NCBI GenBank assembly: GCA_027923505.1
Contig: BROI01000005.1
Location: 806,001-870,000, forward strand
Source: Mayamaea pseudoterrestris
Lineage: Eukaryota
Direction: 5' to 3'
Length of the DNA: 64,000 nt
Part shown: one piece after another, positions 1 through 64,000 of the stretch
How the letters are laid out: each line of letters starts with the position of its first letter
Position numbering within the stretch: the first letter of the stretch is position 1
Notes under the pieces: generated by a model
The model's database searches: none
Told to the model about the DNA's origin: nothing
The model's input: only the letters and a program-made list of their open reading frames with translations
Program-made: the position numbers and the translations under genes

Positions 1-695
1 TTGGAGATTTGTATCATGTTGACATGTAAAGTATATAGTAAGTATCAGAGTTTGGTCGATGGTTTTGTTGTCGTCCATCAAGCAAGAAGTCTCATTGCAA
101 GCAACGGATTCGTTCGATGCACTATAGCCCTCTGTCGGTCCGGTACACGTCGGCAAGCGAGCCGGGCATGAAAACGCGCCGGCATGATGACGCGCCATTT
201 TAGCTACCTCTGCTGTCGTTTGTCACCGTCGACGGACGAAAGGCAAGTCATCATTGGGTAAAGACAGTGATGGCAAGAAAAGATGGTACTACTTATACTG
301 GTCTATCAGAAAGATAATAGTGCTGATACCCTCGACCGGGAGAGGTACAGGATGTGACAGCCAATCTTGGTTCGCTGGAGTAGACATTATTTACAATTAA
401 CTATGTCGATCGTCAAGGATCTCAATGTGAATGAGTCATTGACCTGAAGCGCGGCAGAGGTTACCAATACAATTGTTACGTCGATTCGCATCGAAAGGCA
501 TTTCGTTGCTGACCTCTATTCATCTGATGCGCTGGCGCTAAAGTGCAGCAAGGGATGCAATTTCGAAAGGCTTGCTAATCGTCCACTCCCGTAGTGCACT
601 ACGCCTAGCAGTTAAAGCAAAGATTAAATTTATGTTTATTTTGTCCATTAATCTGCTGTCATTTTCTATATAATCATTTTCTGCTTTTGCAAAAG

Positions 696-1157
696 TTACT
701 CCTTCATGCCCTTGGTCATATTTTCAATCATGAATTGAAAAATGACTTGCCATGATCCTCGGTCGTCGCGCGTCAACTTGTCGTCAAGGATCCCATCCAG
801 TGCATACATGACGGCGCGCTCCATGATTGGAAAGTATTCCGGTTGAACACCATAGGCAATGTGTCGTTTGCCAAGATCGAGCAGCTCGTATTCAATTGGC
901 TCAAGGTCCGGTCCGAGAAAGCTGACTGCCATGTCAAGCATATCCACCATGACCTTGGAGTGATGGCCAAACTTTGGATTCTCCGTAACAACTTCGGTAG
1001 CGTCAAAGCCAAACATTGTCCGGGCTTGTGGCTCAAGTGTAAAGAGGCGGGTCAAAATAGCTTCGCCGGCAACTTCCTCAAATTTGGGCGTGCGCTTGGC
1101 CTTGTCCCATGTGGTGGTGACGTTCATCACATCCGAGTAGCTTACATTGACAGTCAT
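696..1157 (-). CDS. Single-domain globin (neuroglobin/myoglobin-like), ~153 aa
   Basis: Globin motifs: TTTW (A helix), RLFTLEPQARTMF (B-C-CD1 Phe), distal His in FGHHSKVM, proximal His in LGKRHIAYGV. The first ATG (MTVNV) is at 1157; the ORF track starts earlier at a non-ATG codon. Confidence 0.9.
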   Translation of the reverse strand: MTVNVSYSDVMNVTTTWDKAKRTPKFEEVAGEAILTRLFTLEPQARTMFGFDATEVVTENPKFGHHSKVMVDMLDMAVSFLGPDLEPIEYELLDLGKRHIAYGVQPEYFPIMERAVMYALDGILDDKLTRDDRGSWQVIFQFMIENMTKGMKE

Positions 1158-1632
1158 GGTTGTCGTTGGTGTTCTTTGCTTGTTTGAATGACAGAGGCGA
1201 TGATGATGATCGATTGTCCGACGAGATTGTGAGGGGTGACTGCGACTGCTGGTGATCAATGATGTTGAGGATTGATGAGTGGCGACGCGCGCCAAGACGT
1301 CGCTGATTCCTCGGACATCTTAGGAGCCTTCTCTTTTCTTAAGTTCGGCCGACGAGACGTTGAAGTGCTCAAGGGCAATAATAAATTTGTCATTATGTCA
1401 CTGGATAGCAGTATCAATACTCCGAATGTCCATTGATATTCTCGACCCTTCGGATAGGCGTCTCGCGGGATTGATGTGCCAGCCGACGAAAGATCCACTT
1501 AAAATGTCTCAGCACCATTGATATCCACAAAAGAACATCTTCCATCCATCTGCATCGCACTGGCGGCAGTCCATCAATGGCTCCTTGGCGGCAGACTCGT
1601 CATTGCGCTTCTAGCAACGAGCCAACGCAAGC

Positions 1633-3024
1633 ATGAATTTCATGCCATATGATAAGGCTGATGGAACGAGTGAAATAACTAATTTTGATCCAAGCGCCAC
1701 TGATTGCGCCAGCCTCGGTGAACTCGTTCGATTCATGGCAGTCGAGCAACCCGTCTTGTCGTATGACGCCTACTACGAGTTGGGTGAAGAGGAGGACGAC
1801 TGGTTTGAAGGACCTTTTGAAGAGATTCAGCCGATCAATCCCTTGATAGCTCACGACAGAGTGCTGGTGGAACTGGAAGACGCTCCTGAAATATTACAAG
1901 CTGTGAAAGACTGCGGCTTCGCACTTTGCGATGCTCGAAAGAGCATTCGACTTCTTACGCAATATCCGCAAATTCTGCATGGTCCGCGACTTTTGGTCAT
2001 GACCAAGTTAATCCAAGGCTTGAGCAAGGCATCAATGATGCAGGAGCTATGGTGGTACAAGCAATCCGTCTACAAGCACCCACTGACGCTGCAGATTGCA
2101 AACACCTTTCGCATTATGAGTCCTTTAGAGCGTGAAGATGGAATCGAGTTTGATTGCATGGCTACGTTGGCGCGTCATCACTGCTTCCTTTGGCATTTAC
2201 ATGAGCGAGACGGGCGTCGCCGCTTGATGCAAACGGCGGGGGTGAAAGCGATTGAATGTATGGATGCTTGTATTGTAATTGAAGAAGCTTCGGACGAAAA
2301 CAAAGGCAAAATGCTTTTAGTCAAGGGTTGCTTCTTGCTCACCAAGGGAGACAAACAAGCAGGAATGGAGCTACTCAAGCGAGCACTGGAGGTGAACGAG
2401 AGCGAAAATCACGTGGCGCATCACTTCTTGGGAACAATTTACCTTCTGGACATCCATCAAGGTAGTATTGAAGACGCTCATGAATATTGCTTATCCTGCA
2501 TTCACCATTACAAGCGATTTCTGGATCTTGCTTTGGAAGGAGATAGATACAGTCATCGAGCAGCCGTGACTCTGTCATCGCTCCTTGTGTTTCAACATGT
2601 GCCGGAAGGAACCAAGTCGTTGGATTCGGCCACACTCGAGTCGATTGTAAGCGAACACCCCGACTTTCCAGCCGAAGCATTCCGGTACTATAAAATAGGT
2701 GTTAAAGCGGCCGAATTCAACGAAGCTTGCTATGGTCTTGACGCGGGTCCATTTCGATTGCAGTATAAGAAGGCTGCTTCCCTCATGGCGTCACTCTACA
2801 CGCTTGGTTATATTTCCGAAGTACCGCCAGCGGCTTTTATTTGCGCGTGGAAGGATTGTGATCGATACTATGGTGGAGTAGCCTTGTCGTTTTGCTCCAA
2901 ATGCCAAAGCATCAAATATTGCAGCCGAAAGTGTCAAAAGGAGGACTGGAAGTATGGTGGTCACAAGGAGGAATGTCCGAGACTCAAGGCGCTGCGCGAA
3001 TCGAAAGGCACGACAGGCATTTGA
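1633..3024 (+). CDS. TPR-like helical protein with C-terminal MYND zinc finger
   Basis: C-terminal CAWKDC...CSKCQSIKYCSRKCQKEDW...HKEEC is the MYND pattern; central TPR-like helices (LLKRALEVNESENHVAHHFLG). Confidence 0.85.
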   Translation: MNFMPYDKADGTSEITNFDPSATDCASLGELVRFMAVEQPVLSYDAYYELGEEEDDWFEGPFEEIQPINPLIAHDRVLVELEDAPEILQAVKDCGFALCDARKSIRLLTQYPQILHGPRLLVMTKLIQGLSKASMMQELWWYKQSVYKHPLTLQIANTFRIMSPLEREDGIEFDCMATLARHHCFLWHLHERDGRRRLMQTAGVKAIECMDACIVIEEASDENKGKMLLVKGCFLLTKGDKQAGMELLKRALEVNESENHVAHHFLGTIYLLDIHQGSIEDAHEYCLSCIHHYKRFLDLALEGDRYSHRAAVTLSSLLVFQHVPEGTKSLDSATLESIVSEHPDFPAEAFRYYKIGVKAAEFNEACYGLDAGPFRLQYKKAASLMASLYTLGYISEVPPAAFICAWKDCDRYYGGVALSFCSKCQSIKYCSRKCQKEDWKYGGHKEECPRLKALRESKGTTGI

Positions 3025-3376
3025 TGATATGGACCACCAGCGACGTTGTAACCATTTTGTTTATTTTTGCTGGCTCGCGGCGTATACGACATACGCCAAG
3101 TCCTTAACGATATAAGATGACCGAGTTGTGTATGGAGTCTGTGCCATTCTCTTTAAGGGTTTCATACTGCTTGTGCTACCGGAGCCCGTACGTTACGTCG
3201 GCAATCATTCAAAAAAATCGGCAGAGCTAAATGTCGCACCGCCATGAGACCGTTTCGTGCAATTGTGAAACGCGAACGACTGGCAATTTGTCATTTCATC
3301 TTAACGTGGAACTCTGTAAGCCTCCCAGTGATTAGTTGCTTCCCGCAGATCGACTGAATAATCAAAAGGTGTAAAC

Positions 3377-4664
3377 ATGGATGATTTTTCGGCCGCGAAA
3401 GATATAGATAAGAATGAAGCCACTGGACTTGATATTCGACTCCTTCCGGAAAATCTCGTTGAGCTTGTGGGTCTTTTGCCGAGCACTACAGCGCCAGACG
3501 AAGAGAGTGAGAACGGTGTTGACAATGCTTTGAACTGGTCAAAAGATTTTATAAGACCCGACGTTCTTAAGCTCACTCACCGCACTCCAACTTACGAAAA
3601 TTTCAAGCTTTGCGGTAGACTCTTGGCCCAGGCGCGCTCTTGCATCTACTACATGAAACACCAACCAAATGATCAGCAGAGCGATCTCTACAAAGCTAAG
3701 ACGAAAGACCTTATTATTTGTCTCAGCAAAGCCGCGAGAATGTCCTCGCTTAAATGGTTTCGAGTGCACATATATTCTCACCGTGTTGTCCACGACACTG
3801 TTCGGGAATGGCTGACCATGGCTTTGAGCGGGTCATGTCGAGACACGACAAGAGTCTATGACTGCTTGGTCATCACGTGGCGACATTTCATGCTGGCTTC
3901 TACTGGGGCGCAAGATCTAAACGAACAAGCTGAGATAATCGCAATCGCGCTTAAATTTTTAGACGCATGCATTCAGGTTGAAGAGGCATCCAATGCATCT
4001 GATGGTTCCTTGTATCTCCTCAAAGCTTGCTATCTGCAAACCGGCGAGCACACTGATGCTGATGTAGTTCTACTTTCGAAGCGAGCGTTGGAATTAAATG
4101 AGCAGGTCAACTTTGAAGCACATTACTTGATTGGATCTGCTTACGGCCAGTCGCAGCAGCAAAGGCACGCTGCCATTCCTCACTTTGAGCGCCTTTTAAA
4201 CTTGGCACCAACAGGATATTGGAATACACATTTGACGGCAATCACTCTGTCCTGGATGCTTGTTGAAAAGTATATCCATGAAGGCGGGCTCGATACACGC
4301 GAGTTTTTGATCATTGCAGAACATTTCCCTCAATACCCAGAGGAAGCGTTACGATACTACAAGCATGGCGTTGCAGTAGGTTGCCTCCATGGGATGTTGT
4401 GACAACTATTTGAAACATGTACTCAGCTTGGCAAATGAACACATATTTTTGCTGTATAAAAGTGGACTCATTGCCGAACGACCGATCAACCCTTTTGTTT
4501 GTGATTACGCACAATGTGAAAACAATTATTGCTGGAAGCTTTTGTTCTGGTGCTCGCGTTGCAAGTGTCGTTCATATTGCTGCAAGGCGTGTCAGAAGCA
4601 AGATTGGAAGCTGGACCACAAGGAGGAATGTGCCAGTATGGTGGTCAATGCTCAGGTCGACTAG
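3377..4664 (+). pseudogene. Tandem paralogue of the MYND protein, frameshifted near 4385-4400 (pseudogene or sequence error)
   Basis: ORF 3377-4402 aligns with the 1633-3024 protein (LSKA, DACI, KRALE, EALRYYK). The MYND finger (CSRCKCRSYCCKACQKQDW...HKEEC) lies in another frame (4389-4664), and the overlap leaves no room for an intron. Confidence 0.75.
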
Positions 4665-4743
4665 CAGACTTATTACGAGTAATACATTGCTGCATACTAT
4701 TTATCTATTCTATACCTTTCTTGTTTGTCAACCTTCTTCTCCT

Positions 4744-5904
4744 TCAACATTGCGAGCAGACCTCTTGATAATAAGCCGTCACATCCTCGCCCGGGACATC
4801 TTGATTATCCCACTCCCATGCCATGCGGTAAAACGTACTTGTCGCCGACTCGAGTCGCGCCGCATACACCATTGTCGTGTTTTGCGCATTGTCACTAAAT
4901 CGCTCGTGGTTGCAGAACCATCGCTCGCACGGATCGCGATCAATCGAGTCAGGATTGTCAGTTCGCGTTGCCGACGGCTCCATAAAGTGCCAAGCACCCT
5001 CATGGTAGACCTCCACCCAATTGTGATTGCCAGCCGAGCGATTCTGGTACCAGGCGGGCGTTCCAACGACGCGCGCTGGTATACCAAAGGTTCGAAGTGC
5101 ATTGACAAACAGTATGGCAAGACCCGTGCAACTCGCATAGCCAAAGGACAAGACGGACATGGTATCAAAGATGAGTGGCGTTGAACCGCCGACAAAGGTG
5201 ATGGAGTCAACATGGCGCGGGGCGAGCAGCGTCCACATGTGCGTATTCAACGTTAATACGGCTTGTGGAAGCGTCTTGATCATGGCGTTCGTAGCAATAT
5301 CGTTGCTATCAGCAGTCGTTGTATTTTCTACTGCAAACAGACTCTGCAACTCGGTAAATAGCAATGGTCGCCAGTTGGATCTCGCCTCGTTAACATTGGC
5401 ATAGTTGAGCACATACTCGTAGTAAATGGATCTCGGACGAACATTGTCGGCCCAAGGATAGTCTTGCTTGACTTTTAGAGCGTAATCAATCGTCGGACCA
5501 ACCAAGCCACCGCTCAATCCATCCGGAAGATTACTGGAGTCATTGTCACTATCTATGAATCCAAGCGTCGATCGAAAGGGCTTGTCAAAGGCCATAATGT
5601 GTCGTTCCAAGTACTTGTAGGCGGACGCTTGAGCCTCTTGCAATGTTTCGTAGCAGCAATCACCGTCGTCCCCGTGGGAGCTTTTATTCACTGTTTGATA
5701 CGATGTCAATCGTCGTATTTGCCGATAGGTACTTGTGAAAGTTGCTTCTGCAGCGTTAGCCTCCCTCCTGAGCAGGTTGCTGCATTTCTCGTTCCAAGCA
5801 ATATGCGTCTCGTTGCTGCGACAGGTTATTGCAGCGGCACAAGAAGCAACCAGAGATGCAATGAGACATAAATCGACTAATTTGCATGTTGAAAAACCTG
5901 TCAT
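4744..5904 (-). CDS. Secreted transglutaminase-like cysteine protease/acyltransferase domain protein
   Basis: Hydrophobic N-terminus (LVDLCLIASLVASCAAA); core ASCTGLAILFVNALRTFGIPARVVG...HNWVEVY...WHFMEP. ATG at 5904. Confidence 0.85.
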   Translation of the reverse strand: MTGFSTCKLVDLCLIASLVASCAAAITCRSNETHIAWNEKCSNLLRREANAAEATFTSTYRQIRRLTSYQTVNKSSHGDDGDCCYETLQEAQASAYKYLERHIMAFDKPFRSTLGFIDSDNDSSNLPDGLSGGLVGPTIDYALKVKQDYPWADNVRPRSIYYEYVLNYANVNEARSNWRPLLFTELQSLFAVENTTTADSNDIATNAMIKTLPQAVLTLNTHMWTLLAPRHVDSITFVGGSTPLIFDTMSVLSFGYASCTGLAILFVNALRTFGIPARVVGTPAWYQNRSAGNHNWVEVYHEGAWHFMEPSATRTDNPDSIDRDPCERWFCNHERFSDNAQNTTMVYAARLESATSTFYRMAWEWDNQDVPGEDVTAYYQEVCSQC

Positions 5905-6225
5905 TGTTGGGTAAGCTTTAAAAGGTTGTGCGGAATCCACAAAGCTACCTAGAAAGCCATGGTCGTGCGATGCTGCGCTGATCGCGGTCGCCGCGCCGAT
6001 TCGTGTCGCACCGCAACAAACAATGGAGCACGATTCAGTAGGTACCGCTCCGACGGGCTTGTGGGACTCGGATCGCCATCACCATGAGCGACAAGAAACG
6101 GACAAGTCGAATCACCGCGCCAGTCACTGCCGCCATGATGATGCTCACAACATTGAAACCGCCATTTCGACACTGCAGTTTTAGCTGTTGTAACACATTC
6201 CAAGGCTACAGCAGCAGCTGCAAGC

Positions 6226-8229
6226 ATGCTGGTGGCTCTGTCGCGGCTCCTCCTGACGTCATGTTTGGTGCCAATCCACGACGAGAATGCATGGGGGACG
6301 CTGCTTCCAGTTTACGACAATCAGCAGCAACTTGCATGCGACCCCATCCAGGGCTTGAGAGTAGCAAAGGGTGACACTGCTGGTCCCATGCTGCAGAGTA
6401 CGAAAACACTTGGAAATTGGTCGAAAGCAGCGCCAGATGTTGACGCTGCTTCAGCAATCACGTCATCCAACATTGCCATGGAAGTTTGGATGACGCTTCC
6501 TCCGGCAAAAGACGACAGCGCTGATGACGAGCAAGAAACGATATTGACCATTGGCGGTCCGGCTGTTTCTCCTTCGACCTACCATGATCAAGGTGGCAAT
6601 ATTAACGACGACGACGATTACTGCAATCCCAACACTGACGTTGAGCTTTCCATTTACCAAAGACACTTGCTGCTGCGATTTCGATCAAGCAACGAAAACT
6701 CGCCTTCAACCTGCAGCACTCTGTACGTTTCCAGCGTTGACTTGGAGCCGAGGCAGCTCACGCAGTTTGTTGTCGTGTGGAGCAGCAGCAGCGAGTCGAC
6801 AACTGCCAACAACAATTCGCAGCAGCTATACCTTTCTATCTACATGAACGGAGCAGCAATATATGAACATGTTCTGGTCAATGCAGCGTCCGCCGCAACG
6901 TGGGCGGAAATCTGGAAACCAAGTAGTGTCTTGTGGCTGTTTGGAAATCCAATGCATCAGCAACCGTTCCGCGGCTCGCTGGCGCAAGTGACCATGTATT
7001 CTGGAAATGACAGCAACCAGCAGCACAGTGCGTGGGTGAATGAGCTGTATCAGACTGGAGTGGTGCGAACTGATCCACTCGTTCTACAAGCGGCACCAGC
7101 ACGAGTGGTTGCCTTGGATCAAGGTTCCGTCGAGCCTGTGGAGATTGCCATTGCAACGAGAAACGTTTCGCAATCATGGTTTCGCATTTCCGCAGAGCTG
7201 CTGACCGTGCCAATGCACGGTACGCTGCAGGGACCGCAAGGCTTGCTGGCGGTGGGTGATACTCTGGCGTTTCCGATTAGCGAGGGGGCAGTCAACAGTA
7301 CGGATGCTTTGCAATTGCAACTGAAGTATACACTTGATTCTTTGGCAGTCGACTATTTCAATACACCGAATACTGAAGCATATGGTAACAATCTTCAGAT
7401 GGCGCCGGAGAGTTTTAGCTATCGTTTGGTGGCTCATGACGCGGTGGGTCGCGAATTGGCGATTTCGCCAACAGTCCGTCAATTTATTTCAATTGTTCAT
7501 GTCAATCACAAGCCAGCCTTGATAGGACCGACCGCGGTCGATGCCGGCTCTTATAAGAGCAATAGCAACACTGCCATCATCACTGGTATTCTACTACATG
7601 ACAATGACTACAATATTGATCGAGTCCGAGTTGACGTTTGGGCCGATGCTGGATACTTGACTCTGGCAGCAAACACTGTTGAGTTGGCAGACTTTGACTC
7701 TTGCCGCGGACGAACCTACTCGCCGTGGCAGTGTATGGGAGACGGCTTGCGCAATCGGAACATGACGTTTATAGCCATCCCAAACGATGTCAATGCGATT
7801 CTAAATCACATGACTTATGAAGCCATGACGACGGACACTGCGGATGAGATTGTCATTCGCGTCTCGGATGGAGAAGGAGAAGCTTGTTTGAGCGCTGACG
7901 AGCAAATGAAATACACGGACGAGTTTGGTAGACCTGTGACAAGTAGACGACGAGAGTGCTTTCAGGTTGAGTGGCGAATAAGTGTTCCGCCCATTCAATT
8001 TGACTCTGGTCAAGATTCGTCGACGTCGACTCGAGGATTTTTTGGTACCAGGCTGAACACGGCACGATTGATCTTTTGGTTACTTGTGTTTGGATTTATG
8101 ATATGTTTTGGATGCTGCCTGCGCCGTTGCCCGAGATACTTGGCTCGCGGTGGAAAAGTTCACGTTGATGGTGATGATGACGAGTCGGTGGATCAGGAAG
8201 GCGGACACGCAAGGCAAGCTAGTTTCTAA
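6226..8229 (+). CDS. Single-pass surface protein with LamG/concanavalin-like beta domain and cadherin/Ig-like region
   Basis: 667-aa ORF; LamG-like motifs (MEVWM, LSIYMNG, FRGSLAQVTMY), VNHKP Ig-like junction, C-terminal TM (LIFWLLVFGFMICFGCCL) and a short cytosolic tail. The true start may lie upstream. Confidence 0.7.
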   Translation: MLVALSRLLLTSCLVPIHDENAWGTLLPVYDNQQQLACDPIQGLRVAKGDTAGPMLQSTKTLGNWSKAAPDVDAASAITSSNIAMEVWMTLPPAKDDSADDEQETILTIGGPAVSPSTYHDQGGNINDDDDYCNPNTDVELSIYQRHLLLRFRSSNENSPSTCSTLYVSSVDLEPRQLTQFVVVWSSSSESTTANNNSQQLYLSIYMNGAAIYEHVLVNAASAATWAEIWKPSSVLWLFGNPMHQQPFRGSLAQVTMYSGNDSNQQHSAWVNELYQTGVVRTDPLVLQAAPARVVALDQGSVEPVEIAIATRNVSQSWFRISAELLTVPMHGTLQGPQGLLAVGDTLAFPISEGAVNSTDALQLQLKYTLDSLAVDYFNTPNTEAYGNNLQMAPESFSYRLVAHDAVGRELAISPTVRQFISIVHVNHKPALIGPTAVDAGSYKSNSNTAIITGILLHDNDYNIDRVRVDVWADAGYLTLAANTVELADFDSCRGRTYSPWQCMGDGLRNRNMTFIAIPNDVNAILNHMTYEAMTTDTADEIVIRVSDGEGEACLSADEQMKYTDEFGRPVTSRRRECFQVEWRISVPPIQFDSGQDSSTSTRGFFGTRLNTARLIFWLLVFGFMICFGCCLRRCPRYLARGGKVHVDGDDDESVDQEGGHARQASF

Positions 8230-8351
8230 ATGTACTATGTGCAGTTGCATATGAACTATTTGAATTTGAATTAAGTTTAATTGTTTAATTGATGTTACGT
8301 TAAATGCACGATTTTATGATGTTATCATACGAGATGAGACAATTCGTCCAC

Positions 8352-10037
8352 TCAAAATCCGAACCTGCCGCCGCTGCCGCCTCCTCTTCCGCCACCAGAA
8401 TATGGCTCATTCAGCGGTCCCAAATCTTCTGCGGCCCCGTAAGAATCGTAGCTTGGGTCATACTCAACATCATATGGTGCGTCCGTCGCTCTTGGTGGTG
8501 GCCGATAGATTTCATTTAAATCCGCTCTTTCAATCGTTCCATAGGCATCCGCTGGAACTATAGCTCCATCCGTCGCCCGATAAGGGTCATATGCGCCATT
8601 CGGATACGCCGCACCATCGGTAGCGCTGTAGCTCTTGCCTCGCGGCCCGTCGGCATTGTCATATGCTCTTGCTCCGTTTCTACCATTGTTGTACGCCTGC
8701 GGACGTGCGCCATTTGGTGCTACGGGGGTTTTATAATTGTCGCTGGTCTCTCGGACTCGGTACAAAAAGGCGTTTGTCGGGTAAATGTCGTTTGGGTCGT
8801 TGTTTCTGTTCATCGCCCGGTTGTTCATTCTGTAAACATCGTTTGGGTCTCGAGAACCATTAACATACTCACTCCTGGCGCCATTCATTTCGCCACCGGC
8901 TCCAATAATGTCGTTCGGATCCATTGAGTTTTGCTTATGATCGAATTCGTGAATTGGTCTGGGAGCATGCGGCTTCTCCTTGACCACTTCGGGTTCATCC
9001 AATGTATACAAGTCGTAGATTGTGTGCAGCTCCTCAATATATTCCCGAAAGTCAACCTGCAGCCGATTCATGTCACCCGTCTTTGGGTCAAATACGCAGG
9101 CATGTATGCGAGGAGTCGTATAGTCGAGTGCCTTTGGGTCCGTCTGCGGTTTGGATCGTTCCTGAAAGGTTTCCACTCGCTGCCGCTGCACCACGCCCGT
9201 TTTGAACAAGTTGATGCACTGTTCAATCACGTTGAGCTCCACGAGTCGACGGTGTCGCTGCTCCGGATCGGAAATGGAATCAAGTTCAGTGCGATGAAGA
9301 CGATAACTGCGACATGGTAGAAAGTGAAACAGCATATGAGCCACGAGGAAACGTCGTGTGTTGTTCTTTGACGCCTTTGTCACTTACACATCCCGAATGT
9401 TTCGCAACCAATTCTCCAGCGGCGGCCCATGATCCTTTCGCATCATGGACGCCCGCACGCCTCCACAGTCATAGTGCCCGCAAACGATAATATGCGGAAC
9501 TTTCAAGACGCTCACGGCGTACTGAAGACCCGACATTAAATTAAAATCGGTGTTGACCACCATGTTTGCCACGTTTCGTAGCACAAAGACCGTTCCGGCG
9601 TCTTCGCCCATGATTTCGTTCGCTGGTACTCGAGCATCAGCGCAGCCTAATGATATGTAAAGAATTGGAATTGTTAGCGAGCATGTTCATCTTAAACAGT
9701 CAGCTTAGCAGTCATCAATTTGTCTTCGCAGCAACGCACCAATCCACAAGTACTTTGGCGCATGACCGCTTCCAAGCTTGTCGAAGAACTCGTGATCCTC
9801 GGCCAGTTTTCCATACTTCCATCGCTTGTTGGCTTCAAAAATGTTGGAAATGAATCGATCCGGCTTGCCCGTCCAGCCAAAGGAGGTAGGGCCGAGTGCC
9901 GTTGTACTGCGGCTGCTGCATGATGTTTGTTGGTGAAATTGTGAATTAGCAAACTGCCTCGGCTGGAAAGCTAGAGATTCGCCACTAAGTAGCGATATTA
10001 TCAGTATTATGCTTGATATGGATTGGGTAATGGTCAT
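8352..10037 (-). CDS. Plastid-targeted beta-carbonic anhydrase with long C-terminal extension; exons 10037-9740, 9646-9388, 9306-8352 (503 aa)
   Basis: Splicing two GT-AG introns (9739-9647, 9387-9307) restores YLWIG-CADARVP...RNVAN...CGHYDCGG...RDV-YRLH, which contains the beta-CA Zn ligands Cys/His/Cys and the Asp-Arg dyad. Signal peptide followed by SLA-FQP. Confidence 0.95.
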
Positions 10038-10316
10038 ATTGGTAAGCGTTGCAGCAAAAGAGTGAATATAGTGCTGGAGGGAGGGAAATATCAAATGTTC
10101 TTTCGAAACGAGGGCACTCGACAAGCCAATTCTGCGCTTCGCCAAAAGACTTTCTGTCTGTAGAGCAATCTACTAAGACAAGGTACTAGGCAATAGCACG
10201 CTGTTCAATAAGTGTAGCGCAAGTGAGTCGGGGTTTGTTCTATGGGCGTCGGTTAAAAGAGGCAAGTTTGCTTCGTCGTCGTCGACTGGTGCTGTGTCGA
10301 CGAAGTGATGATCGCG

Positions 10317-10384
10317 ACGTCAGTCAATCAGTACTGGTGCGACTTTCTGTCGAACTATGCTGTCGCAGCGCAATCGATTGACGT
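10317..10384. promoter_or_regulatory. Two bZIP/CCRE-type cores (ACGTCA 10317-10322, TGACGT 10379-10384) in the beta-CA / BTB divergent promoter
   Basis: The hexamers are seen directly and match the CO2/cAMP-responsive element cores described for the Phaeodactylum ptca1 promoter. Short motifs can occur by chance. Confidence 0.35.
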
Positions 10385-10525
10385 TCCGCGAGCTGCCCCA
10401 CGGATGGTCCGTGCAGCTGGTTTGTACATTAACAATCATAGTTAAGACTTTTGTCGATCGCCCGAGAGTGGTCAGGCGCATCGCGCGTCGCGTCGACTCT
10501 CACATTCGCTTCTGCTTTTCGCACC

Positions 10526-11725
10526 ATGGCCGCCAAGGATCGCGTCGCAATGGCCAAACAGGGGTCCAGCAAGCAACGAAACCTTGTCACTGCTCCCAGC
10601 AAGACGCAGCTGCAAGTCCCGCAATCGAACAGCGACAAGGAGAATCAATCAAACAATCATGCATGGACAGCAGCTGGAGCATTGAGCTGGCGCATGCCTC
10701 GGAAAACAAGTCACAGCGACTATACGATTGAAATCAAGTATTTGGGCCCGCGCAAGGATTGCTATGGAAACATGCATGTCATGACAAAATATTACCATGT
10801 ACACAAATGCGTCATTGCCGTCGGTCCGAGAAAGGCGGGATTTTTCGATTCTTTGTTCACAAGCGGCGGGAGTGTTCCGCTAGGCAACGCAGCGCATGGC
10901 AGCTCATATTCCTTTCATGCGCTGGTCGCTATAGCCTTTCCTCAGTTTCTGGATTATGTTTACGCTTCGTCTGCTCCATTGAACATTACGACGGAAACGG
11001 CTACGGCGCTCTATTTCCTGGCCAAGCATTTCGACGTTCAACCCATGTTATCGGAAGCGCATGTCTTTTGGAAGCGAAACATTGAGAGCGCCTACACTTG
11101 CGGAACCTACTACAAGCATGCCTACCTTTTGCAGCAAGATGATATATTCCAGGTTGCGACGAGCGTTTGTTGCGACAAGGTTTGGAGCCTTCCAAAAACA
11201 TCGCAACTGCTACATCTTCCGCACTTTAGTTTCTGGCTCAAGCTCGCCGCACGTGGTCCATTGTCAACGAAACATTTAAATGACTATATCCCGTCGACTG
11301 GAAATTCTAGCAATGGTGACGATACAAAACTCTTTGTCTCGTTTGTGAGCGGCGAATACAGCCGACGATTGAGCATTCTAATTGTTGAATTCTGTCGCAT
11401 TCACCTTTCCACCATGAACAAGGCAACCTTTCAAATGCTAACGTCTGCACGATCGCTTCCAGTCATTGACATCAAGGCCGCTCTTGGAATGATGGAGCTT
11501 GAACGTCAGCTCGTTGCTGCAACCGATAGAGCTACCATGTCCTCGTTGCAGGAACGATGCATCGACGCGGTTGCACGGGACTGGCATCGGATTGACGTTG
11601 CGCAGCGAGTAGATGTTATCAAAACGCTTCGAAAGCAATGCGCGATGTGTCTGGAGGAGCTCCTAGTTCGAGTCATGGCTGTCGTGGAGGAACAATGCTT
11701 GTATGAGCGCGTCTCGTCAGTTTGA
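10526..11725 (+). CDS. BTB/POZ-domain protein (tandem copy 1)
   Basis: LSWRM...SDYTIEI...YHVHKC...FPQFLDYVY...ATALYFLAKHFD; first ATG at 10526. Confidence 0.85.
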   Translation: MAAKDRVAMAKQGSSKQRNLVTAPSKTQLQVPQSNSDKENQSNNHAWTAAGALSWRMPRKTSHSDYTIEIKYLGPRKDCYGNMHVMTKYYHVHKCVIAVGPRKAGFFDSLFTSGGSVPLGNAAHGSSYSFHALVAIAFPQFLDYVYASSAPLNITTETATALYFLAKHFDVQPMLSEAHVFWKRNIESAYTCGTYYKHAYLLQQDDIFQVATSVCCDKVWSLPKTSQLLHLPHFSFWLKLAARGPLSTKHLNDYIPSTGNSSNGDDTKLFVSFVSGEYSRRLSILIVEFCRIHLSTMNKATFQMLTSARSLPVIDIKAALGMMELERQLVAATDRATMSSLQERCIDAVARDWHRIDVAQRVDVIKTLRKQCAMCLEELLVRVMAVVEEQCLYERVSSV

Positions 11726-12158
11726 CGTTGTGGAGGTTGTTTGCGTCATTATTGGAGCTCCCGACTGCGGTTGTATCGTGTTCTTACCTGCTCAAAGCAG
11801 GAGGAATAATTTTGAGATAGCAGTATAACTTTACACGTCTCGTTATATCTATCGCCTATCTTTAAAGCCTGCAAACGATATTGCTTATTGCTTGCTTTAA
11901 TCGTGCTGCTTTGGTCGAGTCACCAGCATGAGATCTTGTCGACCAGTCACTTATTATAAGTGTGTATAGTGGCAAATAATATGCAAAATTGATTGTGGTG
12001 TAGTTTGCGCATCTTACGGAATTCTGATCTTTTATCCACCTGATAGCTAATTATACGACGTACCGGTAATCAACGGACGCGCGAAAATTCTTTGCCTCCA
12101 TTACATCAACAGCCATTCATGCTCGCACAACAAAGCAGCGACGGTTCTCACAGTTTGT

Positions 12159-13247
12159 ATGCACTCAATCATAATGCCAGGTCGACCAAAGCGCAAGAGC
12201 AGTGCATCCGCTGCCATTGATAGTCGCAAGCGGGCTGCTGCTGTCGAGCCTGTTATTGGAAGCGATACGTCGGACGATGACGACGTTCCTCCTCCACCAC
12301 CACCACTGGGAGGATCTTTGAGCTGGAGGATGAGTCCGGAGGATAGTCTGAGTGACTGGATGATTGAGATTGTTTACGAGACTTCAGACGGGAATGGAAA
12401 TGTAAAGAGCAAAGTAGACACCTACCATGTACACAAGTGTCATCTCGCCGGAGGTTCTCGCAAGAGTGGTTACTTTTCAAAATTATTTAGCAACGGAGGG
12501 CGCTTCGCCGAGACATCAGCCAACAAGAGTCGCATTGAATTCAATGAAATTGCTGCGACCAAGTTTCCTGATTTGCTTGACTATATCTATTGCGCGTGGG
12601 GTGCACAACCGGAGATTACAACTGACAATGCAACAGCTCTCAGTTTTTTGTCCAAATATTTTGATCTTCCTTGTTTACGTTGGAAGGTGAAACAATTTTG
12701 GACAAAGGATGTCAATAAACACACTACGTGCGGCACTTATTATGAGCATGCACACTTATTAAACCAAAGCAAGATTCGTGAAGCAGCAATCAAATCTTGT
12801 CGCAAGAACATTTCGATCATTGGCGTTAACTCACGCCTTATACATGTCGAGGATGCTTCATTTTGGCTTAAGCTTGTGGATAACGATGAACGTATTCCCG
12901 CACATCATCATTTACAGATAAGCACATTGATTGCAGCATTTTTGCGAAAGGCAGCTGTCAACGAGGAGACTTTCATAAAGCTGACCAGCGCAACGGCATT
13001 GCCGCATATTCATCCGAATGCTGTACTTCCGCTACTTGAGGCCGAGCGGGTTGCGATCGCTCCTGATGTAAATAGCTTGACTTCCTTGCAAAGGCGATGC
13101 ATTGACTCACTTGCTACCCGTTACAATTTAGTTGACATGTGTCACTTAATGCAAGATGAAACGTTGACGACACTTCGGAGTCAAAGTCAGCTTGTTCTTT
13201 CAGAACTTTTTATTAAACTTATGACAGCGGTGAAAGGCTACGGCTAA
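12159..13247 (+). CDS. BTB/POZ-domain protein (tandem copy 2)
   Basis: LSWRM...SDWMIEI...YHVHKCHL...SGYF...FPDLLDYIY...ATALSFLSKYFD. Confidence 0.88.
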   Translation: MHSIIMPGRPKRKSSASAAIDSRKRAAAVEPVIGSDTSDDDDVPPPPPPLGGSLSWRMSPEDSLSDWMIEIVYETSDGNGNVKSKVDTYHVHKCHLAGGSRKSGYFSKLFSNGGRFAETSANKSRIEFNEIAATKFPDLLDYIYCAWGAQPEITTDNATALSFLSKYFDLPCLRWKVKQFWTKDVNKHTTCGTYYEHAHLLNQSKIREAAIKSCRKNISIIGVNSRLIHVEDASFWLKLVDNDERIPAHHHLQISTLIAAFLRKAAVNEETFIKLTSATALPHIHPNAVLPLLEAERVAIAPDVNSLTSLQRRCIDSLATRYNLVDMCHLMQDETLTTLRSQSQLVLSELFIKLMTAVKGYG

Positions 13248-13617
13248 AAACATCATCGCGTGGTTGGCTGTTCTTGTAATGAGGTCGATGAGCTGAACAG
13301 TCTTTGTAAACGCTGTACCATGCTATGAGAAGACTTGTTTAAGCTTCACGTCTTTCGTCAATAAACAGTAAGCCGCTTTAAAAAACATTATCTAGGTGGC
13401 AAACAAGTAGCACTTTCCCACGCTGATCCTCTACCTATCATTTTTATTTGGCACTGTAGCGGGCAGCATTGTTTCTGCGTCGTAGTGCTATTCAACGGCT
13501 AGCGATTTTCCAATGCAGTGCAGAGCAAGACTTCACACAAAAGCCATCAGGAAAAAGTTACCGACCGCTCTCGATCCGCACAACTTGCTCAAACAACAAG
13601 GCGCAGAGTGAACGATC

Positions 13618-14700
13618 ATGCAAGGACGATCACTTCGCGAGCCTCAAGATGCTGCTGCAAGCGAAAACGGCGAGGGCATTGCTGAGCCTTTTGCTGGGAG
13701 CGATACATCGGACGATGAAGACACGACTCCATTGCCGGAGGGCGGTGGCTGTCTGAGCTGGCGAATGGATCCGGAAAACAGTTTTAGTGATTGGACAATT
13801 GAGATTGTATATGATACAACTGGTGATGACGGAGTTGTGAGCACCAAAACCGATGTTTACCACGTGCACAAGTGTCATCTCGCGGGTGATCCACGCAAAA
13901 GCGGTTATTTCGTCAGTCAATTTATCAAAGGCGGGCGATTTGCTGAAAACGGAGAAAGCAAAAGTCGCATTGAACTTAATGAACTCGCTGCAAAGTCCTT
14001 CCCGGACTTGCTCGACTACTTGTACTGTGCAGAATCGACGCCGAAAATTTCGACCGACAATGCCACGGCGCTGAGCTTCTTGTCAAAGTACTTTGACGTG
14101 CCGCAGCTACGCTGGACGGTAAAGACTTTTTGGAAGCGAGACATTCTGTGGCCAAAAGCTTGTGGTACCTACTATGAACATGCTCGCTTATTGAACGAAA
14201 GCAAGATTCGGCGGGCATCCTTGCAGTCGTGTCTCGACAATATCTGGGAAATCGATTCGTCTACACGACTTGTACATGTGCCGGATGCTTCATTTTGGCT
14301 CATGCTTGGCGAACAAATTCATGCTGGTATAGCTGGTGGACAATTTATGAACCACCAAAGTCAGCAACTCAGTAAGCTTGTTGCAGCATTCTGTCGTCAT
14401 GTCGCAGTTGATCAAGAAACGTTTCAAAAGCTCACCAAAGAGACTGCCCTACCGCAAATTGATGCAAAAGCTGCTCTTTCGCTGCTTGATATTGAGCGTG
14501 TTTTGTTATCACCGGATGAGGCCAACCTTACTTCATTGCAGGAGCGTTGCATCGTTGCGTTTTCCAACGCTTGGAACCAGATTGACGCCAACCTTGAAGC
14601 AGAGACGGTGGCGACATTGCAGAAACAAAATGGCCGTGTTCTTTCTGAACTACTCGTTCGAAGCTTGAAAGCAGCTGGGCAGCGGACTCAACATTGGTGA
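13618..14700 (+). CDS. BTB/POZ-domain protein (tandem copy 3)
   Basis: Closely similar to copy 2 (GSDTSDD, LSWRM, YHVHKCHLAG, CGTYYEHA, DASFWL, TSLQ.RCI). Confidence 0.88.
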   Translation: MQGRSLREPQDAAASENGEGIAEPFAGSDTSDDEDTTPLPEGGGCLSWRMDPENSFSDWTIEIVYDTTGDDGVVSTKTDVYHVHKCHLAGDPRKSGYFVSQFIKGGRFAENGESKSRIELNELAAKSFPDLLDYLYCAESTPKISTDNATALSFLSKYFDVPQLRWTVKTFWKRDILWPKACGTYYEHARLLNESKIRRASLQSCLDNIWEIDSSTRLVHVPDASFWLMLGEQIHAGIAGGQFMNHQSQQLSKLVAAFCRHVAVDQETFQKLTKETALPQIDAKAALSLLDIERVLLSPDEANLTSLQERCIVAFSNAWNQIDANLEAETVATLQKQNGRVLSELLVRSLKAAGQRTQHW

Positions 14701-15033
14701 TGATTTGCAACAATGTGTGTGGACAGTTACGTACATGGATGCGAATGCGGACGAAAGTGTATCAGTGGAAGAAGTGAAAGCTGCTATGATCAGCTCATCC
14801 TTTAATTTAGCATTGTGATTAAATAATGAGCTGTAGCCGGGTGATATAGCAATGCCGGAATGTCTTCCTACAACGCGCCAATTAAGGTAGTATCGACGGT
14901 AAGGATCATCACATTTTTTACTGTTGATGGTGCGGAGGGTATAGGTTGTGTCGGACTGGTTCTCAGCTTCTGCTTTGTCGTCGCGACTGTTTCTTTCACA
15001 ATGAGAGATTGACGGCTATGCCATCGCCGTAGC

Positions 15034-17913
15034 ATGCTTTATCGATATGCCACGGCTCTGATATGCTCAATAAACTATGATTTTGTATATGGATTTCAGT
15101 TTAGTAAATTTTCACGGCCGTCAAGGCAAAATTTGCAGTCGAAAATGGCATCGCAATCGGAGGATCTTGCGCAGCAATCAGCGATTTTAAATACCATACG
15201 AAATGACAATGACGTGATAAACGGAAATATCAGTGCTCCACATAATGAACTTTTGCAAACAGTAAACGAAATCACGCAAAAGCATGGTCCTGCTAGTGTC
15301 CAATTGGTGTCAAGGAGCGACGAAGCAGCGATGAATGAGGCGCAGCCCGTCAAATCTCTCGTCTTTTCCGTTCAAGCAAAGCAAAACGACAACTCACCTT
15401 CATACATTCTGGCAATACTCGGCGTTGACGACATTGTCAGTCGGTCTGCTCTGGAAGAGGCTGCACGACGGTTACTTGACCTAGATGTCACGATTCGACT
15501 AGCTCCGTCCAACAAGGTTGCTGCGTTATGTGGTTTTGAGCCGGGAACCGTCCCTCCGCTTGGGTTATCGCCTCTGCCGCTCCTGACACTCACTGAAGAG
15601 TCTCTCGTCGAACAGCAGTTCATTGTCGGAGGAGGTGGCGCCGCTGATACTGCATGCCTGGTGCGCACCGACGCCTTGATGCAGCAGCCTAACGTTCATG
15701 CAGCATCCTTTCGCAAACAGCCATGGACTACTCCACGCGCAAAATCACCCTCTACTAATCTACTACTGACAGATAAACCATATTTTGCACTAGAGACGCC
15801 TGATTTGGGTTTGGTGCAGACCATTTTGTCGTCCGACGCACACGAAACCAGTCCACTGCAACCAGAACCATTTTCAATCGTTGGTCGAATACGCATCGTT
15901 CGTCGCATGGCGCGAGGATTGGCCTTTTGCGACCTTGGTCCGCCGACGGAACACAATGATGCAGCAATTGTTAATGACGCAAGTAGTAATGTAAATTCTA
16001 CAGCAACGACGCAGCACTTGCCATGGCGGTCGCTGAAAACGGGTCAAAACATGGCCGTTCAATTAATCATTGGCAAGACGCTCTGCCATAATATTGGTTC
16101 CGCAGCGGCTGAAGCAGTCATCAAGTCACTGCGAGTCGGTGAGCTAGTCTTGGTGCAAGGCTTGACCAATGTTAACAACTACGACTCGCTGCGCAACTGG
16201 GCTGACAAGGCGTGTCTTGACTTGGTGGTGCACTCGATGCAGTTTCTGACTGCTGGGTCGACGCAACTATTGTCAATGCCAAGCGCCAACAAGAAGACCA
16301 AAACAACTGATAGACGCATGCTGCCACGGCCTCCCGTCCGTCTAAATCCTGGAATGTCCTACCTTAATGTCGATGACTTGTATGGCGAGCCCGACGAGGA
16401 TGCGGAGTCACCGATTGTCATGGTGGACTCGACCGAGTCCGTTGAGAGATTTGCGGCCGACTTGTCGAAGCTTTTAATAACGCAGCAACCTACCAAAGAG
16501 AATGATTCCATCGGACTAGTTGGCATTGATACAGAGTGGCGCCCGAGTTTTCTATTCAACAATCCAAACGAACCACAGGTTGTTTTGCTTTTGCAAATAT
16601 GTCTGCATCCACTGAAGCAAGTGTATTTATTGGATCTGCAAACATTATTGCGTCCACTGCGACTACCCAATGAACCTTTAAATCCACTCGAAACGCAAGT
16701 AGCTCAAGCCGTTGGAGAGTTGTATGCAGCGACCCACTTGTTCAAAGTTGGGTTTCAGGTGACGAACGATTTGCGCCGACTGGCAGCTTCATACCCACAC
16801 ATATCTGCTTTCCAAGATATACATTCGGTACTGGAAACGTCGACGCTGGCAAAGACGGTCATGCGCTTGAAGAAACTCGGCAATCTGCGTGAAGTGACGT
16901 CCTCATTGAGTCGATTGACTGAAAAGTTTATTGGGAAAACCATCAACAAGGACAACCAGTGTAGCGACTGGTCAATTCGGCCGCTCACGGCGGAGCAGAT
17001 CGAGTATGCAGCACTTGATGCCATGGTGACGCCTTGTCTTGTGGAAAAACTTTTGACTGTCGCCGACGCGCGTCTAGAGGCCGGGAACAAACCCAAAGTG
17101 GGGCGGTGGAACGACGATACGTCGTTCACTGGTTGCGTATCCTCGCTTCGCTTCCTTTTCCTCGACCCCAACACCGATATGATTGCGGTCAAGAAGCTAA
17201 ACGCCAAGCGCGTCATTGGCAGTTCATATATTGTCTCGCAATTTTGGCCGACAGGTAACGAGCCTCCGCCGTTACCGACGATACCGACCGAAGCCAACAA
17301 TGGGCAGTACACTGGCACGGATGGCATTCTTCGCGTGCCGTCGCGGATAGTATCACTTGAGCTAGCAGCCGTGAATAGCATGATTGGTTCTCACGTGGGA
17401 AGATCGAAGGAACGGTGCTTGAGCATGCTTTTAGTTGGAGAAGCTGTCTTGCCTGCTGGAGCAAAGTTGGAATTCCCACAGCGATCGGGTTTTGTCGAGT
17501 TTACAAATGCTGTCGCTCTCTTTGTCAACTTGCCTGCATCGCCTGGTCGTGGTAGTCCTCGAAGTTATCCAAATGAGTGGCTTGATAATGGTCGTACGTT
17601 AACATGGTTCCTTCGCGAAAGCGACTGGAAGCGAGGTACCAGTCCACTTGCCAAGAAGCTCTGTGACGACGTATCAGAGACGCATGCATCATCATTTGTG
17701 GTTCTCTTTGTGCGCTCAAGGGATGGGAATTTTGTTTGCTGTGGGCACTGTCAAGTAGCACGTAACGAAAGCGTTGACATCGAAGCAGCTGAAGAGTCTG
17801 ATGACGAGATAGCATCTTCGAGAGATTGGGATCTTGTCCAGTTACAGCTTAATCTGTTGGACTACGATGCATTGATGACGAAACAAGAGTTTGTTGCAAT
17901 GACTACGTATTAA
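15034..17913 (+). CDS. Multidomain protein: targeting peptide + YbaK/ProXp aminoacyl-tRNA editing domain + anticodon-binding-type OB fold + DEDDy 3'-5' exonuclease (WRN/MUT-7-like) + DUF3427/PUA-like domain
   Basis: YbaK: PVKSLV...CGFEPGTVPPLG...VGGGG. OB: IVGRIRIVRR...LAFCDL...VQLII...LRVGELVLVQG. Exo I/II/III: GIDTEWRP, KVGFQVTNDL, SDWSIRPLTAEQIEYAALDA. C-terminus: ALFVN...YPNEWLDNGRTLTWF...VLFVR...FVCCG. Confidence 0.85.
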   Translation: MLYRYATALICSINYDFVYGFQFSKFSRPSRQNLQSKMASQSEDLAQQSAILNTIRNDNDVINGNISAPHNELLQTVNEITQKHGPASVQLVSRSDEAAMNEAQPVKSLVFSVQAKQNDNSPSYILAILGVDDIVSRSALEEAARRLLDLDVTIRLAPSNKVAALCGFEPGTVPPLGLSPLPLLTLTEESLVEQQFIVGGGGAADTACLVRTDALMQQPNVHAASFRKQPWTTPRAKSPSTNLLLTDKPYFALETPDLGLVQTILSSDAHETSPLQPEPFSIVGRIRIVRRMARGLAFCDLGPPTEHNDAAIVNDASSNVNSTATTQHLPWRSLKTGQNMAVQLIIGKTLCHNIGSAAAEAVIKSLRVGELVLVQGLTNVNNYDSLRNWADKACLDLVVHSMQFLTAGSTQLLSMPSANKKTKTTDRRMLPRPPVRLNPGMSYLNVDDLYGEPDEDAESPIVMVDSTESVERFAADLSKLLITQQPTKENDSIGLVGIDTEWRPSFLFNNPNEPQVVLLLQICLHPLKQVYLLDLQTLLRPLRLPNEPLNPLETQVAQAVGELYAATHLFKVGFQVTNDLRRLAASYPHISAFQDIHSVLETSTLAKTVMRLKKLGNLREVTSSLSRLTEKFIGKTINKDNQCSDWSIRPLTAEQIEYAALDAMVTPCLVEKLLTVADARLEAGNKPKVGRWNDDTSFTGCVSSLRFLFLDPNTDMIAVKKLNAKRVIGSSYIVSQFWPTGNEPPPLPTIPTEANNGQYTGTDGILRVPSRIVSLELAAVNSMIGSHVGRSKERCLSMLLVGEAVLPAGAKLEFPQRSGFVEFTNAVALFVNLPASPGRGSPRSYPNEWLDNGRTLTWFLRESDWKRGTSPLAKKLCDDVSETHASSFVVLFVRSRDGNFVCCGHCQVARNESVDIEAAEESDDEIASSRDWDLVQLQLNLLDYDALMTKQEFVAMTTY

Positions 17914-18160
17914 CGGTCTTTTAATAGACGAATAGAGAATATACCATTTAGGGCAGAAGCGTGTCCGACGATGCAAAATAGAGGCGCAAGGATGGAAATA
18001 GCAAACAGTTGACTCTTTAAGCAATGTTCTTGCTACAAAATCCCACCAATTAACATTTAGAAACATGTACTATTGCTAAATACTTATTTCGTTTAACGTA
18101 ATCTCAAAAGAGCCATTGAATGTTCCCAAGCACTGTTCCATTAAACACTCAAACCAATCT

Positions 18161-19345
18161 TTACAACGCCCAACCAGTCGACTCCTTGCAAAAGTGGATG
18201 ACACAACTGATGCAAAGCATTGACAAACCAACAGAGACAGCCTCATCAAAGCTAACCAAAAGCTGAGTCACGGCTTGAGTAGTGGGCGTTTTGCCCGAAT
18301 TCATTCGCACAAAGTGACCGTACTCCATCGCCACGTAAATCATGGGCGCGGCGCAAGCCAAGGCGCAGGCGCAGACATCCACAATGGACACTCCCGAGTA
18401 GACCACTGCGCCCGCGGTGTAAACGACCATTTTCGCTGCAAGGGGAGCATGCTTGGAAACTTTGAAAAGTGCCCAAGCGGCAGCCCCGCACAGCCCAATG
18501 TGGGCCGCATAGCACGGCGCCGCGGCAACAACGTCCAGCGCAGTCGACATGGGACCGGAGTCGCCTGCCAACCCAATCATCTTGAATGCATTCATGGTCA
18601 TGCTAACAATGACAACTTCCTTACACTGGCCCATCAAGTAGCCATTCACCCCATCCAAAACTCCGTCCATTCCTCCCTCCGCAAGGCGGTGAAAGCGAAA
18701 GTAAACACCCACCAAGACACGACCCGACACCGAAAGGGCAAAGCAAGACACCATCTTGGAAAACACTTGTTCGCGCGCATTTTCAAGCTTGTCATGCCAA
18801 TCCTCATCCAACTGCGCCGCCACCATGTAGTCCTGGTGGCGACGCTCCTCGTCCTCCTCCGCCTTGACGTGACGCATGGCAACTTGAACCAGGCGGCGCC
18901 CTTCCAACGCAACTTGGGCAAGCAACGTTTCCAAAGTCTGTAGTTCCAACAGACTCGACGCAAACGTTTGCTCATCGGTAATGTCCAAGCCCAAGGCCAT
19001 AAAGGCTTGACGACGCGCCAAGACTTGATGCACCAACATGACCACCTGCTCGTAGGCATCGACGGAATGGTCCGTGCGAGCCGCGTGACTGACAATCGCT
19101 GGCGAAATGGCCAAGCCCATCACGTCTTCAGTTCCTTCATACACGTCAAGTTCGTCGTGATGGTAGGGAACAATGTCAACGACTCCATTGTTGTAGTCGT
19201 TGCCGCCGTCAGACGCGACAGTTTCGTCATGGCGCAAGTCATGAATCGGCTCGTCGTGGTTGGCAGTCGTGGACGCGGCGCCAATGGCGCTTGTGACTCC
19301 AGTCTCGTTGTAGTCGTTGTAATCGTTGTTGATGATGCGATTCAT
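18161..19345 (-). CDS. Hypothetical membrane protein (acidic N-terminus, coiled coil, several C-terminal hydrophobic segments)
   Basis: 394-aa ATG-initiated ORF with protein-like organisation; no family recognised. Confidence 0.65.
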   Translation of the reverse strand: MNRIINNDYNDYNETGVTSAIGAASTTANHDEPIHDLRHDETVASDGGNDYNNGVVDIVPYHHDELDVYEGTEDVMGLAISPAIVSHAARTDHSVDAYEQVVMLVHQVLARRQAFMALGLDITDEQTFASSLLELQTLETLLAQVALEGRRLVQVAMRHVKAEEDEERRHQDYMVAAQLDEDWHDKLENAREQVFSKMVSCFALSVSGRVLVGVYFRFHRLAEGGMDGVLDGVNGYLMGQCKEVVIVSMTMNAFKMIGLAGDSGPMSTALDVVAAAPCYAAHIGLCGAAAWALFKVSKHAPLAAKMVVYTAGAVVYSGVSIVDVCACALACAAPMIYVAMEYGHFVRMNSGKTPTTQAVTQLLVSFDEAVSVGLSMLCISCVIHFCKESTGWAL

Positions 19346-20227
19346 GGCACTGTTGTTCGTCTTGATACTCTTGAATGCCTTGTCTCTTGTCTTGTGAGCC
19401 TTGCTTGACCTGTCGTAGCGTGTAGATAGTCGCAGTGAACGTCTCGTAATGGCGTCCGATGCGATTTAATGCGCTGTTGGCGTGTTTTGTGTCGTCTTTC
19501 AGCGTGATGATGAAACTGGACGAGGCGAGCGTCAAGCCGATCGTGTCACGATCAATCATCGAGTCAAGCAAAGGTGCGGGACCATAGGTAAGTCATCGCC
19601 AATGACCGTTCCACGATGCTTTTCCATGTGCGTGACTTCGCTAGTAGAATGCTACCTCCATGGATGCAAGATCATCATAAAAATCGTTTTTGTCACGCAG
19701 GATTATCAAGTGGAGATTGACACTGTTGCCGCAGATGCTTTAATCGTATCGCGTATGTTTAAATGTCATTTTCTCGTAACTTGTAGTTCATGCAGTCATA
19801 TTGACACCTACTATAGAAAAAATAAACAGCGTCTTGGCTGCTGCCAGGACTTTTGTTTTGTTAGTCACGCCATGGTGATCAACAAGGCGTCGAAATCAAT
19901 GAGAGGGATAGAAATGTCGTATCGGTTCTAAGAATCTGAGTCACAGTTTCGGGAAGGGCAATAATATTTCGCAAGCGAGGCGAGACAACTTTTTCCGTTC
20001 CGTCACGTTCGCCACAATTTGAAACTCATTATCGTCGAGCAAGTTGGTCACTTGCCATTGACCAATGAACGCTTTATAGACAGATTCTACCATATTTTGT
20101 GGATCGCTGAAGATAAAAGGTGACAAGCGAGAGATAGATCGAGCTGAGCGGGAATTAGAATAGGGACTCTTATACTTTCAAGCTTGCAGCTCATTACCGC
20201 TCACCATTGCCGACGCGTTACACTATC

Positions 20228-21160
20228 ATGACGCTTCGCACCTTGTTCATATGCTGCATCGCTGCCAACTTGTTCACACAATCCACTGCCATTTACTCGG
20301 ACGCCATCATTTCGTCCAAAGATTGCTCGGCTGCCCTTGATGCCGTTGACAGCAACGGCGACGGAATGCTTGACTTGAGATCGGAATACATTGCCGCACT
20401 TGAAACGCTTGCCAAGATGAACGGTTTGACGTGTCTGCCGATTGACACGGAGGCAACGGCGCAAGTCGCAGAGCAAGCCTACTTGGAGCTACTATCCGAT
20501 TCCGAAAGTGCTACCGGCTATGATGTAGTGGCATGCCAAAATATTGAAGCAGTGTTAATGAAGACTTGCAGGCTGTCAAGGACAACGGACACTGCGACTG
20601 ATGATACTGACAACTCCAAGACGAATGGCACCAAGACGAATGAAGAAAATGAAACGAGCAATGGCAATTCGACGGCAACAAACAACAGCAGTGGCGCGCC
20701 TACGGAAAGCACGACAAAGGCTTCCAGCATGTCCAACCGTCAGCGAAACCTTGCCATTGGTCTTGGAACCGCAGCCTGCGTCATGTTTCTAGTTCTTTGT
20801 CTTGTGGTGGCCTGGAAACCTGCGTCGAGCCGTCGTCGACACAAGCATGTGGACGCAAAATCTCCTGCCAGCGACGATGACACGGAAGTGGTCTTTGACG
20901 CGCAGCGATATCCTCCTCCGGAGATTCAAGACGATTGGTGCTATGATGAAGAAAATCCGCAAAATGCCGTGCGAGCGAAAGAGGACGCAAACGAGTGGAG
21001 TGCCGATGAGCTTGACGACGCGATTGTATTCACTCCGACATGGTCGTCGCAGCAGCGAATGCAAGCCGAGCCCAAAGTGATGGGGATGGAGGAGCTAACG
21101 TTTGGCGATCGATCCTTTCATATCGTCATTCAAGAAACCGAGCAGGAAGAAGAGGGGTAA
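20228..21160 (+). CDS. Type I membrane protein with EF-hand-like loop and Ser/Thr/Asn-rich stalk
   Basis: Signal peptide (MTLRTLFICCIAANLF), DSNGDGMLD EF-hand-like loop, mucin-like stalk, TM segment LAIGLGTAACVMFLVLCLVVAW. Confidence 0.7.
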   Translation: MTLRTLFICCIAANLFTQSTAIYSDAIISSKDCSAALDAVDSNGDGMLDLRSEYIAALETLAKMNGLTCLPIDTEATAQVAEQAYLELLSDSESATGYDVVACQNIEAVLMKTCRLSRTTDTATDDTDNSKTNGTKTNEENETSNGNSTATNNSSGAPTESTTKASSMSNRQRNLAIGLGTAACVMFLVLCLVVAWKPASSRRRHKHVDAKSPASDDDTEVVFDAQRYPPPEIQDDWCYDEENPQNAVRAKEDANEWSADELDDAIVFTPTWSSQQRMQAEPKVMGMEELTFGDRSFHIVIQETEQEEEG

Positions 21161-21266
21161 CGTTTAAGCCAGACAAAAAAGACTAGTATGAATATATATG
21201 TGAGCTACCGGCAAGCGCAATATACACAGCTGTAAAGATAACTGTAAATTTGAAACATTAATTTAG

Positions 21267-21986
21267 TTATATCGACACATATCCCCAAAAATTCCTAGCA
21301 ATCTCAAAACTTTCATGGCAATTATCACATACCCCATGGATCGACGAAAGTGATGTACGTTTACATTGTGGACAGCAAAAATCATCACAAATAGGACAAT
21401 ATGAAGTGCGGCGACAATGTTTGCAATATTTGTTATGGCACCGGTCACAATGCATTACGCGATCGCACTTATTGCATCCAAGTGCATTGCACTCACAGCA
21501 TCGTCCAGGTTTTACTAAGGTTTCTTTGCATAAAGCAGTACATTCAATGCAGTACTTGTCGTCGCAACAAAAGACACTGTGCTTGCATTCCGTGCAGGAG
21601 CAGGCACAATCCTCAGTCGCACATTGCCGGACGCTCGTTTCATGAACAAAATTATCGCATTGCGTGCAACGAATGAGTTGCATTTCGTTCAACATGCGGC
21701 AGTCGATGCACGCTATCGCAGCATTGGCAGCTTTGGCTTCTTGATTCAGACGGCTCCCATGTTCACTGCAGAACCTGTCCGTCAAGGGAAATTGCATTAA
21801 AAAGCCCTTAAGACGCATAGCCTGCTTAATGTCTCGGCGATCGCAGAATGCTAAGATCTGGTCGCACATGACGTCCGACGTCAGGAGCAGCATCGGTGAA
21901 GGATAACCTGATGCGATTTTACTTTCAGCGGCCTCTTTTTTCTTTCTTGCCCTCTGGCGCAACTTTTTAATTTCAAAAGCCAGCAT
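21267..21986 (-). CDS. Cysteine-rich (CxxC repeat) putative zinc-binding protein
   Basis: More than ten CxxC pairs after an F-box-like helical segment (LTSDVMCDQILAFCD) and an FCSEHG motif. Confidence 0.7.
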   Translation of the reverse strand: MLAFEIKKLRQRARKKKEAAESKIASGYPSPMLLLTSDVMCDQILAFCDRRDIKQAMRLKGFLMQFPLTDRFCSEHGSRLNQEAKAANAAIACIDCRMLNEMQLIRCTQCDNFVHETSVRQCATEDCACSCTECKHSVFCCDDKYCIECTALCKETLVKPGRCCECNALGCNKCDRVMHCDRCHNKYCKHCRRTSYCPICDDFCCPQCKRTSLSSIHGVCDNCHESFEIARNFWGYVSI

Positions 21987-22132
21987 GCTGAATGTACTCC
22001 GGGCAATCTTGGTACTTGCTATAATGCGACTACATGCCCATCACAATCCAGGGCTTTCAAGCGATTTATAGTGGCTCTTAAGCGACGCTTCGAAATTTGC
22101 GCTTCTCATGCCGAACTTTCGATGCGAACGCA

Positions 22133-22808
22133 CTATGGACCATCAACCCACATCGGAGCCAACCATACCAGTAGCCAACTGTTAGACAGCGAATTACGAC
22201 TTCTATGGGACAAGTTTGACGGTTTGAACTTGCGCCAGCGAGACTTTGCACCACATGCCGAACATGTTGCCCAGACGGTAGAGTGGGAACGTGTGCACTT
22301 CACAACGCATGCAATAGTTTGGCTCATTGCATTTCTGGCAGCGATTCTTTTCCACAGTAGTCGCATTGCAACACGCGGTTGCATACTGCATTCTCGGACC
22401 CCGCAGTCATTGCATGTCGTGGGTTTTCCGTAGTATTGCCAGCGTCCCAAAACACACATTAAGCAGTGCTCATCGCTGCAGCAAAACACATGTCGCTCGC
22501 AATCGCAGCAGCAGCGAGAACAGTCGTTCGTTGGACATTGTCGTAAGTAAGACTCTTGAAAAAAATTCGCTAAACGTGTGCATCGAAAAATGTTGTTGTC
22601 TCCATGCGGCGATCCATGCAGAAAGGTGTATCAACGCCTTCCTCGTAATCAAGAAGTGTTCCATGTTTGCGACAAAAACGTTCCTCCAAACGAAACTGCG
22701 ACGATGAGATCTGGTTTATCATAAGCTGCTTGACATCACGACGAAACTGAAACGCAAATACTTGATCGCTGAAGTCTTGGTGTCTTGTGTCTTTACAGTC
22801 TTCTTCAT
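22133..22808 (-). pseudogene. Degenerate tandem paralogue of the Cys-rich gene
   Basis: Minus-strand fragments in different frames, QFRLEERFCRKHG / ESYLRQCPTNDC...HVFCCSDEHCLMC / CQKCNEPNYCMRC, match QFPLTDRFCSEHG / ETSVRQCATEDC...SVFCCDDKYCIEC of the intact gene; stops and frameshifts are present. Confidence 0.75.
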
Positions 22809-23451
22809 TGCAGAATTTGAATCTGTTTCTGCCAATTCTCCTACCGGAAGCATGTCACCTATCCAAGTAATTCGATATATTGCCTTTCGGGCATAGGTGT
22901 AATAGATTCGAACGTTGCATGTAGGGTTTGACTGCATGAAACTTGTCAGGAGACCATAATTGCGGCGGATGCTGCAACGAATTAGCAAAGGATCTTCCGA
23001 AACCGCGCCGTTATCGCGGCCTAATTGAAGAACCGCTGTGACGTCAAAGCGACATCGCCTAACTTATTGTAGCATTGTTCACTGTGAATCCCTCGCTATC
23101 CAAAACTAGGGTTCGTGTATATAGTATCTTCGTGTTGCATTGACGATGCTGTCGCTGCTTGAATCGCTGACCATATGGAACCGAAATAGAGTGTGGAAGC
23201 GTTTTGGCGCAGTTTACAGGAAAATCGCCAAACGAAAACCGCTACGACGCTGACAAAAGTTTCGCAATCTTCATCGCGACGACACTTTCAACGAGAGGCA
23301 GTTTATATGCTTCATTCACTTTGCCATGGGTTCGCCTTGGCTTTTGGCAGTCCTGTAGATTTGCAGCTAGCTGACATCTGCAAAGACTAGAGATTGAAGG
23401 AAGTAGGAATTATTATTTCATTGCAGCAAAAGTCGCCGTGTCCACGACAGC

Positions 23452-26400
23452 ATGAACGTCGACGAGAACGACAAAGCAAGCACTTTGCTGTTCAAGACCA
23501 GTAATTCTCCCTTGCCAGACGCGACTCTTGACCATGTGGAACAAGATGATGAAGCAGCTGCCGCCAAGCGTGAACGCTTCCGTCGTTTCTACTGCTCCAA
23601 TCCAGTTTCAGATGCCGAACTCGCTGCGGTTGGCCCTCACATTAAAGCAAAACTGATTGAAGCTATCGAATTATTGGAGAAGGACGGAATTACAGCGTTT
23701 CGCAAACATCAAGAGCAGGAGCTGCAGCGAAAGAAGGAGCGTCAAGATCGCCGCGAAAAGCTTCATCGCGAAACGCTTGCAGCAGCCGAAATTGACGGCG
23801 ACGCTCGAAGCTACCAAAAGCAAATGTACGAGCTGGCCAAGCAGGAAAATGTCATTGTACATTTGGGAACTGGCATGGGCAAGACGTTAATTGCCATTTT
23901 GCTGCTAAAGCATGTCATGGAGCAATCAGCAGTTGTGAAGGATGGTGACGAAGACACTGCTGGAGTGCAAAAGCAGAGCTTCTTTCTCGTACCTAGCGTT
24001 CCGTTGGCACTGCAGCAAACATCGGTACTGCAGGCCAATTTACCTGGTCTGACGATTGGATCAGCTACGCAAGGTTCCATTACGGGTCGCGATTCGCGCA
24101 GCAAGCTAGCCAAGAGTCACGTGCTTGTTGCAACGCATGGGGCCATGCTGGAGCTGCTGCAGCATTACGGAGACTTGTTTCGCATGGATCGAGTCAATCT
24201 ACTGATACTGGATGAGTGTCATCACTGCACGGGCAACTCCAACTATGCTCGAATCATGAGGGACTTTTACCATGCGCTACCTGTCGATGCGCGGCCCAAG
24301 GTACTTGGCTTGACGGCGTCGCCATTGATCAATCTTAAAATTAATGTTTCGAATGACCAACTCGAGGATCAGCTGCGTGGATTGGAACGCCTCGTTGATG
24401 CTCGTATTATCTCGCCAGAAGACATTGCGCTGAAGGATGTGGACGTTCAAATGGTGCAGTACGAACATGACTCAATTAATTCGTACCAGCCGCTTCCACT
24501 CTTGCCGGATGCTTTAAACCATGCGCGGAAGAAGGAGTTTCGACGGTTTCACATTATTTATGATGAGCTTGGCCCATTTATTGTAAACCTGTTTTGTGAG
24601 CGATTGTTGGCGACTTTGGAGCGAAACGCATACGAATCTGAAACGGAAGAGGAGTTTTGCATTGCACTCGAGTATTTGCGATCAGTTGTTGCTCACTGTA
24701 ACGACGAGTCTAACGCCGACTTGGCCAACTCTGGGCGAACAAGCAAAGTCAGAGCTCTAGAGAGTTTATTGCTGACACTTGTCTGTGATTGCCCGGATTC
24801 TGTTGGGATAGTTTTTGTAAAAACTAGAGCAACGGCCATCGCGTTGCATCACTACATTCAACATCAAGCCGATCTGGAAGCGGACAAATCAGAGCAAGCG
24901 ATGCACATTGGCAATGGTATAGGCAAGGACGTCGATCCAACTGAGTTGGCTGCTTATTCCGACTTGGAGCGAGATTCTAGTCTCATGCCGACAGCGTGCA
25001 GTCCACCTAGAGCTGTACCAGATACTTCATACGATCAGTTTGCCGATGCGATGGATGACGAGGATTTTGTGGAAGTGGCTCCGAGTATCAACTTGGAACA
25101 TGATTTACGACACCTGGCAGTGCATGACAATGAACCTGAAGTGACAGCGATGGACGCAGATGATCAATTCGCTGATGCTGATTCAGAAGACGATACTACT
25201 CGATGTGCTGTCGTACAAGCGACGAATCGGCGAGCAACTATGTCGGATCAAGCGCTGCCATACATATCGGACGCCTCGGACGGTGGACTTGAAGGTCTAT
25301 CGGAAGACATGCAGCCTACAAAAAGACCCCCAAACTTATGCTACAAGACCCTTCGAAGCGACATCCTGGTTCGGCAACAGGCGAAGGTACTTAGTAGCCA
25401 CAATGAACGTGCTGTCGACGTAGGACATGAAGCAAGAATACAGCGTGTGATCAATCGTCTGCGACAGAGCGAAATTAACATTCTTTTCGCCACGTCGGTT
25501 GTTGAGGAAGGTAAGGCATGTTGTGCGCTGGGCGGTGCTATACATCACTACCGTAGGCTTACTTATGATGTCGGTTGAACAGGCGTCGATGTCAGAGCAT
25601 GCTCGTTCATTATTGCTTTTGACGAAATTATTACCACGAAGAGTTACGTCCAAATGAAAGGAAGAGCCAGACAGCTACATTCCAAGTTTTTTGCATTTCA
25701 GAACTCGTTGCCGCTACGGGGTAAAAGCGTCGAAGATTCCCATACCTTGGAGATGCGACTAACCAATCACATGGCGCAAAGAACGACGCGCAGTCTTCAT
25801 GTAACAAGATCATCCCAAAAGGATTCTCAGGGTCTTACCATTGCGACGGCTTGGTTTCAGACTAAACACGCGGTCCTGTCAATTAGCAATGCCAAGTCGT
25901 TGCTGTACCGATATATGGCGTCCGTACCCTTCGAAGCAGCGGTTCGATCTTCTCGGATTTCACTCCAAGCGCACATGCCTTTGTTTGATTACGAGTCCAA
26001 GCGATTAATTCTACCGGCCCATATATCCTCATTATCGCATCGAATAGTGTCGTTGCCCGAAAGTTATGTGGGTCTTTGTAAGCGAGATATGGAAATGCAT
26101 CTATGCTTTTTGGCTTGTGCCAGACTCCACGAACTGGGCTTGCTAAATGATCGCCTTCTGCCAATCTGCAAGGATTCTGCGATTAAGGATGTTCTCAAGC
26201 CTATACAGCCTATCAAAAGTTTAAAAGACATACCGCATAACCGGGTTTCGTGTCTTGGACGGAAGAAACGCAGAATTGAGCCTTCGAAGGCCGTCAACAA
26301 TTTGGTCTCCCAGGAAGTCGAGGTTTTCGTATACCCAATCATACATACCGGTAATTTTTTTAATGCTTACCGAGCGACGCTGGGCTCAAACCACATCGAC

Positions 26401-28720
26401 TTGGCCATTGTCACGCTTGAGCCGCTCGACGAGTCGGTAACTGCATTTGCCATAACATCGCAACATCCTCAATTTAAAGACGTGTGCCTCCGATTTGGTG
26501 CCATGCGGAAAAGTGTCCTTTCGCGTGCGGAGCTTGACGCTACTCGCCAGTTCTTTAGAATAGTTTACGCGGCTCGATGGAAAGCATCTAACTGCTATTA
26601 TCGGTGTCGAAGGGAAGCCGATCCAGTGCGCTTGCACAGATCGCGCCACTACACAATTGGATGCGTGGATAGCTATGGGAACTTGCTTTTTAAGTACATG
26701 GATAGCATCATACGCGATAGTGGGCGGAATGAAGAGCAACGAATTGATGCTGTTCGGCAACTTTCGACTGAGAATCAATTAGCTGTGCCCCGCATATGGC
26801 GGCCACTCTACGACCTCTCAGCTCGATATATTGTCTACGGTCCTGCGGGCGAAAGCGCAAGTTTCCGTTTTCCTGATAGAGACGAAGCGACCAACCTCCT
26901 GACTTACCAAGACTACTTTCGAGTGAAGAAAAATGTGCATCTTGAGGCTTCGTCACCCTTGTTTCACGCGCAACAAGTGTGGCGTTTCCCAAGAAAATCG
27001 TCGACCATGTTGGAGAAATGGAATGACGGTTTTGCCCATAAAGATGCGACCCCAGACTTTCATGCTTATTGCCATGGCTTATGCAGTACAAAACTGCCGC
27101 AATGTCAATTCGAAGAAATGCCGGGTCTTGCTGATTCTGGATTATTCCTTCTATCTACGTTTCTACCTCAGCTACTATACCAGTTTGAAAGGCTTGCGAT
27201 GGCATTCGACTTCAAAACATTCTGCCTAGAACACTTGCCCGTCCTGGGAAGTGTTTTACGTCAATTAACGATAGACGACATCACTTTGGTCCTCACGGCA
27301 AAGAGTTGCGCCGAGCCGCAGTCATATGAAAAGCTTGAGTGGCTTGGCGATGCGGTCTTGAAGCTCGTTCACACGGACTGCGTTGTGAAGTCACGAGAGT
27401 TGAAGGATATAGTGCATAGTCTTCATGAAGGACAACTTGACTATGTGCGTTCTGCGCTTGGAGAAAACAAACGCTTTGCTGAGATCTGCAAGGCGCTCAG
27501 CATTGATAATTTTATAATGACTGCATCCTTGTCGCGCGGGAAGTGGATTCCAGCGCCTCTGGAGCTTGTTCCATTTGCAGGCGATACGCTGACTGGTCGG
27601 AAAGGTTCCGAGTCGAACGAAAAGCTATATGCCGATGTTGTAGAAGCCCTACTAGGCTTGGTGTACTTAAAAAGTGGCTTTCAGGCTGCTTTAAAAGTTG
27701 CACAAGAGATGCAGGCCACTATCCCATGGATTGAGAATGACACGTCGGACCATTTGAAAGAGAATCAAGTGGAAAATGCCGATCTTGTGAGACATATTGC
27801 CACGTTGTCAGGTTATTGGTTTGATTCCTGTCATCATTTAGCGATCCAAGCGCTCACTCATCCCACAGTTTGGGACACCGAATCCCCGTCGTACCAGAAG
27901 CTTGAATGGATTGGCGACGTAAGTGTCTAATTTCACTATATTGTCGTGCGTGAAACGTCTAACGCAACTACTTTGACAGGCCGTCTTGTCCCTTGCGACG
28001 CGTGACTGGATCTTGCGTCACTTCCCGGATCTCGAAGTTGGCGAGATGGTGGCCATAGAGTCAGCACTTGTGTGTAACGAAAGCCTAGGATTCCTCTCGT
28101 TTGAAGGTGACCTCGTTCGTCACATGCGACACAACGATTCCGCTTTGCCAAATAGACTGGATGACTATGTTTTCACGGTAAGAGTGTGCGAAAAAGGTTT
28201 ATGGGGAAGTGACCCGCCAAAATGCATTGCTGATATCCTGGAAGCTGTGTTAGGAGCGATTCACGTACATGGTGGACTGGCGCAAAGCCAAAAGGCAGCG
28301 TTGCATATTCTTCAGCCGGTATTAGACCTTATGTCCAATCAATGCAGCATAATTCGAGAGAGTTATTTCACCCGACACCCGAAGTCTCGCGTGCATGAGT
28401 TATCGGGCGAGCTGGTTTCAATAGCGGTTGAAAACGAAAGCGACTTCTACTCAGATGCTATGCGGAACCACTCTGTGTGGACTGGCGACGAGTGGCGTCA
28501 AGCTCAACGCGGCGGGCATCACTTTATATCGTCACTTCGTTGTGGGGACGTGTGCCTCATAGCCGTTGTTGGCCGAAGCGGTTCTATCGCAATAAACCAC
28601 GCTTGGGCTTTGGTTCTTGCAGTGCTGAATGCCAATCTTGACGTTTTGGATCGTTTAAAAGCCATCCGGACGAAGTTGCAAATTAATCATGGGGAGATAC
28701 TTCGTATGGCTACTAAATAA
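23452..28720 (+). CDS. DCR: Dicer-like endoribonuclease (DExD/H helicase, helicase C, DUF283-like, PAZ-like, 2x RNase III, dsRBD-like); exons 23452-25510, 25583-27918, 27980-28720 (1711 aa)
   Basis: LGTGMGKT, LDECHH, GLTAS, ATSVVEEG|VDV...YVQMKGRAR across GT-AG intron 25511-25582; TYQDYF (PAZ-like); EKLEWLGDAVL/ADVVEALLG; QKLEWIGD|AVL across intron 27919-27979; ADILEAVLG; HPKSRVHEL. Confidence 0.95.
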
Positions 28721-28889
28721 TTTGCTTTTGATGTTGTGCGTGCGGAATCTGAGCATGACAACGAAGGAGGTATCCTACAGTTACGATGACCTAACTGTTT
28801 AAAGCAAAGGTGGAATACAATACACTGAAACCAGGAAAGCACATAAACAACAGTCTATTGACGACAGCACTGCACAACTGTTTTTGCGC

Positions 28890-31052
28890 TCAAAAGTTCT
28901 CCTTGTGCACACGTACACGGCAAGTGCATGACCCATTGTTATTATACTGATGTTCCGCCGTCACTTCCTGCGCCGTATGCTGCAATATAAAAGCAATAGC
29001 CGGCGATCCGCAGAAAAAGACGCCGACATTTTCACCCTCACCATCGCTTGACAAATGTGCGGCGTCGAGCGCTCGACGAATAATGTCCTCCCAATCAGGC
29101 CGGCCACTCTTGAGCGCAAACCTGTGTCCCAGGCCGACGAAAGGATCGTTGCGTGCACAATCCTCGGGCTTATCGCGAGAGGCGTACAACTGGAGGGAGA
29201 AACCTTGCGTCAAGTTTTGCAGCGAGTCGACCAAATCAGCGGCCGCGAAACTCATGCCCTGGTACGTGCGACCCACCCAAACACCTGTAATAGTTTTAAT
29301 TGCTTCGGGATCCGTATTGTCATTCACGCCATTCCTTATTGAATTCTTGAGTTTCGGCGGCCTCGCTGTACTGAAGAAAAAGTGAAAAATGCGGACCGAA
29401 TGAAGGACTATAAAAGAAACGTAGAAGTAAGCGATACGGTCCTTGTGCCGATCGTATGCAATCGCCGATACTGAAGTGCCGTAGGAAATAGCGTCCAGGA
29501 CAAAAATGCCCAATTCTAGCAAATAGACAAAGGATTTCAAGTAGCGCTTGCCGTATGCAACTGTTGATGCCACGATCTTGGTCCCGAAAATCGTCAGTGT
29601 AATCATGGAAGCCACAGCCTGGAAAAATGCACCTTCCATTGTCAGTCCAAATAGCCAGACACAAAAAATGGCCATCTCCGTAGTTAGCGCAAAGACAAAA
29701 ATGCAGATATTGACCGTCATAGTCTCGAGAACGCTAGAATAATATGCAGCAAAAATAGGAATTGATATCAATGGTCGATCAAACTCGGTCACATCCACAT
29801 GGTTCAAGTCTCCATCCAGCAAGATCTGGCTGTACTTGATCGAGTCGGGAACTCGAAATGACTTGCTTCGAGGCACCCGCGTCATGTCCAAGTCTGCTCT
29901 GCAGGTGGCGACCATGTGCTTCCAAACGCTCAATAATGGCGTGACGCCAATGCCCGATCCAACCACGACAATGTGCTTGTAGCTGAAGTAGTTTTGCGCC
30001 GGCGCACCAAACCCACCTCGAATTCCAATTTTTGATAGGACAGGCCCATTTTCTCCACTTGCATGTTGTTGCTTGGCAAGCTTCAGTAATCTTTTGGTCC
30101 ATTTTCCAACAGCTTGAATGTAAAAGACGACGGTACCTTCCGAATTGGGCGCGCTGGCGATTGTAAAAGGGTGCCACTCGTGATGTGAAATCTCCGAAAT
30201 GCGAAGCTCGGCGTACATACCAGGAGCATATTGGAATTCCTTTTGACGAATGGTCACCTTGACGTAGTTGTCCGATCCATCAGTATGCGTTTCAAGTGAG
30301 ACGAGGTCGGCTTGAAGAGTCGCAAGGCAGTAACGACGCACAATGACATCCACCAAGTACAAGGCAATCGGCAACAGTAAAAAGTAAATGGTAACCGGCT
30401 TGCCCTTGCATGTTCCATGCACCAAGAGTAACGGTCCACTGCAAACAATGCCTATAATATGGCACCACCAAAATAGTCGAAATCCAAACGACGTTCGTCG
30501 AACCTTTTCAAGTGTTGTGACAAAGAACATGGTAAAGATGACGACCAGCATGGAGCCCGTGTATAGCAGCTGCTTTGGCGAAATGCCATCTCCCCAAACA
30601 TCTTGTCCATTAACTGGTACCAATGACTGCGTTGCATAATTGACAATTTGTGGAATGGTATGAATGATGCAACCCGAAACAATCACTGTCAGTGCAAAGA
30701 TGCGATGATACTTTGGCATGATATCGTCGACTGGAAAACCCAATCGAATCGGCGTCTTGCGAACGAGCGTCCAAAAGTACTTGCATCCGCTCACCAATAG
30801 ACAAGCCGCGTTCCATGTGACCAGTCGACCGCCGCCTCGTGCGATGGGAAGGGTTTTGCGAAGAATCTCATTGTCCGTATAGTAAATGCCTGGAATGAAC
30901 AACCAAACGCCCCACACAAACATGCAAACGTTAAACACAATCATTAACGTCAAAAAGGCAATGTTTGCGCCATGATTGAAAAAGTAACATTCTAGTTTGG
31001 TCCAGCGAGAAATGGTATGAGTGCTTGATGTTGATGCATGTGACGACGGCAT
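28890..31052 (-). CDS. NADPH oxidase / respiratory burst oxidase homologue, algal type with extra TM helices in the dehydrogenase domain
   Basis: Heme His pairs (YHRIF...CIIH; WCHII...LVHG), FAD motif EWHPFT, NADPH motifs GSGIGVTP and GVFFCG, terminal HKENF; no EF hands. Confidence 0.92.
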   Translation of the reverse strand: MPSSHASTSSTHTISRWTKLECYFFNHGANIAFLTLMIVFNVCMFVWGVWLFIPGIYYTDNEILRKTLPIARGGGRLVTWNAACLLVSGCKYFWTLVRKTPIRLGFPVDDIMPKYHRIFALTVIVSGCIIHTIPQIVNYATQSLVPVNGQDVWGDGISPKQLLYTGSMLVVIFTMFFVTTLEKVRRTSFGFRLFWWCHIIGIVCSGPLLLVHGTCKGKPVTIYFLLLPIALYLVDVIVRRYCLATLQADLVSLETHTDGSDNYVKVTIRQKEFQYAPGMYAELRISEISHHEWHPFTIASAPNSEGTVVFYIQAVGKWTKRLLKLAKQQHASGENGPVLSKIGIRGGFGAPAQNYFSYKHIVVVGSGIGVTPLLSVWKHMVATCRADLDMTRVPRSKSFRVPDSIKYSQILLDGDLNHVDVTEFDRPLISIPIFAAYYSSVLETMTVNICIFVFALTTEMAIFCVWLFGLTMEGAFFQAVASMITLTIFGTKIVASTVAYGKRYLKSFVYLLELGIFVLDAISYGTSVSAIAYDRHKDRIAYFYVSFIVLHSVRIFHFFFSTARPPKLKNSIRNGVNDNTDPEAIKTITGVWVGRTYQGMSFAAADLVDSLQNLTQGFSLQLYASRDKPEDCARNDPFVGLGHRFALKSGRPDWEDIIRRALDAAHLSSDGEGENVGVFFCGSPAIAFILQHTAQEVTAEHQYNNNGSCTCRVRVHKENF

Positions 31053-32521
31053 GGCGGAAAGGGAGGTGAAGTTGAAGTGTAGGGACAGTCGATTTCAAAA
31101 GTAGGGAATACCCTTACGCCAAGTAGCCATAAGGAACAGCCTGTATACTGTGGAGATGGACAAGCGGCACAGTCGCTGCTCCTTACTGCCGATTTGTTGG
31201 TGTTTTGGATCTCGCTTCTGGATCCAAATCGCTCGTTGCATGCCTCGGCATCTTGCCTTCGAGATAATCAGTCATTTTGGGTCATAAGACAATAATGTTT
31301 TACACGACTGCATTGTCATCATGACCATGACCTAGTAATAACTATTGCCGTTTGAAAAAATTCTCATTGACATATTTATCTAGCCAATGATAAACGATCT
31401 TTGGGTCATTAGTCGTGCACTCGCTCCCGCATGCTCCGTGGCTCGAGTCTCGAGTCTGTTTGCCGACTTGCAGGAGCGGATCGTCCTCGTTTCCTGTTAC
31501 TGTAATGCGCATACTCTAGTAGAGCGCAGGAGAACGTTTTAATAGTTTTTATAACTGTTAATACACAGCTTGTTGGTTGATTGTATTAGAGCTCCACTGG
31601 CAAGGCAAAAGCAGACACTACTCTGAACCTGCCACACGATGTCAACGACCCTTGCAAATGTCAGCTCTGCTTCTTCACTGACAAAGCTCGTCTGTCACTT
31701 TCTCTTGGCACAACTCAAGATCCTTTCGCCCTGCCGATCTACTTATATCTGACATATCGAAATGGCCTAATCGAGGTTGCACAACGCATTTATGACGCAC
31801 GTGCTGGATCGGAAGGCAATTCGAATCGCCCCAAGGCTATTCAAGTATCAAGAGAGAACCCATGTAATAAGCCCTGAAGCAGTCGGAGAAGCCGACGGAA
31901 CGCCAAAGCTTCACGTTTACGCTGTTCACCAATGTAATTGGCTGTTTGATATTTTGGTGTGATAGCCCCTGTCGCTAGTTGAACCAAGCAGGGCGACCAT
32001 GGAAGCCTACCATATATCAAAGGTTGACAGCTTCATCCAGTCAACCCTTTGCTGGCTTCTGATTGGCTCCTATCATGTGGATCCATTGCCGTGACGACCA
32101 ATCCAGCTTCAGCGAACGAAACGGAACGGCCCGGGGGCTCCAGGTTACAAAGTGAACACGTCAGTGCTTGCGAAAGATTTAGCTTAGAATCTAGAGGAGT
32201 CGTTTGGTTGGGTCTTTCTACCACACGTGTGTGTGCCTTTCGCCCCGGCTTGGCCTTCACCACGACCTGACCATACTTTTTTCATTTGCATGCATTTCGC
32301 GTTGGCAGTTGGACAGGATCGGTTGTTATAGGGGCACTCTCAAGGAAACAAGCCCAACATACCGTCTCTCTCTCACTCTCTACACATTATCTAGCATTGC
32401 AACGAGTCAAGCAGCGCCCCATTGAAACGAATCGAGACCGAATCCGAAATCGCCCGTTTTGCAGTATCCATCCAAGCAAGCAGCTAACGAAAGATATACG
32501 CGCTACATACATTACTCTACC

Positions 32522-33343
32522 ATGACTGCCTCCTATTCCAACGCTTCCAGAATCATTGCTGCTAACGAGACTACATCTAATTGCAATTCTTCAACCCTTC
32601 CTCGCTTCCAGCTCCGCAAGCGCTCGACTGCTGCTGCCGCTGCTGCCAAGCCAACGAACGGTTTTCCAGCCGTCAATTCTGCCTTTCTGTCGGGGCTGTT
32701 TGCCGACGTTGCCGCTACTTCCACCAATGAACTAAACAAGACTACTACTACATCTCACAAGCGTCTGAACCGAGACGACCCTCGTCTCGATGCATCGACC
32801 AACAAGAAGAGCCGACTCTCCATCAAGGCTCCATCCATTAGCCGCTGCAGCCTCTCCGTCAAGAATCTTCAGCACATTTTGGTTTCACCAACCACTTCCT
32901 CCACCGACTACTTTTTCAACGAGCAGCAGCCATGCATCCATCGCCAGGACTCGCTGCATTTGCAACTGTCGTGCGTTGGTGAATCTTCCGATAATGTCAT
33001 GGACTCGGCACTGCTCGCCTTTCCACACTTGCCAGCCATTGTGTCATCCTCATCCTGCGATGCCTCCAAATCACTACTAACTCGGAATCATATTCAATAC
33101 ACGGACCTGCAGTCGTCCGTGACCGAGAATGCACCAGACGACATTGAAACCTATGGCTGGTTTGTGGAAATGGATGCGGACGAGCCATGCGCAGGCAGCG
33201 TAACGCCTGCGACTGCGGCGACGGACAAGACGGCCTTGGCCTTTTGCGCCGCCACGGCGCCATGCGCGGACGATCATTCCGACGATGTCGCCTGGGCCAA
33301 GGCGGCGGACACGGTGGATGATGTCCTGGGAGACTTCTTTTGA
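32522..33343 (+). CDS. Hypothetical low-complexity protein with short motif islands
   Basis: ATG at 32522; Ser/Thr-rich, with islands VNSAFLSGLFADVA, FPHLPAIVS, YGWFVEMD and C-terminal WAKAADTVDDVLGDFF. Confidence 0.7.
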   Translation: MTASYSNASRIIAANETTSNCNSSTLPRFQLRKRSTAAAAAAKPTNGFPAVNSAFLSGLFADVAATSTNELNKTTTTSHKRLNRDDPRLDASTNKKSRLSIKAPSISRCSLSVKNLQHILVSPTTSSTDYFFNEQQPCIHRQDSLHLQLSCVGESSDNVMDSALLAFPHLPAIVSSSSCDASKSLLTRNHIQYTDLQSSVTENAPDDIETYGWFVEMDADEPCAGSVTPATAATDKTALAFCAATAPCADDHSDDVAWAKAADTVDDVLGDFF

Positions 33344-34593
33344 TCGCCATCAGCAAGACTATTTACACAAACTGTATTATCACGGAGGGAGCCGCGGCGC
33401 TACTACAAACTGCGGTTTTCCTACATTCTATCCATTCTTTGCTACATTCATTTTATGCACGCGCGCGCATTCATTCATTGCTACTATCCAAAATATTGAC
33501 TTCAAGTGTTCAGCAAAGTGCTACCCTGCCGCTTGCAACGGCTCCTAAGATGCTTTCCGCCTTTAGGCGCACGCATCAACCAGCATACTTTAGCTTGAAC
33601 ATCTTGATGGAATAATTTTACTACCACTAGCTCTTTCACTCTATTACGCATGATGCTTTAGAGTCTCAGTTGCTAGGTAGGCTCGTCGCTTTTGCTAGCG
33701 AAACAATTCTTTTATAGGCTGCTTATCGTGTGGTCGACAAGCGCCGGAAGGAAGGCTTCCCTCGCACGACTCCAACTCCGGAAGAGGGTCATTGTAGATG
33801 ACGGAGTCACAAAGACTGCCCCATGTGAGTGATGACTGATGAGGGCTTATGTATGACTACGTTCGACGACGGTTCCGATTGCATACGTACTTGTTCGTCG
33901 GACACGGATGCAGTCGACGTGGCAAGCGTTAGCTATCGCACATGGCGACGTTGCCTCCGTCACGTTGCTTCGATATGTGAGATTCCGAGACCACGAATCA
34001 AACACATTGGTTGTAATCATGTGTTGCGTGTCAGTTCCATGGGGCAGTTGGAAATGAATGCTGCGGCATCGACTTTTGTCAAGCCATTGGTTGTGTGATC
34101 CTTGTGCCCGTCGACAATGCCGGCAATTGCTTCCCAGGTGCAACATGCGGGGCCTTCATCTCCTTTTTATTGAAGTGCATGTTCAATGTAGATGCATCAG
34201 ATACCTTTATAAGCATGTCAGCTTCAAGCTGCGGTAAAGGCATCGCGCTCGCGTTGGCATTGCCTTCATCTTTCAGCTACCCTGGCGTCAACACTACTCG
34301 TACAGTGTCACCAACTTTATTAATATAGCTGTGTACGTGATTCGCTGCATTTCTTACGTCGTAACCTGCGATATAATATCGTTTGCGCCGATCTTCCGTC
34401 GGGCTAGCACAGTCTTCAGCGGCTCCAGGTCGTCAAGCATCCCGCCAGCACCAATGCAAGCGCTACACAAGTATAGCCTTTTATGATAAAGGCACCAACT
34501 AACCGTGCCGTATGAATTACTGTCTAATATGACCACATTTAGCCGGTAGGATGCATGCAGCGTCTGTCGATTCTCACGCGACGACAAGCGTAC

Positions 34594-35778
34594 TCAGGAA
34601 TCGCAAGATTTCAAATCGTCCCAATCTTCAAAGCTACACCGTTGCATCGCTGCATCCAGTGTTTCTTGCTTGGCTTTCAACGACAAGTTGCTCGCCTTGC
34701 TGACAAGCACTCGGTAGGCGAGCAGTTCCAACTTGAGTCCGCAGCAGAATCGTTGACACTGTCGCGCCGATAGACTGCTTTCGCCCACGTGCGGTCGCTT
34801 CGCGTTGGCCACCCTTCCCGTGACAGCTTTCGCAAACGATCCACTTCCTCCGAGTCGCTCGTCGAGCTGCTGCAAGTCGTCCCACAAGTGTTCCGTCCGA
34901 ATAACGTATATACTCGCATTTGGAAATCGTTTGGCGGTAAGGTCGACATTGACGCGAATGTTGGCAATCAAGTGAGACGCCAGCGGCACTTCTTCCATGT
35001 TGCCAATGTTGGACTGGCCGCCCAGCAAGGAGTTGGTGGCAATGTCGTGACAAGTTGGCGTAACGTTTCTGGCAGCAGCAGCAGATTGACTCGATGGCAG
35101 TTCCAAGGCCTGCGCCCAGTCCTGCATGGTGTCAAAGTGGCAGTCGACAAAGAATTGATGCAGCCACTGAGAGTGTTTACTTTCTCGACTCTTCGTCGCT
35201 GTCGCTGCATCCGTCGTTTCCTTGGCCATGCAGTTTTGTCGCGTCGTCGTTCCGTTGCGGCAGTGATTGGGATGCACATAGTGAAACCAGCTAATGGTTC
35301 GATCCAACGGATGTCGCAAACTATACAAGAACGCCGTGGCTTGTCTTGGCAAAATGGACCTTTTAGCTTGCTGAAAGCAGTGCAAGTAGCCTTGCACCGA
35401 TGCGGATAGTTTGGAAGGCTTAAGGTGCTTGAGACAAGCGCTTCTTCGTTCAAGATTCATGCGCGTGTGACAGCCAAACCCTAGCACCGACTTGATCGTT
35501 TCGCCGCCAGACTTTCCAATATGAACAAAGTAGATGGACTCGTTCCTTGCGTAATTTGATTTGATTGAATCATTCGTAGCGCTAGTTGACGCTGCGGCGG
35601 GTCTTTCCCATGTAATTAACGGTTCATCAAGGTGCGTCGATGCATCTCTTGGCGTCGAATGGAACAAGCTTCGAGCCGTACAGAAAATGCTGACGATGAT
35701 TGCGACGAAAGTCGTAAGCCTTACTATCGTAATCGTTCCCATTGGATATTGTTTTGGTCCTTCTTTCGACGGTTGCAT
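34594..35778 (-). CDS. Type II membrane (Golgi-type) sulfotransferase-family protein
   Basis: N-terminal TM; 5'-PSB-like YFVHIGKSGGETI; 3'-PB-like LRHPLDRTISWF; IRTEHLWDDL. Confidence 0.8.
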   Translation of the reverse strand: MQPSKEGPKQYPMGTITIVRLTTFVAIIVSIFCTARSLFHSTPRDASTHLDEPLITWERPAAASTSATNDSIKSNYARNESIYFVHIGKSGGETIKSVLGFGCHTRMNLERRSACLKHLKPSKLSASVQGYLHCFQQAKRSILPRQATAFLYSLRHPLDRTISWFHYVHPNHCRNGTTTRQNCMAKETTDAATATKSRESKHSQWLHQFFVDCHFDTMQDWAQALELPSSQSAAAARNVTPTCHDIATNSLLGGQSNIGNMEEVPLASHLIANIRVNVDLTAKRFPNASIYVIRTEHLWDDLQQLDERLGGSGSFAKAVTGRVANAKRPHVGESSLSARQCQRFCCGLKLELLAYRVLVSKASNLSLKAKQETLDAAMQRCSFEDWDDLKSCDS

Positions 35779-36446
35779 GGTGTCATGAGTATGAGTTAAT
35801 TAATCAGCGATGATGGAACGAATGACGTTCTTTGTCGACGCCTTTCTCCCAGAGGCTAACAAACGAGCCCGGTGTACGTCATTCGCGCTCCAGATGGCTT
35901 CCAGGCCTCGTCTGCATTCTTCCATTTGTTTCACTGTCAAAATCGTGGTCGAAGGCAAGGAAGAAGCACCTCAAAACTCACAACGATCATGTCATGGTCG
36001 ACGCCAATCTCCTCTTGAGTACCGCTTGAAGTCGTACTGGTTATGGATGGCAGCTGCGCGCGCGAGAGTAGTGACGTCCATTTAATGACTCCCGCGCGAA
36101 ATTCGGCCAAACCCATCCATCATCCACAATCGATCGACCCATCAATCGCTTCAACCTTCTGTTCCGACAAGGCAGAAGACTCGTTTCGATTCATTTTTTA
36201 CATGCCTCTAACTAGCAGACGAAGATTTTATTGCATATAAATCTGCTAGAGGCTCTACATATTATTGTTTGGTTTTTCGTCTTGACATTTCGAGTCGAGA
36301 GGTCCCAATTTTTGTTCCATCTGCGCGTCTCAAGGTTCGCTCGTGAGCGATTTTTTGCGGTTCGAAAGAACTCGATCCTGATGGCCAATCGCCGCTCATT
36401 TTCCAAAATCCATCCGATACGACTATATCATAACAATACCATCATC

Positions 36447-37247
36447 ATGCTGCTGCAAGTGACTTTAGCCTTACTCTTGACGCAGGCGCCAATGTTAACG
36501 TTTGCGTATCAATCTTGCGCGTTTCGGCCGTTACAATTGCGACAGTTGGCAAGCAGCAAGAATCGACATATCACTTCGCTTCAAGCCGTTGCCGAGTTTG
36601 AGGAGCTGCGACGGGAAAAGGAAGATAGCAACAGCGACGATAATAGTGACGCTTGGATTCCAACCGCATCGGGCGGCTTTTTGCCGCGATTTCTGCGCCG
36701 CCATCAGCCACCGCAAGACGAACACAACCATGACATGAACATACCCGAACAAACAATCATGACGGACGTGTCAACCTTAGCGGACTATAAGCGCGTCGTG
36801 GCCGATGAAGCGGAGCAAATGGTCGTGGTGCTCTTCCATGCACCATGGTGCCGGGCCTGCAAGGCGACGCAGCCGCTCTTTCGCAAACTGGCGAGGGAAT
36901 ATACTAGCAGCAGCAACTCTTGCACGCAGCAGCAACAACTCGTCAAGTTTGTCCGCGTGCCGCTGACGCAAAACAATGGGTTTCTGCACGATGGACTCGG
37001 CGTGCCGAGTTTGCCATACGCGCACCTGTACCATCCGACGGCGGGCCTGGTCGAGGAGCGCAAGATTAACAAGCACAAGTTTGATGCGTTTGCCAATATA
37101 CTAAAGGAATATGTCAATGGTGAATGCATAGTGGACTGGAGTGAAGGAGTGATACGGAACGATGACGCTGGTGGCGATCAATCGAGTCGACGAGGAGGTG
37201 CGACGGCGGAACACACGGAATGGGGCGAGGAACCGTCGCTTTCGTAG
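36447..37247 (+). CDS. Thioredoxin-like protein (WCRAC), probably plastid/ER targeted
   Basis: VVLFHAPWCRACKA active site, LGVPSLP cis-Pro loop, hydrophobic N-terminal signal; ATG at 36447. Confidence 0.85.
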   Translation: MLLQVTLALLLTQAPMLTFAYQSCAFRPLQLRQLASSKNRHITSLQAVAEFEELRREKEDSNSDDNSDAWIPTASGGFLPRFLRRHQPPQDEHNHDMNIPEQTIMTDVSTLADYKRVVADEAEQMVVVLFHAPWCRACKATQPLFRKLAREYTSSSNSCTQQQQLVKFVRVPLTQNNGFLHDGLGVPSLPYAHLYHPTAGLVEERKINKHKFDAFANILKEYVNGECIVDWSEGVIRNDDAGGDQSSRRGGATAEHTEWGEEPSLS

Positions 37248-37316
37248 GTGAATGTTAGAAATGGGTTCGCCATGGATAAAAACTACCAGAATTAGAGATA
37301 CATTGACGCTTTACTA

Positions 37317-38831
37317 CTACATGTCTTCGTCGTCTTTTACTTTGCATCGCTTGCAATCTGGTTCGTCGTCAGCTTGGCGAGTCTTTTCTTCAGAAGCAAT
37401 AGCTAGTTCGCCGCTTTTATGTATGCCATCACTCGCAGACTTATCCAACACAATGCGCTCGAGCTTGCCGGCGGCTTTTGGAAGGACAAAGCTGACGCAA
37501 ATCATGTTCTTCGTTGGCGCAATGTTTCGAACCGTTCGAACACTTACAACGTCTTGCTCCATGCTAATGTGACATCCAAGCGCTTGACGACACCGTTCCA
37601 ATGCTTCTGGATAGAGAGCATCCTGCGAAGCCTTGGGCGCAAAGCAGTAAACGTGAATCGTAGGTTGTGGCGCTTTATCATCGTCATCATCCTTTACTTG
37701 GTACCCGCGAAAGGCGTCCAAAAACTCGGGCGCAATCTTTGGTAAATTCATGACAAAATGATTCACGAAAATATTTTCGTCCTGCAGCTTGTGAACCATG
37801 GCGCGAGCGTCCAAGTTGAAGCAGTGCAGGTTGTTGCACTTGTTCTTGGTGGCATTCACTTGCAGATAGTGAAAGGAGACTGGATTGAGGTCGTTGGCGT
37901 AGACGCAAATGGTTGAAGCAGCAGATGATGCTGCATCCTTTGGTTTCTGCTTCTTTTGTCCCATAGTTGCGGTCAATGGAACAGCGAAAGGACCAATGCC
38001 AGCCATGAGGTCAGCGACGACAAACGGTCTCTGACAAGTCTTTGCACCAGCAGCAGCCTCGTTTTTCAAAAGCTCCACTAACCGCCGATGCTCTCCAGCT
38101 AGTCGACTATTCCAATACACTTGCTGAAAGTCTAGTTCAAACACACATCCTTCCTCCTTGAGAGTAACAATGGACCAGCCAGGCTTGTCGTTGCCGGCCA
38201 CAACCTCCATGGCAAAGGTTCGAAACTCGGTTTCAATGTTGCCAAGCTTGACGACTACGGTTCGGATGCTTGGATAGTTCTTGTCCAGTAGCACCTTTCC
38301 AATCCAGTACTTGTATTTCAAAAGTTCGTTCCGAAGGTTAACGTGACAAATGGGACCAATTTGTTCAAAGGCGGATGGTAGTTCCTGCTGCTCGTGTGGC
38401 AAGATTTTTTGCAACACTTCATCGACGGAATAGTCCTTGTAGGAAAGGTGAACAAGATGCCTTTTCAGATTCAAGCTAGAATCATTGGATGTTATTTTTT
38501 CTACCATGGTTTGAAACAATACTGGCTGTCCATTCTTCGAGTATTCCTGCTTGAACGGATCCAATACAAGGATGCGACGATTCGCAGGATCGTTCGGGCA
38601 CGGATGAATGCACTTTACTTTTGGGCGACTCAGCAAAAATCCGGTCAATTGGCGTCTCAAGTCACCGACCTTGTTGAGAGGGGCGCTAATGGCAGGATAT
38701 TCATTAGTTTGGTCCCAGTCTGTAGGAAATTTGTCAACGGATAGAGGTTCTTCACCTGAATTTGATGTTTCGTCGCCATGTGCCGCCGGTGAAGCTGGCA
38801 GAACTGCCTCTGAACTCGTCACGGAAGGCAT
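37317..38831 (-). CDS. TRM5: tRNA (guanine-37 N1)-methyltransferase Trm5
   Basis: FEQIGPICHVNL, VYWNSRLAGEH, DLMAGIGPFAVP, ANDLNP, VMNLP, IHVYCF. The start is uncertain. Confidence 0.92.
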   Translation of the reverse strand: MPSVTSSEAVLPASPAAHGDETSNSGEEPLSVDKFPTDWDQTNEYPAISAPLNKVGDLRRQLTGFLLSRPKVKCIHPCPNDPANRRILVLDPFKQEYSKNGQPVLFQTMVEKITSNDSSLNLKRHLVHLSYKDYSVDEVLQKILPHEQQELPSAFEQIGPICHVNLRNELLKYKYWIGKVLLDKNYPSIRTVVVKLGNIETEFRTFAMEVVAGNDKPGWSIVTLKEEGCVFELDFQQVYWNSRLAGEHRRLVELLKNEAAAGAKTCQRPFVVADLMAGIGPFAVPLTATMGQKKQKPKDAASSAASTICVYANDLNPVSFHYLQVNATKNKCNNLHCFNLDARAMVHKLQDENIFVNHFVMNLPKIAPEFLDAFRGYQVKDDDDDKAPQPTIHVYCFAPKASQDALYPEALERCRQALGCHISMEQDVVSVRTVRNIAPTKNMICVSFVLPKAAGKLERIVLDKSASDGIHKSGELAIASEEKTRQADDEPDCKRCKVKDDEDM

Positions 38832-39180
38832 ACTGTAGACCGGCTTTAACAAAGGTTGTCTTTCCTGTTAGTTTGATGCTTTGCATGAAGGCTCACAGCT
38901 TCTAATTGATGCTCATTTATTTTGTCGTCGGCTTGAAATTTCTTGGCCGCGAAGGCTTGTCACGTCTAGTCACAGCGGTACACAAAGCTTCTGCAACGAA
39001 AACGCACGACCGAATCGATGAAAACCATTATTTTGCTCCATCACGACTACCGTAGCTGCAGTTTGATGTAATCTTCTTTATACTGACGCGCGATTGTAGT
39101 ACATACAGTAGAATGTTTTACATCAAGTGTCCCGTAGCGCCGCTTTTAACTTGAGCTGCATGTGCGACATATCGGAGACA

Positions 39181-39861
39181 TCACGCAGCCGGCGAATGCG
39201 TTGGTTCACCGTACAGCAGTGCAACATTCATGCGAATTTCAAGCATGTCCTCGCGTTGGGCTACGTCTGTCGTTGCATCAATCGTTGTTAGTAGGTACTG
39301 CAGCGACGCGAGGCAGTTTTGGACACCTTCCTGGTCACAAAACGAAGCCATTATGCAGCCCTTGTTGTTGAGCGCCGCCAATTGAATCAAGCGATCAGCT
39401 TCATAGTTCAAGTCAAGTAAGGACATGGCCATGTTGTACATTCGAAGAGCCTTCTGCATAGATATTGCTTGCCCTGCACATTCTAGCATTCCGATGGCTT
39501 GGAAGCAGACTCCAGTATTGAAGAGTAGACTTGCACATATCCGCGCCACGTTGTGAAGATTCGCTGATCGTTCTGCTTCCCCTTGGGTATCATTCGTTAC
39601 TAGAAGTGACCAGTTGTAAAGGTAGAATGATGAACAACCTTGATCTTTGAGGCCTATGCGCACTGGCTCAAACTTGATCTCACGCTCGTCTTGGACATGT
39701 TTTCCTTGCGACTCCATCTCCGACGCTAGCTCTAGCTCGGCTTCTTGCCTTCGTATCCATGCAAGGCCATCAACAAGAAGTTTCCCAGCCGCGCGATAGT
39801 TACCAGCCTCCATGAGCAGACAAGCATCACCATTCAAAGCAAGGACGGAGTTGAGATTCAT
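39181..39861 (-). CDS. Hypothetical TPR-like helical protein (paralogue A)
   Basis: Shares LN.DAC.LM.AG, SSFYLYNW, LFNTG.CFQAIGM, LNNKG and C-terminal (S)PAA with the paralogue at 40915-41559. Confidence 0.8.
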   Translation of the reverse strand: MNLNSVLALNGDACLLMEAGNYRAAGKLLVDGLAWIRRQEAELELASEMESQGKHVQDEREIKFEPVRIGLKDQGCSSFYLYNWSLLVTNDTQGEAERSANLHNVARICASLLFNTGVCFQAIGMLECAGQAISMQKALRMYNMAMSLLDLNYEADRLIQLAALNNKGCIMASFCDQEGVQNCLASLQYLLTTIDATTDVAQREDMLEIRMNVALLYGEPTHSPAA

Positions 39862-40355
39862 GGCTGGCGAATCACTTTGTCAGCAATGAGCAGTTGTACT
39901 GAGACGAATTTGTCAGAAACAAAATCGATTGCAGACACATGTACTTCAAACCACTGAAACCACCCTTCTCGTTGAAATCTGCTCACATTGTCGTCGCTGC
40001 CGGCACAGAGCTGATCACAGAACTCGTCTCATTGAAGTACAAGTCCAAACTGGCGCATGCATCCCTTCAATGGAACGGTGCAACTGGTTGAGTTTTCGGT
40101 TGAAACGCGAATCGATCGGAGTACTCCGGTTGCTGTGACATTTGTGGCGTGGATTGGCCATACGAAATACTCCGCACGGCCGAAGTTATAACGGAGGAAC
40201 GCGATAAACTAGTCATTTCATTCGTGAAGGAAGGCAGAGGATGTTCCATGAGAAACAAGGTCGGCTGCCGCCGTTGGCACTGACCCAGCCTTTGGAGTTG
40301 GATGGCAGGTTGGCCTATCAGTGGGCGGTTGCAATGGATAGGCAGTCACGTGTTT

Positions 40356-40555
40356 TACTGATCGCAAGAGACAGCGGTCGGGTAGCTATCCGACTATGGC
40401 CTGCACACAACTGCCGTAGCTAACAGCCTTTTGCGGGACCTGTTCGCGAGGCTCTTCCTACTGTTCGCAAAAGACAGCGGTCGGGTAGCTATCCATCTAC
40501 TGCCTACACAAGCTCCACGCCTACAGTTCGCAAGATACAGCGGTCGGGTAGCTAT
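40356..40555. repeat. Three ~36-bp direct repeats (TAC(T/A)G(A/T)TCGCAA.A.ACAGCGGTCGGGTAGCTAT)
   Basis: Copies start at 40356, 40459 and 40522; the core ACAGCGGTCGGGTAGCTAT is identical in all three. Confidence 0.85.
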
Positions 40556-40914
40556 GTGACATATTTTGTCGCAATGGGTTACGCACGCACAGACTCACAC
40601 ACGCAGGGACGCGTAAAACTTTTAACTCACTGAGCCCGTTCCGGGTCAGTGACTGTATGCAGTTTGTAAATCGTGAAGCGGGTTGGCTTCAACAAGGACG
40701 TTCGAGCGCAATTTGCACTGCAGACACGAAGCTGTTTTCTACTACACTCGCCTTGAATCATGGACAAAAGCAGGGCATGGATCAATTAGGGATCAAAGAA
40801 AGGATTCGGGCGAATATTTTTTGGTCCCCGACTCTGGCGTCTGTTGTAACTCAATTCAGGTTATGAGCTGTAATAGTTTTATACCTTGCACAAGTAACTG
40901 CACTATTAGATTGT

Positions 40915-41559
40915 TTAAGCGCATGCAGCTGAGGGATGCCCACCAAATAGTAGGGCAACATTCATAAGTATTTCTATGATGTCTTCTCGTCGGGCTCCAC
41001 TCGGTAGGTCGGCGCGTGTAAGCAGCGATTGAAGCGAGCTCAAACAGACTTGTGCTTCCTTATATTCGTAGAGACAATGCATAATGTAGCCCTTGTTGTT
41101 GAGCAATGCGATGCGGAGTAATTGGTCGGAATCGTTCAAAACAGACAGAAGCGACAAGCCCATATTGTAAAGCTTGAGTGCCTTGCCGCATGATTCACGC
41201 TCCGTGCCTTCCCTCATGCCAATTGCTTGAAAACAGAGGCCCGTATTGTAAAGTAGAATGGCGCATGCGCGTGTAGCATCGTGCACACTTGCAACGTCAG
41301 TCCGGCCGTCCGTGACAAGGAATGCCCAATTGTACAGGTAGAATGATGATCGTTCTGGCATAATGTTTTCGATCCTTATTGGCTGCACGCACAATGTATT
41401 TTCTTCTGGCATTGCACTCTCCAAATAAGCTTGCGAGTTGCAACAATGGATCTGCCTCAACGCTGCGATTAAAATGTTTGCGGCTCGCTTGAAGTCACCC
41501 GCGACCATCAACGAGCAAGCATCCTTGTTCAGCGACAAGACTTGGGAAAGGTTGTTCAT
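40915..41559 (-). CDS. Hypothetical TPR-like helical protein (paralogue B)
   Basis: Collinear with paralogue A; the ATG at 41559 (MNNLSQVLSLN) aligns with MNLNSVLALN. Confidence 0.8.
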   Translation of the reverse strand: MNNLSQVLSLNKDACSLMVAGDFKRAANILIAALRQIHCCNSQAYLESAMPEENTLCVQPIRIENIMPERSSFYLYNWAFLVTDGRTDVASVHDATRACAILLYNTGLCFQAIGMREGTERESCGKALKLYNMGLSLLSVLNDSDQLLRIALLNNKGYIMHCLYEYKEAQVCLSSLQSLLTRADLPSGARREDIIEILMNVALLFGGHPSAACA

Positions 41560-42692
41560 GTTTAGAGTTGATAGTTCAACAAATTTTCTCTTTTTTGTGG
41601 CACAGTTTGCAGTTGTGTTTCGTTTGTGTAAAATGCGATGCGATGCTTGAGCCTCGCCGCTTGATACTCCCACTGTTTCCCCGAATCGTGAAGAAATGAC
41701 GTGAGTTGTGTACTCATAAGCTCATACATGAGTCACATGTGCACATGACAAAATACTCCGAAAGTCATTTTATCCGTGTATCGGAGTCGACCAAACGAGA
41801 CGCGGGATCAGAAGCAGCTGGGGTGACGCTTGAAGAACGCTTTCCATCTAAACCTGACGCACGAATTGTCCTTTCAGCTTAGAAGAAGTTCGTCAGGGAA
41901 CATCAACAAACAACTGCAAGCGGAACATCAAACTCAGAGATGCGATGACGAATTGGTAGCGATGTCTCATGTCTCATGGCTCGTTGCCTCGTGGTTGATC
42001 CTGGCAAAGAAGTTGCTGCACCTTGCCCTTGTTGCACTCCCTTCAGACTTCTAAGCTCACATTTGGGAAGAATTGTTATTTTGCCGTTCAACTTCAGTCG
42101 CGAAAGCTGAAATCTTTGTCAGTTACAGTATCAGCCGTTTGCAGTTTGATTTGTCGCTACTGGCACACCTTCCCTTTGGATAACACTATGGATCACTAAA
42201 ACAGTAAGTATTGAGGAAAATAGAAGATGCAGGCTAGTGGCCTCATACTGCCGCGGCTATTGGTAGCAAGTGTAATCCGTGACCTGTCGACTGTTGACGA
42301 TGGGCGATGAAGCAAGATAGCAAAAAGGCAAAGCGGAAAGGGAATGCGTCGCTAGCAGGCGCCGGACGCATAAAGTATGAGCGCTTGCCGCATTGCTGCA
42401 AGTCGCAAGTAATTTTGATTGGTTGGCACAAGTGCAAGTAGCTCAAGGATCAAGGATTAAGAATCAAGGACGACTACCATCCAAAGTTGGCGAATGACAT
42501 GTTCTTTGGGCAACAATTATACTGCACCGGTTCAAACGAAGATGACGAAAAATTTGTTACATGCGTTGATTCTAGCAAGGACTGACAGTCAAAACGACAG
42601 GTAAATTGGCGACGACGACAATGAGACTATGCTTCGTTTCCGACGGTAAAATTACGATACCACTAACCTACCGCTAGTACAGTAACTATTTA

Positions 42693-43394
42693 CTATGAAT
42701 GCTCCTCGCCGTCATCAACATAGTCTGTTGGAAGTGCTGCTTGCGTTTGTAGCAAGTCCTCGCTAATCAAGCCCCAAATAGGAACATCTTCATGACCAAG
42801 TTCCGTAAATAGCTTGGATCGACTCGGCAAGCCTGATTCAAGCGTTGGATCAATAAACATTTTCAGCTCCACGACGCAGGCACATTCCACAACGTTTCCT
42901 CCCAGCATTTTCACCAAGGAAATGGCCGATGCCAAGGTTCCTCCAGTCGCCACCAAGTCGTCAATCACCAAGACATTTTGTCCCTTTTGAATCTTGTCGC
43001 GCTGCACTGTGAGACCCGAGCGTTTCCCATACTCTGTCGTGTAGTCGTCTGACGAAATGCTGTTTGGCATTTTGCCTTGCTTGCGCATCATGATGAATGG
43101 TTTTTGGAGCGCCAAGCCAATGGGTGGTCCAAGGATGAATCCTCGTGCGTCAAGTCCAGCAATGACATCAATCTGCTTGTTGCGATAGCGGTTTGCGAAA
43201 ATGTCAATTATCTTTTGAAAGATGATTGGTTCGTAGAGAAAACCTCCAATGTCGTAGAAGCGAGGAATGCCCTTGAACGGAAAGTAGGGCAAGTACTTGC
43301 AGATTTCTAATGCTTCGGGGCCGTCCTGTTTGTATGACGAATCAATCGCTGATTCTTCTTCCAGTAGCGGCTGATTAGTTGCATCGTCTGTCAT
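42693..43394 (-). CDS. APT: Adenine phosphoribosyltransferase
   Basis: FPFKGIPRFYDI, GLDARGF, RKQGK, TEYG, PRPP motif VLVIDDLVATGGT. Confidence 0.95.
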   Translation of the reverse strand: MTDDATNQPLLEEESAIDSSYKQDGPEALEICKYLPYFPFKGIPRFYDIGGFLYEPIIFQKIIDIFANRYRNKQIDVIAGLDARGFILGPPIGLALQKPFIMMRKQGKMPNSISSDDYTTEYGKRSGLTVQRDKIQKGQNVLVIDDLVATGGTLASAISLVKMLGGNVVECACVVELKMFIDPTLESGLPSRSKLFTELGHEDVPIWGLISEDLLQTQAALPTDYVDDGEEHS

Positions 43395-43840
43395 TATGAA
43401 GCAATTTATTCTTTCCTTCTACCGACTTTTGCTGCGTAGTATGCTTCGATGAATCAATGCAGACAGTCGAAGTTGGAGAAGGAGGCATGCGTTGGTTTTG
43501 CGGCGTTGGAATGCATTGCAAGTACCGGTCCGACATTTATTGAGTACCGATACGATGGACGATTGGGAAACGGAGCGGCAATCAAAATCTCGTGGTCGAC
43601 CATGGGAGACAAAAAACAGTTGCTGCACCTTGAATTGTACCCAAAACACCAGAGTAACTCGCGTCTTGCATTCTCGTCAAGCTAAGAGAGACTTGGAATA
43701 GCTTTATTGTGCTACTAAGTCTTCTTACGAAAGGAAGAACGTTGGATCTTGAATTTTCCAATTTCCAATCAGCCTTCTCCGTCGTTATCATTGTTAAACC
43801 TACAATTTATTTACTTTCTTATCGAATACTTTTTTGATCA

Positions 43841-46090
43841 ATGATGCAAGCTGACAATGCTAGCGTACTGGACAAGAAGGAAGAGGCACCAGTGGATCAC
43901 ACTGATTCACATGGCACAAGTAGCGATGACCTTGACGAAAAAATCTCGCGATACAAGGAGTTTATCAAGGCGGAAGAATACTCTCTGATACGCGAGACAT
44001 TCTTTCTACTGCAAGGCATTAGTGGAAAGCGACTGAAGTTGCAGCAAGACGGAAGATTGCTCATAAAAAGTCCAGCCGCCACTGCTCCCTTGATTTCGCT
44101 GCTGCAACCAACGCGCATTGGAAGCGGCTGTCAGGATGCGTTCCAGCAACTTGGAGAAGCGGGGCGGCTATACAATCGCTGTAAAGCCTTTGTCGAACGA
44201 AGAACCGATTCGGTGGTCTTGCGCGCTCTCCAGCAAGCTACTAACGTTCATTTACAATCGTACTTGGAGTACTTGGCGCAACTCGAACGCAACAATCCAA
44301 ACATTAGTTTACGCAGAATTTTAGTCGAGACGCGGCCAACCCGTCAGCACTTATATTCATTAGCGCTTGTCGTTGAAGGCGTCATGCACTTGACTGGACC
44401 TGATGTACTATCGGCACTGGTAATGCACGCGCAACATGGCAACGTCAAGCACGCCGACTTGGTCCAGTCGCTCCTGCATGCGGCGGCGAAACCGTGGTGG
44501 AACTTGACGAGTCAGTGGGTGACGCGAGGGAGTCTACTTGTCAGTGCAACGTCGCTCGACTTTTTCGTGTCGGCTGTTGACGGAGTAGATGCCAAGGATT
44601 TGTGGAGCAAGGGCTACGCGTTGCACGTTGATCGAGTACCGACTATATTTGATCAAGAGATTGTGGAACAGGCCTACCAGGTTGGCAAGGGCGTCAACTA
44701 CATTCGACGCGTCTTGTGCGAGGAAACATGGTGTTTGAAAATCGACGATGATAAGAGCGACGACCAAGCTGCTGGCAATGATTCGCCAGAAACATCCAAT
44801 CGCCTCACCATGTATGATATGCGACGTACTATCCGGCATGCGTCAACGCAAGTTCATTCGTGCATTCTTGACTCATTGCGAAGTAAGTATCTACTCATGG
44901 ACCACATGAACGCATTGAAGCAGTTTCTGTTACTTGGGCAAGGTGACTTTTATTCGGCATTGATGGATGGTCTGCACGCGGAATATGGGTTTTACGATAA
45001 CAATGGCAAGATTGTTTATCGATACGATGTCGTATCAATCATGGAGACGGCGCTGCAAAATACGAATGCGAGCGACTTTAATGACGATGTGCTTGGACGA
45101 CTGCAAGTCAAACTACGATACGACCAAAACGATGACAGCAAGTACATGTTTGGTGCGCCAAAAGCCGATGCCAAGTCTGTGTGGGATTTGTTCGGCCTTG
45201 AGTACACGCTACCTGATCCGCTTGTCGCAGTTGTTGACGAACGTTGCATGCGAAACTATAACGAATTGTTTCTGTATCTGTTTGGCGTAAAACGAGTTGA
45301 ATACATGCTCCACATGACATGGCGGCAGAGCGCAGTTCTTCAGCATGCTGTAGAGGTGGTTGCGCAAACGAGCGCCATCAAGGTGACAAACAATGCAGCA
45401 TATGCTCGAGCAAACATATTTCTTCGACAAGTTGCCATGACGCGACAAGCCATGACTCATTTTGTAGTCAACTTGAAGAATTACTTATTTTTCGAGGTTT
45501 TGGAAGGTGGCTGGGATAGGCTTGCTGTAAAAATGGAGAGAGCAGAAGCTTTAGACGAGGTGGTTCATGCACACGGCGAGTACCTTGAGACGATCAAGCG
45601 CAAAAGTTTGCTACCAGCCAATTTAAAGTCAGATGGCACTGCTGAAAATACCTCTACCCTGGGCGAGCATCTTCATGAACTGCTAAAACTTGCCAAAATG
45701 TTTTGCGACTACCAGCATCAAGTGTTTGCATCAGCTCTCGTCGCTGTGGATATTGCCGCCGAGAAGCGAAGGATTGCAGAGAAACGGGTTGACCATGGTA
45801 GCTGGGGGTTTGAGGCGAAGGAGTCAATTGAACAGGAAACGTTCTTTGGTTTGTCAGACACTGCAGAATTGGAAAGCGTCGGAGATTTATCGAGCGAATT
45901 TGATCGGCAAATCAAGCAGCTAATTGTTTCTATTGATCAAAAGCTCCGGGGTGGCTCTGTCTGGTCTGATAGCACTGCGCAACGACATGGAGGTGAACGC
46001 GGTGAGATCGATTACGAGGGTCGAGACGATTTGGATTCCCTACGCTTCTTAAAGTTCCAGCTGGCTGGAAATGGGTACTATGATAACTAG
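43841..46090 (+). CDS. GCP3: Gamma-tubulin complex component (Spc98/GCP3-like)
   Basis: LIRETFFLLQGISG, LGEAGRLY, VGKGVNYIR, LKQFLLLGQGDF, WDLFGLEY, FEVLEGGW, AHGEYL. Confidence 0.85.
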   Translation: MMQADNASVLDKKEEAPVDHTDSHGTSSDDLDEKISRYKEFIKAEEYSLIRETFFLLQGISGKRLKLQQDGRLLIKSPAATAPLISLLQPTRIGSGCQDAFQQLGEAGRLYNRCKAFVERRTDSVVLRALQQATNVHLQSYLEYLAQLERNNPNISLRRILVETRPTRQHLYSLALVVEGVMHLTGPDVLSALVMHAQHGNVKHADLVQSLLHAAAKPWWNLTSQWVTRGSLLVSATSLDFFVSAVDGVDAKDLWSKGYALHVDRVPTIFDQEIVEQAYQVGKGVNYIRRVLCEETWCLKIDDDKSDDQAAGNDSPETSNRLTMYDMRRTIRHASTQVHSCILDSLRSKYLLMDHMNALKQFLLLGQGDFYSALMDGLHAEYGFYDNNGKIVYRYDVVSIMETALQNTNASDFNDDVLGRLQVKLRYDQNDDSKYMFGAPKADAKSVWDLFGLEYTLPDPLVAVVDERCMRNYNELFLYLFGVKRVEYMLHMTWRQSAVLQHAVEVVAQTSAIKVTNNAAYARANIFLRQVAMTRQAMTHFVVNLKNYLFFEVLEGGWDRLAVKMERAEALDEVVHAHGEYLETIKRKSLLPANLKSDGTAENTSTLGEHLHELLKLAKMFCDYQHQVFASALVAVDIAAEKRRIAEKRVDHGSWGFEAKESIEQETFFGLSDTAELESVGDLSSEFDRQIKQLIVSIDQKLRGGSVWSDSTAQRHGGERGEIDYEGRDDLDSLRFLKFQLAGNGYYDN

Positions 46091-46116
46091 TTTTATCTAA
46101 TTAAACGTCTTAAATT

Positions 46117-48531
46117 TTACGCGGCGGTTACTCCTTCCATGACAATCGCTCCAGTAATTTCACTCGGCAAATCATCCTCATCCTCGTCAGTGAGACCATG
46201 CTCAAGGTCGAACTCTCTCTTGGCACGCTTCGGTGGGGATGCTTCGCCGGCATGCCTATAATCAAGCGAGTCATAATATGCTTTCAGGATCTGCTCGGAC
46301 TGCTGTTCATCAATGCCTAAATCGAGAACATCTTCATCGAGCCGTCGCTTAAGTGTCTTTAAATCAGTACGCATTTCCGAAACGAGAGCCTCGACACGCG
46401 CCGCTCGCTCCTGCGTTGACACATAGGTCCTCTCGTTCATAAGCCGCAATCGTCTCTGCCTGTATAATTGATTCTTGAGCTGAAGGACAGTGGCTTCTAA
46501 ACGTAAATTGTCTTCGTACACATCTTCTCGCTCGCGGACTTCCTTAGTAACCCCTTCATTATCCTTTTCACCCAGAATGCCAGCCCCCTGGTATAGTACC
46601 GAGTCAAATTCCTTATCGAGTTCGTCAATGGTCATGTGAGCAAGTAGCGCCCCGCGACCAGCTGCCGTAGGGAACATGCCAGCGCCAAACGGAATCATTG
46701 ACGAGCCAGTCGGCAGGCCATGCTCCGTATCCACCGCCTCAGCTCTTTCATTCGCAACGACCCCAGCCAAACGCACCGAGTTATAAGCAGACATGGCCGC
46801 GCAGTCGACAATTGTTCCCATTGCTACTCCAGTTTCTGCAAGTCCCTTCCATCGCTGCGCCAGGCGTTCCTCCGAATATGATAGAATCGATTTTTCTTTG
46901 CTCACGACAGCGCCAACTGGAAAGTAGCCAACTCCAAAAGGTAAACGGACAGCGATGCGAGGCACTAAATAGCCGACACTGACGTTAAGCTTATCACTCG
47001 GGTTCTTGTCAGCTAAGGCAGTCTCATCAGTCTCATCGACTTGCATTGCATCAGCGTCCTTCGTGGCAGCTTTGCCAAGCAACGCACTCGGAACCGCTGC
47101 CTCGGGATCCACCCTTTCTATACCAAGCACGGCAAGAACATTCCCCTGCCCATATGGCGTTTCAACGTGATCACCGGGGACAATCCACGCCGACGCAAGC
47201 TTGGTAGGTTTAACTTCCGTCGAGCGTTCCCAATCAATGAAATTAACGGCACCAACTCCGCCGACTCCGTGGCTGCCAACAATCTCGTCGTCGTCGATTT
47301 CCATCATGCTGTTAAAAGAAATCCCCTTGGCTTCCATTTCCAATCCCTTGCTTTGCATTACCGCCAGTACCTCACGCATCATGCTAAAGGCATTGTTTTT
47401 GGAGAATCCAGCCTTGTTGCGCGTACGCGTCGCCGTCGACAAGCCTGCCAAATCCAAACACGCTCTTTGAACGCCATCCAGTTCATTCGACAAGCAATCC
47501 CATTCCTGCTTTTGCGCCTGCAAATGAAGTAAATAGTTGCGTCTCACCAACGACTCGACCGCCTTGACGCGCACCAGCTCCGTTTGCGCCCGCGCCAATT
47601 CCTCGCGCGTCTTGTGCACCGTGCGTCGATAGTTGCGCAGGTCCGTGTCAATGTCGGCTGGTCGTCGCTCCCAGCGCACCATGCGGTGCTTCTTCTTGCT
47701 GCCGACAGATTCGGGTGGCCGCGGCGGATCAAAAGCGGTGATGGAATCAATCATGTTTGGCGGAGCTGGTGTAGTGGAAGAACTACTAGTGGTATTAGCG
47801 CTTGATGACGATGCATCCGGAGGAGGCGGAGCAAAGGCAGAGCTTGGTACATTCAGCTGCACTCCAGTGCCACGGATATCAATTTGGACTGTGCCTGCAG
47901 TCTTTTTCGATAACGAGCCATCCGCTGCTGCATCGGTCATAAGAGCGTCGGCATCGTACTTCAGACTCGACGCGTCATCATCCTTGCCGTCCGCAGCTGC
48001 TGCGGATGCACCGTCCAAAACATTCTTTCTGCTACTACTAACACCTGCAGTGGCACTCATGAGTGCGAGATCCGCCTTGACTTGCTGCTTCTTCAACGCC
48101 TGCATGCCCTCCACGGCTGGAACGTAGCGCGTCCGGGTACGTCGCTCCTCCTCGGTGATACTGTCCGACAGGAACGAGTTTTGCAGAACGGCTCGCTCGC
48201 GATGCAAGGGCAACTCGCCCAGGGCCTGGCGCGCCAGTCGTTCCAATGGATCAATGGAAGCAGAATTGTGATCAATGGTGCGACCGCGCGTGGAGTAAAT
48301 CTGCGGCTGCTGCTGCGGCTCTGGTTCTTGCTCGTCTGGCTGCTTGTCATTATCTCCTCCTTCTACTGCTTCTGCTTCCTCGAATGGACTGTGCTCGTCG
48401 GGCTGCTCGATGGGATCGTCGGCCATGTCGGCTGGCAATTCGACATTCTCAAAAGTTCCAGTAGCTTGAGGTAAAGTCTCCTCTTCGATAGCAGTTTCCA
48501 TAGCGTCCGGGTCCAAATCAGGTTCCGACAT
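46117..48531 (-). CDS. Hypothetical coiled-coil protein with SH3/Tudor-like insert
   Basis: 804-aa ORF; acidic N-terminus, two coiled coils, PGDHVETPYGQGNV...VRLPFGVGYF barrel-like motif, NLS-like PPKRAKR. Confidence 0.75.
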   Translation of the reverse strand: MSEPDLDPDAMETAIEEETLPQATGTFENVELPADMADDPIEQPDEHSPFEEAEAVEGGDNDKQPDEQEPEPQQQPQIYSTRGRTIDHNSASIDPLERLARQALGELPLHRERAVLQNSFLSDSITEEERRTRTRYVPAVEGMQALKKQQVKADLALMSATAGVSSSRKNVLDGASAAAADGKDDDASSLKYDADALMTDAAADGSLSKKTAGTVQIDIRGTGVQLNVPSSAFAPPPPDASSSSANTTSSSSTTPAPPNMIDSITAFDPPRPPESVGSKKKHRMVRWERRPADIDTDLRNYRRTVHKTREELARAQTELVRVKAVESLVRRNYLLHLQAQKQEWDCLSNELDGVQRACLDLAGLSTATRTRNKAGFSKNNAFSMMREVLAVMQSKGLEMEAKGISFNSMMEIDDDEIVGSHGVGGVGAVNFIDWERSTEVKPTKLASAWIVPGDHVETPYGQGNVLAVLGIERVDPEAAVPSALLGKAATKDADAMQVDETDETALADKNPSDKLNVSVGYLVPRIAVRLPFGVGYFPVGAVVSKEKSILSYSEERLAQRWKGLAETGVAMGTIVDCAAMSAYNSVRLAGVVANERAEAVDTEHGLPTGSSMIPFGAGMFPTAAGRGALLAHMTIDELDKEFDSVLYQGAGILGEKDNEGVTKEVREREDVYEDNLRLEATVLQLKNQLYRQRRLRLMNERTYVSTQERAARVEALVSEMRTDLKTLKRRLDEDVLDLGIDEQQSEQILKAYYDSLDYRHAGEASPPKRAKREFDLEHGLTDEDEDDLPSEITGAIVMEGVTAA

Positions 48532-49279
48532 TTTCTATCGCTATGATGGAGAGTAACAGAGACGACTTTTTGAGATCAAGTGTAAATGGCAAAAGTTGCA
48601 AGGTGCGTAGCGCTCATGGCTGGCGCGAGGAATCAAAGTGTGTCACGTGTGCCACCGAACGAGGAGGAGGAGGAGAGCTTTCGACGGCGAGCAAAACATT
48701 CCTACCAGACCGATTTCTTACCTAATATCTCTGCCTTCCCTTTCAATACTCTTACGATAGTATAACTTTAATGACAGCCCAGTTTGTCCTATAGGTCTGC
48801 AGTGAGCCAAGCAATCGGCGCTCGCATTTGCGGCGACGAAATCGAAACGACGATGATGCTTTCCGAGGGCATGGTTTAGCGTCTTGTGGGGCTTATGTGT
48901 TCTTGGCGCGCAAGCCTCACTTGGAAACTCCGTCATTCTCGCTGCGACATTTGGATCATTCAAGACTGAAAACCCGGAGGAGGCGGATACATGCCACTCG
49001 CGCGCGTGCCGGGCCTGGCGAATGGCTCGCAGCAATTGCACACAAACAACGCCATGGGGATCGAGGAAGGTATCTACGACCTTGCGGATACTCGTTGACC
49101 CCTTGAATCGACAATTTGAAAGCACGAAACGCAATCGAAGAAGAAAATCTTCCCTTTCTTGTGGAACGAAGTGAAGAAGAGTAGCGTCGCTTGCACCCTT
49201 TCAACTGTCAAGAAGTTTCCATTGCAACTCGGCTCAGCAGGCTTCAACTCGATCAGCAGTCAGCAGCCGCTGCAACAAC

Positions 49280-50759
49280 ATGACAGCTCCTGATCCTCCT
49301 GGTGCAGAATTCGAAGCGGAAGCTCCTCCTCCAGATTCGTCTCCATCTTCGGATCCAGGCAATCACGCGAATGCTCCTAATAGTGCCTACAGAGCATGGC
49401 CAGGAAGTCCCATGCTTCCCTACCATATGATGCCTGCATATCCGCCGCCGCCAGCCTACCCGATGCACTGGGGACCTCCTCCTCCGTTACCGCCGCTTCC
49501 GCAATCCAGCATTGACAATGGCGGCGATAGTAGCAACGTCGACAATGAGCAGCAGCAGCACCATCCGCCTCCACCGCCGCCGCATCCATACTATCCACCC
49601 GGATACGCCGCATACCCGCCTCATCCGTACATGATGATGCATCCAACTCACGCGCCGCACCACCCACACATGATGCCTCATCCAGCCTACATGCATCAGT
49701 ATCAGTATCCTCCTCCACTGCCTCCACACATGATGCAACCGCCGCCGCCGCAGCAACATTCCTCCGAAATGACTCCTCACCATCAACCTTACTACCACCA
49801 TCAGCAGCATCCCAAGCATCACTTGGATCATAATATTTTGCAGCAACACATTTTCGAGGATGGCTTGCCCAACAATCCAAACTCGCCCATTAAGCGGCAG
49901 CAGAATGGTAATCAATACAAGACGGGGCGATGGTCCTTTGACGAGAAGCTGCTGTTTCTGTTTGGACTGGCGCGGTTCGGCAAGGGCAAGTGGAAAAAGA
50001 TTTCAGCCTATCTGCCGCAGCGGTGAGTTCAAACTGTTTTAAGCGACAGAGCTTGCTTGCTGGTGGATTGCAACTGCTTTGTCAAGCTCATACAATTCTA
50101 ACTTGCATTCATGTATTCTCATTCATGTATTTGTCAATTACAGATCACTCATTCAAATCAAGAGCCACGCCCAAAAGGTGCTCAAGCGCGAGGCGGCTGG
50201 CGAAAACGTCATGCGACGGCTCGACGAAAACAAGCCGCGGGTGGAGCTACTCGTGGGAAGGGCGCATGCAAGGCTGGGTGGACCGCCGCCCGTGCGGTCG
50301 CCGCCCAAGCGCAAGCGAAACTCGCTGCCGGATGATGATCAAGGAGAAGATGGCGAAAATGACGATGATGACGACGAAAATGACAATAAAGAGAAGGAGC
50401 AAGAAAATGAAAACAAAAAGAATGGAGGAGACGCACCTACTAGTAGGAAGAAAGATGAAGTCGACAGCAAGATTCCGAGGAAAGAAACGATTGGTCGTGA
50501 AAACGAAAAGTTGGTTGTTGCCAGAGACCACGACGAGGGAACGAAAGATGAGATTCACCACGACGAAGCTGACGAAGAGTCACCACCAAAGCGTCGCAAG
50601 ACTCGTGCAACATACATGGATGCGGCATCAGTACTTTGCCAGATGGTCGGCAAGGAAGGCCACCACGAGACGGATCGAATCGATACGCGCGCCACGATCG
50701 GGCTGGCACCGACTCCAATGAAGAGCATGGCGGAAAGTGAGCGTTTGGGTGCCGAGTAG
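49280..50759 (+). CDS. MYB-related (SHAQK-class, 1R) transcription factor; exons 49280-50022, 50144-50759 (452 aa)
   Basis: TGRWSFDEKLLFLFGLARFGKGKWKKISAYLPQR|SLIQIKSHAQK across GT-AG intron 50023-50143; Pro/His-rich N-terminus. Confidence 0.92.
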
Positions 50760-50820
50760 GGGTAAAGTGTTCTGATTTTTCCATTTAATTAATGTACATG
50801 TGCGCTTTAAGCAGTTTCCA

Positions 50821-52968
50821 CTATATTCTAACGCCAATCAAGTGGTATGTGGCGCTTTCTGTAATCTCGACTTGAACAGTTTTGCCTCGTAGTTCGTCAA
50901 TGTCGCCAGAGCAGTAGACAATGTAGCCGTGCCGTGTGCGACCCATGACTTGCGTTGGAATCTTGACATTGCGTTCTTCAATCAGCACATCAACGACTCT
51001 GCCTACCATGCGGGCTCGCCGCTGGGCGGCGTGCTTCAGATTCACAACGTTGATTCGCTGCAGCCGCTCCTGCTTGACACTCTCGTCAATCTGATTTTCC
51101 CACGTGGCCGCGGGAGTATTAGGACGAGGCGAGTAGGCTGCCGTGTTGACAGAGTCAAACACAACTTTTTCCATGAGCGACAAGGTTTCCAGAAATTGCT
51201 CCTCCGTTTCTCCGGGAAAACCAACAATCGCGTCGGCAGTAATTGCCGCATCGGGTATCTTGGATCGAATGCGATCAATAATGTGCAAGTACTTTTCTCG
51301 CGTGTGACCTCGTCCCATGGCAGCTAAGACTTGCGTCGATCCACTCTGAAACGGAATGTGGAAGCATTCGCAGGCAGTGCCTGTTTCCGCAACCGCATCC
51401 ACCACGCCGAGCGACATGTAGCGCGGATGCGATGTCACGAATCGTAAGCGATCCAATCCAGGTATACTTCCAACGGTTCGTATTAGATCGGAAAACTTGC
51501 GCTTTGGAACCATGTCGCGGCCATAGTCATCAATGTTTTGACCAAGTAGCGTCACTTCCTTGTAGCCTTGCTCCACCAGCTCGTTGACTTCTTTAACAAT
51601 GCTTTCCATTGGCCGCGACTGCTCAATGCCTCGCGTCGCTGGCACAACACAAAAGGCGCATCGCTCGTTGCAGCCATAGATGACATTGACCCACGCCGCC
51701 ACGGTGGATTGTCGTCGCGGCTTGGTCGAATCTTCCATAATATGCGTCGCTTCCGTCGCCACCACTTGATTGCCGTTGCTACAATCTTCCAGCAAATCGG
51801 CAATGCGATTGGCATACTGCGGTCCCATGACAAGGTCCACCTCGGGGCATTTGCGCAGCAGCATTTCACCCTCCTGCTGCGCCACGCAGCCAGCGACAAT
51901 AATCGTCACGTCTTGGCCTTCGCGCTTGCGCTTGGTATGTGGACCCAAGTAGCTGTATACCTTTTGCTCGGCGTGGTCGCGAATGGAGCAAGTGTTCAAA
52001 ATGACAATGTCGGGTTGTTGCTTGCTGGTGGTGCGTATACTGTCAATTGGGTGAATGCCAAGGCTCTGCAATTGTCCTTCAATGCGCTCCGAGTCTGCCA
52101 AGTTCATTTGACAGCCCATGCTGCTGAGCGAGTATGTCAAGCCTGTAGATGATGCGCTGCTGTTTTTGTTGTCAATGTTATTGTCAATGTTTCGTCTTCG
52201 ATGCTCCAAAAAGGATGCTAGCTTTGGCGACGTTGGCTTGTGTCGACGCTGCTTGACGTAGCTCATTTTGCGAACGTCCGCCATGACGTCGACAATCTGC
52301 ACCAAGTGAAAGCCTCGGGTTGACTCGACCATGACCACGTCGCCAGGTTTGGTCGACATTTGCACTAGTTGCTGACGCGCTGCTCGAGGAATGAGTTCGT
52401 CCAAGTGGTCTTCGTTGCTGTTCGAGCTGTCGTCGTGATCCTCGTCATCATTGACATTCTCCGCGTCATTTCCACCAACATTGACCCATCCGATCGCTCC
52501 TCCCTTGTCGCGCGTCAAACTGCAGGCGCTCACCATTTTGGCCAGTTGCTCAAACTCCAAGGTGGCGCTCCGCAAGTCATGCAGACTGGCCAAAGCGAGT
52601 GGTTCCGTCGCAAACAGCACGTGCTTCAGTCGCACCGCCTGCAAATGCTTGCGGGCCGCGCCGGAGGCGATAATCTTGCGCGAGTCCACTTCGGATCCGC
52701 GAGTCGTCGGGTACTTTGATGCAGTGCGTTGCTGCTGCTGCTGGGGAGTCTCAAGGACCATATTTAGTTGCGCAACTGCAACTCGTTGATTTTGTTGATG
52801 GAACAAGGCATTATGAAGGCGCAATGGCGCAAAACCATTCACAAGTTTTGGCAGAAGAATCAGCAGCGCTACTAGGCGTCTATATTCCATTCGTCGAGCC
52901 ATCGTCCCTGACAAAGTGTATTGTAATTGCCTTGATAAGGGGTGCAGCAATGATAGAGGTCGGCTCAT
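50821..52968 (-). CDS. miaB: Plastid-targeted parvulin (PpiC)-MiaB fusion; tRNA-i6A37 methylthiotransferase
   Basis: MGCQMN, NTCSIR, AGCVAQ (UPF0004), GCNERCAFC (radical SAM) and a TRAM end; upstream LKHVLF...LAKMVSAC...GGAIGWV...[11 protein letters not shown] (parvulin); VNG-FAP signal. The real start may be 52902 or 52890. Confidence 0.93.
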
Positions 52969-53050
52969 GGCTGAAGCACATCATGCTTGGCCATCAAAGA
53001 CGCGAAACGTGTTTGAAGCCGATGAGACTGTAAAACTGCTACGACACTTG

Positions 53051-53058
53051 TGACGTCA
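53051..53058. promoter_or_regulatory. Palindromic TGACGTCA (bZIP/aureochrome-type site) in the miaB-chlM divergent promoter
   Basis: Perfect 8-mer seen in a ~240-bp intergenic region; function inferred. Confidence 0.4.
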
Positions 53059-53211
53059 GCGCCAAGTTGAACTTTCCGTGGTCGATCATCGCTTGCCTCC
53101 ATGAGCCGTCACTTTTTTTGAGACTGTTCGTCGTTAGCAATCATCTCTATCCAAGTGACACTGCATTGTGGTAATCTCGCTAACTAGATACTAGGTAAAA
53201 CAGGCAGCAAC

Positions 53212-54000
53212 ATGAAACTCTCTGTTGCATTTGTCAGTCTCTGCACACTGTCGCTGTCATGGGCCTTTGCTCCGATTTCCACCGGCACGTCTTCCACCAT
53301 TAGACAACAACTTGCTCTTCAGTCTGCCGTCGACGACAAGACCGAAGTCCGCGAATACTTCAACACGGAAGGATTCAACCGATGGAACAAGATTTACTCC
53401 GACTCGGACGAGGTCAACACGGTCCAAATGGACATTCGCACCGGCCACGACCAAACCATTGCCAAAATTGTCAATTGGCTCCAGACCGACGTGAAAGGCA
53501 AGACGGTGTGCGACTGCGGATGCGGCGTCGGTAGTCTCGCCATTCCGTTGGCGCAGATGGGTGCCAAGCTTGTCAGCGCATCTGACATTAGCGACAGTAT
53601 GCAAACCGAGGCAAGTCGGCGTGCGCAAGCACTCAAAATCAAAAATGCCAAGTTCTTTACGAGTGACTTGGAGAATGTGAGTGGCAAATACGACATTGTC
53701 ACGTGCGTTGACGTTGCAATCCACTATCCGGATGAAAAGATGAAGGACATGATTGGACACTTGTGCAGTCTTTCGAACGATCGCGTCATTATCAGTTTCG
53801 CCCCCAAGACGTGGTACTATTCGTTGCTGAAAAAGTTTGGAGAGCTCTTTCCGGGACCGTCCAAGACGACGCGAGCGTATCTGCATGAGGAGAGTTTGAT
53901 TCGCGAAACACTGGCATCGTCGGGTTTTTCCGTGGTGCGGGAGGAAATGACGGCCACCAACTTTTACTTCTCGCGACTACTAGAGGCGCAACGGGTATAG
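53212..54000 (+). CDS. chlM: Magnesium-protoporphyrin IX methyltransferase, plastid-targeted
   Basis: SWA-FAP signal; EYFNTEGFNRWNKIY, VQMDIRTGH, DCGCGVGSL, CVDVAIHYP, FPGPSKTTRAYLH, FYFSRLLEA. Confidence 0.97.
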   Translation: MKLSVAFVSLCTLSLSWAFAPISTGTSSTIRQQLALQSAVDDKTEVREYFNTEGFNRWNKIYSDSDEVNTVQMDIRTGHDQTIAKIVNWLQTDVKGKTVCDCGCGVGSLAIPLAQMGAKLVSASDISDSMQTEASRRAQALKIKNAKFFTSDLENVSGKYDIVTCVDVAIHYPDEKMKDMIGHLCSLSNDRVIISFAPKTWYYSLLKKFGELFPGPSKTTRAYLHEESLIRETLASSGFSVVREEMTATNFYFSRLLEAQRV

Positions 54001-54303
54001 ACAAGGACTTTGGTAAACGAGCTTATTATAAATCAATTATAACTTGTTGAGCAACAGCGTGACAAAACGTGCATGTGATAGTTGCAGTTAGCGACGTTTC
54101 ACACCGGTGGTCGTAGCGGCACAAGCGACGTCTCATCGTAGCGGCACCCACTTGTGTTACGTCAGCGGCGCGCCATGGGGCGGTCCATCCATCTCGCACG
54201 TTTGCTTCATTCTTCACATCATCAACAACAATCGGAGAGGACTGAATCTCCTTCAATCTTACTATAATATACTACAAACCAACTACACTGTATTACAAGC
54301 ATC

Positions 54304-55940
54304 ATGCCATCATCAGTCACTTACTCTTCCACTCGCGGCGGCGAAACGAATCTCGACTTTCGCTCCGTCGTCATGCAGGGACTGGCAAGTGACCGAGGCC
54401 TCTTTGTTCCCGATACAATGCCCCAAGTCTCACTGGACGAGCTACAAGCCTGGCGCAGTCTTGGCTTCGACGAACTGGCCGTGCAAGTCATTCGCAAGTT
54501 TGTCGGCGATGATCAAGTGCCGCTGCCGACGCTGCGTGACATTGTCCGACGGTCGTGCGCGGCCTTTCGCACCAAGGAAGTCACGCCACTAGTTTCCGTC
54601 GGAGGACATCAAGTGTTGGTAAGCTTAAATGTAGTGGAGGTTTTGGCTGGTTGCAATTGAATGAATATTCGATGTCTCACATTCTCTTGTCTCAATCCAT
54701 TCATATATTACTACAGGAACTATTCCACGGCCCCACCTTTGCCTTCAAGGACGTTGCCCTCCAAATGCTTGGCAACTTTTTTGAATACTTTTTGGCCACT
54801 GGCAGCAACGGCGGTCGACTCGCCGTCTTGGGCGCCACCTCGGGAGACACGGGGTCGGCGGCCATTGCCGGTTTGCGCGGCAAGAAAGGCATTGACTGCA
54901 TCATATTGTTTCCCAATGGCCGCGTCAGCGCCATTCAGGAGCGGCAAATGACTACCATACCGGATGCCAACATTCATTGCGTCGCCATTGATGGAACCTT
55001 TGACGATTGCCAAGACTTGGTCAAGGCAAGTTTTGATACGCCAGTCTTTCGCAACAAGGTGCACTTGGGAGCCGTCAACAGCATCAACTGGTGCCGCGTG
55101 CTGGCGCAAACAACCTACTACTTTTGGAGCTACTTGCGTGTGACAGATAACGGTGACGCAGCCAGCAACGACAAGGTTTCCTTTAGCGTACCGACTGGAA
55201 ACTTTGGTGACGTATTGGCCGGATACTACGCCAAGCAAATGGGACTGCCCGTAAACAAGCTCATTGTCGCCACCAACGAGAACGACATTCTCCACCGCTT
55301 TTTCACCAAGGGCGAGTACCATCGCTACGATATTGCGCATACCATTAGTCCCAGCATGGATATTTGCGTCTCGAGCAACTTTGAGCGGTATCTATATGCA
55401 CTGGCTGGTAACGATGCCAGCCGACTGGCGGAATGGATGATTGACTTTGAGCGCACCAAGCGACTCACGATTGCCGGTGACTTGCTCGAGCAGGCGCAGT
55501 CTGATTTCGTGTCGGCCCGCGCCGATACGGACGCGACGCTGGCAGTCATCAAGGATTACTACGAAACGTACGACTATTTACTGTGTCCGCACAGCGCGGT
55601 TGGTGTCAGTGCGATTCATCAATTGAACATGGTGCAAGCCAATGTAGTTTGCTTGGCCACGGCGCACGAGGCCAAGTTTCCGGCGGCCACCAGTCGGGTC
55701 GTGGTCGATTTGCCGGAGCCGCCGCGCGAATTGGCCGTGCTGAGTGAATTGCGGACGCGTCGCTCCGAACTGCCGAACGATCTAAAGGCGGTGCAAGATT
55801 TCGTGGAGGATTGCGTGTTTAAAAAGAAAAAGAGACGTCGATTGGCCAAGTTTGTTAAGGAACCTACGTGCCTCATGGTGATTGGAGCAGTCGCCGTTGC
55901 TATATTGGTGCAGCAAGCGATCGTCAGAAGAAAGTATTAA
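54304..55940 (+). CDS. thrC: Threonine synthase (class II, yeast/proteobacterial type) with C-terminal TM; exons 54304-54618, 54717-55940 (512 aa)
   Basis: YSSTRG, GLASDRGLFVP, VL|ELFHGPTFAFKD (PLP Lys) across intron 54619-54716, ATSGDTG, NSINWCR, PTGNFG, SPSMDICVSSNFER. Confidence 0.95.
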
Positions 55941-56109
55941 GTATATACAACGTTTCTTCTTTATACATGATTATATTTCTTTGTTCACGTTGGGTTGTTC
56001 TGTTTATCAAAATTGTGCGTGTCGTTCAGTGATTCTTGTTTTCGTATGTACATGTTTGTGCGTTTTTAATTGTAGGTAATTGTCATCATTCATCCATCCA
56101 TGCATATAT

Positions 56110-56484
56110 TCACAATCGCGTCAAGCATTGGTGCAGCGCATCCTGACACTGATCGAGTATACTGGCGCCAGTGAAAATTTCGTTCACGATGATACCGACG
56201 GCTCCCACCATGGCGATGCGACCAATCAGGAGCTCGGCGCCGTCCAGCTGCGCCACGGTCAGTATTTCTCGCTCCTTCTTGCTCGGCAAGTCCATCCATG
56301 ATGGTAAATTGGAAGAAGCTGATGATGATGGCTGCGATTCAAGGGAGTTGACGTTTAGTTGACTCGAAGTGATTGGTGATCGACTATGGATTGGTCGATT
56401 GACGGAAAAGGATTCGGCTGGAGGTGCCAAAAGCAAGAGCACCGCTGCCGCGATGAGATGAAGGACTCGGAAATATTTCGTCAT
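56110..56484 (-). CDS. One-helix LHC-superfamily protein (HLIP/OHP/SEP-like), plastid-targeted
   Basis: Signal followed by AES-FSV; single LHC motif AELLIGRIAMVG...EIFTG. Confidence 0.8.
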   Translation of the reverse strand: MTKYFRVLHLIAAAVLLLLAPPAESFSVNRPIHSRSPITSSQLNVNSLESQPSSSASSNLPSWMDLPSKKEREILTVAQLDGAELLIGRIAMVGAVGIIVNEIFTGASILDQCQDALHQCLTRL

Positions 56485-56822
56485 GGTTAAATATCGTAAA
56501 GTGATCAGTATGTGTTAGATACCCTTATGATTGAAAAGTGCAGGAAGTGATGGGAAGACAATCGCTGAGTCAATCCGAAATCGTCCATGGCATCCATCGA
56601 ATGCCAGCGCACTCTTTGCGCGTCCCTTCCTCGCGCGAGCACGCGTCACTGAAATTCCGAAAAATGACGTCATGGTTTGTCCGAGCAGTCACAATAAGGT
56701 TAGCTACGTACCGTACCGGTAAGATATTATATTGTAATTGCAACTACAGTAACGACGATAATCAAAGTCTATTGCATTGCAGCTTCGTGACTAAGAAATG
56801 AAATCCACATTTTCGATATCCA

Positions 56823-59800
56823 TTACTTTGTCCATCGCTCCTGTTTTCGACTTGCGCGTCCCAGAAACACAAAGCCAGCCACTGCTACGGCTGTGACCGT
56901 CGCTCCCACCAATATAGTCTTTCTTGTGGCAGCTGGATAGATAACACCCTTCCATACATTTGGACGTGCCAAAGGCGTTGGCGTATTATCGAATCCGCTC
57001 AACCTGCTTCGAAACTCTAGAATCTCGGACAAGCTGTTCACGACCACCTTTTTGCGACACGAGCCAAAGCGATGCGATGCGAGGCGCATTGGATTCAGCG
57101 GAAAGGTAGTTCCATAGACGCAGGACGTGATGCGAGCGCGACTAGTAGAGAGAACGACGCGGTCCCACGTCTCCACCAAGTCACTCACCGCCAACGCTTC
57201 GATTTGTTTGGCGAGCGCCTTTGAATTGTCCCATGGAATGTCGCTGCTGGAACGCATTTCGCTACTCAAAATCTCGGGCGCATACGATCGAATTTTTGAC
57301 TTTTGAATGCTCGCTTCGGTGCCTAGCTTTTGGACGGGCTTGCGCATGGTGGTACTCAGACCAGCAGCGTAGTTTTGAAGCTCGGAGGGTGGCATGTTGG
57401 CAAGAATTTGACGAAACGACTTCAAAAAGTCGTCGATACGCGTCATAATATCCAGTGGTGAGAGCTTGCGACTGAGAACGGCAATCACCAGTAGATCCAC
57501 CGGAACGGTTCGAGGATCAAGCTCGTTGATTGGTTGGGTGGAAATACTAACATCGTACCATGAGCTGACCACGTAGCCCAGCGTTTGCTTGGTGCGAAGC
57601 TCATCAAAGAGAGGCTCTCGCAAAATGTGGCTGATCAATCGCATTGCTGCAGAACTCTTCAAGCTAGTCGGCGTCGACAATATTTCGCCGCGATATCCTG
57701 GAATGGGCGACTGATATGTCACGACAACGGCACCATTCTCGTCCGAAAGATTTTGACTTGTAAAGTGGAATTCAACGTCTTCTCCGGCCGGCAACCGCCG
57801 TTCGATTTCGCCTGGTAGCCACATGGCCAATGACTTGCCTTTAGAATCAAGGGCGGGCGCGACGAAGGACTTTGATAGAAGACTTGATGCGTCCGAAAAG
57901 AACAATTTTGCTTGCTTTTCCGACACGTTTCCCGTGAGGAAACAATCGACGCTCCACTCAAGGTTTGCAAGCAAGTCGTTAAAATGCTTCTTGACATCAT
58001 CCAACGTCGTGGCCTCTGATGCCGACAATGAAGCGTCAATTCCCATACCGTCCGATGTCAACAAAAAGTCGCGATAAAACATGGCGCTTGTATCAGCTCG
58101 CTTTGATTCAAAAAACGTCTTTAGCTGCCGACACATGCGGTCCTTTGTTGAAGAAAAGTACGAATCTGTCAAAAAGTCGCCTTTCAGAAACGCTGTAAGC
58201 ACCGTGAGTGCCAAGTCGGGAAGGCGATCCGAAAACCCAGAGCAGCTCAACTGGACACCGTATGGCGTGAAGTTCAAATTCCAGTTTAGCCCAGCCAAAT
58301 GCGCGTCGTAGGTGTCAACGGCCATTGCCTCGGAAAAAATACCTGCAAGCATGTTGGAGCGCATTGATGCATCAGTATCTGGTTGCCATTTCCCATCGAC
58401 CTTGACATGATCGCCGGAAGCTGTGCGAATTAGTACGGAAACCACCGACTTTGGTAGCGCATAGCGGTCGTCCAATCGATGCCAAAGTCTTCCAATCTTT
58501 GCGTCTTGCATCAACAGCTTGGGCGGGTCAATTTCCTTTTCGATGCGAGGCCCAGCCTTGGCTTCGTCAGAAAGGTCGTCACACAGCGTCAACGTGCGAG
58601 GAATGAATCGATTAGGGCGAGGTAGCTGCAGCTTCTCGCGCACATCGAGCAGCGGTTCACCAGTGCCGTCCCATGATTGAATGTGCGCTGCATCAATCGC
58701 TGATACAAAGTAATCAATTCCATACCAAGGTTCCGTTCGACGATGTACACATTCTTCTTTCGCTGCCTCCACTGCTTCCATTTCGTCCCACGCTTTTATA
58801 CTACATCGCTCAATGAAGCAGTTTGTTGGACCCATGCAGTCGACAAACTCCTTGACACGGGCCAGTGGAAACGAGTCGGCCGTTTCCGTCAACATGGACC
58901 CGGCGCTCAAGCACTGCTCCGTCCCTTCCGTCAAGACGCGGCCCGCCAACGACGGAGCAAAGTCATAGACACCACCCGGACTATTTTGGTGAAAGAACAT
59001 GCTACTCAGCTTTGCAGATTCCTCATAAATACGTTTCAGATCGTCAACCTTGTCTTCGTCTTGACATGCCGCTTGAATCAAGCGAACATGCTGCATAATG
59101 ACATCCACCATCTTGCTCCAGTTTTCTTCACCTTGCTCCGTCAATCCCACACTAATTTGAAACAAGGTAAACTCCGGTCCAGAGTGACGCGCGCCAGCCG
59201 AGAGTGACGAAATCAATCCAAGCTCCTGCAATACGCAAAAGGCTGATCCAGTGCCCTCGTGACCAAGCAAGTGCGACAAGACACTCACGGGCGACTGATC
59301 CAAATTCTTTCCAACGGGCGGCAACGTCCACATGATGACCAGTTGGCGCATATTCTTGACCGGTTTGATTGTGTAGACAAACGGCCATTTGTTCGTATTA
59401 CCGTCTTGACTTGGAACGCTGGCATGAAAGGCTGGCTTGTAGTCGGCCTGCGGCTGATCAAACCCATACAATGGCGCCTCCTTGGCGGCGTCAAGCACCA
59501 GCTGCTGCGTCTCGGTTATGGTGCTGGTCGTTGTATCGTCATTTAAACATTCCTTTTTTGGCATACTTGCAAACTTTGAAACAAGCCATTCCTCCAGCTG
59601 CTCGAGCAACTGCGGACCAGCCACCACGACCGTCAAGTTGTTTGGCCGATAGTGAAAACTATGAAAATCCAGTAGCGCCTGTCGCATGTCATTAGTCTGC
59701 GTTTCGTTATTCGTGGGAAGCGTGTGACTGTTGCCCGTCGTAAACTTGGTGTACGCGTGCGACTGGTCGCCCAAGTGCTTTAGAATTTGCAGTCGCCGCC

Positions 59801-60290
59801 TAACGTCGCTCGCCAGATTCTTGGAATTCTCCGCATCCACCGCCTGCACCTCCCGACTCGTGCCCGACGTGGAAAACAGCGGCGCGACAAAAAATTGCGC
59901 AAACATACTCAGCGCTTTCTCCGCATGCTCCGCCACTACCTCAAATTTGTAGTTTGTCGTGTGCAGACTCGTGCTGGCGTTGGATCGTCCACCGTGCGAC
60001 GCCAAGTATTTCTTGTAGTCATTCTCTCCCGGATACTCACGTGAACCAAGGAAACACATGTGTTCACAAAAGTGCGCCAGTCCCGAGAGTGAGCGAGGAT
60101 CGGCGGCGGCACCAACGTTGACTGTAGCCGACGCGGCCGTGGTTTTGGATTGCGCGTCGTGCACCATCACGAGTGTGACGCCATTGTGGAGCTGGAGGCA
60201 GCGGTAGTTGCGCCAGTCGGCGTCGCCTTTAATGGGAAAAGGTAATGGAGTAGGTAGTGTAGGAGTTGGTGATGTCGTAGTCATTGTCAT
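56823..60290 (-). CDS. Insulysin / M16A metallopeptidase with C-terminal TM anchor
   Basis: GLAHFCEHMCFLGS (HXXEH), NASTS, REVQAVDAE, HLLGHEG, FDELRTKQTLGY; likely ATG at 60290 (an in-frame upstream ATG is at 60401). Confidence 0.92.
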   Translation of the reverse strand: MTMTTTSPTPTLPTPLPFPIKGDADWRNYRCLQLHNGVTLVMVHDAQSKTTAASATVNVGAAADPRSLSGLAHFCEHMCFLGSREYPGENDYKKYLASHGGRSNASTSLHTTNYKFEVVAEHAEKALSMFAQFFVAPLFSTSGTSREVQAVDAENSKNLASDVRRRLQILKHLGDQSHAYTKFTTGNSHTLPTNNETQTNDMRQALLDFHSFHYRPNNLTVVVAGPQLLEQLEEWLVSKFASMPKKECLNDDTTTSTITETQQLVLDAAKEAPLYGFDQPQADYKPAFHASVPSQDGNTNKWPFVYTIKPVKNMRQLVIMWTLPPVGKNLDQSPVSVLSHLLGHEGTGSAFCVLQELGLISSLSAGARHSGPEFTLFQISVGLTEQGEENWSKMVDVIMQHVRLIQAACQDEDKVDDLKRIYEESAKLSSMFFHQNSPGGVYDFAPSLAGRVLTEGTEQCLSAGSMLTETADSFPLARVKEFVDCMGPTNCFIERCSIKAWDEMEAVEAAKEECVHRRTEPWYGIDYFVSAIDAAHIQSWDGTGEPLLDVREKLQLPRPNRFIPRTLTLCDDLSDEAKAGPRIEKEIDPPKLLMQDAKIGRLWHRLDDRYALPKSVVSVLIRTASGDHVKVDGKWQPDTDASMRSNMLAGIFSEAMAVDTYDAHLAGLNWNLNFTPYGVQLSCSGFSDRLPDLALTVLTAFLKGDFLTDSYFSSTKDRMCRQLKTFFESKRADTSAMFYRDFLLTSDGMGIDASLSASEATTLDDVKKHFNDLLANLEWSVDCFLTGNVSEKQAKLFFSDASSLLSKSFVAPALDSKGKSLAMWLPGEIERRLPAGEDVEFHFTSQNLSDENGAVVVTYQSPIPGYRGEILSTPTSLKSSAAMRLISHILREPLFDELRTKQTLGYVVSSWYDVSISTQPINELDPRTVPVDLLVIAVLSRKLSPLDIMTRIDDFLKSFRQILANMPPSELQNYAAGLSTTMRKPVQKLGTEASIQKSKIRSYAPEILSSEMRSSSDIPWDNSKALAKQIEALAVSDLVETWDRVVLSTSRARITSCVYGTTFPLNPMRLASHRFGSCRKKVVVNSLSEILEFRSRLSGFDNTPTPLARPNVWKGVIYPAATRKTILVGATVTAVAVAGFVFLGRASRKQERWTK

Positions 60291-61364
60291 GCTGGCGGCT
60301 TGGCCGAAAAAAAGGGTTATTGCGGGGGGAACCCCCGCTCTTACGCTAACCCCTGAGAGGGTGTCACGGGATTGGATTGGTTGAGTCGTGCCGCATCCCA
60401 TGCGAAAAAGCGCGGCGTTACCTTTTCCGGGTTAGTTTGATGCATTTTGATGGCATCGCCACTTTTACGGTCGAATTGCGGGACCAAGGAGGCATTCCAT
60501 TGCAACCAGCAAGGTGTCATGAGAACCAAACGGAAGCAGGGAATATGATTCAGTTGGAAAATTTGGCGCGGGACCAAAATTGAGTGAGTGAGTCGCCTTT
60601 GTTTGAACGAGGTGCAAACTTGTCAAATCTTCAATCGTCGACGCGACTACCTTAACACGCATGACTGTGGCTGAAACAGGCGCAGTATACCATCCAATAT
60701 ATACTTGATGCAGTGGACGAGTCAATAGTCTGATATTACAGCTGTGGCCAAAGTTTTGGTAGTGTTTCTATCGAGGTGATTTGAGCACATTTGCTAGAAT
60801 CGTCCCAGCACGACCAAATTTAAAAGTTAAGTATACATTTTGCACCATTGCATTCTTAGATGATTAAAGTAGATGATGGTATGCTAAGATTCTCTGTATC
60901 GGCATTCTGGACCGAGTTTGATCCCACAGAAGGACGAACTTGCGCAATCCCGCATTTGAGAACCGATGCGACAGCGTTTTGGTTAACAGCGTTGGCCATT
61001 GCACGCGACGCTAGCTACCTCAGCCATGCCAAGTCAATAGTATGAGCAATACAGTTGTAGTAACAACAGCAAAATAGATTTTAAAGGTATGAGCGTGGAT
61101 GGCACCAATAGAAATGCTACATCCTTGTTGTGTTCAATGTTCTGCAATGCTCTCTTTGCCAGTTTTCTACCAGCCGCGCAACTGGTGTCACTGTCCCTGG
61201 CTAGCCTGGTACTGTACTATCCGGTATAGTACTGTACATTGATGATGATTAATGGTACATTTGAGCTTGCTATCTTTCGGCTTATGCGCTGCATACAAGT
61301 TTGCCCCCCGCAACTTGCCGTAGGTAACCAGTTATGCGTGTGTGCGCCATGGTGAATCCTGGCA

Positions 61365-62320
61365 TGCATTTTCATTCGCTCCGTCGCTGCCTACTACGGC
61401 ATTCAGTGGTGATTCACTCGGATCATTGTGCACGCAAAAAGGTATGATTACTGTTGCTGGATGCTGCACCGATTCCTCAAGTTTTTATATGACTATATCT
61501 CACACAACAAGCCTAATATAGCTCCTTCCCTGGTTCGACGGCATGCTCGACGCCGACAAGGAATTCTTCGACAAATTACGGCGAGCCCTTGTTTGGATCG
61601 TCGCACATGCTGGATCTCTCAGGAGGAGCCCGATGAAAACATTGCCATTGCGTCGAGTACTTTAAAAGGAGTAAGCGCCCCATGAAGATTTGGTTGGAAA
61701 TGGAGATTGGTATTGCGGGAGGCGAAGACGGCGTCAGCAACGGGGTATTGACCCGGAAGTAATTACGTCTCCCGAGCAGGTTTACTCCGTCTACGAGTCG
61801 CTCTCAGATTTCGCCCATGTTTAGTATTGCGGCTGCCTTTTGGAAACGTTCACGGCGTCCACAAACCGGGCAACGTCAAGCTCAGCCCCGAGCGCCTTAG
61901 CCTGCATCAGGCGCACACGAAGAAAATGATTGGTAGGCCGACCAATCTTTTTGGTCATGCATGGAGGATCTGGTAGCACGGATGATGAAATCAAGACGAC
62001 CGTCAGCACCAGCGTCATCGAAAAATGAACATTGATACCGACACTCAATGGTAAGTTCGCATGATCCTAGCGAACATGATCGTCTGTCTATCAGTCTCGT
62101 TTTCTGATTTATTTTCTGCCAATATTCAGGTCTTATTGAGATAGTTTGAGGAGCTGAAAAAGAAGCGCGATTACTTGCGGAAGGCGCAGATTGGAAATCA
62201 ACGGGAGCAGACAAATGAACAAGAAATTCTACGATCCGCGCGTCTGGATCCGCAAGGCCGAGAGGCAATGGTGACCCGCGTTGAAACTGCATGGATAAGC
62301 TGAATAGCGAGGAACGTATG
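61365..62320 (+). pseudogene. FBA: Disrupted class II fructose-1,6-bisphosphate aldolase (intron-containing); more decayed N-terminal remnants possibly from ~60940
   Basis: Fragments IRSVAAYYGI, IHSDHCARK|LLPWFDGMLDAD, SSHMLDLS, WLEMEIGI, FSIAAAF-GNVHGVHKPGNVKL, VMHGGSGS, MNIDTDTQW, NKKFYDPRVWIRKAE; introns 61442-61521 and 62051-62129; many indels and an in-frame TGA at the conserved Trp after intron 2. Confidence 0.88.
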
Positions 62321-62789
62321 AACCAAAGACGGAGGGTGCGACGCCCAGCTGGGATCCCTCAAGAATCTGAATCATCACGTTGGTGCCTTGGTGCATTACT
62401 TGGGTCAGCGGTCATGCTCATCCTCAGAAGTAAGTCATAGCACTTGCATAGTGCTTGTTTTGCAGTTGAGACTGCTGATCAGGGAATGTCCATATTACCT
62501 GTTATATGGTATATTGACAACCACTCTCTCGGAGTTTATAAAAACATAGGCAATTGTGCCTGTTGTTAGTACCGTGGTTGATGAATTGACGGAACTGGCG
62601 ACGGAACTTTAGTTATTTGTTACTTGTATGTCGTCTACGTATGCATCGTATAGTCAGGGATAATTTGCTGAATATAGTCGAAGGCAAAACAATCACTTCA
62701 ACCTGTTTTCAAGTAACCATACCAGAGAAGCCTGGCAAGAATATAAAGATGTATGAACGTAGCTATTTCCCACAGCACGCCCAGCCCAT

Positions 62790-64000
62790 TAATATTATTC
62801 AGGCTGCGCTACATGATGGTATTTTGGTGTCGGGGGAAGTATTTGGTGACAACTTGTACTCAGCCGCAGATGCGACATTGAAACCCTACAACAGGCGTAG
62901 GTGCTCGTACACAGAGGTGCCAACATCATTATTCAGGGCACGCTACAAGAGTAGGCTGAGTATTTGGTGACAACTTGTCACCAGTCTCAGCTGCAGATGT
63001 CATGACATTCAAACGCTACAGCAAGCTGTGGTGCCCAAAATACACCATGAAGGGGTGCCAACATCATTATTCAGGCTACGCTACAAGAGTGGTACACTTG
63101 GTTGGTGTCTCAGGATTGACAATGTATTGTGACAATTGCGGAGATGTCAAAAGGGAATTAGGTGCGCTACAAGATGTAGGCTTGGTGTCTCAGGGGTTGG
63201 CAATGTATTTGGTGACAACTTGTCACCAGTCTCAGCCCGCAGCGACGACTACCAAGTAACACACCAGAATGGTGCCAGCTTCATTATTTAGGCTGCGCTG
63301 CAAGGTAGGCGGCTGGTGTCTCGGGGGATGACAATGTATTTGGTGACAACTTGTCATCAGTTTCAGCCCGCAGATGTCGTGACATTCAAACGCCCCTACA
63401 GCAAGCCCTGTAGGTGCCCAAAATACACCAGAATGGTGCCAACATCATTATTCCGGCTGCGCTAGAAGATGGTAGGCTTGGCTGGTGTCTCAGGGGATGA
63501 CAATGTATTTGGTGACAATTTGTCACCAGTCTCGGCCCACAGATGTTGTGACATTCAAACGCCCCTTCAGCAAGCCCTGTAGGTGCCCAAATTACACTAG
63601 AATGGTGCCAACATCATTATGCAGGCTGCGCTACATGATGGTATGCCTGGCTGGTGTCTCAGGGGTTGGCAATGTATTTGGTGATAACTTGTCACCAGTC
63701 TCAGCCTGCAGATGTTGTGACATTCAAACGCCCCTACAGCAAGCCCTGTAGGTGCCCCAAATACACCAGAAGGGTGCCAACATCATTATTCAGGCCACGC
63801 TACAAGATGGTATGCTTGGTTGGTGTCTCAGGGATTGACAATGTATTTGGTGACAACTTGTCACCAGTCTCAGCCCGCAGATGCCATGACACCCAAACCC
63901 CCCTACAGCAGGCCCTGTAGGTGCCCAAATTACACCAGAATGGTGCCTACATCATTATTCAGGCTGCGCTTCAAGATGGTAGGCTTGGTTGGTGTCTCAG
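62790..64000. repeat. Tandem satellite with 169-bp unit, running off the window end; degenerate/truncated units at the left edge
   Basis: The GTGTCTC anchor recurs at 63316, 63485, 63654, 63823 and 63992; units contain TGGTGACAACTTGTCACCA and CCTACAG...CTGTAGG inverted repeats. Confidence 0.95.

Follow-up and report, generated by a model that had tools for sequence, protein, structure and literature searches.

Whether a CO2-concentrating mechanism works or short-circuits depends on where carbonic anhydrase (CA) is placed with respect to Rubisco. To our knowledge, a C-terminal helix is the sole recruitment element described for the stromal β-CAs of red-type (diatom) pyrenoids, and PYCO1 is the sole known linker protein of these pyrenoids. 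Pyrenoid localisation of PtCA1 and PtCA2 depends on this helix, according to the available text of PMC11142338, which cites Kitao and Matsuda 2009 on the point, and PtCA1 was consistently recovered with Rubisco in the pull-downs described in the accessible part of PMC10288592. The same part of that paper describes PYCO1, which links Rubisco in Phaeodactylum tricornutum, as a stand-alone protein of six tandem repeats of ~80 aa with a pI of 10.03. Its stickers are KWSPR(GGS), in which the Trp is essential, and GTGYNP, and Trp-containing large-subunit motifs are reported too. PYCO1 homologues are stated there to be absent outside P. tricornutum, which means that other diatoms have to rely on a different solution. 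The locus considered here encodes a β-CA in which a helix of the PtCA type is followed by a long acidic, Tyr-rich tail. Our search of a literature consisting largely of open-access papers returned no description of a diatom β-CA with a long disordered tail.

The gene lies on the minus strand of the window, by which we mean the whole 64-kb stretch of DNA analysed, and its spliced form translates into an intact β-CA of 503 aa encoded by three exons. Exon 1 (9740..10037) opens with the ATG at 10037..10035. It covers a signal peptide, then a transit-like stretch rich in Ser and Thr, and lastly the beginning of the CA core as far as ...KYLWI(G). Intron 1 (9647..9739, 93 nt) and intron 2 (9307..9387, 81 nt) both have GT..AG borders and flank exon 2 (9388..9646), which carries the catalytic core. 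The first part of exon 3 (9006..9306) encodes the final third of the CA domain and ends in the amphipathic helix DFREYIEELHTIYDLY (9053..9006). This helix adjoins the tail directly; the tail comprises 217 residues (8355..9005, linker included) and is closed by a TGA stop codon at 8352..8354. In the exon 3 translation (P0001), codon 101 begins at 9005 and the final codon ends at 8355, exactly where the preliminary description had placed an in-frame tail of 217 aa. The window contains neither a second CA gene nor Rubisco. Two upstream sites match the CO2/cAMP-responsive element TGACG[TC], one on each strand and 280–347 nt upstream; this pair was rejected as a regulatory signal because, with 114 occurrences of the motif across 64 kb, two in ~410 nt are unremarkable.

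β-CAs are defined by Cys-His-Cys zinc ligands and an Asp/Arg dyad. Judged by eye against this consensus, the translation of exon 2 has the full set, with one Cys and the dyad in C-A-D-A-R (within GCADAR) and the His and second Cys in H-Y-D-C (within GHYDCGG). The assignment to this enzyme class, made earlier from the letters alone, is borne out by a match of exon 2 to the Pfam family Pro_CA (PF00484; score 109.2 bits, curated cut-off 25.7, E = 3.2e-31) and by 35 matching chains of solved β-CAs in a PDB search, of which 1ddz_A is the best (E = 3.9e-51). Exons 1 and 3 gave no match in Pfam. The N-terminus, also read by eye, consists of a hydrophobic core, a predicted cleavage site between ...SLA and FQP..., and a Ser/Thr-rich stretch free of acidic residues. 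Phe at position +1 of the predicted site fits the stramenopile ER+ASAFAP bipartite presequence. The enzyme thus appears to carry a plastid presequence of the stramenopile (diatom) type and is predicted to be targeted to the chloroplast.

PtCA1 and PtCA2 belong to the same enzyme class, likewise have a plastid presequence, and share the helix ending in ...IYDLY. In an AlphaFold2 model of part of the enzyme domain, residues 86–97 of P0001 form a helix. The hydrophobic moment of DFREYIEELHTIYDLY is 0.45, compared with a mean of 0.24 in shuffled sequences, and the helix sequence is conserved with that of P0059, the PtCA1-like enzyme of P. tricornutum. Together, these observations support the assignment of DFREYIEELHTIYDLY as a PtCA-type C-terminal amphipathic helix. 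P0059 is 57% identical to the query over the common part of exon 3; as the preliminary description had stated for the pyrenoidal β-CAs of Phaeodactylum, however, it stops close to the helix, with P0059 and its relatives having only 9 residues beyond it compared with 217 in the query. In a tree based on only 92 columns, whose backbone is unresolved, the PtCA1-like sequences fall into a clade of their own (100/100) that excludes P0001. Because the query falls outside this clade of enzymes with 9-residue tails, pyrenoid localisation of the query itself is an extrapolation. The query groups instead with P0002 and P0004 as (P0004,(P0001,P0002)), supported at 99/91, and the tails of all three are long, acidic, and Tyr-rich.

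The transcript form of the gene was read from contigs of four runs, X1–X4, for all of which the library type is unrecorded. Contigs of X2–X4 contain the joint between exons 1 and 2 (9740/9646), with one contig in each run skipping intron 1, and intron 2 is skipped in the same three runs, as two allelic forms; X1 retains both introns. A divergent allele of intron 2 is also present in X1. The tail is covered without a joint or an indel by contigs of X2 (8397..9305) and X4 (8364..9305), and X3 covers it, free of indels, from 8358 to 8720 and again from 8722 to 9305, the latter segment being joined to 9388..9488. None of the four runs showed a joint or an indel inside the tail. The tail lies in the transcribed, spliced form of the gene. 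Its reading frame stays open over 217 codons, compared with 2–14 stops in each of the five alternative frames, and on such features of the sequence we infer that it is translated.

The tail opens with a linker, TLDEPEVVKEKPHAPRP (8955..9005), that includes the short motif PHAP and is nearly identical in the homologues P0002, P0004, and P0005. A conserved short motif at a domain boundary raises the thought that the mature protein has no tail, either because it is cleaved after import, for example near PHAP, or because it is rarely translated. The X2–X4 contigs do halt 4–43 nt before the stop codon, although contigs do not show RNA ends, and disordered proteins of the PYCO1 type are reported in the accessible part of PMC10288592 to be highly protease-sensitive in vitro. 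We nonetheless consider a tail-less mature protein very unlikely, given the uninterrupted contigs described above and given that the frame is kept in two lineages, over 217 codons in the query and 279 in P0002, across 11 in-frame indel blocks and with motifs conserved. Such retention of frame and motifs would be unexpected for sequence that is discarded without function. The calculated mass of the mature protein is ~50 kDa with the tail and ~27 kDa in a tail-less form.

The PHAP linker is not confined to long-tailed enzymes. The pattern P[HN][AVL]P occurs in 22 of the 63 homologue tails of at least 15 aa, compared with a mean of 0.3 in shuffles, and many of the tails that carry it are short; PtCA1-like sequences lack PHAP. 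This distribution, together with the start of the tail right after the clustering helix, could fit a tail that regulates the enzyme, autoinhibitory or sensitive to pH, redox state, ions, or phosphorylation, in which case its folding back against the CA oligomer or the clustering helix would tune activity or cluster formation. PtCA1 and PtCA2 are reportedly regulated by thioredoxin, CO2, and light (PMC7215798, in the text available), and Asp, Tyr, Ser, and Thr are abundant in the tail. The tail has no Cys, however, and searches of Pfam, the PDB, and the ESM Atlas matched it to neither a regulatory domain nor a calcium-binding motif of known type. AlphaFold2, applied to part of the enzyme domain, also gave no confident contact between tail and enzyme. 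Regulation therefore strikes us as an improbable function.

The tail itself is acidic and strongly hydrophilic, with a pI of 4.78, a GRAVY of −1.12, and a net charge of −11 at pH 8 (about −10 by another count). Charged residues make up 56 of its 217 positions (26%) and aromatic residues 22 (10%), whereas Gln occurs only twice (0.9%) and Trp and Cys are absent; Arg occurs 18 times. Predicted disorder, also part of the preliminary description, agrees with the AlphaFold2 model, in which no secondary structure save one 3-residue turn is seen past residue 126 of P0001 and pLDDT is mostly <50. All of the motifs listed in that description are present. A D-x-N-[DE]-hydrophobic-aromatic motif appears four times, as DPNDII (8904..8921, DNA repeat D1), DPNDVY (8832..8849), DPNDIY (8781..8798, aligned to DPNDFY in P0002), and DLNEIY (8505..8522), the last within a DLNEIYRPP.RATD block that is conserved in P0002. 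There are also three copies of NGAR and one of NGAY, and two of ATDGA and one of ATDA. Both ATDGA copies (8610..8624 and 8562..8576) lie in the best-conserved island of the tail, SATDGAAYPNGAYDPYRATDGA (8562..8624). The C-terminal Gly/Arg stretch GGGRGGGSGGRFGF (8355..8396) is not conserved in P0002; the ends of P0002 and P0005 are likewise Gly-rich (...GFSY and ...GGTFSYL).

None of 20000 composition-preserving shuffles reached these motif counts (shuffle means 0.0014, 0.045, and 0.0099), figures that are not clean probabilities because the motifs were picked after the sequence had been seen. Six-frame translation of the window revealed the tail motifs nowhere else. To call the tail repeat-rich, as was done at first, is apt for short dispersed motifs but not for a tandem array: Tandem Repeats Finder returned no rows, and the only DNA-level repeats are an 18-nt unit present three times and a 12-nt unit present twice, both dispersed. 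The aromatic residues are more evenly spaced than expected by chance, with a coefficient of variation of 0.62 compared with 0.89 in shuffles, 3.5% of which are equally even. Shuffles that match or exceed the real tail in evenness make up a fraction of 0.035 for the query, 0.006 for P0002, 0.000 for P0004, 0.040 for P0010, and 0.108 for P0005, such that spacing is non-random in four of five independent tails.

Comparison with P0002 separates a conserved enzyme from a divergent tail. The enzyme part is identical at 97 of 100 positions and the tail at ~47% (46–54%), and this identity is unevenly distributed. Blocks of 7–10 residues are 100% identical, and the spacers between them are scrambled. 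Relative to 47% overall, Tyr (14/18, p = 0.0065), Asp (15/19, p = 0.0035), and Pro (13/18, p = 0.027) are preferentially kept, whereas Gly (10/25), Asn (6/21), and Ser (2/10) are poorly kept and Arg shows no preferential conservation (8/17). The repeats are thus conserved in the sense that their Tyr/Asp/Pro blocks are kept in P0002, and the family over which such conservation can be read consists of just P0002 and, weakly, P0005. A word-indexed search with the tail alone gave one match. An exhaustive HMMER search of 1.84 billion representatives gave two, P0002 and P0122; the latter, a 724-aa repeat protein with a 36-residue NGDGAYDAGD-like match, was rejected as compositional. A profile built from three tails returned only its own members (P0002 and P0005) among 8000 scored candidates of 56–459 aa. 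Nothing in the PDB matched the tail at E values up to 10, and the ESM Atlas gave no usable match. The 46 metagenome loci that encode relatives, among which the locus of P0002 does not appear, all fail to match past query residue 127. One of them, L008 (71% identity), was considered as a long-tailed relative and rejected, since an extra intron is followed by a short tail ending ...EDKPHAPQAE.

Much of the tail sequence may be drifting, and the tail could be a translated but partnerless soluble bristle, an acidic entropic spacer that evolves fast and at most prevents aggregation or sets the spacing of helix-driven CA clusters. Apart from the narrow reach of sequence conservation and the charge and hydrophilicity given above, this reading draws on the variability of the region. 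Tail length ranges from 2 to 279 aa in the 81 helix-bearing sequences, query included, and long tails require at least two changes on the tree, probably four. The sister tails of P0004 and P0010 are unrelated to the query tail in sequence, although they are equally acidic and their aromatics are evenly spaced; the pI values of four related Tyr/Trp-rich tails are 4.16–5.48. A bristle has no need for 10% aromatics, however, nor would it be expected to space them non-randomly or to keep Tyr, Asp, and Pro selectively in identical blocks between scrambled spacers. On balance, we regard a pure bristle as rather unlikely.

A more specific relationship, to PYCO1, had been raised in the preliminary description and does not hold. 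PYCO1 and the tail are alike in that both are disordered and carry Tyr within short repeated motifs, and a shared compartment is presumed. Yet the tail, with a pI of 4.78 against 10.03, has the opposite charge and contains neither Trp nor tandem repeats. Neither KWSP nor G[TS]GYNP occurs in any frame of the 64-kb window, and no sequence similarity between the tail and PYCO1 was detected; judged by sequence, the tail is not a homologue of PYCO1. The segment AAEDLGPLNE (8406..8435) had been loosely likened to a C-terminal motif of PYCO1. Such a motif does exist (AAEWGSMNQ), but the resemblance is no greater than chance would give: of 3000 shuffled tails, 302 fit AAEWGSMNQ or ASEWASMNT equally well or better. 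We rejected the segment as a PYCO1-like motif, as its agreement covers just 5 of the 9 positions, involves one additional residue, and does not include the Trp that fills the pocket. Nor is it conserved, being split by a 7-residue insertion in P0002.

Could the tail be a Rubisco linker or scaffold in its own right, one that condenses Rubisco like PYCO1, EPYC1, or the RbcS-STAR extension? An oligomer bearing an array of motifs would provide multivalency, an enzyme subunit with an innate linker extension has a precedent in RbcS-STAR (PMC13655443, available text), and the restriction of PYCO1 to P. tricornutum leaves a vacancy in other diatoms. The described Rubisco linkers (PYCO1, EPYC1, CsLinker, and SUPA1), as far as the source texts available to us go, are basic and have at least three long tandem repeats with stickers, and the available part of a seaweed preprint uses pI >8 in its search for linkers. 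The tail shares disorder with these proteins but is acidic and has neither tandem sticker repeats nor the PYCO1 motifs. A linker would presumably also have to match Rubisco roughly in abundance, as a CA is unlikely to do. A scaffolding role for the tail is, in our estimation, very unlikely indeed.

The reading that we favour, tentatively and at somewhat less than an even chance, is that the tail acts as a sticker-spacer module, multivalent and of low affinity, through which the enzyme enters a Rubisco condensate as a client. A sticker-spacer domain had been proposed from the start; retention of Tyr, Asp, and Pro and the even spacing of aromatics speak for it, whereas the lack of preferential conservation of Arg speaks against it. 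Stickers would be the ~20 evenly spaced aromatics set in conserved Asp/Pro/Tyr motifs (D-P-N-D-x-Y, Y-x-A-T-D-G-A, and DLNEIYRPP), and spacers the variable Gly/Ala/Asn/Ser stretches. Because β-CAs are oligomers and the helix drives clustering of PtCA1/2, each enzyme particle could display many tails. Being negatively charged overall, the tails would tend to partition into a condensate of basic linker and Rubisco, and multivalency and charge together might bring the enzyme into the pyrenoid as a client, or hold it at the surface, rather than let it build the pyrenoid. A narrower version seems to us doubtful: that the tail is an acidic, Tyr-patterned condensate-entry domain, acquired by the stromal β-CA in a single lineage of diatom-like algae, whose D-P-N-D-x-Y and Y-x-A-T-D-G-A stickers bind a basic linker or Form ID Rubisco, loading the enzyme into the red-type pyrenoid by complementary-charge co-condensation. 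If correct, it would yield a tag for pyrenoid entry that could be transferred between red-type systems. In either form, a transcribed disordered tail fused to the enzyme and bearing sticker-like Tyr offers a concrete client-recruitment hypothesis for other diatoms, and the widely conserved PHAP motif is a second candidate element. Should both prove inert, the locus would be a clean case of a fast-drifting disordered extension on a conserved enzyme.

Aromatic sticker-spacer low-complexity domains are typified by those of FUS and hnRNPA1, and the tail resembles them in having ~10% aromatics, spaced more evenly than by chance, in a Gly/Asn/Pro-rich disordered sequence. It differs in being 26% charged with a net charge of about −10, in having almost no Gln, and in its predicted plastid location. 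Prion-like domains are defined as polar, rich in Q/N/S/G, and poor in charged residues; the tail shows the high and even aromatic valence but not this low-charge composition. The hornwort protein RbcS-STAR, in which a C-terminal extension of the Rubisco small subunit acts as an innate linker (PMC13655443, in the part available), is likewise a CO2-fixation enzyme bearing a C-terminal extension. That extension, however, is on Rubisco itself, self-associates into tetramers, and has no sequence relation to the tail, whose role in condensation is putative.

In the parts of the algal literature available to us, disordered extensions with Rubisco-binding motifs serve to target proteins to the pyrenoid, and green-algal CrBST4 and proteins with EPYC1/SUPA1 motifs likewise combine a folded domain with a disordered multi-motif extension. 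The green-algal motif is common to the linker and many proteins, whereas sequence and profile searches with the tail found its motifs in no protein other than CAs and so gave no sign of a common targeting motif; the sequences and the form of Rubisco also differ. The logic is also that of carboxysomal CAs, in which a disordered terminal extension puts CA beside condensed Rubisco. The C-terminal tail of CcaA reportedly binds CcmM, and in CsoSCA a disordered domain at the N-terminus mediates the binding to Rubisco (PMC10614612, in the text available). These systems are bacterial, rely on one short defined peptide, involve a different CA subclass in the case of CsoSCA, and are unrelated in sequence to the tail, for which binding is putative. 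By analogy, we infer that the tail may work like these CA-recruiting peptides. Should the narrower reading of a condensate-entry domain be correct, eukaryotes would have in it their first equivalent of the disordered CA-loading peptides of carboxysomes.

The carbonic anhydrase (CA) gene lies on the minus strand and consists of three exons of 298, 259, and 952 nt, together 503 codons. As read from the strand sequence, the ATG at 10037 opens exon 1 (10037..9740), which is followed by intron 1 (9739..9647), exon 2 (9646..9388), intron 2 (9387..9307), exon 3 (9306..8355), and the stop codon (8354..8352). Both introns have GT..AG ends, and a 343-aa ORF runs from 9383 to 8352. Exon 2 encodes the beta-CA core, matching Pfam PF00484 (E 3.2e-31) as well as 35 beta-CA chains of known structure (1ddz_A best, E 3.9e-51), and its translation contains both zinc-site elements, C-A-D-A-R and H-Y-D-C. 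Judged by eye, the N terminus encoded by exon 1 appears to follow the ER+ASAFAP pattern described for stramenopile plastid presequences (PyShell preprint), with a hydrophobic signal peptide up to ...SLA/FQP and then a Ser/Thr-rich, acid-free stretch. The closest named relatives found with the exon 3 query are from diatoms, a bolidophyte, a pelagophyte, and a haptophyte, which points to a stramenopile alga, in all likelihood a diatom, as the source. The enzyme belongs to a well known class, close to the type of PtCA1 and PtCA2, the pyrenoidal beta-CAs of Phaeodactylum tricornutum. Its C-terminal extension is of an undescribed kind; no description of such tails on beta-CAs was found in the literature searched, which included few subscription journals.

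The gene has a neighbor on either side. A convergent single-exon ORF of 667 aa (6226..8229, plus strand), whose stop lies 122 nt from that of the CA gene, has a hydrophobic segment near its C terminus and a sub-threshold ConA/LamG-like match (E 0.0069, 17 bits versus a cut-off of 27.6). A divergent 424-aa ORF (10451..11725, plus strand), which scores at the Pfam threshold for BTB/POZ (20.5 bits), shares an upstream region of ~410 nt with the CA gene. Two TGACGT sites 280–347 nt 5' of the ATG (10317..10322, minus; 10379..10384, plus) recall in their arrangement the CO2/cAMP-responsive elements that have been reported for PtCA1 and PtCA2; with 114 copies of the motif in the window, the pair is within chance.

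Contigs from four sequencing runs of unrecorded library type (X1–X4) were aligned to the gene. In each of X2, X3, and X4 there are contigs lacking 9647..9739 and contigs lacking 9307..9387, the latter in two allelic forms, and the ends of both skips, GT..AG on the minus strand, match exactly the introns read from the sequence. Because these three runs also lack coverage of the intergenic bins 8162..8323, whereas X1 keeps both introns (longest contig 56 kb), we take X2–X4 to be cDNA-like and X1 to be DNA-like. The tail is covered without a joint or indel in X2 (8397..9305), in X4 (8364..9305), and in X3 (8358..8720, then 8722..9305 joined to 9388..9488); these contigs stop short of the last 1–14 codons and the 3' UTR. 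A minor isoform is possible, as contigs cannot show RNA ends and lose rare variants. We infer that the tail is translated from its 217-codon open frame (the other five frames have 2–14 stops), the 279-codon open frame of the corresponding tail in the database protein P0002, and the 11 gap blocks between the two, necessarily all in frame. The aligned contigs fall into two haplotypes, probably those of a heterozygous diploid. Many differences in exons 1 and 2 (9388..10037) are spaced in steps of 3 nt (for example, 9426/9450/9453 and 9501/9504/9507), X2 has a 3-nt deletion at 9912, and X1 has a divergent allele of intron 2. Within the tail, the sole difference is 8495 G>C, a Pro-to-Ala substitution in PPPR.

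The tail begins at 9005, directly after DFREYIEELHTIYDLY, and extends for 217 aa to 8355, exactly as the preliminary description had placed it. It is rich in Gly (25), Ala (24), Pro (22), Asp (21), Asn (21), Arg (18), Tyr (18), and Glu (12), has neither Trp nor Cys, and is acidic (23 Lys+Arg versus 33 Asp+Glu; pI 4.78). All of the motifs listed for it are present, D-x-N-[DE] four times, NGA[RY] four times, and ATD(G)A three times, together with the Gly/Arg end, and no other reading frame or gene in the 64-kb window contains them. None of 20000 composition-preserving shuffles reached these counts, a result that, because the motifs were chosen after viewing the sequence, speaks for non-randomness and is not a calibrated probability. 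The term "repeat-rich" holds in the sense of short dispersed motifs but not of tandem repeats: Tandem Repeats Finder returned none, and at the DNA level there are only an 18-nt unit (three copies, 72–100% identical) and a 12-nt unit (two copies). Disorder is supported by AlphaFold2 modeling of exon 3 (42-row alignment), which gave a helix at residues 86–97, a further two short ones ending by residue 125, and nothing modeled beyond, with pLDDT mostly below 50. This model comprises a partial enzyme domain and is uninformative on contacts between tail and enzyme; that the tail regulates activity or clustering seems to us improbable.

Relatives of the tail are few. The exon 3 translation (P0001) matched 323 proteins at E <= 0.001, and among the best 120, P0002 alone covers the full query (60% identity), all others covering at most 48%, the enzyme part only. 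With the tail alone, a word-indexed search returned P0002 (5.3e-24), and a HMMER search run exhaustively over 1.84 billion representatives returned P0002 (6.3e-34) and P0122 (2e-5). The latter, a repeat protein matching over 36 residues, was rejected as compositional. A profile built from three tails found P0002 and P0005 and nothing else, the tail had no match in the PDB at E up to 10 or in the ESM Atlas, and metagenome loci gave no match past query residue 127. In none of these searches was the tail found on a non-CA protein, and its sequence is limited to a very small group.

The enzyme parts of the window protein and P0002 differ at 3 of 100 positions, and the tails are 46% identical by BLASTP (112/241). 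After the first 25 tail residues, where 90 of 192 positions are identical, conservation is strongly residue-specific in counts that rest on one MAFFT alignment: Tyr (14/18 identical, Fisher p versus the rest 0.0065), Asp (15/19, 0.0035), and Pro (13/18, 0.027) are selectively kept, and Arg (8/17, 1.0), Gly (10/25, 0.52), Asn (6/21, 0.10), and Ser (2/10, 0.11) are not. Conservation is concentrated in islands (TLDEPEVV.EKPHAPRPI.EFDH, DPND, DPND.YP.N, SYSATDG..YP...YDPYRATDGA.V, DLNEIYRPP.RATD, and PL.EPY), with echoes in P0005 (DPNEVY, TTDGA, TPDGR) and P0004 (DPNEDY), but the sequence between the islands of P0001 and P0002 is scrambled. The main rival to the reading favored below, a largely drifting, solubilizing tail with no specific partner, is in our view less likely, the islands and the retained Tyr, Asp, and Pro speaking against it. 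The tails of P0001, P0002, and P0005 also end alike, Gly-rich with terminal aromatics (...GGRFGF at 8355..8372, minus; ...GSNGFSY; ...GGTFSYL), which may be a C-terminal motif; the residues just before differ.

Across the 81 sequences with a locatable helix, query included, tails range from 2 to 279 aa, and eight are at least 100 aa. Five are of low complexity (the window protein, P0002, P0004, P0005, and P0010), all acidic (pI 4.16–5.48), Lys-poor, and 8.7–13.4% aromatic. Their aromatics are more evenly spaced than in shuffles, the fraction of shuffles at least as even being 0.035, 0.006, 0.000, 0.108, and 0.040, respectively. The P0004 tail is Gln/Asn/Gly/Tyr-rich; P0053 has a different, basic tail, and P0066 and P0079 have a folded extra domain of ~260–270 aa that follows the helix (in P0066, listed as PF22486). 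In a tree from only 92 shared columns, with an unresolved backbone and P0005 omitted for its short core, P0001 and P0002 group with P0004 (99/91), the PtCA1-like sequences (the P. tricornutum enzyme P0059 and its relatives, each with a tail of 9 aa) fall in a clade of their own (100/100), and long tails require at least two, probably four, changes. Other architectures include tandem CA domains (P0003 and metagenome locus L016), an N-terminal PF02037 domain (P0029), and, in L008, L010, L012, P0010, and P0053, an additional intron that follows ...RL.V and immediately precedes the segment coding for the helix; gene callers translated it as protein in P0010 and P0053, and the window gene lacks it.

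More widespread is P-[HN]-[AVL]-P, a short motif most often seen as K-P-H-A-P (8961..8975, minus, in the window). Among 63 homologue tails of at least 15 aa, 22 have it 12–33 residues past the helix (shuffle mean 0.3, maximum 3), counts that come from related, hence non-independent, sequences. Found across several clades (P0002–P0044) and duplicated in P0026, it is absent from PtCA1-like sequences. The motif might act as a conserved site for docking or processing, and as a candidate targeting motif it could be preferable to the long tail; removal of the tail after import is, in our estimate, very doubtful.

The functional claim for the tail is entirely inferential. We tentatively favor a scheme in which the enzyme would enter the plastid stroma and would oligomerize and cluster via its retained helix, as reported for PtCA1 and PtCA2; the tails would endow each CA particle with many weak aromatic/acidic stickers, and these would partition it into or onto a condensate of Rubisco and a basic linker. 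The tail itself is securely observed and offers an inexpensive, direct way to test how red-type pyrenoids recruit a client enzyme.

The tail is unlike PYCO1, the Rubisco linker of P. tricornutum, described as a stand-alone, mostly prion-like protein with six repeats of ~80 aa, a pI of 10.03, and, by BLAST in that study, no homologues in other algae (PMC10288592). The window tail is opposite in charge and has none of its motifs: neither KWSPRGGS, which binds the small subunit through an essential Trp, nor GTGYNP, which self-associates through Tyr, nor the weak large-subunit motifs AAEWGSMNQ and ASEWASMNT, whose Trp occupies a hydrophobic pocket (PMC10288592). The PYCO1 C-terminal motif cited in the preliminary description does exist, but the likeness of AAEDLGPLNE to AAEWGSMNQ was rejected: only 5 of 9 positions match, at the cost of one extra residue and with Asp-Leu at the Trp site, 302 of 3000 shuffled tails match as well or better, and the segment is not conserved intact in P0002, being split by a 7-residue insertion with Gln in place of Asn. 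The 218-aa tail of P0010, with 9 Trp, 33 Arg, and motifs such as R-x-E-W and S-R-W-Q, resembles the Trp-based Rubisco-binding motifs of PYCO1 and EPYC1 more closely in style than the window tail does. The linkers reported to date are basic, and a pI above 8 has been used to search for them (seaweed preprint); given its acidity, the tail would more plausibly enter a basic scaffold as a client than form the scaffold itself. That it is a true linker, as the hornwort RbcS-STAR extension is reported to be (an innate linker, PMC13655443), we regard as the least probable reading. Recruitment of a client has parallels in CsoSCA, which binds Rubisco via a disordered N-terminal domain (PMC10614612), in green-algal pyrenoid proteins targeted by disordered extensions with Rubisco-binding motifs, and in Phaeodactylum itself, where published accounts localize PtCA1 and PtCA2 to the pyrenoid and the pull-downs of the PYCO1 study invariably yielded PtCA1 along with Rubisco (PMC10288592).
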